From NCBI GenBank assembly GCA_977020255.1, contig CDROCS010002834.1, positions 124,001-188,000 on the forward strand: a stretch of DNA of 64,000 nt, read 5' to 3'. The stretch is from Obrimoposthia wandeli (lineage: Eukaryota). Both the position numbers and the translations under genes were made by a program. The number at the start of each line of letters is the position of its first letter. Within the stretch, counting starts at the first letter, position 1. Under the pieces are notes generated by a model that did not search any database, had not been told where the DNA came from, and was given only the letters and a program-made list of their open reading frames with translations. Of the stretch, positions 1 through 64,000 are shown in pieces.

Positions 1-712
1 CAACACCAATAGTCGGAGCTGGATCTTTTAGCACACGGGGATCCGCTTCAACAACACGCGTCAGTACTTCCTTCGTTTTCTTCAAATCAGCGTTATAAGA
101 AACACCAATGACGAAATCAATACGACGAGTCTCATGACGAGAGTAGTTAGTAATTGCACTACCAATTACTGCACCGTTTGGTACAACAACCATTTTATTA
201 TCAGGTGTTGTTAGAATAGTTTGGAAAATCTGGATTGATTCAACAGAACCCGCCACACCACCAATTTCCACATAGTCACCAGATTTAAATGGACGGAAGG
301 CAACGATTAATACACCAGCAGCAAAGTTAGATAACGACCCTTGCAGTGCTAAACCAATTGCTAAACCAGCGGCACCAATTACTGCAACCACAGAAGCCGT
401 TTGAATACCTAAACGACCTAAAGCGGCAATAAGAACAATGACGAATAACAAGTAACGAACCAACGAGTGTAAGAACTCAACAACGGCTTCATCCATGTCT
501 TTCTTACGCAGCACTTTCGCAACGCCATTGGCAATGGTTTTTACAATGATATTACCAATAAATAAAATCAATACTGCCGAAACAAGATTCACGGCATATT
601 GCAGTAATAATTCTTGGTTATCTGCCACCCAATCACCAGCACTTAACACTGTCGCTGTTAATTCATTATCTGTAATTGTATCAACAACTTTATCAGTAAC
701 GCTCTCTGTCAT
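1..712 (-). CDS. mscS: Small-conductance mechanosensitive channel MscS (3' end runs off the window)
   Basis: Manual translation from ATG at 712: MTESVTDKVV...GAAGLAIGLALQGSLSNFAAGVLIVAFRPFKSGDYVEIGG, the MscS TM3 signature. Usual position downstream of fbaA. Confidence 0.93.
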   Translation of the reverse strand, partial: MTESVTDKVVDTITDNELTATVLSAGDWVADNQELLLQYAVNLVSAVLILFIGNIIVKTIANGVAKVLRKKDMDEAVVEFLHSLVRYLLFVIVLIAALGRLGIQTASVVAVIGAAGLAIGLALQGSLSNFAAGVLIVAFRPFKSGDYVEIGGVAGSVESIQIFQTILTTPDNKMVVVPNGAVIGSAITNYSRHETRRIDFVIGVSYNADLKKTKEVLTRVVEADPRVLKDPAPTIGV

Positions 713-987
713 TATAAATCTCTCTAATTATTAGTCCCGTAACCACCAACTATTATTTTTACGCAATGTATTATCATACAAGATGCATAGAGTAGTCATA
801 ATCTAGGGTTAAACTTACCTATTAATATAACAGCGTTTTTATAATTTACTGCCAAAGATTAACTAAAGTCAGAATTATTAAGTAATTTATTGCTATTAGG
901 GTAATAAAAAAATACCTAACAAAAATAAATAATCATAAATAAAATCGAATAAAGAACATTTAAAGTTATAACGCATTGTTGCAGAAC

Positions 988-1014
988 AAAAAAAACCCGC
1001 TAAATGCGGGCTTT
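988..1014 (-). terminator. Intrinsic terminator of fbaA
   Basis: CCCGC-taaat-GCGGG stem with an 8-T run on the minus strand. Confidence 0.8.
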
Positions 1015-1061
1015 AATAATCTCAATGTCCAACGCCTAAGCGTGGATTATTCTGTAATAAA

Positions 1062-2138
1062 TTACAGTACGTCGATTGCGTTAAGGTCAGAGAATGCTTT
1101 CTCTAGACGCGCAACCATTGACGTTTGACCAGCGCGTAACCAAACGCGTGGATCATAGTATTTCTTGTTTGGCGCAGATTCGCCAGTTGGGTTACCGATT
1201 TGACCTTGTAGGAAATCACGGTTTTCAGCTTCGTATGTACGAATGCCATCCCATGATGCCCACTGTGTATCAGTATCGATGTTCATTTTGATAACACCGT
1301 AACCGATAGACTCTTGGATTTCAGCTTCAGAAGAACCAGAACCACCGTGGAATACGAAGTTTAGTGCGTCAGATGCAATACCGAACTTCTCTGCACAGTA
1401 TGCTTGAGAGTCACGAAGGATAGTTGGAGTAAGAACAACGTTACCCGCTTGGTATACACCGTGTACATTACCGAAAGAAGCAGCGATAGTGAAACGTGGG
1501 CTGATAGCGTTTAGTTTCTCGTATGCGTAAGCTACATCTTCAGGTGACGTGTAAAGCTCAGAAGCGTCCATATCAGAGTTATCAACGCCGTCTTCTTCGC
1601 CGCCAGTACAACCTAGTTCGATTTCTAGCGTCATACCCATCTTAGCCATGCGCGCTAGGTACTTACCACAAGTTTCGATGTTTTCTTCTAGTGTTTCTTC
1701 AGAAAGGTCGATCATGTGAGAAGAGAATAGAGGCTTACCAGTTTGTGCGAAGAACTCTTCACCAGCGTCTAGTAGACCGTCGATCCATGGAAGAAGTTTC
1801 TTAGCAGCGTGGTCAGTATGAAGAATAACTGGAACACCGTAAGATGCCGCTACAGCGTGAACGTATTTTGCACCCGCTACAGCACCAAGGATTTGTGCAC
1901 CTTGACCTTCAAGTTTAACGCCTTTACCAGCGAAGAAACCAGCACCGCCGTTAGAGAACTGAACAACAACAGGCGCTTTAACTTTAGATGCTGCTTCTAG
2001 AACACCGTTGATAGTGTCTGTGTTAACAACGTTAACAGCTGGAAGAGCAAATTTGTTTTCTTTTGCTACTGCAAATACTTTCTGAACGTCATCGCCAGAA
2101 ATTACGCCAGGTTTTACAAAATCGAAGATCTTAGACAT
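1062..2138 (-). CDS. fbaA: Class II fructose-bisphosphate aldolase
   Basis: 358 aa; HTDH, GNVHG and VFHGGSG motifs; C-terminal KKYYDPRVWLR. Confidence 0.98.
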   Translation of the reverse strand: MSKIFDFVKPGVISGDDVQKVFAVAKENKFALPAVNVVNTDTINGVLEAASKVKAPVVVQFSNGGAGFFAGKGVKLEGQGAQILGAVAGAKYVHAVAASYGVPVILHTDHAAKKLLPWIDGLLDAGEEFFAQTGKPLFSSHMIDLSEETLEENIETCGKYLARMAKMGMTLEIELGCTGGEEDGVDNSDMDASELYTSPEDVAYAYEKLNAISPRFTIAASFGNVHGVYQAGNVVLTPTILRDSQAYCAEKFGIASDALNFVFHGGSGSSEAEIQESIGYGVIKMNIDTDTQWASWDGIRTYEAENRDFLQGQIGNPTGESAPNKKYYDPRVWLRAGQTSMVARLEKAFSDLNAIDVL

Positions 2139-2190
2139 AACAATTAGTCCTATTAACTTACGTAGTCGGTGTTTAATATTAAACGAATTT

Positions 2191-2244
2191 TTGCAAACGT
2201 TTGCTTCTGGTCAGCATTCTATAAAAAGTTGATCAGATTCACAA
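2191..2244 (-). promoter_or_regulatory. Internal sigma70 promoter for fbaA with a downstream LacI/PurR-like operator
   Basis: Minus strand TTGTGA (2244-2239), 17 bp, TAGAAT (2221-2216); palindrome AAGCAAACGTTTGCAA at 2206-2191. Confidence 0.55.
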
Positions 2245-2249
2245 ACATT

Positions 2250-2275
2250 AAAAGAAGGAAGCATTCGCTTCCTTC
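2250..2275 (-). terminator. Terminator-like hairpin after pgk
   Basis: GAAGGAAGC-attc-GCTTCCTTC followed by a T run on the minus strand. Confidence 0.65.
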
Positions 2276-2283
2276 CTATTTAA

Positions 2284-3447
2284 TTATGCTTTTGCACGTT
2301 CTTCTAGCATAGCAACTGCAGGTAATACTTTACCTTCAACGAACTCAAGGAACGCGCCGCCGCCAGTAGAGATGTAAGAAACGTCAGCCTTGATACCGAA
2401 CTTGTCGATAGCTGCTAATGTGTCACCACCGCCTGCAACAGAGAAACCTTCAGAATCTGCAATTGCTTTAGAAATACCAGCAGTACCCGCTTCAAAGTTT
2501 TTGAATTCAAATACGCCAACAGGGCCATTCCAAAGAATTGTCTTTGCATTCTTGATGATTTCAGCAAGAACGGCTGTTGAATCTGGACCTAGGTCGAAGA
2601 TCATGTCGTCGTCTTGAACTTCAGAAACATGCTTAATTACCGCTTCTGCGTTCTCGTCGAATGCTTTTGCACACGCAACATCAGTCGCAACAGGAATTGC
2701 ACACTCAACCATCAATTTTTTAGCCGTTTCAACTAAATCTGCTTCGTACAGTGATTTACCAACATTGTGGCCTTCAGCTGCGATGAATGTGTTCGCGATA
2801 CCACCACCAACAACAAGTTGGTCAGCAATTTTAGATAGCGACTCTAGAACAGTTAGCTTAGTTGATACTTTAGAACCACCAACGATTGCAACAAGTGGAC
2901 GAGCAGGGTTGTCCATTGCTTTACCAAGTGCTTCAAGTTCAGCAGCTAGTAGAGGACCAGCACACGCGATAGGTGCGTTCATGCCAACACCGTGAGTCGA
3001 TGCTTGTGCACGGTGAGCCGTACCAAATGCGTCCATCACGAAGATGTCACATAATGCAGCGTATTTCTTCGAAAGTTCTTCTTCGTTCTTCTTTTCGCCT
3101 TTGTTAAAGCGAACGTTTTCAAGAACAACTAGCTCACCAGCGTTTAATTCAAGACCATTTAGGTAATCTTTCGCTAGTTTAACGTCACAATCTAGTGCGT
3201 CATTTAAGTAGTTAACTACTGGCGCTAGAGAGAACTCTTCGTTGTACTCGCCTTCCGTTGGACGACCAAGGTGAGAAGTAACCATTACTTTCGCGCCAGC
3301 TTCTAAGCAAAGCTTAATCGTTGGTAGAGATGCAAGGATACGTGCATCAGAAGTTACTTTACCGTCTTTAACTGGTACGTTTAGATCTGCACGAATAAAT
3401 ACGCGCTTACCAGCAAGTTCCAGGTCAGTCATCTTGATTACAGACAT
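2284..3447 (-). CDS. pgk: Phosphoglycerate kinase
   Basis: MSVIKMTDL...[27 protein letters not shown]; start moved to ATG at 3447. Confidence 0.98.
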
Positions 3448-3530
3448 TGTTCGTCCTCTCAACAGTGTTAAAAATAAAAATTAAAGTTTTTACGAACCCA
3501 GCACGCTTGGTACTAAGCCCTAATAATTCT

Positions 3531-4589
3531 TTATTGCGGTTTTGCTTCGCTATGTTGTGCAGCATCAGAAGCATGCATTGCCAACGCCGTATCTAACATA
3601 CGATTCGCGAATCCCCATTCGTTATCACACCACACAAGCAACTTGATTAAATGCTTATTACTGACACGAGTTTGTGTGCCATCGACTATCGCGCTATGGG
3701 GATCGTGATTAAAGTCGATAGAGACCAAAGGTGCTTCTGTGTAATCCACTATGCTTTCTAATGTACAACGAGACACGTCAGACAATGCTTGATTTACGTC
3801 ATTAACTTTCACATTTGTCTTAACTGTGACACTTAAATCCATCGCAGTGACGTTAATTGTAGGAACTCTGACCGAAATTGCTTCAAATTTGTCAGCAAAT
3901 TTCGGAAATATACGTCCAATTCCAAGATGCAATTTTGTATCAACAGGAATAATAGACTGACTCGCGGCACGCGTTCGGCGTAGATCTGAATGGTAACCAT
4001 CAATAACTTGTTGATCATTCATCGCTGAGTGAATGGTTGTGATGGTGCCAGATTCAATGCCAAAAGCGTCATCAATAATCTTAATGACAGGTACGATACA
4101 ATTCGTCGTACATGAACCATTAGAAACAATGCGGTGTTCTGATGTGAGTGTTTTGTGGTTAACACCATAGATAATGGTATTGTCGATATCATTGGCGGCA
4201 GGGTGAGAAAATAAAACTTTCTTGGCACCTGCTTTGATATGGGCAAGACCATCGTCACGAGAACCATATACCCCAGTACAATCAAGCACTATATCGACAT
4301 CTAAATTATGCCAAGGAAGTAGGTTTATATCGCTTTGATGCAAGATACGAATATCATCCCGTTCTCCATTCTCATGAGCAATAAACAAATGCTCCTGATC
4401 ATGTGAGACAGGCTTAAAGAAACGTCCATGGCTAGAGTCATATTGTAATAAGTGAGCCATAGCTTCAGGCTCAGCCAATTCATTGACTGCTACAACGTTG
4501 ATGTGGTGGTGTTTGCCGCTCTCGTACAATGCGCGAAGCACACTGCGTCCGATGCGACCAAATCCGTTAATTGCGACTTTTAGTGTCAT
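3531..4589 (-). CDS. epd: D-erythrose-4-phosphate dehydrogenase
   Basis: [18 protein letters not shown] active site, WCDNEWGF; epd-pgk-fbaA order; start at ATG 4589. Confidence 0.95.
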
Positions 4590-4651
4590 ATCCGTGCTAC
4601 AAAAGTAATCAACAGCGCTAGTGTATAACAAGCTCAGCTTGGAATCACGAT

Positions 4652-4673
4652 AATTGTGACAGCTCTCACTCAA
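4652..4673. promoter_or_regulatory. Candidate CRP site upstream of epd
   Basis: AAT-TGTGA-cagctc-TCACT-CAA matches TGTGA-N6-TCACA at 9/10; E. coli epd is CRP-activated. Confidence 0.6.
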
Positions 4674-4774
4674 CACTAAGATAAAACAATAAAATCAAAT
4701 AGGTAAGCACAAGAAAAACGATAAATAAGGATATACATCTTGAACATTCGTCGTTTTAGTTCACATTTTTCAAT

Positions 4775-4804
4775 AAAAAAGGCTTCCATCGGAAGCCTTT
4801 TTTT
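4775..4804 (-). terminator. Intrinsic terminator of tkt
   Basis: AAAAAAGGCTTCC-atc-GGAAGCCTTTTTTT. Confidence 0.85.
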
Positions 4805-4863
4805 CACACTGCAAATTAAATCACCTTAAAATGGATAAATACCATTCAAGTGATCATCAACAA

Positions 4864-6876
4864 TTAAGCAAGTAGCTCTTTTGCTGTCTCAACAACGTTT
4901 TCAACCGTAAAGCCAAACATCTTGAATAGTTCGCCTGCAGGTGCAGACTCACCAAATGTTGTCATACCGATGATGCGACCATCTAAGCCAACGAACTTGT
5001 ACCAGTAGTCAGCAATACCCGCTTCAACTGCAATACGTGCAGTCACATCAGACGGTAATACCGATTCACGGTAAGCAGCATCTTGCTTGTCGTATGTGTC
5101 TGTTGCTGGCATAGAAACAACGCGAACCTTACGGCCTTCAGCAGTTAGCTGTGCGTAAGCTTCTGTTACTAGCTCAACTTCAGAACCTGTTGCGATAAGA
5201 ATTAGCTCAGGCTTGCCTTCACAATCTTTCAGGATGTAACCACCCTTCGCGATATTAGCTACTTGCGCATCAGTACGTGGTTGTTGTGCTAGGTTCTGAC
5301 GCGAGAAGATGAGCGCTGTAGGGCCATCTTTACGCTCGATTGCCAGTTTCCAAGCAACAGCAGATTCAACCTGATCACACGGACGCCATGTGCTCATGTT
5401 AGGTGTTAGACGCAGTGAAGCAATTTGCTCTACTGGCTGGTGCGTAGGGCCATCTTCACCCAGACCGATTGAGTCGTGCGTGTACACTTGGATGTTCTGA
5501 ATTTTCATCAGTGCAGCCATACGCATTGCGTTACGGGCATATTCCATAAACATTAAGAATGTTGCACCGTAAGGTACGAAGCCGCCGTGTAGCGCCATGC
5601 CGTTGATGATAGCGGTCATTGCGAATTCACGTACACCATAGTGGATGTAGTTACCGCTAAAGTCGCCAGCTTCTAGTGCTTTAGAACCCGACCACATCGT
5701 CAAGTTAGACGGTGCAAGATCAGCAGAGCCGCCCATGAATTCAGGCACAAGCTTACCGAATGCTTCCAGCGTGTTTTGAGACGCTTTACGTGACGCAATG
5801 TTTGCTGGGTTCGCTTGAAGATCTGCGATGATTTTGCTTGTTTCAGCTTCCCAATTAGCAGGAAGGTCGCCAACTGTACGACGCTTAAATTCAGCCGCTA
5901 ATGCAGGGTGATCCGCTGCGTATGCTGCAAACTTCTCATCCCATGCTGATTCTTTAGTAGAGCCTGCTTCTTTCGCATCCCATTCTGCTGCAATGTCAGC
6001 AGGGATTTCGAAAGGACCGTGGTTCCAGCCAAGGAATTCACGTGCAGCTGCGATTTCTTCAGCGCCCAGAGGAGCACCGTGACAATCGTGTGTGCCCGCT
6101 TTGTTTGGTGAACCAAAACCGATAATAGTCTTAGCACAAATAAGCGTTGGCTTACCTGTTTCAGCTTTTGCTGCTTCGATTGCCGCGTTGATTGCATCAG
6201 CATCGTGACCATCAACCGCAGGAATAACATGCCAACCGTACGCTTCAAAACGCTTAGGTGTATCGTCTGTGAACCAACCTTCAACGTTACCATCGATAGA
6301 GATACCGTTGTCATCCCAGAAAGCAACCAGCTTACCCAGACCCAACGTACCCGCTAAAGAACATGCTTCATGAGAAATACCTTCCATCATGCAACCATCA
6401 CCTAAGAAGGTGTAGGTATGGTGATCAACAACTTTGTGACCGTCACGGTTGAATTGGTCTGCCATTGCTTTTTCAGCAATCGCCATACCCACCGCGTTAG
6501 TAATACCTTGGCCTAGTGGACCTGTCGTCGTTTCAATACCCGGAGCGTAACCGTATTCAGGGTGACCCGGTGTTTTTGAGTGAAGTTGACGGAAATTTTT
6601 CAGATCGCTAATAGACAGATCGTAACCTGTTAGGTGAAGCAGAGAATAAATTAGCATTGAACCGTGGCCGTTTGACAAAATGAAACGGTCGCGATCAGCC
6701 CACTGTGGGTTTTGTGGGTTGTGGTTCATGTGGCTGCGCCACAGTACTTCAGCGATATCAGCCATACCCATTGGTGCACCAGGGTGGCCAGAGTTAGCTT
6801 GTTGAACACCGTCCATACTTAGGGCACGGATTGCATTTGCCAGCTCTTTACGAGAATTAGCGTTACGTGAAGACAT
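4864..6876 (-). CDS. tkt: Transketolase
   Basis: 670 aa; [12 protein letters not shown]...N thiamine motif, [15 protein letters not shown]. Confidence 0.98.
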
Positions 6877-6986
6877 GTCTGCTCCAGAAATTAGTAGACT
6901 GTATATTTTAAGTTATCGGTCAACACAAATGCGACCAATTAACCATGATTCGGCGGGCGGGTATTGTCGCAAAGACAGCCCCCTTA

Positions 6987-7002
6987 CTGCAATCGTTTTC
7001 CT
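6987..7002. promoter_or_regulatory. PurR-box-like operator overlapping the putative tkt -35
   Basis: CTGCAATCGTTTTCCT; minus strand TTGCAG-18-GACAAT promoter-like pair. Confidence 0.5.
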
Positions 7003-7072
7003 GAAGAAAATTAGCCTATTTTCAATAGGCTGAAAATAAGTATCACTAAGCTACTGTAAATAAAAGCAGTTA

Positions 7073-7088
7073 AGGGAAACGTTTGCTT
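7073..7088. promoter_or_regulatory. Second PurR-box-like operator in the tkt-metK divergent region
   Basis: AGGGAAACGTTTGCTT (reverse complement AAGCAAACGTTTCCCT). Confidence 0.5.
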
Positions 7089-7149
7089 CTTCTTAAAAAG
7101 ATGACCTTACTCTTCGCGCTGTTGATTTTATAACTACTTCGAGTATTAT

Positions 7150-7197
7150 AGCCGTCTAGACGGAGGTAGCTCTATACATACAAACGTATATCCGTGT
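7150..7197. promoter_or_regulatory. Tandem MetJ boxes upstream of metK
   Basis: Six in-register 8-mers compared with AGACGTCT: AGCCGTCT (7/8), AGACGGAG, GTAGCTCT, ATACATAC, AAACGTAT (6/8), ATCCGTGT. Confidence 0.7.
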
Positions 7198-7275
7198 ATG
7201 CCTTGTAATGATTTACAAGCAAGTATTCACCAGAGCTATCGCTTATCAATCAATGTTAATGAAGTGAGAATACTC

Positions 7276-8430
7276 ATGGCAAAACACCTGTTTACTTCTG
7301 AGTCTGTATCGGAAGGTCATCCAGATAAAATTGCAGACCAAATCTCAGATGCAGTCTTGGATGCAATTCTAGAGCAAGACCCAAAAGCACGTGTTGCTTG
7401 TGAGACTTACGTAAAAACCGGCATGGTAATGGTTGGCGGTGAAATCACCACTTCTGCATGGGTTGATATCGAAGAAATTACGCGTGAGACGATTCGCGAA
7501 ATCGGCTACGTAAACTCTGAAATGGGTTTTGATGCAAACTCTTGTGCTGTATTAAGTGCAATCGGTAAGCAGTCTCCAGACATCAACCAAGGTGTTGACC
7601 GTGAAGATCCGCGCGAACTAGGCGCTGGTGACCAAGGTATCATGTTTGGTTACGCATCAGACGAAACAGACGTGCTAATGCCAGCACCTGTTACGTATGC
7701 GCACCGCTTAGTTGAGCGTCAAGCTAAAGTACGTAAAAACGGTACACTACCTTGGTTACGTCCAGATGCAAAAAGCCAAGTAACATTTGCATACGATCAA
7801 GGTAAAATTGTTGGTATCGATGCTGTAGTTCTTTCAACTCAGCACAGCGACTGTATTGATTTACCAGTATTGCAAGAAGCAGTAATGGAAGAAATCATCA
7901 AGCCTGTACTACCAGCTGAATGGTTGACTAAAGAAACTAAATTCTTCATCAACCCAACCGGTCGTTTTGTTATTGGTGGCCCTATGGGTGACTGTGGTCT
8001 TACTGGTCGTAAGATTATTGTTGATACATACGGTGGTGCAGCACGTCACGGTGGCGGTGCATTCTCTGGTAAAGATCCATCAAAAGTTGACCGTTCAGCA
8101 GCTTACGCAGCACGATATGTTGCTAAAAACATTGTTGCTGCAGGTCTGGCTTCGCGTTGTGAAATTCAACTTTCATACGCGATTGGTGTTGCAGATCCAA
8201 CATCTATCATGGTTGAAACGTTTGGTACTGAAAAAGTGTCTCATGACATCATTGTTGATGCTGTTCGTCAAAACTTCGACTTACGCCCATACGGTCTAAT
8301 CGAAATGCTTGACCTACTTCAGCCAATCTACAAGAAAACAGCAGCATACGGTCACTTTGGTCGTGAAGAATTCCCTTGGGAAGCGACTGATAAAATTGAA
8401 ATGCTACGCGACTTCGCTAACTTTAAGTAA
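7276..8430 (+). CDS. metK: S-adenosylmethionine synthetase
   Basis: [33 protein letters not shown]; start at ATG 7276. Confidence 0.98.
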
Positions 8431-8452
8431 GCCAAGCGTACACAGTTCAAAC

Positions 8453-8478
8453 AAAAGGAAGCTTCGGCTTCCTTTTTT
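8453..8478 (+). terminator. Intrinsic terminator of metK
   Basis: AAAAGGAAGC-ttcg-GCTTCCTTTTTT. Confidence 0.9.
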
Positions 8479-8494
8479 ATATTTAAAAATTAGC

Positions 8495-8762
8495 GTATAC
8501 CCAAGCTACCTCAAGATGCAGGATTCAGAGTGATCTCAGCGTATTTAATTCAAGGAAAATGTGTGTAGGAATGGCATTCCCTTTCAAACACATTTGACAC
8601 AGAAGTAGATACGCTGAATCACTCCCGAAGGGCGAGTTTTGTTGGGCTCTATGCGGTGTTACTTATTTTCAACGTAGAACGACTAGGTCTATAAATAAGT
8701 GCCTTGCCTAGAGCCCAACAAATTCTCGCTGAAACGAGCATCTTGAGGTAACTTGGGTATAC
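8495..8762. mobile_element. Non-autonomous miniature inverted-repeat element (ERIC-like MITE), ~268 bp
   Basis: 25-bp terminal inverted repeats GTATACCCAAGCTACCTCAAGATGC / GCATCTTGAGGTAACTTGGGTATAC with 1 mismatch, TA at both ends, two long internal inverted repeats, no transposase. Confidence 0.85.
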
Positions 8763-8806
8763 AATCTTTTGAAGCCTTCTACTCACTACCAACGAAAGAA
8801 AAGTGC

Positions 8807-9289
8807 ATGATCCCTCTTCACACTCAAGTCATCAATAATACGCGCGATTGTATTTCCCTTGCTGAAAAAAAATTAAATCAGTCATTTGATATGCCCGTTG
8901 TCAGCTTTAAACAACGTGGGAAAATTGCAGGCAGTGCTCGCTATTCACTGTGGGAAGTACGTTTTAATCCAGTGCTACTCGCTGAAAATCCAGAGGCCTT
9001 TATTAATGAAGTGGTGCCTCATGAAGTCGCCCATTTACTCACCTTTAAACTGTTTGGACGTGTTCGACCACATGGTAAAGAGTGGCAGACAATGATGACT
9101 CAAGTCTTTGGTATTCCCGCTCGCACTACCCATAGTTTCGATATTTCATCGGTTCGCGGTTCAACGTTTCTTTATCGTTGTGCCTGCCGCGATCATCATC
9201 TCAGTATTCGTCGCCATAATAAAATTGTTCGCCAACAAACCCTTTATCACTGCACCCAGTGCCGCCAAGCATTGTCGCCAAAGGTATAA
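8807..9289 (+). CDS. sprT: SprT family zinc metalloprotease-like protein
   Basis: HEVAH (HExxH), RPHGKEW, C-terminal Cys pairs; start at ATG 8807 because the longer ORF start lies inside the MITE. Confidence 0.9.
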   Translation: MIPLHTQVINNTRDCISLAEKKLNQSFDMPVVSFKQRGKIAGSARYSLWEVRFNPVLLAENPEAFINEVVPHEVAHLLTFKLFGRVRPHGKEWQTMMTQVFGIPARTTHSFDISSVRGSTFLYRCACRDHHLSIRRHNKIVRQQTLYHCTQCRQALSPKV

Positions 9290-9462
9290 TACAAATCTAG
9301 AGTGGTATAAAGCGACCTCAGATAAAAATACATAAATCTCGCTCTTATACTTGTGACTCTTGATCAAGAAATGTAATTAACAATAATAATAACAGTGAAG
9401 TGCTTCTAAAATAATTGGATATTGATAAGCTTGTGTTACTGATTTTCAGCGCAGGATATCCA

Positions 9463-10206
9463 ATGAAAAGACCATTTACATGGCTAGTACTCCTACTATT
9501 GCCAACAACAGCCCTTGCAGCTCCCCCTTCTTCATTTAGTAAAGCAAAACGTCTAGCCGTTGAGATCTATCAAGATCATCCCACCAGCTTCTATTGCGGC
9601 TGCGCTATTACATGGCAAGGTAAGAAAGGGCTACCTGATCTTGCTGGTTGTGGTTATGAGGTTCGCAAACAAGAAAAGCGGGCTAATCGAATAGAGTGGG
9701 AACACGTGGTACCAGCTGAAAACTTTGGTCGAGCATTTATCGAGTGGCGTGAAGGTCACCCTCAATGTGTGAACAGTAAAGGTAAAGCCTATAAAGGCCG
9801 CTCTTGTGCCACGAAAATGAACCCAACCTACCGTTCTATGCAGGCCGACCTTCATAATTTAACGCCAGCGGTTGGTGAAGTGAATGGCGATCGCTCTAAC
9901 TACGCATTCTTACCGTGGAATGGCAATAACGGCGCCTTTTATGGTCAGTGTGACATGAAAATTGATTTCAAAAATCGCCGCGCTGATCCGCCCGAACAAT
10001 CACGCGGGGCCATTGCACGTACCTATTTGTACATGAACCAAGAATATAAAATGGCGTTATCTAGTCAGCAACGTCAGTTAATGGAATCATGGAACCGACA
10101 ATATCCAATAAGTACATGGGAATGTGAACGTGACCGTCGAATTGCTAACATTCAAGACAATCACAACAGTTTTGTGCTTAAAGCCTGTGAAAAAGCAGGT
10201 TACTAA
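9463..10206 (+). CDS. endA: Periplasmic/extracellular endonuclease I (EndA/Vvn/Dns family)
   Basis: Signal peptide, [25 protein letters not shown]. Confidence 0.95.
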
Positions 10207-10238
10207 ACTTATCGAATTATTCGTCGTTTAGTACCACA

Positions 10239-10271
10239 TGAGTAACGAGAGCAATGCACTCTCGTTACTCA
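10239..10271. repeat. Perfect 13-bp inverted repeat after endA
   Basis: TGAGTAACGAGAG-caatgca-CTCTCGTTACTCA, no U-tract. Confidence 0.7.
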
Positions 10272-10420
10272 CGTAACCATGACATATAGATACCTTCGTT
10301 TAAAAATTCCCAACCGCTACTCCCGATGTTATTTTCTCTCAACCTTGTAATTCGCTCTTCTCGTATCCATGTTAATATTCACGCAAGAACATTAAATTAT
10401 TACAGGTTATCAACCTCGCC

Positions 10421-11152
10421 ATGAGAATCCCCCGAATTTACCACCCTGAACTATTACCTTCACAAGGCAAGGTAATGTTAAGCGATGACGCTGCCAATCA
10501 CGTTGGTCGTGTTATGCGTATGCAAGTGGGTCAGGAAGTGCTGTTGTTCGATGGTAGCAATGCTGAATTTCCAGCCGTTATCAGTACAGCCAGCAAGAAA
10601 AATGTTGAAGTAGAAATCCAGTGCCGTAATGAAAACAGCATTGAATCTCCGCTAAACATTCACTTAGGACAGGTGATTTCTCGTGGTGAGAAAATGGAAT
10701 TTACCATCCAGAAATCCGTTGAGCTGGGCGTTATGACGATTACGCCTCTGATTTCAGAGCGTTGTGGTGTAAAACTCAATGCCGAACGTTTTGAAAAGAA
10801 ACTCGCACAATGGCAAAAAATTGTAATTGCTGCCTGTGAACAATGTGGCCGTAATGTGATTCCAGAAATCCGCCCAGTCATGAAACTAGAAGACTGGTGT
10901 GCTGAAGAGTACGATGGTCTAAAACTAAATCTACACCCTCGAGCAAACTACTCAATCAATACTTTGCCAGAGCCTGTAACGAAAGTACGCTTACTTATTG
11001 GCCCTGAAGGCGGTTTGTCTGCTGAAGAAATTAGCATGACAGAACAATACAAGTTCGATGAGATCTTGCTTGGTCCGCGTGTACTTCGTACCGAAACAAC
11101 AGCAATGACCGCGATTACAGCACTTCAAGTACGCTTTGGTGATTTAGGTTAA
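10421..11152 (+). CDS. rsmE: 16S rRNA m3U1498 methyltransferase
   Basis: [31 protein letters not shown] motifs. Confidence 0.97.
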
Positions 11153-11181
11153 CCAAGCCAACGACAGATTAGGAGATACAA

Positions 11182-12129
11182 ATGATCAAACTGGGCATCG
11201 TGATGGACCCAATCGAGTCTATCAACATTAAAAAAGATTCCAGCTTTGCCATGATGATGGAAGCACAGCGTCGCGGTTGGGAAATCCATTATATGGAAAT
11301 GAACGACTTGTCTTTAGAACAAGGCAAAGCCGTTGCTCGTACCCGTATTGTTAGCTTAAAAGAAGATCCAAACGGTTGGTTTGAATTCCAAAGTGAACAA
11401 GAAATCGCATTATCAGATTTAGACGCCGTATTAATGCGTAAAGATCCTCCGTTCGATACTGAATATATCTATGCGACTTATATTCTTGAGCGTGCAGAAA
11501 ACGAAGGTGCGCTGATCGTTAATAAACCTCAGAGCCTACGTGATTGTAATGAAAAACTATTTACAGCATGGTTCCCAGAGCTAACGCCAACAACAATCGT
11601 TACTCGTCGTGCTGATAAACTAAAAGCATTCCACCAAGAACATGGTGATGTGATCCTAAAACCTTTAGATGGCATGGGTGGTTCTTCTATCTTCCGTGTG
11701 ATGGAAGGCGATCCGAATGTATCAGTGATCATTGAAACCCTTACCGCAATGGGCACAACCTACTGCATGGCACAAACATTCGTGCCAGATATCAGCAATG
11801 GTGATAAGCGTATTCTTGTAGTAGATGGCGAGCCAATGCCATATTGCTTAGCGCGTATTCCAGCCAAAGGTGAAACACGCGGTAACTTAGCGGCTGGTGG
11901 TCGTGGTGAAGCACGCCCTATCAGTGAAACCGATCGTAAGATTGCAGAAACCGTTGCGCCGGTATTGAAAGAAAAAGGTCTAATCTTCGTTGGATTGGAT
12001 GTTATCGGTGACAAACTAACGGAAATTAACGTAACAAGCCCAACGTGTATTCGTGAAATCGAAGCTGCTTTCGATATTTCGATTACAGGCAAGCTAATGG
12101 ATGCAATCGAGCGTCGATTAGAAAAATAA
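11182..12129 (+). CDS. gshB: Glutathione synthetase
   Basis: MIKLGIVMDP, MRKDPPFD, KPLDGMGG, EINVTSPT. Confidence 0.98.
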   Translation: MIKLGIVMDPIESINIKKDSSFAMMMEAQRRGWEIHYMEMNDLSLEQGKAVARTRIVSLKEDPNGWFEFQSEQEIALSDLDAVLMRKDPPFDTEYIYATYILERAENEGALIVNKPQSLRDCNEKLFTAWFPELTPTTIVTRRADKLKAFHQEHGDVILKPLDGMGGSSIFRVMEGDPNVSVIIETLTAMGTTYCMAQTFVPDISNGDKRILVVDGEPMPYCLARIPAKGETRGNLAAGGRGEARPISETDRKIAETVAPVLKEKGLIFVGLDVIGDKLTEINVTSPTCIREIEAAFDISITGKLMDAIERRLEK

Positions 12130-12383
12130 ACTGAACACCGAGATAACGCAGCCAACTTTATTCGTATCTTACGTACTAATAAAAAACGTTAAGAGACTTA
12201 AACAGGTTAGGCTGTGTTACTCATCACTCATGTAAACTTCCCTCTTCGTACCTTGCCTGAAGGTTTCTTACTCTTTACGACGACAATGTTAAAAGATCAA
12301 CAGACCCTAATACCAATTCCTTAAAATACTCTGCATACTGTAGATAGAGAATCATATATTTCAATTAGCTGTCGGTGTGATCT

Positions 12384-12947
12384 ATGAATTTAACTAACCA
12401 TTTTCTAGTCGCCATGCCTAGCATGCAAGACCCACATTTTAAACGTGGTGTAGTGTATGTTTGTGAGCACAATGAAGAAGGAGCTATGGGCTTAGTCATC
12501 AACTTGCCTATCGAAATATCCGTGGGCAATATGCTTGAACAGATTGAGGTTGAACGTGATCTTCCCGTTAATAATCCCGATAGCCTAACGCAATCAGTAT
12601 TAAACGGCGGACCTGTTTCTGAAGACCGAGGTTTTGTTTTGCATCAACCCAAAGGTCAGTTTGATTCAAGCATCAGCATTAACGATGAGCTCTCAGTAAC
12701 AACATCACAAGATATTTTACCGTTACTCGGTACTAGTGAAGCACCAGAAAAATTTATCGTCGCATTAGGTTATGCTGGATGGTCTGCAGGACAATTAGAG
12801 CAAGAACTAGCAGAAAATAGCTGGTTAACTATGGAAGCCGACGCTGAAGTGATTTTTGAAACCCCTATTAATGAGCGATGGAATACCGCTGTCGCCCGCT
12901 TAGGTATAAATCCGGCCAACCTTTCGATCGAAAAAGGACATGCATGA
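12384..12947 (+). CDS. yqgE: YqgE/AlgH (UPF0301) protein
   Basis: [26 protein letters not shown]. Confidence 0.95.
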
Positions 12948-13372
12948 GTAACTCACGCAGTGTATTAGCATTTGATTACGGCACAAAAAGTATTGGTGTT
13001 GCAATCGGTCAAGAACTAACAGGTACAGCAAACCCTCTGGCTGCACTTAAAGCAAAAGATGGCATTCCCAACTGGGATGACATTGGTAAAATTCTAAAAG
13101 AATGGCAACCCGATTTAGTTGTTGTTGGTCTTCCCCTCGATTTAGAAGGTGGAGAGCTTGAAAGCATTACACCTCGCGCTAAAAAATTCGCCAATCGTAT
13201 ACACGGTCGATTCGGTTGTGTCGTTGAATTACATGACGAGCGGTTGAGTACTGTTGAAGCAAAAGCAGAATTATTTGAACACGGTGGATACCGTGCATTA
13301 AGTAAAGGCAATATCGATTCACAATCTGCAGTCGTTATTTTAGAAAGCTGGTTTGAACGCCAATACGGTTAA
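12944..13372 (+). CDS. yqgF: Pre-16S rRNA nuclease / Holliday junction resolvase-like YqgF
   Basis: LAFDYG, VVGLP, DERLST, IDSQSA; ATGA overlap with the yqgE stop. Confidence 0.95.
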
Positions 13373-13380
13373 AAAAAACA

Positions 13381-13408
13381 TGAGTATCGAATAGCCTTTC
13401 GGTACTCA
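13381..13408 (-). terminator. Hairpin that reads as an intrinsic terminator on the minus strand
   Basis: TGAGTATCGAA-tagcct-TTCGGTACTCA, preceded on the + strand by an 8-A run (13371-13378). Confidence 0.6.
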
Positions 13409-13473
13409 CCTCTTGTTCATCATTTGTATTATACATTCACTGCATTAGCACTTTCTGCCTTCATTCCTACCTT

Positions 13474-13744
13474 GATCATCGTCGATATAAGCAGCTTTAA
13501 ATACCGTTCGTGATCACCTTGTACAGCTTTTCGTATAAAAAACAGCGCAAGCCTACCTCACTCAAAATGGATCAACAATCTGAAGATAAAGATCCAGTGT
13601 TTGTAGGGCTTGATCAGCTTGTACAGCTTTGGGACTACAGTAACCCAAAAGCTATACAAGCTGTACGCGAGGATCTTAACTTTCACTATGATCCTTTGTT
13701 TACAGGTAGTTATGATTATTAGCAGTACTTATAGCTTTAGGATC
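13474..13744. repeat. GATC-dense intergenic locus with repeated GATC-N5-GTACAGCTT motifs
   Basis: 8 GATC in 271 bp; 20-bp direct repeat TGATCA(C/G)CTTGTACAGCTTT at 13511 and 13611; inverted motif copy at 13658-13675. Confidence 0.8.
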
Positions 13745-13766
13745 ATTGTAACTCTATAACTGTCTA

Positions 13767-14870
13767 TTACAATTCAACTGTGACACCGTCTAACGCACTG
13801 CCTCCCATCATTTTTTTATTCCCGACCTTGATCATCAAACGTAGATCGTTCGCAGAATCCGCATGATGGAGTGCATCTTGCTCGGTGATCTTTCCTTCAC
13901 TAAATAATTGATAAAGTGACTGATCAAACGTCACCATGCCGGATTCACCTGACTTCGCCATTACATCTTTGATCTCATGTAATTCACCACGACGAATAAG
14001 ATCCGCCACACGTGGCGTATTCAGTAATAATTCAAATGTTGCATGCCGACCAATACCGTGTGCGTCTGGGATCAACTGCTGAGCCAAAATACATTTCAGG
14101 TTTAATGACAGATCAAATAAAAATTGATCACGGCGCTCTTTCGGGACTAAATGTAGAATTCTCTCCAATGCCTGATTCGCATTATTTGCATGTAACGTCG
14201 CCATACACAGGTGCCCTGTTTCAGCAAAGTTCATTGCGTACTCCATGGTTTCAGGCGTACGCACCTCACCGATCAAGATCATATCGGGAGCTTGGCGCAG
14301 CGAATTCTTTAGCGCGACTTCATAACTCTCTGTATCTAAACCCACTTCACGCTGTGTGACGATGCAGCGATCATGCTTATGCACAAATTCAATGGGATCT
14401 TCTACCGTTAAAATATGACCGCTACGGTTTTTATTCCGAAAGCCAGTCATTGCCGCCATCGAGGTAGACTTACCCGATCCAGTCGCGCCGACAATAAGCA
14501 CTAAACCACGCTTTGCTAACGCCATTCTTTGCATATCAATGGGTAAATTGAGATCAGTCAAATCAGGAATGTGGGTTTCAATTCGACGAATAACCATGCC
14601 CGGTAATTCACGTTGCCAAAATGCACTCACCCGAAAACGCATATCACCACGTACTAATGCAAAATTGGCTTCACGTGTCACGACAAATTCTTGGTACAAC
14701 ACCCGATCCATGGCTTCATCAAACAATGCATCAACCCCTTCACGCGTTAATTCTTCACCCAATGCGTGCAGGTGACCATCAATACGCAAAAGGCAAGGTG
14801 AATCAACGGTGATATATAAATCAGATGCTTTTTTACTGACGACTTCATTGAGAATATCTTGCAGCTTCAT
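13767..14870 (-). CDS. pilU: Type IV pilus retraction ATPase PilU
   Basis: GATGSGKST, TVEDPIEF, LRQAPD, TLHANNANQA. Confidence 0.95.
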   Translation of the reverse strand: MKLQDILNEVVSKKASDLYITVDSPCLLRIDGHLHALGEELTREGVDALFDEAMDRVLYQEFVVTREANFALVRGDMRFRVSAFWQRELPGMVIRRIETHIPDLTDLNLPIDMQRMALAKRGLVLIVGATGSGKSTSMAAMTGFRNKNRSGHILTVEDPIEFVHKHDRCIVTQREVGLDTESYEVALKNSLRQAPDMILIGEVRTPETMEYAMNFAETGHLCMATLHANNANQALERILHLVPKERRDQFLFDLSLNLKCILAQQLIPDAHGIGRHATFELLLNTPRVADLIRRGELHEIKDVMAKSGESGMVTFDQSLYQLFSEGKITEQDALHHADSANDLRLMIKVGNKKMMGGSALDGVTVEL

Positions 14871-14933
14871 TCTCGTTCCTTCGTTTAAAATTCAAATAAA
14901 AAGGTTCATTCACGGCGATATAAGCAATGATAT

Positions 14934-15971
14934 TTACATGATGGATGATGCACCATTAACTATACGACGCCCTTCTTCAGAATCAACAGTACCTTGTGCC
15001 ACCAGCATTTTGACGCTTTGTTCCATGGTTTGCATGCCCATAGACGATCCCGTTTGGATCATTGAATACATTTGCGCGACTTTGCTTTCTCGAATTAGGT
15101 TTCTAATCGCAGGCGTGGCTATCATCACTTCATGTGCGGCAACTCGACCACCATTGACATTTTTAAGTAGACTTTGCGATACCACAGCACGTAAAGATTC
15201 AGACAGCATTGAACGTACCATATCCTTATCATTACCCGGGAATACATCGATAATACGATCGACGGTTTTAGCCGCAGAACTGGTGTGCAAAGTGCCTAAT
15301 ACTAAATGCCCTGTTTCAGCGGCTGTCAGTGCCAAGCTAATGGTTTCTTGGTCGCGTAACTCCCCCACCACGATCACATCGGGATCTTCACGTAAGGCAG
15401 AGCGTAATGCATTGTGAAAACTGTGCGTATCACGGTGCACTTCACGTTGATTAATCAAGCAACGTTTACTGGTATGAACAAATTCCACCGGATCTTCAAT
15501 GGTTAAAATATGGCTATTGGTATTTTCATTAATGTAATCCACTAAGGCAGCAATCGTGGTGGATTTACCTGAACCGGTCGCCCCTGTTACCAAGACTAAA
15601 CCACGCTGACATTGCGCAATTTTGTAAAAAATATCGGGCACATTAAGCGATTCAAGGCTGGGAATAGCGACAGGAATCGTTCGAAATACTGCTGCACCAC
15701 CACGAGATTGATGAAACGCATTCACACGAAAGCGACCTACATTAGGTAATTCAAATGAAAAATCGACTTCAAGCCTTTCTTCGTATTCACGGCGCTGTGC
15801 ATCGTTCATAATGTCGAACACTAAACGGTGTACTTCTGAATGGTCTAAAGCTGGTAGGCTGAGTTTTCTAACATCACCATCAACACGGATCATCGGTGGT
15901 ACACCCGCAGAAAGGTGCAGATCTGACGCATTATGCTTTACACTAAAGTCCAGTAGTTCTGTGATATCCAT
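14934..15971 (-). CDS. pilT: Type IV pilus retraction ATPase PilT
   Basis: GATGSGKST, ALREDPD, TLHTSSAAKT, AIRNLIRE motif. Confidence 0.97.
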   Translation of the reverse strand: MDITELLDFSVKHNASDLHLSAGVPPMIRVDGDVRKLSLPALDHSEVHRLVFDIMNDAQRREYEERLEVDFSFELPNVGRFRVNAFHQSRGGAAVFRTIPVAIPSLESLNVPDIFYKIAQCQRGLVLVTGATGSGKSTTIAALVDYINENTNSHILTIEDPVEFVHTSKRCLINQREVHRDTHSFHNALRSALREDPDVIVVGELRDQETISLALTAAETGHLVLGTLHTSSAAKTVDRIIDVFPGNDKDMVRSMLSESLRAVVSQSLLKNVNGGRVAAHEVMIATPAIRNLIRESKVAQMYSMIQTGSSMGMQTMEQSVKMLVAQGTVDSEEGRRIVNGASSIM

Positions 15972-15993
15972 AACTTTTCCTCAAGAATCAATT

Positions 15994-16707
15994 ATGAGTA
16001 GTATCAAACAAAATATTGAACAGGTCATCAGTCAGATAACCTCTGCGACCGAAAAATGCGGTCGAGCAACAGATTCCGTGCAACTCTTGGCGGTAAGTAA
16101 AACAAAACCGATAGCTGCAATTGATGATGCAATTGCCGTGGGTCAACGTGCGTTTGGTGAAAACTACGTGCAAGAAGGCGTTGAAAAAGTGCAGCATTTT
16201 GCAGACCATGCACAAGCTGAAGAGATTGTTTGGCACTTTATTGGTCCAATACAATCGAATAAGACACGCCCGATTGCAGAGCATTTCGATTGGGTTCATT
16301 CGGTTGATCGTATTAAAACGGCGCGAAGGCTCAATGAGCAACGCCCATCAAGTCTGGCACCTCTGAATATATTGCTACAGGTCAATACCAGTGGTGAAGA
16401 GAGTAAATCAGGCATTAATGTTACCGACTTAGCTGCTTTAGCGGATGAGATTGCAACCATGCCCAATTTAGTCTTACGTGGATTGATGTCGATTCCACAG
16501 AAAGCCGACAGTTATGACAGCCAATATGCGGCCTTTAAATTACTGGCGGATGCACAACAACAATTACACATTAAGTACCCACAGATCGACACATTATCGA
16601 TGGGTATGAGCGGTGATATGGACGCCGCCATCGCAGCAGGCAGTACAATCGTACGCATTGGTACTGCAATTTTCGGTGCGCGTGATTATTCAAATAAAAA
16701 CGCATAG
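15994..16707 (+). CDS. yggS: PLP homeostasis protein YggS
   Basis: LLAVSKTK, FGENYVQE, WHFIGPIQSNK, SMGMS; start at ATG 15994. Confidence 0.96.
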   Translation: MSSIKQNIEQVISQITSATEKCGRATDSVQLLAVSKTKPIAAIDDAIAVGQRAFGENYVQEGVEKVQHFADHAQAEEIVWHFIGPIQSNKTRPIAEHFDWVHSVDRIKTARRLNEQRPSSLAPLNILLQVNTSGEESKSGINVTDLAALADEIATMPNLVLRGLMSIPQKADSYDSQYAAFKLLADAQQQLHIKYPQIDTLSMGMSGDMDAAIAAGSTIVRIGTAIFGARDYSNKNA

Positions 16708-16779
16708 CAGCACATATAACGACATGAGGTACGAGCGGGTAGATGCTCGTCACTTTTTATTGGTTGATAAGGATTTTTC

Positions 16780-17598
16780 ATGGAACAACGCTCGATCACC
16801 TTCATTGGCGCTGGCAATATGGCGCGTTCAATCATTGCAGGGTTAGTTGTAAGTGGCTACCCAGCCAATAAGATTACCGCAACCGCCCCTAGCGAAGCGC
16901 GTCGTGAACCTTTAGCGCGTGATTATGGTATTCATACCGACGCCGATAATCTACGCGCCGCGCAACAAGCTGATGTTATTGTGCTTGCGGTTAAGCCCCA
17001 GTTAATGGAAAGCGTTTGTCATGCACTGCAAGATATCGACTTCTCAAATAAATTAGTCATTTCAATTGCAGCAGGTATTTCTGCTTCTCGTTTAAATGAC
17101 ATGCTAAATACTGAGCTGAATCTTGTTCGAGTGATGCCAAATACACCGTCATTGATCGGTAAAGGCATGAGTGGTCTATTTGCATCACAAAGTGTATCAG
17201 CAAATGATAAAGTCTATGCCGAACAATTAATGCAAGCTGTGGGTGAAGCCTGTTGGGTTCAACAAGAATCTGGCATTAACGGTGTGATCGCTGCAGCAGG
17301 TAGTGCACCAGCTTATTTCTTTCTCTTTATGGAAGCGATGCAAAAAGAAGCGATTGCACAAGGTTTCGATGCCGACACTGCGCGTTTACTCGTTCAGCAA
17401 TCCGCATTAGGGGCGGCAGAATTAGTGAAAGCGAACCCCGAGACTGAATTATCGACCTTGCGTGAGCAAGTAACATCAAAAGGTGGAACAACGGCAGAAG
17501 CCATTCGCACATTTAACGAACACCAACTTAGTGATATCGTAGCCAAAGCAATGCGTGCTGCGGTATCTCGCGCTGAAGAAATGGAAAAATTGTTTTAA
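16780..17598 (+). CDS. proC: Pyrroline-5-carboxylate reductase
   Basis: FIGAGNMA, RVMPNTP, VTSKGGTT. Confidence 0.97.
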   Translation: MEQRSITFIGAGNMARSIIAGLVVSGYPANKITATAPSEARREPLARDYGIHTDADNLRAAQQADVIVLAVKPQLMESVCHALQDIDFSNKLVISIAAGISASRLNDMLNTELNLVRVMPNTPSLIGKGMSGLFASQSVSANDKVYAEQLMQAVGEACWVQQESGINGVIAAAGSAPAYFFLFMEAMQKEAIAQGFDADTARLLVQQSALGAAELVKANPETELSTLREQVTSKGGTTAEAIRTFNEHQLSDIVAKAMRAAVSRAEEMEKLF

Positions 17599-17607
17599 GG
17601 TTAATAT

Positions 17608-18162
17608 ATGAACTCTCTTGGTTTTTTAGTAAGTACTGTTTTCGACCTCTACATTATGGTCGTGCTAATTAGAATATGGCTACAATGGGCTCGCGCTGAT
17701 TTCTACAATCCGTTCTCTCAGTTTGTAGTGAAAGCAACACAACCTATTGTTGCCCCACTTCGCCGCATGATTCCACCTATCGGTGGTTTTGACTTAGCGA
17801 CATTAATTTTCGCTTACGTGCTAAGTATTGGTAAATTTTTGACACTGCAATTAGCACTCAATGGCGGCATTGTATTTAGCCCTGATTTCTTATGGATTGG
17901 TGCTTTATCGCTGTTAAAAGCAGCCGGTGGTCTTCTCTTTTGGATTCTACTACTACGTGCCATCCTTAGCTGGGTAAGCCAAGGTCGTAACCCAATTGAA
18001 TTCGTCATGCATCAACTAACAGAACCCCTAACCGCCCCTATCCGTCGTGTTATTCCGGCAATGGGCGGTTTAGATTTAAGCGTATTAGTGCTGTTTCTTG
18101 GCCTACAGTTCGCTAACTTTCTGATGGGTGATTTGATCGGTCCGGTTTGGTTCCAACTATGA
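17608..18162 (+). CDS. yggT: YggT family membrane protein
   Basis: Two YGGT repeats (NPFSQF..., NPIEFV...LTEP); proC-yggT-yggU order. Confidence 0.93.
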
Positions 18163-18452
18163 GCCAAAGTGCTGTAAGTAAAACAGGCGATGATTTACTT
18201 ATTCGCCTGTACATTCAACCGAAAGCCAGTCGCGATCAAATCGTTGGCTTGCACGGTGAAGAGCTAAAAATAGCGATTACAGCACCCCCCGTTGATGGCA
18301 AAGCCAATGCACACTTAAGTAAATTTCTGGCGAAACAATTTCGCGTCGCTAAAGGCCAAGTGTTGATAGAGAAAGGAATGCAAGGTCGCCATAAACAAGT
18401 GCGTATTGAAAGCCCACGTGAAATTCCGCCAGTAATCGCAGAATTGCTATAG
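18159..18452 (+). CDS. yggU: DUF167/YggU protein
   Basis: [20 protein letters not shown]; ATGA overlap with the yggT stop. Confidence 0.93.
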
Positions 18453-18542
18453 GGCATTACAGCTATACTAAAGGAAGTTTGCAATACCCATCTGATAATT
18501 GCGGTCTTTTATTATCAGGTGGGTATCTAAAAGGATAATGTC

Positions 18543-18971
18543 ATGATTCGTATTCTATGTTTATTGTCGGCGATGCTTTTTACAGCATTACCAGCTCAAG
18601 CAGAACAATTCAAAAATATCGGTAATCTTGAGGTGCATTATTCAAGCTTCCCATCGACATTTTTGACGCCAGAAGTCGCCAATACTTATCGTATTACACG
18701 TAGTCGATATTCTGCTGTGGTGAATGTCACCGTGCTTGATACTTCAACAACAGGCAAACCAGCAGTAACTGCACAGCTATCTGGAAAAGCACGGAACTTG
18801 CTGGGTACCGAAAAGAAATTAGCCTTTCGTGAAGTACGCGAAGGAAAGGCTATTTACTACATCGCTGAACTTAGTCATGCCAATGAAGAGAGTTTCAAAT
18901 TTACGATTGATGTGTTCCAAGATGGGACTAAAGGCGAAATTAAATTTGATCAAATCTTCTACGTGGATTAA
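18543..18971 (+). CDS. Exported protein, DUF4426-like
   Basis: Signal peptide, VHYSSFPSTFLTPEVA, EGKAIYY; usual position between yggU and rdgB in Vibrionaceae. Confidence 0.75.
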   Translation: MIRILCLLSAMLFTALPAQAEQFKNIGNLEVHYSSFPSTFLTPEVANTYRITRSRYSAVVNVTVLDTSTTGKPAVTAQLSGKARNLLGTEKKLAFREVREGKAIYYIAELSHANEESFKFTIDVFQDGTKGEIKFDQIFYVD

Positions 18972-19017
18972 ACGCTGACAAATAAAAAAGTTGCGTAATC
19001 GCATGGCAATCAACATC

Positions 19018-19039
19018 AAGGAGCTTCAGCTCCTTTTTT
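19018..19039 (+). terminator. Intrinsic terminator
   Basis: AAGGAGC-ttca-GCTCCTTTTTT. Confidence 0.85.
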
Positions 19040-19170
19040 ATTCCTCCTCGTAAATTAATCCTCGCCCTTTCACGTTAATAAATTTCTGCTGAAACTCGCA
19101 TCTGTAAGCCGCTTAGGTATATCATGTCGCCCTTATTTTCCGTTTCATTAAGCATCGTAGAGGCACACCG

Positions 19171-19764
19171 ATGAGCAAACTCGTATTAGCGACAGGCAAC
19201 CAAGGTAAAGTGAAAGAGATGGCTAGCTTGCTGGCTGATTTTGGTTTTGATGTTGTTGCACAAAGTGACTTTAATGTGTCTTCAGTCGCTGAAACTGGCA
19301 CCACGTTTATCGAAAATGCGATCATTAAAGCGCGCCATGCCGCTAAAGAAACGGGCTTACCAGCCATTGCTGACGATTCTGGTTTAGAGGTCGATTTTCT
19401 ACAAGGTGCTCCGGGCATTTATTCTGCTCGCTTTGCGGGTGAAGATGCCACCGATCAACAGAACCTTGAGAAACTATTGACTGATATGGAAGGCGTACCA
19501 GCAGAGCAACGTACTGCTCGTTTCCACTGCGTATTAGTGATGATGCGCCATGAAAACGACCCAACACCTTTGGTGTGCCATGGTAGCTGGGAAGGCAGTA
19601 TCTTAAAACAAGCTCAAGGCGAAAATGGTTTTGGCTATGATCCTGTATTCTGGGTGCCAGAAGATCAATGCGCTTCAGCCCAACTAGAATCAACACGTAA
19701 GAAAGAATTATCTCATCGTGGCAAAGCGCTACAAAAACTCTTTGCTGCCCTGAAGGACGCATAA
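19171..19764 (+). CDS. rdgB: dITP/XTP pyrophosphatase
   Basis: [26 protein letters not shown]. Confidence 0.97.
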
Positions 19765-20918
19765 TGTTAGTACCACCCCCTCTAAGCCTGTATGTACATA
19801 TTCCTTGGTGTGTTCAAAAATGCCCATACTGCGATTTCAATTCGCATGCATTAAAAGCCGAGATCCCAGAGCTCGATTATATCGATGCCCTACTCGACGA
19901 TTTAGACATCGATCTAGCAAAATATCAGCTGGAGGCTGGGGTTCGTCCGTTACATTCCATCTTTATTGGCGGTGGTACACCAAGCTTAATTTCTCCACCA
20001 GAAATCGGTCGTTTGCTAAAAGGCATTGAAGCAAGAATTCCGTTTAGCCACGATATCGAAATCACGATGGAAGCCAACCCTGGCACCGTTGAAGCTGGGC
20101 GTTTTGTTGCTTACCAAAAGGTTGGGGTTAACCGTATTTCTATTGGTGTACAAAGTTTTCAAGATGAGAAGCTGACCCGCCTTGGTCGTATCCATGGTAG
20201 CGATGAAGCACGTAAAGCCGCGAAGCTTGCCACAGAGGCTGGCTTAAACAGCTTTAATATCGATTTGATGCACGGTTTACCCGACCAATCCATTGATGAT
20301 GCGATGTACGACCTTAAACAAGCCATTGCGCTAAATCCACCGCACTTATCTTGGTATCAGCTGACGATAGAACCTAATACGATGTTCTATTCTAAGCCGC
20401 CAACGCTACCTGATGATGACGATTTATGGGATATTTTTGAGCAAGGTCATCAGATATTGGAGGATGCGGGTTACGTGCAATACGAAATATCAGGCTACAG
20501 TAAACCCGGTTTACAATGCCGTCATAACCTCAACTACTGGCGTTTTGGTGATTACCTAGGTATTGGTTGTGGCGCACACGGTAAAGTCAGCTTTGCCGAC
20601 GGTAACATAATCCGTACCGTTAAAGTTAAGCACCCTAGAGGCTACTTAAACCCTGCGAAACCATACTTGGATAAAGAAACTCAAGTCGATGCTATAGAAC
20701 GTCCGTTTGAGTTCTTCATGAACCGGTTCCGCTTGCTTGAGGCATGTCCAAAGCAAGATTACATTGATCAAACAGGATTATCACTCGATACCATCGACAC
20801 CAATATTCAGTGGGCTTTGGAACAAAAGTATCTGGTTGATACTGGCGATACATGGCAGATAACCGAACACGGTAAACTGTTCTTGAATGATTTACTGGCA
20901 GCGTTTGTCGAGGATTAA
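19764..20918 (+). CDS. hemW: Radical SAM heme chaperone HemW (YggW)
   Basis: HIPWCVQKCPYCDFNS CxxxCxxC motif, HNLNYW; TAATG overlap with rdgB. Confidence 0.95.
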   Translation: MLVPPPLSLYVHIPWCVQKCPYCDFNSHALKAEIPELDYIDALLDDLDIDLAKYQLEAGVRPLHSIFIGGGTPSLISPPEIGRLLKGIEARIPFSHDIEITMEANPGTVEAGRFVAYQKVGVNRISIGVQSFQDEKLTRLGRIHGSDEARKAAKLATEAGLNSFNIDLMHGLPDQSIDDAMYDLKQAIALNPPHLSWYQLTIEPNTMFYSKPPTLPDDDDLWDIFEQGHQILEDAGYVQYEISGYSKPGLQCRHNLNYWRFGDYLGIGCGAHGKVSFADGNIIRTVKVKHPRGYLNPAKPYLDKETQVDAIERPFEFFMNRFRLLEACPKQDYIDQTGLSLDTIDTNIQWALEQKYLVDTGDTWQITEHGKLFLNDLLAAFVED

Positions 20919-21000
20919 TCAAAAAAAGTAGCGAGTATCTTACGCATCTTCTTAGTGCGCCAAGATACTCGTATTGTTAACTGTTTAGCAAACGATTTTA

Positions 21001-21411
21001 CTAATAAACGGTCACACTTTGCCACGTATTTAACGCAGGGATCAGAGATTGAATCTCTATTTCTTGGGCTTGTCTTTGAGCAACTCGCTGACACAATTCA
21101 TCGTCAATAAGTTGTGAATGTGAAAGTTGGTAAGGTAGATCTTTCGTCAGGGTTTGGTGATATTTGACTAGCGCTTGTTGTTGAATGGTATTTAACTGAA
21201 CCTTATGCACGCCAAAATATAACTGACCATTTTGCTTTACTTTAAACACACGTTGCCCATCATCAAGGGTCAACGCGTCATCTTGTAAAATCACGTCGTT
21301 ATGCCAAGTTAAGTTACATTGTGAAGCCCAAGCAGGCGTCGTGATTGCCACAAAAGTGAATATCAGCATTGTTAATATTGGCGCAGCATTTCTAGCAAAG
21401 ATCATATTCAT
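21001..21411 (-). CDS. Short YggN/DUF2884-like exported protein
   Basis: Signal peptide then QCNLTWHNDVIL, resembling YggN, at the YggN position between hemW and glutaminase; only 136 aa. Confidence 0.65.
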   Translation of the reverse strand: MNMIFARNAAPILTMLIFTFVAITTPAWASQCNLTWHNDVILQDDALTLDDGQRVFKVKQNGQLYFGVHKVQLNTIQQQALVKYHQTLTKDLPYQLSHSQLIDDELCQRVAQRQAQEIEIQSLIPALNTWQSVTVY

Positions 21412-21460
21412 ACCATCCTTATCCTACGAAGAATCTGCGATATGAATAAGACGCAGCTCT

Positions 21461-22381
21461 TTAAAAGATTGATCGCCCAATACGTTCGGCGAGTAATTCT
21501 AATGCTGCTGTGCCTGCCAACGAGTTACCAGAAAGATCCAGCTCAGGTGACCACACCGTTATCGACATCTCACCAGGTACAATAGCAACAATTCCACCAC
21601 CTACACCCGATTTGCCCGGCATTCCCACACGATAAGCAAACTCACCTGCACCGTCATATAATCCACACGTTGCAAGCAATGCATTCGTTTGCTTACTCTG
21701 AGTTTGGCTGATAATAGTTTTTTTCGCGCCTAAAGGAAGACCTTTATTTGCTAAGTAACTGAATGTACGAGCTAAATCAACACAACTCATTTTTAGTGAG
21801 CAATAACTAAAATAATTGGTTAAAACAGGCATCACTTCATTTTCAAAATTACCGAAAGAACGCATTAAATACGCAATCGATGCATTGCGGTCGCTGTGTT
21901 GCATTTCAGACGCAGCAACCGCTTTGTCGTATGTTAAATGCGGATTACAAGAAAGCTTTCGAACGAGTTCTAGCATGCGATATTGCGGCGCCGCTAAACG
22001 GCTATGCAGTAAATCAGATACCACTAGCGCGCCGGCATTGATAAATGGATTACGTGGAATACCATTTTCCAGTTCTAACTGGATCATTGAATTAAATGCA
22101 TGACCAGAAGGTTCTTTACCTACACGTCGCCAAATTTCTTCTGGCTCATATAGGCTCATTGCTAGTGTAAGCGACATTACCTTAGAGATAGATTGAATAG
22201 AGAAACGTTCTTGGCTGTCTCCAGCTTGGATGATCTCGCCGTCGTTATAACACACAGCAATACCTAATTTAGTGGAAGAAACATCGGCTAATGCAGGAAT
22301 ATAATCAGCGACCTTTCCTTGACCGATTAACGGTCTCACTTCATCCAAAATACCAGCGAGCAACTCTTTTGTTGGCTTCAT
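21461..22381 (-). CDS. glsB: Glutaminase
   Basis: [34 protein letters not shown]; start at ATG 22381. Confidence 0.95.
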
Positions 22382-22535
22382 TCTTATTCTCCAAGGGCAA
22401 AAAAGCCAACACGAGGTTGGCTTTAAAGACATGATGCAATTCATTCTATGTTTGCAGCTGTGCATCTAACCATATCGGTATCGACAAATAATCTGGCCGA
22501 TAGTGGAAAAGATTACAATCTTAGCAAAACTGAGA

Positions 22536-23273
22536 CTATTCAGTACGTGCGTACTTCATGTCCCATACGCCATGGCCTAAACGGTGACCACGCGCTTCAA
22601 ATTTGGTTAACGGACGATCGTCAGGACGCGCAATATAGTCGCCATCTGTTGCCGTGTTCTTGTAACCAGATGCCGCATTCATCACTTCAACCATGTGCTC
22701 TGCGTAGTTTTCCCAATCTGTTGCCATATGGAAAACACCACCAATTTTTAGCTTCTTACGTAACATTTCAGCAAATGCAGGCTGAACGATACGACGCTTA
22801 TGGTGACGCGTTTTATGCCATGGGTCAGGGAAGAACAGCTGAACAGTGTCTAGGCTGCCATCTGGAATCATGTAATCAAACACTTCAACACCATCGTGAC
22901 ACATTACACGTAAGTTAGTTAGGCCAGTTTCTTCTGCGCCCATCAAACATGCACCCACACCAGGGCTGTGTACTTCGATACCAATAAAATCTTTCTCTGG
23001 AGCATTCTTGGCCATTTCAACCAATGATGCGCCCATGCCAAAACCAATTTCTAGCACAACAGGTGCTTCACGGTTATAGACTTCTTTCCAATCCAGCATT
23101 TGCTGAGCAAAGTCGATACCCATTGTTGACCAGTTGTTATCCATCGCCGATTCTTGGCCTTTGGTTAAACGGCCTTCACGACGAACAAAACTACGAATCT
23201 TTCGTACAAGTTTGCCGTCTTCGGTCAATTCAGTCACGGTTACATCGCCGGACTTTTTTGAAACTTCGCTCAT
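22536..23273 (-). CDS. trmB: tRNA m7G46 methyltransferase
   Basis: [25 protein letters not shown]. Confidence 0.97.
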
Positions 23274-23517
23274 GGTAAATACCTAAAACTAAAAATGAAG
23301 AAAAACTAAGCGGAACGGCATTATCCAAAGTTATGGCATAAGTGCAAGTCTATCGATTGCGACAACTGCAAGTTTATGGTGGAATCATGCCCCATACTGC
23401 GTTCAATACTGCCCAACGTCATACTACCAGAACCAGTAAAAATCAGTGCAATCATATCAAACTCAATAATTATAATAGCGTCTATCAACGCTAAACAAAC
23501 AACAGTGAGTAAAGTCC

Positions 23518-24588
23518 GTGAGTAATACCTTTTCTGATGCCATTTTAGCGTGGTACGACAAATTTGGTCGTAAGACACTGCCTTGGCAACACAATAAAAC
23601 ACCTTACAAAGTCTGGTTATCAGAAATCATGCTGCAGCAAACCCAAGTTGCCACTGTGATCCCTTACTTTGAACGCTTCATGGAACGTTTTCCGACAGTG
23701 CAAGATTTAGCGGCTGCCGAACAAGATGAGGTATTACACCTTTGGACTGGCCTTGGTTACTACGCTCGCGCTCGAAATCTTCATAAAGCCGCGCAAATTA
23801 TCGTTTCTGAGCACAATGGTATATTCCCTACTGATATTGTTCAGGTGCAAGCTCTACCCGGTATTGGTCGATCCACGGCTGGAGCAGTTCTGTCGTTATC
23901 ACTCAAGCAACATCACGCGATTTTAGATGGCAATGTAAAACGCACATTAGCACGTTGCTATGCCGTAGAAGGTTGGCCCGGTAAAAAGCCAGTCGAAAAT
24001 ACGTTGTGGGAAATTGCAGAAAAAAACACACCAGATTCAGGCGTCGAGCGTTATAACCAAGCAATGATGGATATGGGGGCAATGATTTGTACCCGCAGCA
24101 AGCCTAAATGCGAGCTGTGCCCTATTGAAGCAATGTGTGAAGCAAAAGCACAACTGCGCCAAACCGACTTTCCGGGGAAAAAACCGAAGAAGGTGATGCC
24201 AGAAAAACAGACTTGGTTCGCTATTTTGCAACACGGCGACGAGGTATGGCTAGAGCAGCGTCCACCGGTCGGAATCTGGGGCGGGTTATGGTGTTTTCCA
24301 CAGCATGATACCGATGATTTAAGTGCTTTAATCACACAACGTATTGGCTCAGAAAGTCACATTACCGAAACAGAACAACTGCATGCTTTCCGCCATACCT
24401 TTAGTCACTACCACCTCGATATCGTACCCATTCGAATGCAATTATCCGCTCCGATAAATGTGATTCAAGAAAGCGGAAAAGGTCAATGGTATAGCTTAAC
24501 TACACCACCGAAAGTAGGGTTAGCAGCACCAGTGCAGCAAATACTGGAAGGCCTGCGCTACGAGCTCAATCACTCAAAAATATTATAA
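23518..24588 (+). CDS. mutY: A/G-specific adenine glycosylase
   Basis: [21 protein letters not shown], HhH motif LPGIGRSTA, 4Fe-4[12 protein letters not shown]. Confidence 0.97.
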
Positions 24589-24601
24589 TAAAAGTGGTAT
24601 T

Positions 24602-24625
24602 AAAAAGGGCTTTCATCGCCCTTTT
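24602..24625 (+). terminator. Terminator after mutY
   Basis: AAAAGGGC-tttcatc-GCCCTTTTT. Confidence 0.75.
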
Positions 24626-24726
24626 TATACAAGTTTCGCCTCTTCGCTGCCTTATCCTAGATGCTAGGGTTACACTCTGGTATAACTAGCAGCGTACTCA
24701 TTAGGTCATGATTAAGGAGCCATTCA

Positions 24727-24999
24727 ATGAGCCGTACTGTTTTTTGTATTCACCTGAAAAAAGATGCTGAGGGACTCGATTTTCAACTGTACCCAGGCGA
24801 TCTAGGTAAACGTATTTTTGACAACATTTCAAAAGAAGCATGGGCAGAATGGCAAAGTAAGCAAACCATGCTGATCAATGAGAAAAAACTAAACATGATG
24901 AATCTTGATCACCGTAAGTTGCTTGAAACCGAAATGGTTAACTTCTTATTTGAAGGTCAAGATGTGATCATTGAAGGTTATACGCCACCAAGCAAGTAA
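24727..24999 (+). CDS. yggX: Fe-S oxidative damage protection protein YggX
   Basis: [28 protein letters not shown]. Confidence 0.96.
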
Positions 25000-25114
25000 T
25001 ACCCATCACGGTTTATTAATATATTCCGGTGAAAAGGTTTACGGGTAGAGAAAGAAAATGACATCATTGGTCGTTAATTAACTATCAATAATGTCACTTT
25101 CTGTTTGCCCACTT

Positions 25115-26254
25115 ATGAATAAACACTTTTTTTTACTGTTATCTCTCTTCTTGCTCAACGGATGTAGTCGTGAATTCATCGAGCAAATCTACGATGTTGA
25201 CTACAGCACCACCAACCGTTTTGCGAAAAATCTGGCATCGCTTCCCGGCCAGTTCACCAAAGATCCCGCTGAATTAAACCGATTAATTGGATCATTTAAT
25301 GGCAAGATTAAACGCCAATGGGGCAACGATAACGCCTTAGTATCCAGTAAACGCCAATACGTTAAATATACCGATGGCTATCAAAGTCGAGCGCACGTTG
25401 ATTTTGATCGCGGTATCGTTACTATCGAAACCGTGGCTAAAACAGAACCAGAAAAACATTTAAAAGAAGCGATCACCACAACTCTGCTCACCCCTGATAA
25501 CCCAGCAGGGGTCGATTTATATTCTGATATGGCCATCGAGCTAAAAGGTAAACCCTTCCTCTACGAGCAAGTCTTAGATCAAGATGGCAAACCGATTGAA
25601 TGGTCTTGGCGCGCTAATCAATTTGCAGATCACCTGATAAATACCAAATTAAAGAAAAAGAAGATCCGCTATCAGCAAGCGTATTACGTCGAGATCCCTT
25701 TGGTTGCAAATAGCTCGGAACAACGAGGGTATAAATATGCAAGCATCATTAAAGATGCCTCTCGTCGCTACGACATCCCTGAAGATCTTATCTATGCGAT
25801 CATCAAAACCGAAAGCAGCTTCAATCCTTATGCAGTTAGCCACGCCAACGCTTATGGCTTAATGCAAGTTATACCCAAAACGGCTGGCGCCGATGTCTTT
25901 AAACTCGTCAAAAAGAAGCCCGGCATACCGACTCCTGAATATTTATTTGACCCAAGAAGTAACATTGATACGGGTACAGCCTATTTCTATATTTTGCGTA
26001 ATCGTTATTTGAAAGATGTAAAGAACCCAACATCACTGCATTACAGTATGATTTCGGCTTATAACGGCGGTGCTGGCGGTGTGCTTAACACCTTCAATAA
26101 AAATGATAGAAAACGGGCAATGAACGATTTAAACAGCCTTCAGCCAAATCAGGTGTATTGGGCACTGACCAATAAGCACCCAAAAGCAGAAGCAAGACGT
26201 TATTTAGAGAAAGTGACTGCCTTCCAAAAAGAGTTTAATCAAGGGAAAATTTAA
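25115..26254 (+). CDS. mltC: Membrane-bound lytic murein transglycosylase C
   Basis: Lipobox LLNGC, AIIKTESSFNP, GLMQV, AYNGG; start at ATG 25115. Confidence 0.93.
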   Translation: MNKHFFLLLSLFLLNGCSREFIEQIYDVDYSTTNRFAKNLASLPGQFTKDPAELNRLIGSFNGKIKRQWGNDNALVSSKRQYVKYTDGYQSRAHVDFDRGIVTIETVAKTEPEKHLKEAITTTLLTPDNPAGVDLYSDMAIELKGKPFLYEQVLDQDGKPIEWSWRANQFADHLINTKLKKKKIRYQQAYYVEIPLVANSSEQRGYKYASIIKDASRRYDIPEDLIYAIIKTESSFNPYAVSHANAYGLMQVIPKTAGADVFKLVKKKPGIPTPEYLFDPRSNIDTGTAYFYILRNRYLKDVKNPTSLHYSMISAYNGGAGGVLNTFNKNDRKRAMNDLNSLQPNQVYWALTNKHPKAEARRYLEKVTAFQKEFNQGKI

Positions 26255-26432
26255 GCCTTTGAGTCAAGAGTTGAGAGATTTACGGTATTTATCAACAACA
26301 TTTATCTCATTCCATCGAAGGAGATAAACACGAACACCCAGAGTTCAAGGCATCAATTTGGTATAGATAGCGTCTTTAATGAGCAAAAATCGAGCGTACA
26401 AACCATTTGCTCGCTTTTTCTCGAAAAAAAAG

Positions 26433-26468
26433 TTGACGAAAGGGCCTAAAACCCGTTTAATAGCGCTC
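26433..26468 (+). promoter_or_regulatory. Stable-RNA sigma70 promoter of tRNA operon 1
   Basis: TTGACG-17bp-TTTAAT, GC-rich discriminator AGCGCTCC, A-tract upstream. Confidence 0.85.
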
Positions 26469-26472
26469 CGTT

Positions 26473-26548
26473 GCCTCGATAGCTCAGTCGGTAGAGCAGA
26501 GGATTGAAAATCCTCGTGTCGGTGGTTCGATTCCGCCTCGAGGCACCA
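26473..26548 (+). tRNA. tRNA-Phe(GAA), allele A
   Basis: 76-nt cloverleaf, anticodon GAA, CCA end. Confidence 0.97.
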
Positions 26549-26607
26549 TTATTTCTTTTTGTTCATTAGAATATGAGAAATACGGTGCAAGCAACGAAAT
26601 AGATAAT

Positions 26608-26683
26608 TCCCTTTTAGTTCAGTTGGTAGAACGCCGGACTGTTAATCCGTATGTCGCTGGTTCAAGTCCAGCAAAGGGAGCCA
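26608..26683 (+). tRNA. tRNA-Asn(GTT)
   Basis: 76-nt cloverleaf, anticodon GTT, CCA end. Confidence 0.97.
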
Positions 26684-26733
26684 CATTCGTTTTTAAGTTG
26701 TAAGTTAACTTGAAGACAACAAAGATTTAGTGT

Positions 26734-26791
<58 letters not shown>

Positions 26792-26809
26792 CTCCGGTAG
26801 TCGGCACCA
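26734..26809 (+). tRNA. tRNA-Thr(TGT)
   Basis: 76-nt cloverleaf, anticodon TGT, CCA end. Confidence 0.97.
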
Positions 26810-26893
26810 TTTCTTAGCAAACGCTGTGTAGCATTAACTAACGTTATGTAACATTAGCTTTGCAAAAGTAAAAGCCTAACCGCTTTCACTTTT

Positions 26894-26969
26894 GCCTTGA
26901 TAGCTCAGTCGGTAGAGCAGAGGATTGAAAATCCTCGTGTCCCTGGTTCGATTCCGGGTCAAGGCACCA
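26894..26969 (+). tRNA. tRNA-Phe(GAA), allele B
   Basis: Acceptor GCCTTGA/TCAAGGC, T-stem CCTGG/CCGGG, anticodon GAA. Confidence 0.97.
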
Positions 26970-26975
26970 TATAAT

Positions 26976-27051
26976 TCCCTTTTAGTTCAGTTGGTAGAAC
27001 GCCGGACTGTTAATCCGTATGTCGCTGGTTCAAGTCCAGCAAAGGGAGCCA
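26976..27051 (+). tRNA. tRNA-Asn(GTT)
   Basis: Same sequence as the 26608 copy. Confidence 0.97.
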
Positions 27052-27132
27052 CTTTCTTTTCTAGGCAAAGCCTAGAGATAAAAGAGCGTTTTTAGGTTAC
27101 AAGTTAACTTGAAGACAACAAAGATTTAGTGT

Positions 27133-27190
<58 letters not shown>

Positions 27191-27208
27191 CTCCGGTAGT
27201 CGGCACCA
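27133..27208 (+). tRNA. tRNA-Thr(TGT)
   Basis: Same sequence as the 26734 copy. Confidence 0.97.
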
Positions 27209-27292
27209 TTTCTTAGCAAACGCTGTGTAGCATTAACTAACGTTGTGTAACATTAGCTTTGCAAAAGTAAAAGCCTAACCGCTTTCACTTTT

Positions 27293-27368
27293 GCCTTGAT
27301 AGCTCAGTCGGTAGAGCAGAGGATTGAAAATCCTCGTGTCGGTGGTTCGATTCCGCCTCGAGGCACCA
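27293..27368 (+). tRNA. tRNA-Phe(GAA), chimeric allele
   Basis: 5' GCCTTGA of allele B with the 3' half of allele A (U5.G68 wobble). Confidence 0.95.
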
Positions 27369-27374
27369 TATAAT

Positions 27375-27450
27375 TCCCTTTTAGTTCAGTTGGTAGAACG
27401 CCGGACTGTTAATCCGTATGTCGCTGGTTCAAGTCCAGCAAAGGGAGCCA
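27375..27450 (+). tRNA. tRNA-Asn(GTT)
   Basis: Same sequence as the 26608 copy. Confidence 0.97.
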
Positions 27451-27454
27451 CATT

Positions 27455-27486
27455 AAAAAGCCTTGTCTTCGGACGAGGCTTTTTTT
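27455..27486 (+). terminator. Terminator of tRNA operon 1
   Basis: AAAAAGCCTTGTC-ttcg-GACGAGGCTTTTTTT. Confidence 0.92.
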
Positions 27487-27541
27487 GTGCCTGTTATCCA
27501 TCTAAACAAGCATCTGCTTATTTACTTATCCAGATTGGTCT

Positions 27542-27560
27542 TATACCCAAGTCACCTCAA
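27542..27560 (+). mobile_element. Orphan terminal repeat of the MITE family found at 8495
   Basis: TATACCCAAGTCACCTCAA compared with TATACCCAAGCTACCTCAA; no partner end seen nearby. Confidence 0.55.
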
Positions 27561-27806
27561 TGTTCTGATTGCGCTCAATACCCCACTTAGAATCCCCTTC
27601 AATCTTGGCCATATAACCCCTGTAACGATCATTCAACACGATATATCAAATAAGTATGGTGTAGACCGTAGATAAGCAGAAAAAGCCATAGTCGCGCTTT
27701 AGAGGGATTAGAGCGTTAAAAACTCACACATCGTGAGTTTTCTTTACCGCATATTCGTCTACGTTTAGTAAGAGTGTTAAATTTATTACTAACTCAAGGA
27801 CGACCA

Positions 27807-28433
27807 ATGATCACCTTATATGGCTACCCTCGCTCTCGTTCATTACGTGTTTCATGGTTACTTGAAGAAAGCGGCCTTGATTGGCAATACCATTTGGTTA
27901 ATTTAATGAAAGGTGAACATAAATCGCCAAGCTACCTAGCTCTCAGCCACCAAAGTAAAGTACCTATCCTCAAAGATAATGACATTACCTTATGTGAATC
28001 ATCCGCTATTTGTTTTTATATTGCAGAAAAATACGTCCCACAATGGCTACCCAAACCCGCAAGCGCAGAATCTGCGCTTCATCACCAATGGGTCAGCTTT
28101 ATTATTTCAGAGTTAGAACAACCCTTGTGGAGCATGGGTAAACATAAATTTGCCCTACCCGAACAGATTCGATTACCAGAAATGCTTGCCGTTGCCAGCT
28201 GGGAATTTAAGAAAGCCGCCCAAACAGCCGAAGCTTGGCTGCCAGATTCTGATTATGTCATAGGGCGTTCACCCAGCATTGCTGACATTCTTCTCGCCCA
28301 CACCCTCAACTGGGCAGTCAAGTTTGAGCAAAAATTACCCACTAAACTCGAAAAATACCGTCAAAAGCTAAACCAGCGCCCGGCATTAATACGTGCATTG
28401 AGCAAAGAACAACAAGCTTTAGCTGATCTTTAA
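27807..28433 (+). CDS. Glutathione S-transferase family protein
   Basis: MITLYGYPRSRSLRV, KVPIL, LCESSAIC, SIADI GST motifs; start at ATG 27807. Confidence 0.92.
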   Translation: MITLYGYPRSRSLRVSWLLEESGLDWQYHLVNLMKGEHKSPSYLALSHQSKVPILKDNDITLCESSAICFYIAEKYVPQWLPKPASAESALHHQWVSFIISELEQPLWSMGKHKFALPEQIRLPEMLAVASWEFKKAAQTAEAWLPDSDYVIGRSPSIADILLAHTLNWAVKFEQKLPTKLEKYRQKLNQRPALIRALSKEQQALADL

Positions 28434-28528
28434 AAAGTAATTTTCCGGTATTAATGAGCTTAATGAGTTTAAAATACCACCAATCAGTGCAAAAAAACCA
28501 AAGTTAAACATTTTTCGCAAAAAAACCA

Positions 28529-28563
28529 TTGACGAAACAGCCGAAAACCTTTTTAATGCGCTC
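28529..28563 (+). promoter_or_regulatory. Stable-RNA sigma70 promoter of tRNA operon 2
   Basis: TTGACG-17bp-TTTAAT-GCGCTC, A-tract upstream. Confidence 0.85.
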
Positions 28564-28567
28564 CGTT

Positions 28568-28643
28568 GCCTCGATAGCTCAGTCGGTAGAGCAGAGGATT
28601 GAAAATCCTCGTGTCGGTGGTTCGATTCCGCCTCGAGGCACCA
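28568..28643 (+). tRNA. tRNA-Phe(GAA), allele A
   Basis: Same sequence as the 26473 copy. Confidence 0.97.
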
Positions 28644-28702
28644 TTATTTCTTTTTGTTCATTAGAATATGAGAAATACGGTGCAAGCAACGAAATAGATA
28701 AT

Positions 28703-28778
28703 TCCCTTTTAGTTCAGTTGGTAGAACGCCGGACTGTTAATCCGTATGTCGCTGGTTCAAGTCCAGCAAAGGGAGCCA
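28703..28778 (+). tRNA. tRNA-Asn(GTT)
   Basis: Cloverleaf, anticodon GTT, CCA end. Confidence 0.97.
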
Positions 28779-28828
28779 AATTCGTTTTTAAGTTGTAAGT
28801 TAACTTGAAGACAACAAAGATTTAGTGT

Positions 28829-28886
<58 letters not shown>

Positions 28887-28904
28887 CTCCGGTAGTCGGC
28901 ACCA
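28829..28904 (+). tRNA. tRNA-Thr(TGT)
   Basis: Cloverleaf, anticodon TGT, CCA end. Confidence 0.97.
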
Positions 28905-28988
28905 TTTCTTAGCAAATGCTGTGTAGCATTAACTAACGTTGTGTAACATTAGCTTTGCAAAAGTAAAAGCCTAACCGCTTTCACTTTT

Positions 28989-29064
28989 GCCTTGATAGCT
29001 CAGTCGGTAGAGCAGAGGATTGAAAATCCTCGTGTCGGTGGTTCGATTCCGCCTCGAGGCACCA
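28989..29064 (+). tRNA. tRNA-Phe(GAA), chimeric allele
   Basis: GCCTTGA...TCGAGGC. Confidence 0.95.
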
Positions 29065-29070
29065 TATAAT

Positions 29071-29146
29071 TCCCTTTTAGTTCAGTTGGTAGAACGCCGG
29101 ACTGTTAATCCGTATGTCGCTGGTTCAAGTCCAGCAAAGGGAGCCA
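29071..29146 (+). tRNA. tRNA-Asn(GTT)
   Basis: Cloverleaf, anticodon GTT, CCA end. Confidence 0.97.
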
Positions 29147-29227
29147 CTTTCTTTTCTAGGCAAAGCCTAGAGATAAAAGAGCGTTTTTAGGTTACAAGTT
29201 AACTTGAAGACAACAAAGATTTAGTGT

Positions 29228-29285
<58 letters not shown>

Positions 29286-29303
29286 CTCCGGTAGTCGGCA
29301 CCA
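29228..29303 (+). tRNA. tRNA-Thr(TGT)
   Basis: Cloverleaf, anticodon TGT, CCA end. Confidence 0.97.
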
Positions 29304-29387
29304 TTTCTTAGCAAACGCTGTGTAGCATTAACTAACGTTGTGTAACATTAGCTTTGCAAAAGTAAAAGCCTAACCGCTTTCACTTTT

Positions 29388-29463
29388 GCCTTGATAGCTC
29401 AGTCGGTAGAGCAGAGGATTGAAAATCCTCGTGTCGGTGGTTCGATTCCGCCTCGAGGCACCA
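29388..29463 (+). tRNA. tRNA-Phe(GAA), chimeric allele
   Basis: GCCTTGA...TCGAGGC. Confidence 0.95.
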
Positions 29464-29469
29464 TATAAT

Positions 29470-29545
29470 TCCCTTTTAGTTCAGTTGGTAGAACGCCGGA
29501 CTGTTAATCCGTATGTCGCTGGTTCAAGTCCAGCAAAGGGAGCCA
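29470..29545 (+). tRNA. tRNA-Asn(GTT)
   Basis: Cloverleaf, anticodon GTT, CCA end. Confidence 0.97.
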
Positions 29546-29591
29546 AACAACTTTAAGTTGAGAAATCAGCTTATAGTACAAAATTTAGTGT

Positions 29592-29649
<58 letters not shown>

Positions 29650-29667
29650 CTCCGGTAGTCGGCACCA
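29592..29667 (+). tRNA. tRNA-Thr(TGT)
   Basis: Cloverleaf, anticodon TGT, CCA end. Confidence 0.97.
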
Positions 29668-29674
29668 TCTTTTG

Positions 29675-29706
29675 GAAAACCTCATCTTCGGATGAGGTTT
29701 TTTTTT
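29675..29706 (+). terminator. Terminator of tRNA operon 2
   Basis: AAAACCTCATC-ttcg-GATGAGGTTTTTTTTT. Confidence 0.92.
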
Positions 29707-29961
29707 ATCTTTTTTTCGTCAATGGTACTTTCCTCATCAATAGATATTTCTAACTCATTTATCAAGAGTATCTATTGATAAGCCTAACAAAATGAAGAAA
29801 ATACCGAATATACGTATAACTTTGGATATTAGTCTTAGGCCGTAATACGTATAATCAATACCTGCTAAACGGCTCACTATATACATAGGTAAGCCGCTCA
29901 GCAGTTTTGCACTTCAACTGACGACGTCCCCATATACAACAAGCAAGGTTAATTCTCATTA

Positions 29962-31218
29962 ATGGCCAGCATCAAAATCTCAGTGGAACGACTAACCGAA
30001 GGCTTATATATAAAGTTGCCACTGCAATGGGCTGATCACCCGTTTCTTCGTAATCATTTCAAAATTAAAGATAAGCAGCAAATTCGCCTGATCCAAAAAC
30101 TAGGTATTCAGTTTGTTTACCTGCTGCCAGAAAAGAGTGATAACAACCCTCTTGCCCCCGAGACAACAGCAGATAACATTTCTGAACAAGAAGAGAAATT
30201 TCTCGATAAACAAGCAGAAAAACTCTGGCAAGAAAAACAAGGGCGAATAGAACGCCTCAGAAACTACAAACGTAAAATTCAACGTTGTGAAAAGAATTTT
30301 GATCGCTCCATGTCACAGCTACGTTCCATTATGGGGAAAATTAAAAGCCGCCCATTAAATGCCATCACTGAAGCTAATTTTTTAGTTGAAAGCATGGTGG
30401 ATACTTTAATGGAAGCAGACAATGTCGCATTGCATTTAATGAATGATAAAAAAGATTCCGAAGATATCTACTTTCATTCTCTGAATGTTGCGGTACTGTC
30501 CATGCTGTTAGGCAAGTCTCACGGTATGTCTGCGGCAGAAATTAAAGTCATTGCGTTGGGCGCACTGTTTCACGACATGGGAAAGCTTAAAATCCCAACC
30601 GCGATCTTACGAAAAACAACACCATTATCAGCCCCTGAAATCAACTATTTGAAGCTGCACCCTAAATACAGTTTTGATTTAGCTAGCCTTGCTGATAACT
30701 TTCCTAAAGCCGCGATGCCTATTCTGCTTCAGCATCATGAAATGCTTGATGGTAGCGGTTATCCGAAACAGCTGAAAGCCGATGACATCGATTTATACGC
30801 TCAACTAGTCTCTGTCATTAACGCTTATGACAATCTGTGTCATCCTACGGATAAGAGCCAATCTCGCATTCCCTATAGCGCCCTATCTTATTTATTCAAA
30901 AATAAAAAATCGCAATATAACAATGATTTTTTAGCGTTATTGGTTCGGATGATGGGGGTGTATCCTCCTGGAAGTGTCGTGCAACTCTCCAACCAACAGT
31001 TAGGGTTAGTGGTTTCAGTTAACTCAGATCGCTTACTGTATCCGAATATTTTAATTTACGATCCATCGGTACCTCCTAATGAGGCGCCAATTTTAGATCT
31101 GGAAGAAAGTGAATTAAAAATCGAGCGGGCGATACCAGCTAATAAGCTCCCCGAAAAGGTGCATATTTACCTTAATCCTCGGGTACGTATTTCATATTAT
31201 TTTGACCCTAATGATTAA
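29962..31218 (+). CDS. HD-GYP domain protein with a DUF3391-like N-terminus (c-di-GMP phosphodiesterase-like, possibly degenerate)
   Basis: N-terminal WADHPFL, FHSLNVA, HDMGK, HHEMLDGSGYP, C-terminal GVYPPGSVVQL. Confidence 0.88.
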   Translation: MASIKISVERLTEGLYIKLPLQWADHPFLRNHFKIKDKQQIRLIQKLGIQFVYLLPEKSDNNPLAPETTADNISEQEEKFLDKQAEKLWQEKQGRIERLRNYKRKIQRCEKNFDRSMSQLRSIMGKIKSRPLNAITEANFLVESMVDTLMEADNVALHLMNDKKDSEDIYFHSLNVAVLSMLLGKSHGMSAAEIKVIALGALFHDMGKLKIPTAILRKTTPLSAPEINYLKLHPKYSFDLASLADNFPKAAMPILLQHHEMLDGSGYPKQLKADDIDLYAQLVSVINAYDNLCHPTDKSQSRIPYSALSYLFKNKKSQYNNDFLALLVRMMGVYPPGSVVQLSNQQLGLVVSVNSDRLLYPNILIYDPSVPPNEAPILDLEESELKIERAIPANKLPEKVHIYLNPRVRISYYFDPND

Positions 31219-31265
31219 CGATAAACTCAATGTTCTTAGACTCTATTTTCTTAGACTCAAGGCAT

Positions 31266-31298
31266 AAAAAAGCCCTTAACGCATAAGGGCTTTTATTT
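31266..31298. terminator. Bidirectional terminator between the HD-GYP gene and mrcB
   Basis: AAAAAAGCCCTTA-acgca-TAAGGGCTTTT. Confidence 0.85.
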
Positions 31299-31322
31299 CA
31301 CGCAACAACCCGTCAGTAATCA

Positions 31323-33797
31323 CTACCAAGTAAACATCTCTTTTATCCACGCTTCAGGTTGATTACCGGTGCATTGCGCTTTCAATTTCCCATCAATATC
31401 CCATGCAGGTAAAGACTGCGTACCGCTACAATTAAAGCTTAACGTACCATTAGGCTGCCTATCATATTTCACCGTTGTGATCTTACTTGGCCAATCAAGT
31501 CGTAACGCGGTGGGTTGGCGACGTTGCAAGTAATTTGCATATAAACGTAACGCACCTGCAGAACCCGTTAATCGAATCGGTTTATTATCATCACGCCCTA
31601 CCCATACTGTGACGACTTCACGTCCGTCGGCACCTGCATACCAACTATCACGCGCTTTATCGGTTGTACCTGTTTTACCCGCTAATGCAGCCCAACCAAA
31701 TTTAGACTGAAGAAAACGGGCTGTACCTTGGCTGACAACGTTCTTCATTCCATATGTTGTAAGCCAGGCAGCTTGCTCAGGCACCGCTCTAGAGGCTTTA
31801 GGGACGCTCTGATAAAGCATATTACCCTCAAGATCGACCACGGCACGTAACGCGGTCAGTTTGGACTTTCGCCCACCATTGGTAATCGTCTGGAACATCT
31901 GCGTCACTTCAAACGGTGTTAGCGTAAATGCACCCAGTAAAATTGACGGCAGTTTAGGGACTTCATTTCGATCAACCCCTAGTTGCTCCATAGTATCAAT
32001 GACTGCCCCTAAGCCGACTTGCATCCCTAAATTAACGGTCGGGACGTTAAGCGATTTTGCCAGTGCGTAATACAAGGGGACTTCTCCACGAAATTTACGG
32101 TCGTAATTTCGAGGCTTCCATTGCGTGCCTTTACTGCCTTTTAGTGCGATAGGTTTATCATCAATGGTTGTCGCCAACGTAAAGCGTTCAGGATGACGAA
32201 GCGCGGCTAAATAGACCGCAGGCTTAACTAAGGATCCTATTTGACGGCTCGCATCGAGAGCACGGTTAAAACCCGCATAACCGGGGCGGCTGCCGCCAAT
32301 CATGGCACGAATTTCACCGGTTTGACGATCAGCGGCCACTAATGCCGTCTCTACAGACACCCCAGCTTTTTTATTCAACAGAGGGATCATCTCTGCCACT
32401 GTATTTTCAGCTTCTTGTTGTGAGAGAGGGTCTAAGGTACTAAAAATACGTAAACCAGTACCAGGGGTGAATTTATCACCCACTTTCTGTTTTAGTTCAC
32501 GTTGTAGTTGCTGGAAATAAGCAGGCTGACGGGTCGCAATCATTGGCTTCGACTGCACATCTAATGCACGAGATGCCGCTTGCTCGTATTGTTCACCACT
32601 TAAGATCCCGTTATCCATCATTAACCGAAGCACTAGATCACGACGTTGACGTGCCCGTTCAGGGTTACGCCATGGATTATAATAAGACGGTCCTTTTACT
32701 GTGCCCACCAGCATCGCTAACTGATCAATCCGTAATTCTTGAATAGGACGCCCAAAATACAAACGAGCCCCTAGCGCAAAACCATGGACCTCTTTCGCCC
32801 CATTTTGCCCCAAATAGATCTCGTTCAAATAGGCTTCCAAAATTTGATCTTTGCTATAACGATAATCAATGATCATTGCTATATATGCTTCACGCACTTT
32901 ACGCCACAGGCTTCTTTCGCGGCTTAAAAATAAATTCTTCGCTAACTGCTGAGTTAACGTACTACCACCTTGTACTGTGCGCCCTGCTTTTATGTTCGCA
33001 AATAAAGCCCGTGCAATCGCCAAGGGTGAAACACCATCATGATGGTAGAAATCACGATCTTCAGTCACCAACAGCGCATCAACCAATACTTCTGGAAACT
33101 GCTCTCTAGGCAAGAACATACGCTGCTCTGCTGTGGTTGAACCTAGCATTCCCAACATTTTCGGCTCTAATCGTACATAACCCAGCGGCTTTTTGGTGCC
33201 AACTTGTTCTATGGTTTTTAATCCACTTTTATCAAACGTCAACATGACATGACGCTGGTTTTCTGGTCCCGTTTCAAAGTCAAATGCGCGACGGAAAAAC
33301 TCAATCCGAGTCGAAGATGATGAATACTCCCCCACCCGTTGAGGGCTCCGCACTTTGTGGTATTGCAACAAATCCAGTTCACGGCGAACTTCTTGTAAAC
33401 TGATCGGCTGTCCAGGCTGCAGGGTTAATACACGCCCGTAAACCACGGCAGGCAAATTCCAGATCTGACCATCCATTCTATCTCGCACAACGGTATCGAG
33501 ATAAATACCGATCACTAACAACACTGCACATACCACTAAACTGATCTTGAAACCAAATAGCATCAACCAACGTAACCAACCAGATTGTTGAGGCTTTTTC
33601 TTTTGGGTGTTTTTTTTACGTGTACCCGTTGATTTTCTAGGTGTTTTTTTAGCGGGTGCTTTTTTTACTGCCGTTTTTGTCGGGGATTTACGGCGAGGCG
33701 TTGCAGGCTTTTTAGGATCAAGCTTTTTATTTCCGGTAGCGTGCAACTTTGCTTGCTTACGTTCTGGAGCCAATGGGCTGTCAGACAAGATCGTCAT
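31323..33797 (-). CDS. mrcB: Penicillin-binding protein 1B
   Basis: Transglycosylase EDRDFY and GGSTLTQQLAKN; transpeptidase SLVK, SLN, KTG; UB2H region. Confidence 0.96.
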   Translation of the reverse strand: MTILSDSPLAPERKQAKLHATGNKKLDPKKPATPRRKSPTKTAVKKAPAKKTPRKSTGTRKKNTQKKKPQQSGWLRWLMLFGFKISLVVCAVLLVIGIYLDTVVRDRMDGQIWNLPAVVYGRVLTLQPGQPISLQEVRRELDLLQYHKVRSPQRVGEYSSSSTRIEFFRRAFDFETGPENQRHVMLTFDKSGLKTIEQVGTKKPLGYVRLEPKMLGMLGSTTAEQRMFLPREQFPEVLVDALLVTEDRDFYHHDGVSPLAIARALFANIKAGRTVQGGSTLTQQLAKNLFLSRERSLWRKVREAYIAMIIDYRYSKDQILEAYLNEIYLGQNGAKEVHGFALGARLYFGRPIQELRIDQLAMLVGTVKGPSYYNPWRNPERARQRRDLVLRLMMDNGILSGEQYEQAASRALDVQSKPMIATRQPAYFQQLQRELKQKVGDKFTPGTGLRIFSTLDPLSQQEAENTVAEMIPLLNKKAGVSVETALVAADRQTGEIRAMIGGSRPGYAGFNRALDASRQIGSLVKPAVYLAALRHPERFTLATTIDDKPIALKGSKGTQWKPRNYDRKFRGEVPLYYALAKSLNVPTVNLGMQVGLGAVIDTMEQLGVDRNEVPKLPSILLGAFTLTPFEVTQMFQTITNGGRKSKLTALRAVVDLEGNMLYQSVPKASRAVPEQAAWLTTYGMKNVVSQGTARFLQSKFGWAALAGKTGTTDKARDSWYAGADGREVVTVWVGRDDNKPIRLTGSAGALRLYANYLQRRQPTALRLDWPSKITTVKYDRQPNGTLSFNCSGTQSLPAWDIDGKLKAQCTGNQPEAWIKEMFTW

Positions 33798-33942
33798 AAT
33801 GCTTCAACTATGGTGGTTCCCAAAATCATTGATCTTTTATGCTGCATAACGGTAAGCGTTTTTGGCAGCATAAAAGAACATGCTCAAATTCTTTTTATTT
33901 AAATATTCGATGGTTAATTCATTACAGAGGTCAAACCAATCG

Positions 33943-36528
33943 TTACATATATTTTTTCGTTCTGCGGGTGGGTAAATGATTAGCCGGATCATCAGGCCAA
34001 ACATGTTTCGGGTATCGCCCTTTCATTTCTTTTTGCACATCACGATAAGAACCCTGCCAAAATGCGGCTAAATCTTGTGTGATCTGTAACGGGCGTTGGG
34101 CGGGAGATAAGAGCTCCAACACTAACGGCACGCGTCCATTGGCTATCTGAGGCGATGTTTTCTCACCAAACATCTCTTGCATCCGTACCGCTAACGCAGG
34201 TTTATGCCCAACTTGATAGCGAATAGGATAACGTGATCCCGTAGGAACTTGAAAATGTGTGGGGAGTACCGCATCCAACGTTTTCGCTTGTTGCCACCCT
34301 AACCGTGCCTCAAGGGCGGCTTTTAAATCGAGCCGCGCTATCGATTTAAGCGTGGTCATGCCGGTCATAAAAGGTAATAGCCATTGATCTGCTTCTGCTA
34401 ATAAAGCCTCATCGTCCATGGCTGGCAAACGCAGCTCAGGTAACCATTCATGTGCACAACGCGCGCGCGTCAACAAGTTAGCCGTTTTCTCATTCCAAGG
34501 TAAAACAGATAATCCTTTGCGCATAATGGCATTTACTAGTGCTTCGCTCGCTTTAGCGGGATCGGGTGCGCCCATCACGCTGCGCTGTAGAATTAGCTTA
34601 CCGCAACACAAATGTTTTTCTGCGGTTAAGCGCCCTTTTTTATCATCCCAATCAAGCCATTCTCGCTCTGAGAATAAAGAAGGTAATAGTTCTTGTAAGC
34701 GATTACTATCGGTTGCAACACATGAAAATACGCGACTATCACCTTGTCGAGTCTTAACAACATCAGCAACCACTAGCATGGATTCATTTGCCATCGGCTC
34801 ATCGGCTGGCAGCATTACCCCTTGCCCATTCGACAATTGATAGCGCCCATCGGTGCCCCGCGATAAAGCAATACGATCGGGATAACCTGCCGCCATTATC
34901 GGGGCTATCCATTCAGCAGAAACCGACAATGATGACGAAGCGGATTGGTGTGGTTTATTAAGGTGTGATTTATCAAGGCATCTATTGGTAACAGATTTTT
35001 TTTCAATGGACTGATTGGTAAGTAATTGTTTTGAAAGGTGTTGTTTGGCACGCAATTGATATTGGCGAGCACGGGGTAATTTACCGCTTTCCAGCAAATT
35101 GAGCTGAAAATGCAAATCAGGGCTGTTCATGCCACGCGGTGGGTCTTCCAGTAATGCCACCAGCATTGCAGCCGTTGTCATCGCCGAGGAACTGCCCGCC
35201 GTATGATTGGCATCAAACTGCTGCGCCGTAATCAACATAACAGCATGACGAGGATCGGTCCCCATTGTCTGCGTTTGTTTACCCACGTCAGTTAACTGAA
35301 AACACTCATCCATAATGCCAAGTTGCTGCAGTAAGCGTCGTGATTGCAGTAAGGCCGGCTGTGGTGGCACGTCAGACCAACGTAATTCGCTGGCATCATT
35401 ACAGCCCCATTGGGCTAATTCCATTGCCAAAGAAGTAAGATCGGCACGTAATATTTCAGGCTGAGGTGTCATAGGTTGACGAGAAAGCTGTTCTTCACTG
35501 TATAAACGTACGCAAATACCCGGCTCTAAACGCCCTGCACGCCCCGCTCTCTGCTCGGCTGATGACTGGGCTATCCGCACTTGCTCTAACCGACTGATAC
35601 CTGTTTTAGGATCCCACAGTGCAATACGCTCTAAACCACAATCAACCACCAATCGAATGCCTTCTATGGTTAGACTCGTTTCGGCAATATTAGTCGCCAA
35701 CACCACTTTTCGTTGGCCTTTCGGTGCTGGCATAATCGCTTGTTGTTGCTGCGCATTACTGAGCTGACCAAACAGTGGGCTGATTAACACATTGTCTGCA
35801 ACGTGTTCTGTCAGCATGTCGGCTAAACGCTTTATTTCTCCTGCTCCCGGTAAGAAAATCAATATCGAGCCTGATTCTACAGCCAATAGCTGGAGTGTTT
35901 CCCGACAACACCGCTCTAATAGTTGATAGTGGTCACTTACCGACTTATAACGGTATTCAACAGGAAAACACCGTCCATCCGATTCAATATAACCAGCATC
36001 AGGCAATAAACCTTTAAGCGCATCGGCATCTAACGTTGCCGACATCACTAACAATTTCAAATCATCACGTAAGGCTTCTTGTACTTCCAAAGCGAGTGCT
36101 AACGCTGTATCAGCATGAATACTACGCTCATGAAATTCATCAAATATTAGTAAATCGATACCTTTCAATTCAGGATCTTGCTGCAGCATTCGCGTCATAA
36201 CCCCTTCGGTCACAATCTCTAACTGCGTCGCTTTGCTTACCTTACTTTCACCACGAACTCGCAACCCAACCGTTTCACCCACACGCTCACCCAACTGCTT
36301 CGAGAGGTAATTCGCGATATTTCTCGCCGCTAAACGACGAGGTTCAAGCATGATGATCCGCCCAAAGCGAGCGCCACCTCGTATCGCCTTTGAACGAGAC
36401 GCTAATAACTCAAGGGGGAGACGGGTTGATTTACCAGCCCCAGGGGGTGCTTTTAGGATCAGTTGAGGACTGCTCGCTAATGTCGTCAGTAAATCAGGTA
36501 AAATAGTATCGATAGGCAAGTGCGACAA
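33943..36528 (-). CDS. hrpB: ATP-dependent RNA helicase HrpB
   Basis: APPGAGKST, DEFHER, MSAT, QRAGRAGR, C-terminal KGRYPKHVWP. Confidence 0.96.
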   Translation of the reverse strand: MSHLPIDTILPDLLTTLASSPQLILKAPPGAGKSTRLPLELLASRSKAIRGGARFGRIIMLEPRRLAARNIANYLSKQLGERVGETVGLRVRGESKVSKATQLEIVTEGVMTRMLQQDPELKGIDLLIFDEFHERSIHADTALALALEVQEALRDDLKLLVMSATLDADALKGLLPDAGYIESDGRCFPVEYRYKSVSDHYQLLERCCRETLQLLAVESGSILIFLPGAGEIKRLADMLTEHVADNVLISPLFGQLSNAQQQQAIMPAPKGQRKVVLATNIAETSLTIEGIRLVVDCGLERIALWDPKTGISRLEQVRIAQSSAEQRAGRAGRLEPGICVRLYSEEQLSRQPMTPQPEILRADLTSLAMELAQWGCNDASELRWSDVPPQPALLQSRRLLQQLGIMDECFQLTDVGKQTQTMGTDPRHAVMLITAQQFDANHTAGSSSAMTTAAMLVALLEDPPRGMNSPDLHFQLNLLESGKLPRARQYQLRAKQHLSKQLLTNQSIEKKSVTNRCLDKSHLNKPHQSASSSLSVSAEWIAPIMAAGYPDRIALSRGTDGRYQLSNGQGVMLPADEPMANESMLVVADVVKTRQGDSRVFSCVATDSNRLQELLPSLFSEREWLDWDDKKGRLTAEKHLCCGKLILQRSVMGAPDPAKASEALVNAIMRKGLSVLPWNEKTANLLTRARCAHEWLPELRLPAMDDEALLAEADQWLLPFMTGMTTLKSIARLDLKAALEARLGWQQAKTLDAVLPTHFQVPTGSRYPIRYQVGHKPALAVRMQEMFGEKTSPQIANGRVPLVLELLSPAQRPLQITQDLAAFWQGSYRDVQKEMKGRYPKHVWPDDPANHLPTRRTKKYM

Positions 36529-36591
36529 GATGAAAACCTTATGTCATGATCTAATAAGAGCAGGCAACATTGTACAAGAAAGTGAGGTCAA

Positions 36592-37245
36592 ATGAGTGAC
36601 ATTACAGAAAGGCTCTTTTTCGCATTGGGGTTGCCCCCTAAAACGAATGAAAAAAATGACGGTAATCTAAAACCCTATCAGCAACTATGCCAACTTAAAA
36701 ACACGGTTGCCGCAGAAATGCAGGGGAAACCCGTTGTTAATAATAATTTACACATTACCTTGGCATTTCTTGGCGCAGTCAATCAGCAGCAGAAACAGCG
36801 ATTAATCACCAATGTGAATCAAATTATTGCGCCTCAAGCATTTTCAGTATCATGCTCAGGATTGCACTATTGGTCACGCAGTCAAGTGGTTTGGCTTGAT
36901 TGCCATGCCTACCAGCCTGTCTACCAGCAACCTCATCAGCAGCCATCAACGGCACTCCAGACGCTGGTCTGTTTACTTCAACAAGCCGCTATCCACTCAA
37001 TGAGCGATAATGTTCGTATTTCTACCAACAACCAAGCACCGACATCGGGTTATATACCCCATATCACACTCTGTAAAAAGGTAACGTCACGCCCACACTT
37101 ACCATCGTTATCTCAACAATTAGACTTTCACTTTCAACATTTTGGTCTGTATATTTCAGAGACTATCAAAACAGCTCATGGTAGCGACCTTCAATACCGT
37201 TGCCTGCAACAATGGGCGTTAGCAGCTGCTCATATTAACAACTGA
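36592..37245 (+). CDS. thpR: RNA 2',3'-cyclic phosphodiesterase (2H family)
   Basis: RLFFAL and two HITL motifs; hrpB-thpR-sfsA order. Confidence 0.88.
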   Translation: MSDITERLFFALGLPPKTNEKNDGNLKPYQQLCQLKNTVAAEMQGKPVVNNNLHITLAFLGAVNQQQKQRLITNVNQIIAPQAFSVSCSGLHYWSRSQVVWLDCHAYQPVYQQPHQQPSTALQTLVCLLQQAAIHSMSDNVRISTNNQAPTSGYIPHITLCKKVTSRPHLPSLSQQLDFHFQHFGLYISETIKTAHGSDLQYRCLQQWALAAAHINN

Positions 37246-37284
37246 ACATGTTAACAACCCAATACCGCCTAGGAACCCATACCC

Positions 37285-37989
37285 ATGAAGTTTGATCCCC
37301 CTCTTCAATCAGCTACGTTAATAAAACGCTATAAACGCTTCCTTACTGATATCGAATTACCCGATGGCGAAATACGCACTATTCACTGTGCCAATACCGG
37401 TGCGATGACTGGCTGTGCAGAACCCGGTAATACTGTTTGGTTCTCAACATCAGAAAATAAAAAACGTAAATATCCTAATAGCTGGGAGCTCGCTGAAACC
37501 GCGAATGGGCATTGGATCTGTGTGAATACAGCACAAGCTAACCGACTGGTTGTAGAGGCAATTAACGCTGATACCATCACAGAATTACAAGGCTATTCGT
37601 CACTGAGAACCGAAGTTAAGTATGGTAGTGAAAACAGCAGGATAGATATTCTGTTAGAAGATAAAAATAAACCTGTCTGCTATATTGAGGTGAAAAGCGT
37701 AACATTATTGGATAATGGTCAAGGTTTTTTCCCCGATGCGGTAACCACGCGAGGGCAAAAACACTTAAGGGAATTGATCGAAGTGGCTCAAAATGGTCAC
37801 AGATCAGTACTTTTTTTCGCTATTTTGCATTCAGGCATTGAAAATGTGTCTGCGGCACACCACATAGACCCAGACTATTATCGTTTAATTAAACAAGCAG
37901 AACAGGCTGGCGTTGAAATCATCTGTTATAAAGCGATTTTAAATAAAGATGAAATCAAATTAAGCCACTGTATGAATTTCAACCAATAA
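37285..37989 (+). CDS. sfsA: Sugar fermentation stimulation protein A
   Basis: [41 protein letters not shown]. Confidence 0.96.
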
Positions 37990-38125
37990 TGCTTAAAAAG
38001 TGATGCTTTCTTCACATTGGTATAAAATTGAATACATACAGTAATTGCTACAAATACGCCTTTCTGCTATAGATAGCGCCCAAAATTAACCAGTGACGGT
38101 TATTAGGTATATTAGGAGATGCTAT

Positions 38126-38575
38126 ATGCCAGAGATCAAGCTTAAAAAATCACTTGGCATCCTGGCTATTGCTGGGTTAGAGCCATACCAAGAAAAAGTC
38201 GGCGAAGAATACATGGGAGAGAAGCAACTTGCACACTTCCATCAAATTCTCGACGCATGGCGTAACCAGCTTCGTGAAGAAGTTGATCGTACTGTAAACC
38301 ATATGCAGGACGAAGCAGCCAACTTCCCGGATCCAGTAGACCGCGCAGCTCAAGAAGAAGAGTTCAGCTTGGAACTACGTAATCGTGACCGTGAACGTAA
38401 GCTGATTAAAAAAATTGAAAAGACACTTCAACGTATTGAAGATGATGATTTCGGTTTCTGTGATTCCTGTGGCGTTGAGATCGGTATCCGCCGTCTTGAA
38501 GCACGCCCAACTGCCGATCTATGTATTGACTGTAAAACACTTGCAGAAATTAAAGAAAAGCAGATGGCAGGCTAA
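38126..38575 (+). CDS. dksA: RNA polymerase-binding transcription factor DksA
   Basis: NFPDPVDRA (DxxDxA), CDSC...CIDC zinc finger; start at ATG 38126. Confidence 0.98.
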
Positions 38576-38607
38576 TACCCAAAAAGGTATTGAGCAGCAA
38601 CTGATTG

Positions 38608-38638
38608 AAAGAGGGAGCAGATGCTCCCTCTTTTCTTT
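38608..38638 (+). terminator. Terminator after dksA
   Basis: AAAGAGGGAGCA-ga-TGCTCCCTCTTTT. Confidence 0.8.
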
Positions 38639-38742
38639 ACGATCATTTTATAACGTACATCAATCATATTAAGAAATTGAAAGCATTTACTTAATATAAT
38701 TGGGACTTTTTAGCCGACCACTATCTCTGTTTTAATGTGTTT

Positions 38743-39633
38743 ATGACCACAGATACTCTCTATGTTGGACGTTTCGCCCCTTCCCCTTCAGGTCCACTTC
38801 ATTTTGGCTCGCTGATTGCAGCTTTAGGCAGCTACCTACAAGCGCGTTCACAACAAGGAAAATGGCTTGTTCGTATCGAAGATCTTGACCCTCCACGCGA
38901 AATAGCGGGGGCGGCTGATGATATTCTACGTACATTAGAGGCATACGGGTTAACATGGGATGGCAGTGTAATGTATCAAAGCCAACGTCATGCAGCTTAC
39001 CAAGATCAAATAGATCGCTGGTTACATGATGGTAATGCGTATTACTGCCAATGTACTCGAAAACAAATTAAAACAGCGGGTGGCTTTTACCCCGGAACTT
39101 GCCGCCATCTTCATCGCTCAGCAGAAAATAGTGCCGTTCGACTTAACGTTGACACTCCCATTACATATTTTGTTGATAGATTGCATGGCCGAATAGACAT
39201 TCCGACAACATTGGCACAAGAAGATTTCATCATTCACCGTCGCGATCGGCTGTATGCCTATAACCTCGCCGTAGTACTTGATGACATTGAGCAAAACATA
39301 ACAGAGATTGTTCGTGGTGCAGATCTCATTGAACCAACAGGGCGGCAGATAGGCCTATATCGCCAATTACAACACCCTGAAGTGAGTTATTTGCATTTAC
39401 CATTAGCAGTCACCGATAACGGAAATAAGTTATCAAAACAAAACCATGCGCCAGCAATTGATAAAAGTCACCCTGTTCCAGCGCTGATTGCAGCAATGTC
39501 TTTTCTTGGTATGACACCACCAGCAACACTTATCAAAGAAGAGCTCAGCGACGTTTTACAGTGGGGAATTCATGCTTGGTGTATCGATAATCTGCCAAAA
39601 ACGACAGAAATAATCCTAACCAAGCCACATTAA
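38743..39633 (+). CDS. gluQ: Glutamyl-Q tRNA(Asp) synthetase
   Basis: GRFAPSPSGPLHFGS, RIEDLD, KLSKQN; lacks an anticodon-binding domain. Confidence 0.95.
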   Translation: MTTDTLYVGRFAPSPSGPLHFGSLIAALGSYLQARSQQGKWLVRIEDLDPPREIAGAADDILRTLEAYGLTWDGSVMYQSQRHAAYQDQIDRWLHDGNAYYCQCTRKQIKTAGGFYPGTCRHLHRSAENSAVRLNVDTPITYFVDRLHGRIDIPTTLAQEDFIIHRRDRLYAYNLAVVLDDIEQNITEIVRGADLIEPTGRQIGLYRQLQHPEVSYLHLPLAVTDNGNKLSKQNHAPAIDKSHPVPALIAAMSFLGMTPPATLIKEELSDVLQWGIHAWCIDNLPKTTEIILTKPH

Positions 39634-39730
39634 AATCAGGGTAAATGAGCACTGCCATTCTAAAATGGCTTGCTGTGATATATCATATGCGGCTGTTTGT
39701 TGAACCAGATGCACGAATACGAGGTGTATT

Positions 39731-41164
39731 ATCTTTAATCGAGTAGCCAGCTTTTGCCGTAAAGTACTGAATCGCGACAGTAGTACTCGCGATACCGAGG
39801 AACAACCCTTGCAAGTTTTTCAACGCCAAGAGCACGGCATTTCACGTAAAGATATCAGCGAGAATGCGCTGAAGGTACTTTATCGCCTGAACAAAGGGGG
39901 CTATGACGCCTATTTAGTCGGCGGTGGTGTACGTGATCTTTTATTACACAAGCAACCTAAAGATTTTGATATTGCAACCAATGCAACGCCGGAAGAAATT
40001 AAAAGTCTATTCCGTAACTGCCGCTTGATTGGACGCCGTTTCCGTCTTGCGCACATCTTGTTTGGTCGTGATGTTATTGAAGTTGCTACTTTCCGAGGTC
40101 ATCACTCTGATGCGCCGGTGAAAGTTGAAGTTGAAGTTAAAGATAAAACCGACGAAAAGGGCAAACAGCAGATTTCATCGAAAAGCCAAGAAGGCATGTT
40201 GTTACGCGACAATGTCTACGGCACGATAGATGAAGATGCTGAACGTCGTGACTTCACGATCAATGCCATGTATTACAGCGCAAAAGATTTCACGGTAACC
40301 GACTACGCGAATGGCGTAGAAGATCTCAATAATCGCATCGTGCGTTTGATGGGTGACCCAGAAACACGCTACCGTGAAGATCCTGTTCGGATGCTACGTG
40401 CAGTACGTTTTGCCGCTAAATTAGACATGACGATTGAAGAAAAAACCGCCGCGCCGATTGAAGAACTTGCACCATTGTTGCGAGATATTCCATCAGCACG
40501 ATTATTTGAAGAAAGTTTAAAGCTGCTTCAAGCGGGTCAAGGTTTAGCAACATACAAGCTGCTTCGTCAATACAATCTATTTCAACAGTTGTTCCCTATT
40601 CTTGCCGATCACTTTACTGAAGATCACAGCAGCCAAACGGAACAAATGATTGAGCACATTTTAGCAGCGACAGATCAGCGTATTGCAGAAGATAAACGTG
40701 TAAATCCTGCATTTATCTATGCCGCTATGTTGTGGTACCCGCTAACAACGCGTGCAGAAGAAATATCTTTTACTAGCGGTTTAGCGTTTTATGATGCCTT
40801 TATGGTTGCTGCTAACGACATCTTAGATGAACAAGTACGCAGTATTGCCATTCCACGTCGTCATACCACGACAGTGCGTGATATCTGGCAACAACAAATC
40901 CGCTTTAGCCGTCGTTCTGGCAAGCGTGCATTCAAAATGATGGAACATCCTAAGTTCCGTGCAGCGTACGATTTCATGGAAATGCGTAGCCATTTTGAAG
41001 GCGATGATATTGTTGAGTTAACCAGTTGGTGGAATGAATTCCAAAATGCTGACCGCCCACTACGCGGGAAGATGGTTCAAGAAGTTAATGATGATGGAGG
41101 ACGCCGCCCTCGTCGTCGCCGTCCACAACGTCGTAAAAAGCCACAAGCAAAGTCATCATCATGA
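39731..41164 (+). CDS. pcnB: Poly(A) polymerase I, probable non-canonical ATC/ATT start
   Basis: [20 protein letters not shown]; in-frame upstream (I)[12 protein letters not shown] after GAGGTG, matching the E. coli AUU-initiated N-terminus. Confidence 0.9.
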
Positions 41165-41646
41165 TCCGTTCTTATATCGCCATTGGTAGTAATCTGGGTG
41201 ATCCCATTTCACAAGCAATGAGTGCTATAAAAGCCCTAAAACAGATTCCGGCAATCACAGTGGTTGCCGAATCCTCGCTATACAGCAGTACCCCGATGGG
41301 GCCACAAAATCAACCGGATTATATTAATGCTGTTGTTGCTATCGACACCACATTAACGCCGTTAGAGCTGCTGAACGCAACCCAAGCTATCGAGCTTGAG
41401 CATGGACGCGTCCGTAAAGATGAGCGCTGGGGACCAAGAACTTTGGATCTCGACATTATTCTTTATGGCGATCTGGAACATCACTGTGAACGGTTAACCG
41501 TTCCACATTATGGAATGAAAGTACGTGAATTTGTACTTTATCCACTTGCCGAAATTATCCCTGATTTGATTCTGCCTGATAATACCGCACTTTCGCAGTT
41601 ATTAACGCAGGTAGACCGCAATGGCTTAGCTATCTGGCAAGCATAA
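41161..41646 (+). CDS. folK: 2-amino-4-hydroxy-6-hydroxymethyldihydropteridine pyrophosphokinase
   Basis: [30 protein letters not shown]. Confidence 0.97.
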
Positions 41647-41673
41647 AACATTGATCAGGGTGAGGGAGACGTT

Positions 41674-42468
41674 ATGAAAAAAATAACAATCAACGACCTG
41701 ATGACATGGAAGCATGAAGGTCGTAAATTTGCATCGATAACTGCATATGATGCAAGTTTTGCTCAATTGTTTGAGCAACAGGAAGTACCAGTAATGCTGG
41801 TTGGCGATTCATTGGGAATGGTTTTACAAGGTAAACCTGACACCCTGCCAGTCAGTGTAAGTGACATTGCTTACCACACGCGATGTGTACGAGCTGGTAG
41901 CCCTAACTCTCTTTTAATGGCTGATATGCCATTCATGAGCTACAGCACCCCAGAACAAGCGTGTGAGAGTGCCGCAGAGCTTATGCGAGCGGGCGCTAAC
42001 ATGGTAAAACTGGAAGGTGGCGCATGGTTAGCTGAAACCGTCACAAAGCTCACCGAGCGTGCAGTTCCGGTATGTGCTCACTTAGGCCTTACTCCACAAT
42101 CTGTAAATATTTTTGGTGGATATAAAGTTCAAGGTCGCGATTCAGATCACGCAGAGAAAATGGTAAAAGATGCTATTTTATTGAAAAATGCTGGGGCTCA
42201 GATTATCTTGCTGGAATGTGTACCCGCAAGCCTTGCAGAGCGTATTACCAAGGCGGTTGAAGTCCCGGTTATTGGGATTGGCGCTGGTAACGTAACAGAT
42301 GGTCAGATCCTAGTGATGCACGATATGTTTGGTATTTCTGCCAACTACATGCCGCGTTTTTCAAAAAATTATCTCGCTGAAACTGGCGACATGCGTGCAG
42401 CTGTCAGCAAGTATCTAGAAGAGGTTGAGGCAGGTACTTTTCCTGGCCCTCAACACACCTTTGAGTAA
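41674..42468 (+). CDS. panB: 3-methyl-2-oxobutanoate hydroxymethyltransferase
   Basis: [27 protein letters not shown]. Confidence 0.98.
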
Positions 42469-42478
42469 GGAATAAAAG

Positions 42479-43366
42479 ATGCAAACATTCGCCGAAATCG
42501 CCCTATTAAGAGAGCAGATTCGCGCATGGCGTCGTGAAGGTCGTCGTATCGCTTTTGTTCCAACAATGGGCAATCTTCATGATGGTCATCTAACGCTAGT
42601 ACGTAAAGCCCGTGAGCATGCAGATATTGTTGTGGTGAGTATTTTTGTTAACCCGATGCAATTTGAAAAAGCTGACGATTTAACAAACTACCCGCGTACT
42701 TTAGACAATGATCTGGCGAAGTTGAATAGCGAAGGGGTTGACCTTGTGTTTACGCCAACGCCTGAAGTCATGTACCCACACGGTTTAGAACGTCAAACAT
42801 TTGTTGAAGTGCCGGGCTTATCGCAAATGCTAGAAGGCGCACTGCGTCCTGGTCATTTTCGTGGCGTTGCAACAGTTGTAACCAAGCTGTTCAATATGGT
42901 GCAACCTGATGTCGCTTACTTTGGTGAGAAAGATTACCAACAGCTAGCACTATTACGTCAAATGGCACTCGACATGGCAATGGATATCGACATCATTGGT
43001 GTGCCAACCGTGCGTGAAATGGACGGTTTAGCAATGAGCTCTCGTAATGGTTATCTAACGGTTGACGAACGCCAACGTGCCCCAGTTTTAGCCCGTACAA
43101 TGCGTTGGGTGAGCAGCCAAATGCGTGGTGGTCGTACGGATTACTCTGAAATTATCGTTGATGCCAATGATCAGCTTCGTGCTGCAGGGCTTCAACCTGA
43201 TGAAAGCTACATTCGTGATGCAGTAACGCTACAAGCGGTATCAGTAGAGACCCAGCAAGCGGTCATTCTGATGTCTGCACAGCTTGGTAAAGCCCGCTTA
43301 ATCGATAATCAAGTGGTCGAACTTACCCAACAAGCAGCATCAGTAGCAGAAACGGCTGAGTCATAA
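42479..43366 (+). CDS. panC: Pantoate-beta-alanine ligase
   Basis: [37 protein letters not shown]. Confidence 0.98.
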
Positions 43367-43402
43367 TAAACGACGCGTTTAACACTACAGATAACACTGT
43401 TT

Positions 43403-43439
43403 AAAAAAGGCCGAATATCGAAAGATAATCGGCCTTTTT
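43403..43439. terminator. Bidirectional terminator between panC and yadH
   Basis: AAAAAAGGCCGA...TCGGCCTTTTT. Confidence 0.85.
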
Positions 43440-43470
43440 GTTACCACTTTTCCTACTTCAATATGCAGTC

Positions 43471-44241
43471 TTACGAACGTAAACCAATACCACGAGAAAT
43501 CAGATAATAAGCAATCGCATATAAGAAAAGGATAAATCCGATAAGTACCCCAAATGACGTTACAATTCCCACATCAGACACCCCTAAGAAACCATAACGG
43601 AATGCATTCACCATATATACGATGGGATTCAACTTTGACACACCTTGCCAAAATTCAGGCAATAAGTTGATGGAGTAAAAGACCCCACCCAGGTAGGTCA
43701 ACGGGGTTAAAATAAAGGTTGGAATAATACTAATATCATCAAATGTGCGTGCAAACACCGCATTAATCAACCCGCCAAGTGAAAACACAATCGACGTCAT
43801 CAAGATCGTTGCAACAATCACCCCTAAATGAGCAATAGTTAGATCAACAAAAAAGAGTGATACCACACTAACAATAAAACCAACCCCTAAACCACGCAAT
43901 ACACCGCCACCGACATAACCTGCAATGATGATGTAATTAGGCACAGGTGCCACGAGTAACTCTTCAATGTTGTGCTGAAATTTAGCACTGAAAAAAGATG
44001 ACGCGACATTAGAATATGAATTGGTGATCACCGACATCATGATCAGACCCGGCACGATATATTCCATGTAACTAAACCCGTTCATTTCGCCAATTCGGCT
44101 ACCAATGAGGTTACCAAAAATAATGAAATACAAGGTCATGGTGATAGCAGGCGGCACCAAGGTTTGCACCCAGATTCGAGTGAAACGGTGAATTTCTTTG
44201 GTGATCAGGCTTTTAAAAGCGATCCAAAATTGGTGGTTCAT
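43471..44241 (-). CDS. yadH: ABC-2 type transporter permease
   Basis: RIWVQTLVPP, YIVPGLIMM, TPLTYLGGVFY. Confidence 0.92.
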   Translation of the reverse strand: MNHQFWIAFKSLITKEIHRFTRIWVQTLVPPAITMTLYFIIFGNLIGSRIGEMNGFSYMEYIVPGLIMMSVITNSYSNVASSFFSAKFQHNIEELLVAPVPNYIIIAGYVGGGVLRGLGVGFIVSVVSLFFVDLTIAHLGVIVATILMTSIVFSLGGLINAVFARTFDDISIIPTFILTPLTYLGGVFYSINLLPEFWQGVSKLNPIVYMVNAFRYGFLGVSDVGIVTSFGVLIGFILFLYAIAYYLISRGIGLRS

Positions 44242-45176
44242 GCTTGTGCCTCTTTGTTTGATGATGCCTGACTCTGTGCAATCAAGGTCACAAACAATTC
44301 TTCTAAACGGTTCGCTTTATTACGCATCGACATTACGTCAATCCCTTGCGCAGTCAAAGCGGTAAAAATCGCATTCAGTCCTTTGTCCTTTTCGACATCG
44401 ACTTCGAGGGTATGATTATCGGATAAACGCCAATTCAAACCGTCAAGCTCGGGTTTGTTACCGTTAAGGTTAATATCCAAAATAAAGGTTTCAACTTCCA
44501 ACTTACTCAATAACTCTTTCATTGAAGTGTGTTCGACCAATTTACCACAATTGATAATACCGATATTACGGCACAGCATTTCTGCTTCTTCTAAATAGTG
44601 GGTGGTCAGAATAATAGTGACACCCTGACGATTAATTTCACGTAAGAATGTCCACATTGAACGGCGTAACTCTATGTCGACACCGGCCGTTGGTTCATCA
44701 AGAATAAGTAGCTTCGGTTCATGCATCAATGCACGAGCAATCATTAAACGACGCTTCATACCACCAGAAAGATTACGCGCACGTTCATTACGCTTTCCCC
44801 ATAAATCTAGCTGACTGAGGTATTTTTTAGCGCGCTCTCGTGCCAATGGTTTATCAACACCATAATAACCGGCTTGATTGACAACGATCTGTTCAACAGT
44901 TTCAAATGGATTAAAGTTAAATTCTTGTGGTACTAATCCCAGCTGATTCTTCGCTTTAACAAGATCTGAGTCAATATCGTAACCAAACACCTTTACCGAA
45001 CCCGCTGTCTTGTTAACTAACGAACTTATTACACCTATTGTTGTTGACTTACCTGCTCCATTTGGGCCTAGTAATGCAAAGAAGTCTCCTTCTTCGACAG
45101 ATAAGCTCATGTTTTTAATGGCTTCAACGCCACCGCTATAGGTTTTACTTAAATTTTTGATTTCCAGAGCGTTCAT
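44238..45176 (-). CDS. yadG: ABC transporter ATP-binding protein
   Basis: GPNGAGKST, LSGGM, LDEP; start at ATG 45176. Confidence 0.92.
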   Translation of the reverse strand: MNALEIKNLSKTYSGGVEAIKNMSLSVEEGDFFALLGPNGAGKSTTIGVISSLVNKTAGSVKVFGYDIDSDLVKAKNQLGLVPQEFNFNPFETVEQIVVNQAGYYGVDKPLARERAKKYLSQLDLWGKRNERARNLSGGMKRRLMIARALMHEPKLLILDEPTAGVDIELRRSMWTFLREINRQGVTIILTTHYLEEAEMLCRNIGIINCGKLVEHTSMKELLSKLEVETFILDINLNGNKPELDGLNWRLSDNHTLEVDVEKDKGLNAIFTALTAQGIDVMSMRNKANRLEELFVTLIAQSQASSNKEAQA

Positions 45177-45303
45177 AAAATACAATCTTAATGTTATAAG
45201 TTTTCATCAAATGTCACTACTTTTCACAAAATGAGTAACTAATCCGATTTGCTATTAGTCCAGCTTGTGTATAGTAGAGGGCATATTAAATAAAGGCATT
45301 ATC

Positions 45304-45960
45304 ATGGCAGATATTAAGCAATTATTCGCAAACAATATCTCTTGGTCAGAAAGCATCAAGGAAGATACCCCCGAATTTTTTTCTCACCTCGCGGAGTCAC
45401 AACAACCGCAATACTTATGGATTGGCTGTTCTGATAGCCGTGTACCCGCAGAGCGCCTAACAGGGCTAGACTCCGGCGAGCTATTTGTTCACCGAAATGT
45501 GGCAAACCAAGTCATTCACACTGACTTAAACTGCCTTTCTGTTATTCAATATGCTGTTGATGTGCTCAAGGTCAAACACATCATCGTTTGTGGACACTAT
45601 GGGTGTGGTGGTGTTACCGCTGCGATTGAGAACCCTCCCCTAGGTCTAATTAATAATTGGTTATTACACATCCGCGATCTGTATCTAAAGCACCGCAGTG
45701 AACTCGGTACATTACCTCGTGAAGATTGGGACAACAAACTGTGCGAAATCAACGTTGCCTCTCAGGTCTATAACCTGGGTAACTCAACAGTTATGCAGCA
45801 AGCTTGGGAACGCGGTCAACAAGTGAAGATTCACGGCTGGATTTATGGCATGAATAATGGCGTGTTACGCGATTTAGGTGTAACGGCAACCAGTCGCGAG
45901 TCTTTAGAGATCGCCTATCAAGCAGCAATGTCTGCAATTCTACCACCAAAAGAATTGTAG
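45304..45960 (+). CDS. can: Beta-class carbonic anhydrase
   Basis: GCSDSRV, HRNVAN, GHYGCGG; start at ATG 45304. Confidence 0.97.
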
Positions 45961-45991
45961 TTTTTCATAGCACGCACTAAAAACAGAATAT

Positions 45992-46027
45992 AAAAAAGCG
46001 ACTGCCCATTGAGCAGTCGCTTTTTTT
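45992..46027. terminator. Bidirectional terminator between can and hpt
   Basis: AAAAAAGCGACTGC-ccattga-GCAGTCGCTTTTTTT. Confidence 0.9.
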
Positions 46028-46076
46028 GTATTCTGCTTTTACACACAAAGCTATTATACCATTCTGAAAATAGGTA

Positions 46077-46610
46077 TTAATCTTCTAGTGGTACAACTTT
46101 ACCAATGAACGGTAAATGACGGTATTTTTGCGCGTAATCAATGCCGACACCGACAACAAACTCATCAGGAATAACAAAGCCATACCAATCAACCTTCACA
46201 TTGACTTCGCGACGCTCTGGCTTGTCCAATAGTGTACAAATACGAATTGAATTTGGTTCACGTAGAGATAAGATTTCACACACTTTATTGAGAGTGTTAC
46301 CTGTATCGATAATATCTTCAACGAGCAGTACATCTTTACCTTTAATGTCGTCATCCAGATCTTTTAGGATACGTACATCGCGGTTACTTTCCATTGTATT
46401 GCCGTAACTTGATGCAGTCATGAAGTCAACTTCATGAGGAAGGTCAATTGCACGTGCTAAATCAGCCATAAAGACAAAAGAACCACGTAACAAGCCAACC
46501 ATAACAAGGTTCTCTGATCCCTTGTAACATTCAGTAATTTGCTTTCCTAGCTCTTTTACTCGTGCCTGAACATCCTGCTCAGAAATTAGTACTTCAACTG
46601 TATGTTTCAT
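46077..46610 (-). CDS. hpt: Hypoxanthine phosphoribosyltransferase
   Basis: [26 protein letters not shown]; start at ATG 46610. Confidence 0.97.
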
Positions 46611-46838
46611 CTTATTCTCCATCAGTACGACCGCATCAGCCGCCTGCAGGCTATCTAATACCAAAGAAGACACATTCTATCATTCATTGATACTAATAGT
46701 TATTTTATCGATAGTGTCAATTATACGACACACTTCAATTAAGTTACGTTTGAATACGTCCTGTTGCTGTTGTAGAGTTAATCATACAAAACAAATATAT
46801 AATACTTATAAATACTTACCGCTAGGGATCACTTGCTC

Positions 46839-47447
46839 ATGGATACGATCGTAAAAAAAACGCGTACTCGTCTTTCTCCTGAAAAAAGAAAACAACAGCT
46901 TCTCAATTTTGCTTTAGATGTATTTGCTCGCCGCGGAATAGGCAGAGCAGGGCATGCTGATATTGCTGAAATGGCCAATGTGTCAGTGGCCACCGTCTTT
47001 AATTACTTTCCAACCCGTGAGGCACTAGTTGAAGAAGTATTACTCCAAGTTGAGAACCGTTTTAGCCTTCTACTTTCAGAGTGCCTAGATGAGCAAGATA
47101 AAACGTTACATGCCCGCCTACGCTGCATTTCGCACACTCTTATCGATGCGGTTATCGAACAACAAGACTGGTTAAAAGTATGGTTTGAATGGAGCACTTC
47201 TGTTCGAGACGATATTTGGCCGCTGTTTATTAGTGGTAATAAAAAAAGCCTTAAACGTATCGCTGCAGCATTTGAGCAAGGTAAAGAAAATGATGAAATT
47301 GATAGTGAGAATTCATCTGATGATTTAGCTCACCTTCTGCACGGGTTATGCTACATCTTATACTTGCAGTCGAACTTACACCCAGATCAAGACAAAATGC
47401 GCGAACAAGCAGAACGCTACATCAACACGTTGTGCCCTGCCAAATAA
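46839..47447 (+). CDS. luxR: TetR-family quorum-sensing master regulator of the HapR/LuxR(V. harveyi)/SmcR/OpaR/LitR clade
   Basis: RTRLSPEKRKQQL...FARRGIGRAGHADIAE...VSVATVFNYFPTRE, KVWFEWS; divergent from hpt as in Vibrio. Confidence 0.93.
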   Translation: MDTIVKKTRTRLSPEKRKQQLLNFALDVFARRGIGRAGHADIAEMANVSVATVFNYFPTREALVEEVLLQVENRFSLLLSECLDEQDKTLHARLRCISHTLIDAVIEQQDWLKVWFEWSTSVRDDIWPLFISGNKKSLKRIAAAFEQGKENDEIDSENSSDDLAHLLHGLCYILYLQSNLHPDQDKMREQAERYINTLCPAK

Positions 47448-47463
47448 GCCTAGATTCTCAGAC

Positions 47464-47493
47464 AAAAAAGGTCAGTCTCCACTGATCTTTTTT
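47464..47493. terminator. Bidirectional terminator between luxR and fbpC
   Basis: AAAAAAGGTCAGT-ctcc-ACTGATCTTTTTT. Confidence 0.85.
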
Positions 47494-47542
47494 ATCAAAT
47501 AAACATCTTTTATCACGGTGATTTAGCGTTAACTTTGACGTT

Positions 47543-48583
47543 CTAGCACGCGGTAGCAAAAACAACAGGCTCATGCGGCTCTACATTGATCGCCACTTTA
47601 TCACCAATATTCAATATTAAGTGTGAATTGACCACCAATGAATGCCCCTGATACTTCACCGTATAACGGCAGTTATCGCCCATGAATTGTTGCTCTACAA
47701 TGACTCCACCCCCATCAGTTTGTGGCTGAACATGTAAGTTCTGAGGGCGTAATAACCATTCAACATTATCGTCTTGTCGATAAGTCAGTTCAGAACTGAA
47801 TTCAATATCGCCAAATGGTGTAAATAGGTGCTTGTTATTTTTCACGGTGGCTGGAAGATAAGAACCTGTACCTAAAAACTCTGCAACAAAACGGCTGCTT
47901 GGGCGATAATAGAGATCCGTAGCAGTGCCAAATTGCTCAATAATACCGTTATTCATAACAGCAAGACGATCGGCAAACGCGAAAGCCTCTTCTCGACTGT
48001 GAGTAACAAAAATCGCAGTAACGCCCTGCGCTTTAAAAATACGACGAATTTCTTTAATCAAGCCGTGACGTACTTGAGTATCAATATTTGAGAACGGTTC
48101 ATCTAATAAAATCAAATCCGGCTCACAAGCTAATGCGCGAGCAATGGCAACGCGTTGCTGCTGCCCACCCGATAACTGATGTGGATAGCGATCATCAAGC
48201 TTAGTGAGGTGAACAAGCTCTAACATTTCCTGAACTTTGGCCAGAATGCGGGCTTTATCCCAATCTTTCAAACCAAACGCAATGTTCTCAGCCACGGTGA
48301 GATGTGGGAATAATGCATAGTCTTGAAATATCATGCCAATATTACGCTTTTCGGGGGGTAACCACGTCGTATCATCCACCACAACACGACCATTAATCGT
48401 CATGCCACCACTCTCTAATGGCAATAAACCTGCAATCGCTTTAAGCAAGGTTGTTTTACCGCAACCACTCGCACCAAGCAAACAGACAATTTCGTTATCT
48501 TCAACAGGCAATGAGAGGTTCTGTAATACCGCCTGGCCGTTATAACGGCACGTTAAGTTAGTAACGGATAATGCACTACTCAT
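47543..48583 (-). CDS. fbpC: Fe(3+) ABC transporter ATPase
   Basis: GASGCGKT, FQDYALFPH, LSGGQQQR, LDEPFS. Confidence 0.92.
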   Translation of the reverse strand: MSSALSVTNLTCRYNGQAVLQNLSLPVEDNEIVCLLGASGCGKTTLLKAIAGLLPLESGGMTINGRVVVDDTTWLPPEKRNIGMIFQDYALFPHLTVAENIAFGLKDWDKARILAKVQEMLELVHLTKLDDRYPHQLSGGQQQRVAIARALACEPDLILLDEPFSNIDTQVRHGLIKEIRRIFKAQGVTAIFVTHSREEAFAFADRLAVMNNGIIEQFGTATDLYYRPSSRFVAEFLGTGSYLPATVKNNKHLFTPFGDIEFSSELTYRQDDNVEWLLRPQNLHVQPQTDGGGVIVEQQFMGDNCRYTVKYQGHSLVVNSHLILNIGDKVAINVEPHEPVVFATAC

Positions 48584-50211
48584 CAGTGTTTCTGCTCCAA
48601 AGAACGGTTAATCATCACCAATGGGATCAGACCAACAATAACCAATAAAATCGCGGGTAGAGCGGCCTGCTCTAACTGCTCATCCGAGGCAAAATTAAAA
48701 ACATAGGTCGCCAGGGTTTCAAAGTTAAAGGGGCGTAATAATAATGCCGCATTTAATTCTTTCATGGATTCAATAAACACCAACAAACCTGCAATTAAGC
48801 AACCACGACGAATTAACGGTAAATGAATGCGGCGCAACATCGCTGTGGATGCATAGCCCATGGTTTTTGATGCCATATCTAACGATGGGGATATCTTCGC
48901 TAAACTGCTTTCAACACTACCAATGGCTACCGCCGCAAAACGCACTACAAAGGCAAAAACAATAGCAAACATCGTACCTGAGAAAATTAACCCTGGACGA
49001 CCCAGTTCATAAGCACGCGTAAAGTCATTCAATAGGTGATCAGCGGAGGTAAGAGGAATCATCACGCCAATCGCTAGTACAGTACCTGGTACGGCATAGC
49101 CTAATGAAGCCAAACGCATTGGCACCGCAGTATACTTACTGCCGTCTAAGCGACGGTAGAAATTAACGATCAAGGCCAAGATAACAGCGATAACGGCAGC
49201 AATAATCGAAACGGATAAACTGTTAAGGCTGTATTGCAGAAATTGAGTGGTCCAGCTTTCTGCAAAATAGTGCCATGCATAGTAACCAAGTTGAAGTAAT
49301 GGGAACGCAAAGGCCATACAGACCAATCCCCAGCACCATATGATTGCGCACCATTTTTTAGCACCCGTTAAGGTGTAGCGAACATCATCACCCTGCTCAA
49401 ACTGCTGCTGAAATAATTTTTGCTTTCGACGGCTAAAACGCTCAGTGCTGATCAAAAAGAAAATCACTAATAACATCAGCGATGATATTTTGGCTGCCGC
49501 ATTTAAGTTTGAGTACCCTAGCCACGTATCATACACCGCAGTTGTTAGGGTATTAACCGCAAAATAACTCACTGTACCGAAGTCACCCAAGGTTTCCATT
49601 GCCACAAGGGATAACGCCACCGCGATAGAAGGGCGGGCTAATGGTAATGATATACGACGGAAACTTTGCCATGGCGAACACTGCAGCAAACGTGCAGATT
49701 GCAGCAAACTAACACTTTGCTCCATAAAAGCCGCACGGGCTAGCAAGTAGATATACGGATAAAGGACGAGTGCTAGAACAATACAAGCCCCACCCAAAGA
49801 ACGAATATTAGGGAACCAATAATCGTGGATTGTTTGCCAGCCAAACACATCACGTAAGAAGATTTGAACCGGGCCAGCATAATCAAACCAATTGGTATAG
49901 ACATACCCCACAATATAGCCCGGCATTGCCAACGGTAGCACCAATGCCCATTGCAGCATTTTTTCTCCCGGAACACGGCACATCGCCATAATCCAAGCAG
50001 AAGGTAGACCTAACAGAAGTGCTAAAACGGAGGTACCTAATACCAACCCAAACGTATTGGCGGTATAAGTCCCCATTACGGTACTCATTAAATGAGAAAA
50101 CACCTCATCAGAATCACCCAATGCGGTGTAAAAAATAGCTAGAATTGGTAGCACCAACAACAAGGATAATACCCAGCTACTGGATTGCCAAAATATATGT
50201 TTTTCTTTCAT
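48583..50211 (-). CDS. fbpB: Fe(3+) ABC transporter permease
   Basis: 542 aa with two fused permease repeats, LYPYIYLLARA. Confidence 0.92.
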   Translation of the reverse strand: MKEKHIFWQSSSWVLSLLLVLPILAIFYTALGDSDEVFSHLMSTVMGTYTANTFGLVLGTSVLALLLGLPSAWIMAMCRVPGEKMLQWALVLPLAMPGYIVGYVYTNWFDYAGPVQIFLRDVFGWQTIHDYWFPNIRSLGGACIVLALVLYPYIYLLARAAFMEQSVSLLQSARLLQCSPWQSFRRISLPLARPSIAVALSLVAMETLGDFGTVSYFAVNTLTTAVYDTWLGYSNLNAAAKISSLMLLVIFFLISTERFSRRKQKLFQQQFEQGDDVRYTLTGAKKWCAIIWCWGLVCMAFAFPLLQLGYYAWHYFAESWTTQFLQYSLNSLSVSIIAAVIAVILALIVNFYRRLDGSKYTAVPMRLASLGYAVPGTVLAIGVMIPLTSADHLLNDFTRAYELGRPGLIFSGTMFAIVFAFVVRFAAVAIGSVESSLAKISPSLDMASKTMGYASTAMLRRIHLPLIRRGCLIAGLLVFIESMKELNAALLLRPFNFETLATYVFNFASDEQLEQAALPAILLVIVGLIPLVMINRSLEQKH

Positions 50212-50368
50212 CGTTTACTACTTTAATCACTTTTACAATAAATCTGCAGCATCAGCACGAACTCGCCTATCACAGCGTCGTGCTCAAATATCATTGCAGC
50301 CTGATGACACTATTTTTCAAGCTAGAGAAACTACCACAACTGATTAGAAAAGGGACTAAACTTTAGCC

Positions 50369-50397
50369 AAAAAAAGGGGCATAAAGCCCCATTTTTT
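50369..50397 (-). terminator. Intra-operon terminator between fbpA and fbpB
   Basis: GGGGC-tttat-GCCCC followed by a T run on the minus strand. Confidence 0.7.
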
Positions 50398-50405
50398 GTA
50401 TGTAT

Positions 50406-51419
50406 TTATAAATCAAATTTCACTTCATCAAGAAGTTTGATTGCAGCGCTATGATACTCAGCCACTTTTTCTAGTGGTAAATCGTCTGCTTTAAAGTCGC
50501 CCCATGATGCAACAAGCTCTGAGCGCTTAACACCCTCTTTAACTGGGTACTCATAGTTTACTTCTGCATACATCTGCTGAGCTTTATCGCCTGTTAGGTA
50601 TTCCATCAGCTTTTGAGCATTATCTTTGTTCGGCGCGTATTTCGCCATTGCCATGCCACTTACGTTTACGTGCGTGCCATTGCCTTTTTGCCCAGGGAAG
50701 TCGATGTAAACCGCTTCAGCCCATGACTTCTGCTTCTCATCATTCATCATCTTGCCTAGGTAATAACTATTACCGATGGCTAAATCACAAAGACCTTCTT
50801 TAACCGCTTTAACCTGATCACGGTCATTACCTTGTGGCTTACGTGCAAGGTTAGCTTTCACACCTTCTAGCCATGTTTTAGCTTCAGCTTCACCGTAGTG
50901 AGCAATCATCGACGACACAAGTGAAATATTATATGGATGTTTGCCTGAACGAGTACAAATTTTGCCTTTCCACTCTGGCTTAGCAAGATCAGTGTAATCA
51001 AATTCAGCGGGTAGGTGGCCAACACGATCGCGTGATGAGTACACGTTACGGCTACGTAATGTTAGTGCAAACCACTCATCTTCTGAATCACGGTATTGTG
51101 CCGGAACATTTAACTCAATTTCTTTACTGTCAACGGGTTGAACTAACTTCATCTCAGCAAGTTCAACTAAACGGCTAATATCCGTTGTTAGTACAACGTC
51201 GGCTGGGCTGTACTCGCCTTCTTGCTTTAATTTCTCTGACAAGCCCTGTTTTGCGAACTTAACATTTACTTTAATACCCGTTTCTTGAGTGAATTCTTTA
51301 AACATTGGTTCAACCAAAAACGGCTGACGATAAGAGTAAACATTCACTTCTTCAGCAGCAATTGCTGCTTGAGGTGCAGCAAGACCAAATAAGATTGCCG
51401 AAGCCAACAGCTTTTTCAT
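50406..51419 (-). CDS. fbpA: Fe(3+) periplasmic binding protein
   Basis: Signal peptide, VYSYRQ, GNDRDQ, GNSYYLG tyrosine pair; start at ATG 51419. Confidence 0.93.
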   Translation of the reverse strand: MKKLLASAILFGLAAPQAAIAAEEVNVYSYRQPFLVEPMFKEFTQETGIKVNVKFAKQGLSEKLKQEGEYSPADVVLTTDISRLVELAEMKLVQPVDSKEIELNVPAQYRDSEDEWFALTLRSRNVYSSRDRVGHLPAEFDYTDLAKPEWKGKICTRSGKHPYNISLVSSMIAHYGEAEAKTWLEGVKANLARKPQGNDRDQVKAVKEGLCDLAIGNSYYLGKMMNDEKQKSWAEAVYIDFPGQKGNGTHVNVSGMAMAKYAPNKDNAQKLMEYLTGDKAQQMYAEVNYEYPVKEGVKRSELVASWGDFKADDLPLEKVAEYHSAAIKLLDEVKFDL

Positions 51420-51448
51420 TGAGTTAAATCCCTTAATGCAAAGTGCAA

Positions 51449-51463
51449 TGATAATAATTATCA
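51449..51463. promoter_or_regulatory. Fur box upstream of fbpA
   Basis: Perfect 7-1-7 palindrome TGATAAT-A-ATTATCA. Confidence 0.9.
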
Positions 51464-51521
51464 ATATCGCTCAATTATACTGTAGCACTTCAACAAAACA
51501 ATGCTCTGAAACAAAATAAAT

Positions 51522-51554
51522 AAAAAAAACGCTGCTAATTAGCAGCGTTTTTTT
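51522..51554 (-). terminator. Terminator of glnK-amtB
   Basis: AAAAAAAACGCTGCT-aatt-AGCAGCGTTTTTTT. Confidence 0.9.
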
Positions 51555-51624
51555 AAGTTGTGAACTAAATATATGTTACCTATTTCGTATGCGATTTCAC
51601 ACAGACAAACTTAACTCACATTTT

Positions 51625-52854
51625 TTATTTTAGACTTACAAATTCAGGATAAGCATCGACACCACAGTCATGTAAATCCATTCCTGCCATTTCTTCTTCT
51701 TCCGTAACACGAATACCAATGGTCACTTTAATAACAAACCAAACCACAAAGCTTGCCGTAAACACCCACGAAAAGATAACCGCAGCACCTAATAACTGAG
51801 CACCAAATGATGCATCACCGTTGCTGAAAGGCACAACCATAAGGCCAAAGAAACCACACACACCGTGTACCGAAATAGCGCCAACAGGATCGTCAATCTT
51901 GATTTTATCGAGCATAATAATACTAAAGATCACTAATGCACCCGCAACCACACCCACAATCACAGAGGCAATCGGTGATGGTGACAGTGGATCGGCAGTG
52001 ATCGCAACTAAACCAGCCAATGCCCCGTTCAATATCATGGTTAAATCCGCTTTACCCCACATAGTTTTACACACTGCCAGTGCTGCAATAGCACCTGCCG
52101 CAGCGGCTGCATTAGTATTTAGGAAGATTTGACCAACAGCTGATGCGTTTTCAAAGTCAGACAGCATTAGCTGTGAACCACCGTTGAAACCGAACCAGCC
52201 TAACCAAAGAATAAAGGTACCTAAAGTGGCTAATGGCATATTAGAACCAGGAATCGGGTTGATTTCACCGTTCTTACCATATTTACCTTTACGTGCACCC
52301 AGTAATAAAACACCCGCTAATGCAGCTGAAGCACCCGCCATGTGAACAATACCCGAGCCAGCAAAATCACTGAACCCTGCTTCAGATAGGAAACCACCGC
52401 CCCATGTCCAGTAACCTTCCATTGGGTAAATAAAGGCCGTCAAAACAACAGAGAAAAGAAGGAAAGACCACAGCTTCATTCGCTCTGCCACCGCACCAGA
52501 TACCACTGACATCGCGGTTGCGACAAACACAACTTGGAAGAAGAAATCAGACTCAAGTGAGTGATCGGCACCTTCTGCTTGCGTACCAATTAAGGCACCA
52601 ATTGAAGGTAACCAGCCCCCCTCACCATTATCAACGTACATGATGTTATAACCAACAATAAGGTATGTAATACATGCAATCGCATATAGGCAAAAGTTTT
52701 TGGTTAAAATTTCAGTGGTGTTTTTTGAACGTACCAGACCAGCTTCTAGCATGGCGAATCCTGCCGCCATCCACATAACCAATGCGCCTGATATTAAAAA
52801 GAAGAATGTATCGAGAGCATAACGCAGCTCTGTAACAGTTGCTGTCAATTCCAT
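51625..52854 (-). CDS. amtB: Ammonium transporter
   Basis: DFAGSGIVHMAG, GWFGFNGGS, DDPVGAISVHG (twin His). Confidence 0.96.
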   Translation of the reverse strand: MELTATVTELRYALDTFFFLISGALVMWMAAGFAMLEAGLVRSKNTTEILTKNFCLYAIACITYLIVGYNIMYVDNGEGGWLPSIGALIGTQAEGADHSLESDFFFQVVFVATAMSVVSGAVAERMKLWSFLLFSVVLTAFIYPMEGYWTWGGGFLSEAGFSDFAGSGIVHMAGASAALAGVLLLGARKGKYGKNGEINPIPGSNMPLATLGTFILWLGWFGFNGGSQLMLSDFENASAVGQIFLNTNAAAAAGAIAALAVCKTMWGKADLTMILNGALAGLVAITADPLSPSPIASVIVGVVAGALVIFSIIMLDKIKIDDPVGAISVHGVCGFFGLMVVPFSNGDASFGAQLLGAAVIFSWVFTASFVVWFVIKVTIGIRVTEEEEMAGMDLHDCGVDAYPEFVSLK

Positions 52855-52906
52855 GGTTGTTTCCCCTGTAACTGCTAATTTTTATTTTAAATATATAAAA
52901 TGTTGC

Positions 52907-53326
<420 letters not shown>

Positions 53327-53368
53327 TCAAATGCTTAAATTATTAGCCTCATAAAAATAGAAAAAGGC

Positions 53369-53385
53369 TGCACCAATAAGATACA
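53369..53385. promoter_or_regulatory. Candidate NtrC site, overlapping the yacL terminator hairpin
   Basis: TGCACCA-ATA-AGATACA compared with TGCACCA-N3-TGGTGCA; hairpin AAAAGGCTG...CAGCCTTTT. Confidence 0.5.
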
Positions 53386-53432
53386 GCCTTTTCACTATAA
53401 AGAAGCAATGTCGTAAAAAAGTGTTAAACCAC

Positions 53433-53801
53433 TTAAAAACGAGTTACAAATGCCCGCCAAGCTTGCAGTACTAACTCAAAATCTTCAAAACCACAACACG
53501 CCACACTCTCGTCATCATAGAAGTGCATGTCTTCATCGAAATCTTCTTCTTCTTCAGAGAACAAATAGTTAGCTTGAACTATTGCTTCATAATCTTGCAA
53601 AATCAAACTGAGATCATCACCCAATAACCGCCATTCTTTGGTGCTATCTTTTAATGCACCGATTTGGCTCAGGATGGTATCCATTTTATCAAAATCTTTG
53701 CCAACTTCTTCAATCAACCAACGGCCAATAATTTCATGACCCATAGAAAAAGTGGCATGATAGCTACCGTCTAGGGTGTTTTTCTTAAATTCGTAGTCCA
53801 T
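53433..53801 (-). CDS. yacL: UPF0231 protein YacL
   Basis: MDYEF, SMGHE, acidic tract, CGFEDF; start at ATG 53801. Confidence 0.9.
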
Positions 53802-53875
53802 AGCTAGCCTCAAACTCTGTCGTATTCTTGGTATAATATCTGGAAGACCGCACATTCTCAGGATCTGAACCAATA

Positions 53876-55033
53876 ATGCAACTGAATGCCACCATTGCTC
53901 GACAAATAGTTGAGCGCGCTATGAAGATCATTAAATATTCCGTCAATGTGATGGACGAACAAGGCCGCATTATTGGCTCTGGTGATCCTTCTCGCCTAAA
54001 CCAGCGCCATGAAGGAGCAATTCTGGCACTCAACGATCATCGTATTGTTGAAATAGATGACGCCACCTCTAAACAACTTAAAGGCGTTAAACCGGGCATT
54101 AATTTTCCGATCATCTTTCAACATAAAGCGATTGGTGTAGTGGGAATATCTGGCGAACCGGACTCAGTGCGTAATTATGGCGAGTTAGTAAAAATGACCG
54201 CTGAATTAATCGTAGAACAAGCCGCATTAATGGCACAGGTTCAGTGGAATAAGCGCCACCGTGAAGAATTGGTTCTACAGTTGATTGAAGAAGGGTCTGA
54301 GTTAAATGAAAACCAATTGCTCTCCATTGCTGAACGGTTAGATTTGGATCTTGCTCAGCCTCGTATTGCTGCGATTGTAAAAGTATACCCCGTAAAAGGT
54401 GAAAGCTTATCGTTAGATCACCTGCAACGTTTAGTCCATCTGCTTGAATACCCAGAGCGGGATAATTTGGTCGGAATTGCCTCGGTATCGATGAATGAAG
54501 TTGTGGTACTCAAACCCATAGCCTTAAGCGATAACGGTTGGTCTCGCGCGCTAGAGCAAAAACGGGTCAATCAATTAATGAAGCGGGTCACGAAAGAAGG
54601 TGACTTTACAATTCGAATCGCCTTAGGTGATTACTTCCCTTCGTTGCAAGGTCTCTCTCAGTCTTTCATGACGGCAAAAGCCACCATGGAAGCCGGTAAT
54701 ACGATTAACAGTAAACAAGAAAATGTACTGTTCTACCAAGATCATATCTTGCCAGTCTTACTCAATGGTTTAAAAGATGACACTTGGCGTCAGAAGCAAT
54801 TGCAAATGCCGTTAGTTAAACTGCAACAAAATGATCCTCGCGGTATATTAGTTAAAACATTGAAAGCATTTTTTGTTCAAAATTGTGATTTAGCTCAAAC
54901 ATGCGAAATGCTACATATCCACCGAAACACACTTCGTTATAGATTAGAGAAAATAGAAAAAGAAACATCATTAAATTTCAACAACATAAGCGACAAGACC
55001 CGCTTATATTTATCAGTAATAAATCACTCATAA
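53876..55033 (+). CDS. cdaR: Sugar diacid/glycerate regulator CdaR (SdaR)
   Basis: VNVMD..G.IIGSGD, GINFPI, C-terminal [18 protein letters not shown]. Confidence 0.92.
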
Positions 55034-55038
55034 AAAAC

Positions 55039-55066
55039 CATTAATTGTGCAAGCGCACAATTAATG
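55039..55066. promoter_or_regulatory. 12-4-12 palindrome, candidate CdaR operator
   Basis: CATTAATTGTGC-aagc-GCACAATTAATG, ~150 bp upstream of the transporter gene. Confidence 0.55.
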
Positions 55067-55213
55067 AGGCACGGTTTCTTCATTATTTGTCACTTCGCCT
55101 AAAGCATCCCCTCTTCTAACTCCGTACAGTTGCGGCAACTCAGACATTTTATGTTTGCTTATCATTTTTCGTGATCGCCAACAGGCTATTACATCTTTAC
55201 GGAAGAAAAGACG

Positions 55214-56479
55214 ATGGTAGAAGTATCAACTCTCGGAGCTCTAGCGGCTCTAGTGGTCGCAATCAGTTTAATCCTAAAGAAAGTACCACCAGCTTACGGC
55301 ATGATCATTGGTGCACTTGTCGGTGGCGTTATCGGCGGTGTATCACTCACCGACACCGTTAGCCTGATGATTGGCGGTGCACAAGGTATCGTTACTGCTG
55401 TATTACGTATTTTAGCCGCTGGTGTACTGGCTGGTGTATTGATTGAATCGGGTGCAGCAACATCGATTGCTGAAACCATTGTCAAGAAAGTTGGTGAAAC
55501 CCGCGCATTACTAGCTCTTGCAGTAGCCACAATGATTCTAACGGCTGTGGGTGTATTTGTAGATGTGGCTGTTATTACTGTCGCGCCTATCGCGCTTGCC
55601 ATTGCACGCCGTGCCGATTTATCGAAAATGGCGATTCTATTAGCCATGGTTGGCGGCGGTAAAGCGGGTAACGTGATGTCGCCGAACCCTAATGCAATTG
55701 CAGCAGCTGACGCATTTAATGTGCCTCTTACATCAGTGATGGCTGCAGGTGTTATCCCTGGTCTATGTGGTATGTTCTTCGCTTACTACATTGCAAAAAA
55801 ACTGGTTAACAAAGGCAGTAAAGTTCAAGAGCATGAAGTGGTAGCCGTTGATCACAGTCGCTTACCCACATTCGCCGCTTCAATCGTTGCCCCTCTTGTT
55901 GCTATTGCACTATTAGCGTTACGTCCGATTGCGGGTATTAATGTCGACCCTTTAATTGCACTACCTTTAGGTGGCCTAATGGGCGCTGTAGCCATGGGAC
56001 GCTTTCGTGATACCAACCACTTTGCCGTTTCAGGTCTTAGTCGTATGGCTCCTGTCGCTGTCATGTTATTGGGTACAGGTACGCTTGCCGGTATTATCGC
56101 AAACTCTGGTTTGAAAGATGGTTTAATCGATATTCTAACGACCTCTGGTTTACCTTCTTACTTATTAGCACCCATTTCAGGTGCCATGATGGCACTGGCG
56201 ACTGCCTCAACAACGGCAGGTACTGCGGTTGCATCAAGTGTCTTTAGCCACACCATTCTTGAACTCGGAGTGCCAGCACTTGCAGGGGCTGCAATGATCC
56301 ACGCTGGTGCAACCATTACCGATCACATGCCACATGGTAGTTTCTTCCATGCAACTGGCGGTGCGGTGCACATGGATATTAAAGAACGTTTAAAACTTAT
56401 TCCTTACGAATCTGCTGTTGGTCTGATGATCGCTGTTGTTTCAACTCTCATCTTTGGTGTATTTGGTCTGTTCGTTTAA
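55214..56479 (+). CDS. GntP-family permease, probable D-glycerate transporter
   Basis: 421 aa multi-TM protein, GKAGNVMSPNPN, DHMPHGSFFH; lies between cdaR and glycerate kinase. Confidence 0.8.
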   Translation: MVEVSTLGALAALVVAISLILKKVPPAYGMIIGALVGGVIGGVSLTDTVSLMIGGAQGIVTAVLRILAAGVLAGVLIESGAATSIAETIVKKVGETRALLALAVATMILTAVGVFVDVAVITVAPIALAIARRADLSKMAILLAMVGGGKAGNVMSPNPNAIAAADAFNVPLTSVMAAGVIPGLCGMFFAYYIAKKLVNKGSKVQEHEVVAVDHSRLPTFAASIVAPLVAIALLALRPIAGINVDPLIALPLGGLMGAVAMGRFRDTNHFAVSGLSRMAPVAVMLLGTGTLAGIIANSGLKDGLIDILTTSGLPSYLLAPISGAMMALATASTTAGTAVASSVFSHTILELGVPALAGAAMIHAGATITDHMPHGSFFHATGGAVHMDIKERLKLIPYESAVGLMIAVVSTLIFGVFGLFV

Positions 56480-56492
56480 GAGGCTTATTATT

Positions 56493-57629
56493 ATGAAAAT
56501 TGTTATTGCTCCTGATTCTTATAAAGAAAGCCTAACGGCAATGGAAGTGGCTACCGCGATTGAAGCCGGCTTTCGCCAAGTTATGCCAAATGCTGAATAC
56601 CACAAACTGCCAATGGCTGATGGCGGTGAAGGAACCGTTCAATCATTGATTGACGCGACAGATGGCACCATTATCGAACACACGGTTACCGGTCCTCTTG
56701 GTGAGCAAGTCAAAGGGTTTTACGGCCTGATGGGCGACGGTAAAACAGCAATCATCGAAATGGCAGCAGCCTCTGGTTTGCACTTAGTGCCAGCAGAAAA
56801 ACGTAACCCATTACTGACCACCAGCTTTGGTACTGGCGAACTGATTAAAGCTGTTCTTGACCAAGGTGTTGAGCATATTATTGTGGGTATTGGCGGCAGT
56901 GCAACCAATGATGGCGGCCTTGGCATGGCACAAGCGTTGGGCATCAAAATGCTTAATGCTCAAGATAACGAACTAGGGTACGGCGGCGGTGAATTAGCGC
57001 AACTTGCGCGTATTGATATGTCTGGCATTGATCCTCGCCTTGCAAAGATTAAACTTGAAGTGGCTTGCGATGTAGATAACCCATTATGTGGATTAAAAGG
57101 TGCATCGCATATCTTTGGCCCACAGAAAGGCGCGACTCCCGCAATTGTTGAGCAACTAGATGCTAGCCTTGCGCACTACGCTGAGATAATCAACGTACAG
57201 CTAGGCCAAAATATAAAAGATATTCCCGGTGCAGGTGCAGCTGGTGGTTTAGGTGCGGCATTACTCGGACTGTTTAATGCAAGCTTACGCCCTGGTATTG
57301 ATATCGTAATGGATGCTGTTAATTTTACCGATATCGTCTCGGATGCTGATTTAGTTATTACCGGCGAAGGGCGTATTGATAGCCAAACCATTCATGGAAA
57401 AACCCCGATTGGCGTCGCACGTGCAGCCAAAAAGTTCCATATACCAGTCATTGGTATCGCGGGATGTTTATCTGACGACTGTGATGTGGTTTACCAGCAT
57501 GGTATTGATGCTGTCTTCAGTGTTGTTCCACGTGCGATGGCATTATCTGATGCCTTCGCGGAAGCAGCCTTTAACGTTCAGATGACGGCACGTAATGTTG
57601 CAACCATGCTGACGATAGAGAAGCGATAG
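56493..57629 (+). CDS. garK: Glycerate kinase (GlxK/GarK family)
   Basis: MKIVIAPDSYK, PMADGGEG, GGSATNDGG, GAGAAGGLG, TGEGRID, GKTP. Confidence 0.9.
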   Translation: MKIVIAPDSYKESLTAMEVATAIEAGFRQVMPNAEYHKLPMADGGEGTVQSLIDATDGTIIEHTVTGPLGEQVKGFYGLMGDGKTAIIEMAAASGLHLVPAEKRNPLLTTSFGTGELIKAVLDQGVEHIIVGIGGSATNDGGLGMAQALGIKMLNAQDNELGYGGGELAQLARIDMSGIDPRLAKIKLEVACDVDNPLCGLKGASHIFGPQKGATPAIVEQLDASLAHYAEIINVQLGQNIKDIPGAGAAGGLGAALLGLFNASLRPGIDIVMDAVNFTDIVSDADLVITGEGRIDSQTIHGKTPIGVARAAKKFHIPVIGIAGCLSDDCDVVYQHGIDAVFSVVPRAMALSDAFAEAAFNVQMTARNVATMLTIEKR

Positions 57630-57668
57630 CAAGAAACAGACTCCTAGAACCGAGTTTCGAGCCCCAAG

Positions 57669-57710
57669 AAAAAAGGGTAAGCCCAAAAATGGCTTACCCT
57701 TTCTCTTTTT
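57669..57710. terminator. Bidirectional terminator between garK and acnB
   Basis: AAAAAAGGGTAAGCC-caaaaat-GGCTTACCCTTT. Confidence 0.85.
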
Positions 57711-57773
57711 ATCAAGATCGAGTTCTGCTAAGGCTAACTTACTTAGCCTCTAGAATCGCGCCCCTCAATACTA

Positions 57774-60371
57774 TTAAACCGCTTCTTGAATAATCACATC
57801 AGCCGCTTTCTTGGTATAAGAATCCATGCGATGGAAGTTCAAGTAACGGTATGTATCTGCCGCTGTCGCATCAATCTGCCTCGCGTACTCTAGGTATTCT
57901 TCCATTGTTGGAATGCGACCTAAAATAGCCCCCACCGCAGCAAGCTCTGCCGACGAAAGGTACACATTCGCCCCAGTGCCTAAACGGTTCGGGAAGTTAC
58001 GGGTTGAGGTTGAAATAACCGTCGCTTTATCTGCAACACGTGCTTGGTTACCCATACACAGTGAACAACCAGGGGTTTCAATACGCACACCAGCACGGCC
58101 AAAGATGCTGTAATAGCCTTCTTCTGTTAGCTGATCACGGTCCATCTTCGTTGGCGGAGCCACCCAAAGACGCGTATCAAGCTGACCACCAAATTTCTCA
58201 AGCAGTTTACCTGCCGCACGGAAATGACCAATGTTCGTCATACAAGAACCAATAAATACTTCATCGATTTTCGTACCTTGAACATCAGATAGTAGGCGTG
58301 CATCATCAGGATCGTTTGGCGCACAAAGGATCGGTTGATCAATGTCTGCTAAATCAATGTCGATAATGTGTGCGTATTCCGCATCTTTATCAGCTTCCAT
58401 TAATTCAGGGTTCGCTAACCACTCTTCCATCGCGGTAATACGACGTTCAATCGTACGACGATCACCATAACCTTCAGCGATCATCCACTTCAACATCACG
58501 ACATTAGAGTTTAGGTATTCTGAAATAGACTCTTGCGATAACTTAACAGTACAACCCGCAGCACTTCGCTCAGCAGATGCATCAGATAATTCAAATGCTT
58601 GCTCAACACTTAAGTGTTCAACGCCTTCAATTTCTAATACTCGACCAGAGAATTCGTTAATTTTTCCTGTTTTTTCAACAGTCAACAAACCTTTTTGAAT
58701 TGCAAAATAAGGGATCGAATGCACTAAATCACGCAGGGTGATCCCTTCTTTCATTTCGCCTTTGAAACGAACCAAAATTGATTCTGGCATATCAAGAGGC
58801 ATTACACCTGTTGCGGCTGCAAATGCCACTAAACCAGAACCCGCAGGGAACGAAATACCCAGAGGGAAACGTGTATGTGAATCACCACCCGTACCTACCG
58901 TATCAGGTAGTAGCATACGGTTTAGCCATGAGTGAATAACACCATCACCAGGGCGTAACGCAACACCGCCACGGTTCATAATAAAATCTGGCAATGTATG
59001 GTGAGTATTGACATCGATTGGTTTTGGATATGCCGATGTATGACAGAAAGACTGCATGGTCAATTCAGCAGAAAAGCCAAGACAAGCTAGATCTTTCAGT
59101 TCATCACGCGTCATAGGGCCAGTAGTATCTTGCGAGCCTACAGTGGTCATTTTAGGTTCGCAGTATGTGCCAGGACGAATGCCTTCAACACCACATGCTT
59201 TACCGACCATTTTCTGTGCAAGGCTATAACCCTTGCCAGTGTCTTCCACGATACCCGGACGACGGAATACATCTGAAGACGGTAAGTTCAGAGCTTGACG
59301 CGCACGATCGGTTAAACCACGCCCGATGATCAATGGAATACGACCACCAGCACGTACTTCATCAATCAGTACGTCAGTTTTCAGAGCAAACGTCGAAACA
59401 ACATCACCGCTATCGTGGCTACGCACTTCACCTTTAAATGGGTAAACGTCAATCACGTCGCCCATATTCAGTGCAGATACATCAGCTTCAATCGGTAATG
59501 CGCCAGCATCTTCCATTGTATTGAAGAAAATAGGAGCAATTTTACCGCCAAGTACATAACCACCAGCACGCTTGTTGGGTACATATGGAATGTCATCACC
59601 CATGAACCAAAGCACAGAGTTAGTCGCAGATTTACGAGAAGAGCCCGTACCCACAACATCACCAACGTAAACTAATTGATGGCCTTTTTCTTGTAGCGTG
59701 GCGATTTGCTTAATTGGACCAATTGAACCATGTTGATCAGGTTCAATACCTTCACGCTCACTCTTTAACATCGCGAGTGCGTGAAGTGGAATATCTGGGC
59801 GAGACCATGCATCAGGGGCGGGTGACAAATCATCAGTATTTGTTTCGCCAGTCACCTTAAACACGGTTAAAGTGATTTTTTCTGCTAGTGCAGGTTTAGA
59901 TAGGAACCAGTCAGCATCGGCCCATGATTGGATCACTTGCTTTGCAAATTCGTTACCTGACTTGGCTTTCTCTTCTACATCATAGAAAGAATCAAACATT
60001 AGCAGAGTGTGAGAGAGCGTTTTCACTGCAATTGGAGCAAGCTTAGCATCATCAAGCAGCGAGATAAGTGGTTCAATATTATAACCACCCTGCATAGTGC
60101 CAAGCAGCTCTGCCGCTTTTTCTTTACTTACGATTGGAGAGGTAGCATCACCCGTCGTGATTGCAGCAAGAAAACCCGCTTTAACATAAGCGGCTTCATC
60201 TACGCCTGGGGGAATACGATTTTCTAACAGATCAAGCAGTACAGATTCTTCACCCGCTGGTGGTGTTTTTAACAACTCAACGAGAGCGGCAACCTGCTCA
60301 GCATTTAATGGCTGAGGGACAACCCCTTCTGCAGCACGCTCTTCGACGTGTTTACGGTAGGCTTCAAGCAC
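57774..60371 (-). CDS. acnB: Aconitate hydratase B
   Basis: 865 aa; [37 protein letters not shown]. Confidence 0.98.
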
Positions 60372-60607
60372 GACATATTCCTCTTATTACGGTTTAGTTT
60401 TTATTAACTAAACATCCTTGGAAGTGATTGACCTCTTTGTTTTCCCGTATCATTTTGATAGGTATATACAGCACCGAATACGTGCAGAAGAGATCAAAAC
60501 CGTTCAAACACCATACCATTTTTAACTTAAAATTAAAATCCACTCGTTTTTTACAACATTCACACTTTCGAGAAAATTACGCCTGTAACACGATAATTTA
60601 CGGTTTA

Positions 60608-62938
60608 TTAAAAGGCACCACCGATGAATAAGTAAAAAGAATCATAATTTTCTTCTGTTCGGCCATAAGCTAATAGGAAAGGGCCAATAGGAGAATTAAT
60701 GCCAGTAAATACACTGCCAGCCCAATACAGAGGTAGGTCATTAAATGGGGTTGACGAGTCGTTATATACCCCACCCCACTCTATTGAACCACCTACATAT
60801 AAAGGCGATTTGAACAAGCCAAAATCATAATCAGTAATACGGTAACGGTAAATTACAGCGGAGAATATTTTATTGTTGCCCACTAAGCTGTTTTTAGGGA
60901 TACCTGAAAGATTAAGAAAACCACCAATTTCTTTCGGGTCGAGTTGAATGTCCTCTTCTGACTCTACATGTCCAAATTCAGTTTTACCCATAAATGTATG
61001 ACGTTGATAGGTATAAGCCCCTTTCCATGCTATGTCTAAGTGATACGCAAGATCAGTGCCTTGGAGCCTCTCACCATCAACCGTCCAATCCACACTATCA
61101 TCAGAAAGAGCCAACTCAATACTGAATAAATTGCCTTTATTGGGTAATTCAAAGTCATCGAGTGTATCGATATTGTAGTTAATATATCCCACACGGCTAT
61201 TACGTTCCCTAACCCCTAAAAATGTACCCGCTAAACCTTGATAATCAACCTCACCACTAATGTAACGGTATCCCAAACGCATTTCTTGCCACAGCATAGG
61301 CTGCCAGCCAACAGAGGCATCAAGTGTTGTGGTGTTATAAATAGTGGGTATAAATAGCTCAGTATCACTTAACTTAGGTTCATCATCATCGTCTTCACCA
61401 AGTGCCAAATATTTATTGCTCTTATCATATTCTGCGCGTAGTAAGCCAAACCACTCTTGATCACTAATAAAAGGCATATATATTTCTGTAGCAGCGCGTT
61501 TGTTATAGCCGTACTCTAGCTCAGTTCGCCATTCTGCCCCAGCTTCACTTAAACCTGTAACATTAAAGGCCACACCAATGGAGTAATCGGTAGAGTTTTT
61601 AAAGTCATCCTCCATCGCAAAACGAAAATCGAGATAATTAGGCCCCCAACTCTTTTCTGTTACATCAACGAGAACAATGTTTTGTCCATCATTTTTCTCA
61701 ATGCTGTAATTAATACGCTCAAAACGATCAAGCGCATAAAGGTTGCGTACACTTTCGGCTAATTGTTCAGAGCTCATCTTTTCGCCTGAATGCAAGTCGA
61801 GGCGATCGAGCAATGCTTGATCTGAATATTGACTGTTATTCACTAAACGAACTTCATCAATATGCAGCTCATCAATACGAGTAAGTTGATTGCGGCGTGC
61901 TTGCTTGTGATCGATATAATGTTGATAAGGGGCAGTGCCACCCAGTTTAGACAATTGGGGGCGTAAGGCCATGGTGGCTAAATATCCGATATGATACGCA
62001 TCAATCATACGATCAAAATCTGTTGTACCAATGCCTTTGGTATTCGGTCGAATTAAATAATCATTATTTGTCAGTAATTTTTTTTGTTGCTCTGCATTGT
62101 TAGCCACCATGAAATCAGTCAGTTGATCCATAATGGCAAAGTAATTTTTTAGCTCATCGCGCTTTTTAAAATCATTGCTAATATCAACCGCAATAACAAT
62201 ATCAGCCCCCATCGCTTTCACGACTGAAATAGGTAAATTATTGGTAATCCCACCGTCCACCAACAGTCGATCATTCAACTCCATTGGGGGTAATATGCCA
62301 GGAATCGACATACTCGCTTGCATCGCCTTGGCCAAGTCACCTTTATCTAATATCACAGGTTTCAAGGTTTCAATATCGCTAGCCACTGCTCTAAAAGGGA
62401 TAGCTAAATCATCAAAGCTCGCAAACTCAGGCTGATTACCGGAGGTAGAACGAATAATTTCGCCCATATTTTGTCCTTGAACAAAACCTTTGGGCACTTT
62501 TAATTCCCACAAGTCAAAACCAACATCAGTTTTAATCTGAAAACGATCTTCTTGATGTTTTTCACGCACACGACGATCGCTACGTTGAACACCGTCTTGA
62601 TATCCATCACGCCAATTTATTGTCTCAAGAAAAGATTCTATTTCATCAGCGCTCATACCGGACGCATATAAGCCACCGACATACGCCCCCATGCTGGTGC
62701 CTGCAATATAATCAACGGGAATCTGCATCTCTTCTAATGCTTTTAAGACCCCAATATGTGCCGCCCCTTTTGCCCCGCCGCCCCCGAGCACAACTCCAAC
62801 TTTAGGCCTTTCTTTCGCGACAGCATCGAAAGAAAGAACAAAAGCAAAAAAAGTGACGAAAATCACTAAAGTAATGTAACGGACTGGCAGATAAACATTA
62901 GAATAACAGTTTGTAATCGATGGCTTAGCAAAGGTCAT
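60608..62938 (-). CDS. Patatin-like phospholipase with POTRA and C-terminal outer-membrane barrel (PlpD/type Vd-like)
   Basis: GGGGAKG, GTSMG, DGG catalytic motifs; POTRA-like IDEVRLVNN...LYALDRFERI; terminal Phe. Start is uncertain: ATG 62938 chosen because the longer ORF overlaps the divergent MCP. Confidence 0.85.
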   Translation of the reverse strand: MTFAKPSITNCYSNVYLPVRYITLVIFVTFFAFVLSFDAVAKERPKVGVVLGGGGAKGAAHIGVLKALEEMQIPVDYIAGTSMGAYVGGLYASGMSADEIESFLETINWRDGYQDGVQRSDRRVREKHQEDRFQIKTDVGFDLWELKVPKGFVQGQNMGEIIRSTSGNQPEFASFDDLAIPFRAVASDIETLKPVILDKGDLAKAMQASMSIPGILPPMELNDRLLVDGGITNNLPISVVKAMGADIVIAVDISNDFKKRDELKNYFAIMDQLTDFMVANNAEQQKKLLTNNDYLIRPNTKGIGTTDFDRMIDAYHIGYLATMALRPQLSKLGGTAPYQHYIDHKQARRNQLTRIDELHIDEVRLVNNSQYSDQALLDRLDLHSGEKMSSEQLAESVRNLYALDRFERINYSIEKNDGQNIVLVDVTEKSWGPNYLDFRFAMEDDFKNSTDYSIGVAFNVTGLSEAGAEWRTELEYGYNKRAATEIYMPFISDQEWFGLLRAEYDKSNKYLALGEDDDDEPKLSDTELFIPTIYNTTTLDASVGWQPMLWQEMRLGYRYISGEVDYQGLAGTFLGVRERNSRVGYINYNIDTLDDFELPNKGNLFSIELALSDDSVDWTVDGERLQGTDLAYHLDIAWKGAYTYQRHTFMGKTEFGHVESEEDIQLDPKEIGGFLNLSGIPKNSLVGNNKIFSAVIYRYRITDYDFGLFKSPLYVGGSIEWGGVYNDSSTPFNDLPLYWAGSVFTGINSPIGPFLLAYGRTEENYDSFYLFIGGAF

Positions 62939-63002
62939 TGTTTTTGTAATCCGTGCTCTGAGTATTTTGCTCATAACTATTAAAATAAAGACAATCAATT
63001 TA

Positions 63003-64000
63003 ATGAATTTCAATCAGGTAAGTATTAAACAAAAACTGATCTTCGCCATGGTCATTGCTGTTCTTTCTTCGACGGCTTTAGTCGGTTTTATCAGCCAAAA
63101 TCAAGCCCGTAACGTAGTGGAAACACGGCTGTTAAAATCAGAGCTTCCAGCTACCTTAATGCAAATTAGAAATACTATCGATAAAGAAGTATCGGTATTA
63201 CAGTTTGCGGCACAACAGCTCGCCTCTAATCGATTCATTCTTGAATCTTTTAAACAGACACCTTCTGAACAATCAAACACCCAACTCATTCAAGTACTGA
63301 ATGATATCAGAACCCAATATGATTTGTTCGATGCTTCTATCGCCGATCGCACGACAGGAGACTATTGGAATCAAACCGGTTTTTTACGCCGCTTAAACCA
63401 ACAGCAAGATGGCTGGTTTTTTGGGTTTATCAATAGTGGCGACGAAAAGATGCTTAACGTTTTCCGTGAAAATAATGGGAATGTAAAACTGTTCGTCAAC
63501 TACCAACAACTAAATGGCAGCGGGATGGCAGGTTTATCAAAATCTCTTGATGACATGGTGACTTTCGTTAATCAATTTAAGCTAGAAGAAACAGGCTTTG
63601 TTTACCTTGTCGATGCCAATGGCGCAATACGCATACATAAAGACAGCAGTAAGATGGGTAACGCTAGCCTGACTCAAATGTATAGCTCTGATGTTGCCCG
63701 CACACTACTCAATAAAAACGACGTTAACTTTTCTGAATATACAATCGCAGGCAAAGATACGTTGCTTGCAACCAGCTATATTCCATCAATGGATTGGTAT
63801 GTAGTAGCAGAGCTTCCTAAAGAAGAAGCGTTTTCAGCATTGAACCAAGCACGAAATGAAATAATGCTCTGGACTGCTGTCATTGCTGTTACTTTCATCT
63901 TTATTGCGATTTGGTTAGGCACTAATATCACCCGCCCTATTGAACGCCTTGCCGCTGTCTTTAAAGATCTGGGAGAAGGTGAAGGTGATTTACGTCATCG
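63003..64000 (+). CDS. Methyl-accepting chemotaxis protein (dCache + HAMP), truncated by the window end
   Basis: Manual translation MNFNQVSIKQKLIFAM...TM1...DGWFF...GFVYLVD...MDWYVVAELPKEE...TM2...ITRPIERLAAVFKDLGEGEGDL. Confidence 0.88.
   Translation, partial: MNFNQVSIKQKLIFAMVIAVLSSTALVGFISQNQARNVVETRLLKSELPATLMQIRNTIDKEVSVLQFAAQQLASNRFILESFKQTPSEQSNTQLIQVLNDIRTQYDLFDASIADRTTGDYWNQTGFLRRLNQQQDGWFFGFINSGDEKMLNVFRENNGNVKLFVNYQQLNGSGMAGLSKSLDDMVTFVNQFKLEETGFVYLVDANGAIRIHKDSSKMGNASLTQMYSSDVARTLLNKNDVNFSEYTIAGKDTLLATSYIPSMDWYVVAELPKEEAFSALNQARNEIMLWTAVIAVTFIFIAIWLGTNITRPIERLAAVFKDLGEGEGDLRH

Follow-up and report, generated by a model that had tools for sequence, protein, structure and literature searches.

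Eight GATC sites lie within 271 bp of the spacer between the convergent genes ruvX (yqgF) and pilU, and the question that this locus raises is what kind of element they belong to. The first-pass annotation proposed a methylation-sensitive nucleoprotein site, such as a SeqA/IHF platform, an RctB titration or replication-coordination site, or an epigenetic switch. By comparing the locus with its orthologs and paralogs, we found in the spacer a non-coding element made of two palindromic parts, whose conservation extends across Photobacterium. Judging from these sequence comparisons, the element is most likely a Dam-methylation-sensitive protein-binding DNA site, and not a crtS/RctB replication site.

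Genomic context of the ruvX-pilU spacer

The window, that is, the whole stretch of 64,000 nucleotides that was analyzed, is part of a Photobacterium contig (C2834, at least 188 kb) within an assembly of 1.35 Gb and 6912 contigs. Since the genes of this contig are those of Photobacterium and the assembly is eukaryotic, the contig belongs to a bacterial associate or a contaminant. PilU from P. profundum, P. indicum, and P. frigidiphilum shares 97% identity with the protein encoded here, and among ruvX-pilU spacers that of P. frigidiphilum comes closest in sequence. The GC content is 43.1% in the window and 37.8% in the spacer. The convergent orientation of the flanking genes, already noted in the first-pass annotation, agrees with the list of open reading frames and with Pfam searches (Table 1). 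The true start of ruvX is probably about 24 codons inside the annotated ORF.

Table 1. Features of the ruvX-pilU locus in window coordinates
Feature	Positions	Strand	Description and support
ruvX (yqgF) ORF, left flank	12878-13372	+	Pfam RuvX, E=1.7e-40 (residues 28-160); ORF list
Hairpin 13381-13408 followed by U8	13372-13412	-	-12.5 kcal/mol, z=-3.35, then UGUUUUUUUU
GATC cluster, 8 sites	13474-13744		Starts at 13474, 13512, 13570, 13591, 13612, 13672, 13690, 13741
M1	13511-13556		TGATCACCTT-GTACAGCTTTT (13521-13531), degenerate right arm CAGCGCAAGCC; alignments
Linker	13557-13610		Fixed length, free sequence, GATCs at 13570 and 13591; identity 0.34 versus 0.83 in the core
51-codon ORF, not a gene	13567-13722	+	Within the 13510-13722 ORF; no conserved start
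M2	13611-13675		58-bp near-perfect palindrome; R1 70.6 bits, E=1.9e-17
Module 3	13730-13766		Weak inverted repeat TATAGCTTTAGGATCAT..CTATAAC beside the pilU stop; R1 E=0.054, weak
pilU, right flank, convergent with ruvX	13767-14870	-	Pfam T2SSE, E=7e-42

The only candidate for a small protein in the spacer, a 51-codon ORF, was rejected: its start is not conserved, and in other species in-frame stops occur a few codons from the conserved core. No Pfam match was obtained for this ORF, and the longest near-open run in any of the six frames of the orthologous spacers spans 18 codons, which are the conserved core itself.

Two other parts of the window deserve mention. The gshB/yqgE spacer corresponds to positions 12130-12383; its ortholog in P. 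profundum SS9 was described as a putative sRNA of 281 nt (PBPRA3138a) flagged as a repeated region (PMC3505737, Table S8), and the yqgE-ruvX operon of SS9 has a 5'UTR of 165 nt (PMC3505737). Further downstream, 17 tRNA genes on the plus strand (26473-29664) form two near-identical tandem arrays (26.47-27.45 kb and 28.57-29.66 kb).

A GATC cluster in the spacer

The first-pass annotation had listed eight GATC sites where roughly one would be expected. All eight are present where it had placed them, against 1.16 expected from the window mean of 4.27 GATC per kb, and this count is the maximum among all 271-bp windows of the 64 kb. The Poisson probability of the cluster is 3e-5 per window, or about 0.007 when corrected for approximately 236 windows, and in 5000 first-order Markov simulations of the spacer the number of GATC sites averaged 0.7 and never exceeded five. 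The accompanying sequence features were recovered as well, including the two successive 21-bp gaps (13570, 13591, 13612), the 20-bp direct repeat TGATCA(C/G)CTTGTACAGCTTT occurring 100 bp apart at 13511 and 13611, the inverted GATC-N5-GTACAGCTT at 13675-13658, and the TATAGCTTT copies at 13648-13656 (inverted) and 13730-13738.

A bipartite palindromic element conserved across Photobacterium

We stacked 43 orthologous spacers on their conserved core, which gave an almost gap-free alignment. The element consists of two palindromic modules, M1 and M2, separated by a linker. The consensus of M1 is GTACAGCTTT-N19-AAAGCTG, and its right arm takes the form CAGC..AAAGCTG(A)C in other species. The consensus of M2 is GWWCAGCTT-GTACAGCTTTTGGA-N8-AACCCAAAAGCT, followed in many species by N4-AAGCTGWWC, and the module is thus a palindrome of up to 58 bp made of four half-sites. 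In the strain analyzed here, the left half-sites of M2 are GATCAGCTT and GTACAGCTTTGGG, the loop occupies 13634-13643, and the right half-sites CCCAAAAGCT and AAGCTGTAC are followed by the GATC at 13672. M1 of this strain matches the M2 model with E=3.5e-4. The hairpin energy of M2 is -23.9 kcal/mol on the plus strand and -29.1 kcal/mol on the minus strand (z of -4.6 and -5.7, respectively), and M1 of the same strain forms only a weak hairpin.

The core of M2 is nearly invariant among the 43 species. Its mean pairwise identity exceeds that of pilU third codon positions (0.52; first and second positions, 0.90), and the M2 core is therefore strongly constrained. In contrast, the linker appears from these comparisons to be constrained only in its length and its GATC content. 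In 37 of the 43 species M2 is spaced 100 bp from M1, and in another five 99-101 bp, while in the remaining one M1 could not be located. Conservation in other Photobacterium had been named in the first-pass annotation as a check on its proposal, and it holds at the level of the modules, which are kept across the orthologous spacers. The repeat pair flanked by TGATCA at a distance of 100 bp fared less well: it occurs in the profundum clade, but elsewhere M1 usually lacks an adjacent GATC.

At one position of the half-site, GATC and GTAC replace each other between species and between loci. The half-site GATCAGCTT, which includes GATC, alternates with GTACAGCTT.

Maintenance of GATC density across the genus

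All 40 Photobacterium ruvX-pilU spacers in which GATC sites were counted (262-525 bp in length) carry between three and nine of them, corresponding to densities of 10-30 per kb versus 6-11 per kb in their flanks. In Vibrio hannami and Vibrio sp. HN007 the ruvX-pilU spacer is 23 bp long and has zero GATC. Individual sites turn over between the Photobacterium species, and the density at ruvX-pilU is maintained. The commonest gap between adjacent sites in the 40 spacers is 21 bp (35 cases), which is the GATC spacing preferred by SeqA, followed by gaps of 10 bp (12 cases) and 16 bp (10 cases). Relative to the first base of CAGCTTGTACAGC, the recurrent positions are -75, -24, -3, +18, +48, and +57.

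The GATC positions show a periodicity of 10-10.5 bp, with Rayleigh R=0.52-0.54 in a sample of 31 representatives of less than 85% mutual identity; these share ancestry, and P values are uncorrected for phylogeny. The mean phase lies within 1 bp of the half-site GATC (-3), and when the two motif-borne GATCs are set aside p still amounts to 1e-4 to 1e-6 (likewise uncorrected). Because the periodicity also peaks at 12 bp and because of the shared ancestry, we treat the phasing as suggestive. With the same caveats of a 12-bp alias and common descent, the spacers show the arrangement of SeqA-type clusters, with two or more GATCs on one face of the helix at a separation of up to about 31 bp.

Paralogs of the element in the same genomes

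We searched for further copies with a 20-mer of M2 and then with the covariance model R1 in a sample of 151 Vibrionaceae genomes. Strong R1 matches (E below 1e-11) were identified in 46 of them, and in six of these 46 the ruvX-pilU copy is apparently the sole strong match. The number of R1 matches ranges from one to eight per genome, with both strands of the palindrome counted. Genomes of the damselae/leiognathi-like type have the ruvX-pilU copy only, and others have at least three loci. Besides ruvX-pilU (locus A), copies lie between a radical-SAM gene and rimK (locus B; contig C3739 in the genome of our strain) and next to a divergently oriented gene for a SorC-family regulator (locus C; PBPRA0714 in SS9). 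The SorC-family gene of our strain is located on contig C122 and shows 98% identity. Additional copies, some of them in tandem, were found near a Fur-family gene.

The paralogs keep both modules at a spacing of either 99-103 or 108-112 bp, two classes that differ by one helical turn. They differ from the ruvX-pilU copy in their GATC content, which averages 0.7 versus 3.3 sites per 160 bp over the element and 0.08 versus 1.4 sites per 53 bp in the linker, and their linkers are AT-rich. Since M1 and M2 are retained without the GATC load, the modules are the basic unit and the load is specific to ruvX-pilU. The first-pass annotation did not take these GATC-poor paralogs into account.

Weaker resemblances were seen outside this family. 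In other Vibrionaceae, related hairpins of the form GAGCTTTTGGA-N-TCCAAAAGCTC directly follow stop codons, carry T-runs, and resemble ordinary terminators. One genome of 3.5 Mb (G010) has seven weak matches of the form GTACAGCTTTTT-AGCTTTTGGATC. Whether these sequences are homologous to the Photobacterium element is uncertain.

Terminators, transcription, and RNA structure

The hairpin beside ruvX ends in the U8 tract when read on the minus strand and in CCTCTTGTTC when read on the plus strand. As an intrinsic terminator it is predicted to work well for leftward transcripts but poorly for ruvX. At the other end of the spacer, Module 3 in most other species is a strong bidirectional terminator with an A-run and a T-run and with GGATCAT in its loop. 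In our strain it folds with -4.9 kcal/mol only (z=0.13), so pilU lacks a good terminator of its own here. With no convincing pilU terminator and the U8 tract only at the far end of the spacer, pilU transcripts may therefore run for about 390 nt through the element.

An RNA-level role, which we regard as somewhat unlikely, would take one of two forms: an sRNA family with a functional M2 hairpin, or a long pilU 3'UTR, possibly a 3'UTR-derived sRNA, that extends to the U8 terminator. The strong folding of M2 on both strands and the read-through from pilU just described are consistent with such a role, as is the occurrence of paralogs in unrelated intergenic contexts, which is also seen for sRNA paralogs. 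However, pilU is cut off from the element by a strong terminator in most of the species. The alignment likewise argues against a conserved RNA structure. RNAalifold gave no consensus structure for the spacers (-0.43 kcal/mol), and the covariation score of 0.085 was not above controls (0.078 in shuffles), with fewer pairs changed on both sides than in the shuffles. In each palindrome both arms are kept at the level of sequence; the proportion of paired cells in the hairpins is 72.9% versus 72.2% after shuffling, and the departures are broken pairs rather than compensated ones. Departures of the G-U and A-C types show no consistent strand bias. A covariation-supported structure of the kind that marks an sRNA was not found in these spacers, and a known RNA family was rejected because Rfam returned only chance miRNA-like matches on the hairpin. 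In addition, the spacing of 100 or 110 bp is quantized in steps of 10 bp, which is a property of the double helix and fits protein contacts on one face of the DNA, not an RNA.

Expression data were available from the tables for SS9 and from metatranscriptome contigs, none of them stranded or 5'-end specific for our strain. RNA-seq of SS9 revealed 460 putative sRNAs (PMC3505737), and none of them lies at locus A, between PBPRA3140 (ruvX) and PBPRA3141 (pilU), or at locus B. In four metatranscriptomes examined as contigs, ruvX and pilU are covered, but the spacer is represented by one contig of 151 nt and depth 2 (13476-13626).

The picture is different at locus C. In SS9, a high-coverage leader RNA of 228 nt, PBPRA0713a, constitutes the 5'UTR of PBPRA0714, the gene for the SorC-family regulator, and starts at 787,376-380 (PMC3505737, Table S8 and UTR table). 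Model R1 places M2 of this locus at 787,333-787,403 on the strand opposite to PBPRA0713a. The transcript thus starts inside M2, 7 nt downstream of the sequence TTGATA-17-TTCAAT, whose -10 hexamer is the M2 loop. On the same strand, the M2 loops of many paralogs read TATAAT, TATTAT, CATAAT, or TATAGT, and the loop at ruvX-pilU reads only TACTGT. The leader RNA and the AT-rich, -10-like hexamers beside M2 in the paralogs could be taken as support for an RNA element. Scanning of both strands with a sigma-70 matrix identified no position-conserved promoter overall and none at ruvX-pilU, and spot promoter scans of paralogs were uninformative.

A helically phased operator pair as the preferred reading

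The reading that we tentatively prefer, at somewhat less than an even chance, is a helically phased pair of operators around a promoter in M2 that would be sensitive to Dam and SeqA at ruvX-pilU. According to this model, the ruvX-pilU copy would be the oldest and best conserved member of a family of bipartite DNA elements specific to Photobacterium. The M1 and M2 palindromes, built from the half-site G(A/T)(T/A)CAGCTT(TTGG) and placed a whole number of helical turns apart, may act as operators for a putative multimeric DNA-binding protein that bridges both. The protein binding and looping that we infer here are consistent with the geometry, two palindromes separated by helical turns at ruvX-pilU as well as in the paralogs. 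The pair would enclose a promoter with its -10 element in the M2 loop, firing from M2 toward M1, i.e. leftward on the minus strand. The putative transcript would end at the U8 terminator beside ruvX, and the terminator at 13372-13408 does face this direction.

At ruvX-pilU only, the outer half-sites carry GATC instead of GTAC, and the linker is stocked with GATCs mostly 21 bp apart. Since both half-sites and linker carry GATC, occupancy of the operators would be expected to respond to Dam methylation, and also to hemimethylation or SeqA binding once the replication fork has passed. The ruvX-pilU copy may then represent a form of the module that is under epigenetic control or coupled to replication. 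A more elaborate scheme, which we consider distinctly unlikely, is a new type of replication-coupled epigenetic switch in which a looped nucleoprotein complex on M1 and M2 would compete with Dam and SeqA for helically phased GATCs. Each passing fork would then transiently open or close the M2 promoter and give rise to a cell-cycle pulse of a minus-strand RNA of about 250 nt, and the GATC-free paralogs would be constitutive.

The SorC-family regulator is an attractive candidate for the cognate binder, because its gene abuts one of the paralogs in about 40 genomes. In 40 genomes the identity of this protein amounts to 88-100%, and each of the 40 has strong matches to the element. Nevertheless, its role at ruvX-pilU is doubtful. 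Six genomes keep the ruvX-pilU element and have only a Vibrio-type ortholog of the regulator (about 62% identity). Upstream of that ortholog, in the one such genome that was read (G013) and in Vibrio species, there is a different repeat, GAACAWWTGTTC, which argues against binding of the SorC-family protein at ruvX-pilU. Several palindrome copies of the GAACAWWTGTTC type are present upstream of the SorC-family ortholog in Vibrio and its allies, and this palindrome is probably the regulator's own operator. In a large Photobacterium clade, the M1/M2 element occupies the region upstream of the SorC-family gene instead of GAACAWWTGTTC.

A possible origin from a mobile element

It is also conceivable, if quite improbable, that the locus is a domesticated or relic low-copy mobile element of the MITE type, which measures about 150 bp, has the termini TG...CA (TGTACAGC...GCTGTACA), and spread to a few sites in one Photobacterium clade. 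The GATC sites would then be left over from a Dam-controlled binding of transposase, which is known from the ends of IS10 and IS50. In line with this, the element is bounded on either side by inverted copies of GTACAGCTT, and the low and variable number of copies per genome, the restriction of damselae/leiognathi-like genomes to a single locus, and the unrelated contexts of the copies would suit a sparse mobile family. On the other hand, each locus is syntenic across many species, and outside the modules the copies of any one genome have diverged strongly, which leaves no room for recent mobility. Moreover, purifying selection on the core is as strong as on coding sequence, and a relic would not be expected to keep an exact spacing or to renew its GATC sites.

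Replication sites and other binding sites

A role in replication coordination was among the suggestions of the first-pass annotation. The locus would be a second crtS-like or RctB-titrating site, or a SeqA sequestration platform involved in chromosome dynamics and not in the control of a local promoter. Several observations are compatible with it: the GATC cluster with its 21-bp pairs, the three TGATCA hexamers in this strain, and a conserved position on Chr1, about 0.44-0.6 Mb from the start or end of the record in complete genomes. In V. cholerae, RctB peaks on Chr1 occur at TGATCA-type sites (PMC11711613).

To recognize crtS, we used its conserved core CAGnATATGTAACTnATGCTTTCGG with at most three mismatches, a pattern that is unique in the genome (Kemter et al., PMC5854411). 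The window contains no match, and the single good match in the genome of our strain, with one mismatch, is on contig C122. Four Photobacterium genomes, including SS9 and P. frigidiphilum, have one perfect match each, never at ruvX-pilU; on chromosome 1 of SS9, for example, the match is at 850,077 and the ruvX-pilU locus at 3,577,405. The canonical crtS therefore exists elsewhere, once per genome. On contig C122 of our strain, crtS and the SorC-family gene are about 72 kb apart.

For RctB, we compared the spacer with three Photobacterium ori2 regions that were found through the Pfam domain RctB_central. These contain six iterons of the form GAAnnnA-TGATCA at an exact spacing of 23 bp, and GTACAGCTT is absent from them. 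They also have further isolated TGATCA and CCGTAA motifs (39-mer type), and the iterons lie between rctB and a 409-aa ORF. The TGATCA sites of the spacer are 38 and 100 bp apart and have other flanks, and just one of them is kept throughout the genus, so that nothing but the hexamer is shared with an iteron array. An RctB 39-mer was rejected, since neither TTACGG nor CCGTAA (motif according to PMC11711613) occurs in the spacer. Furthermore, the modules recur in GATC-poor paralogs, and hence are not themselves specific for Dam or RctB. Chr2 of V. cholerae was hardly affected by extra RctB sites on Chr1 (PMC11711613). With the crtS pattern, the iteron flanks, the 23-bp spacing, and the TTACGG motif all missing, we abandon the RctB titration proposal and consider a replication-coordination site very improbable.

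Three other candidates were discarded. The IHF-like 13-mer GATCAACAATCTG pointed out previously is indeed present at 13570, but it does not conform to the strict IHF consensus, and the only other strain that has it is the nearest relative (L042). A DnaA site is excluded in agreement with the first-pass annotation: the spacer has no box in strict form, none with fewer than two mismatches, and none that is conserved. A phase switch of the pap type with Dam and Lrp does not agree with the convergent flanking genes or with the presence of an M1-adjacent GATC in few species only. What survives of the original proposal is its general kind: given the maintained density, the 21-bp gaps, and the GATC within the half-site, the locus is still best read as a methylation-sensitive nucleoprotein site, while the RctB, crtS, and IHF versions fail.

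Comparison with known systems

As a helically phased operator pair, the element resembles the looped repression systems lac O1/O3, gal OE/OI, and deo. In each case two palindromes flank or overlap a promoter, which is putative at ruvX-pilU, their separation amounts to whole turns (100 or about 110 bp here), and the sequence between them is free. In contrast to these systems, no regulated gene lies downstream at ruvX-pilU, just a short stretch to the terminator. To our knowledge, there is no operator that matches the half-site GWWCAGCTT(TTGG), and a literature search for the motif returned no description of it, only unrelated primers. For annotation, model R1 defines a recognizable family of elements in several seemingly "empty" intergenic regions of Photobacterium.

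The crtS/RctB sites are similar in being intergenic sites on Chr1 that contain GATC and are conserved within a Vibrionaceae lineage. However, the ruvX-pilU locus does not fit the crtS core pattern, the true crtS is elsewhere, and the element differs from the iterons and 39-mers that Photobacterium has at ori2. A tempting misassignment of this locus to crtS/RctB is thereby removed.

The SeqA clusters at oriC and the dnaA promoter share with the spacer GATC sites no more than 31 bp apart, mainly at 21 and 10 bp, on one helical face. The ruvX-pilU element differs from them in having no DnaA boxes or AT-rich unwinding element, in lying far from both ori1 and ori2, and in being organized around palindromes of which GATC-free versions occur at other loci.

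With pap, agn43/OxyR, and IS10 the element has in common that GATC sites fall inside putative protein half-sites and that their density is kept by selection. In pap, GATC-prox and GATC-dist are 102 bp apart and act together with Lrp, and the GATC pair about 100 bp apart in our strain resembles this arrangement. At ruvX-pilU, though, there is no divergent pair of the papI/papBA type and no fimbrial operon, and the 100-bp GATC pair is not genus-wide. Compared with pap, agn43, and IS10, the spacer also has many more GATC sites, and these turn over. If the preferred reading is correct, the element would be a genus-wide cis-element in which Dam sites are selectively kept while their positions drift, with the GATC-less paralogs as built-in controls. 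It would then provide, beyond pap, agn43, and oriC, a natural system for the action of adenine methylation and SeqA on a looped repressor in a two-chromosome bacterium.
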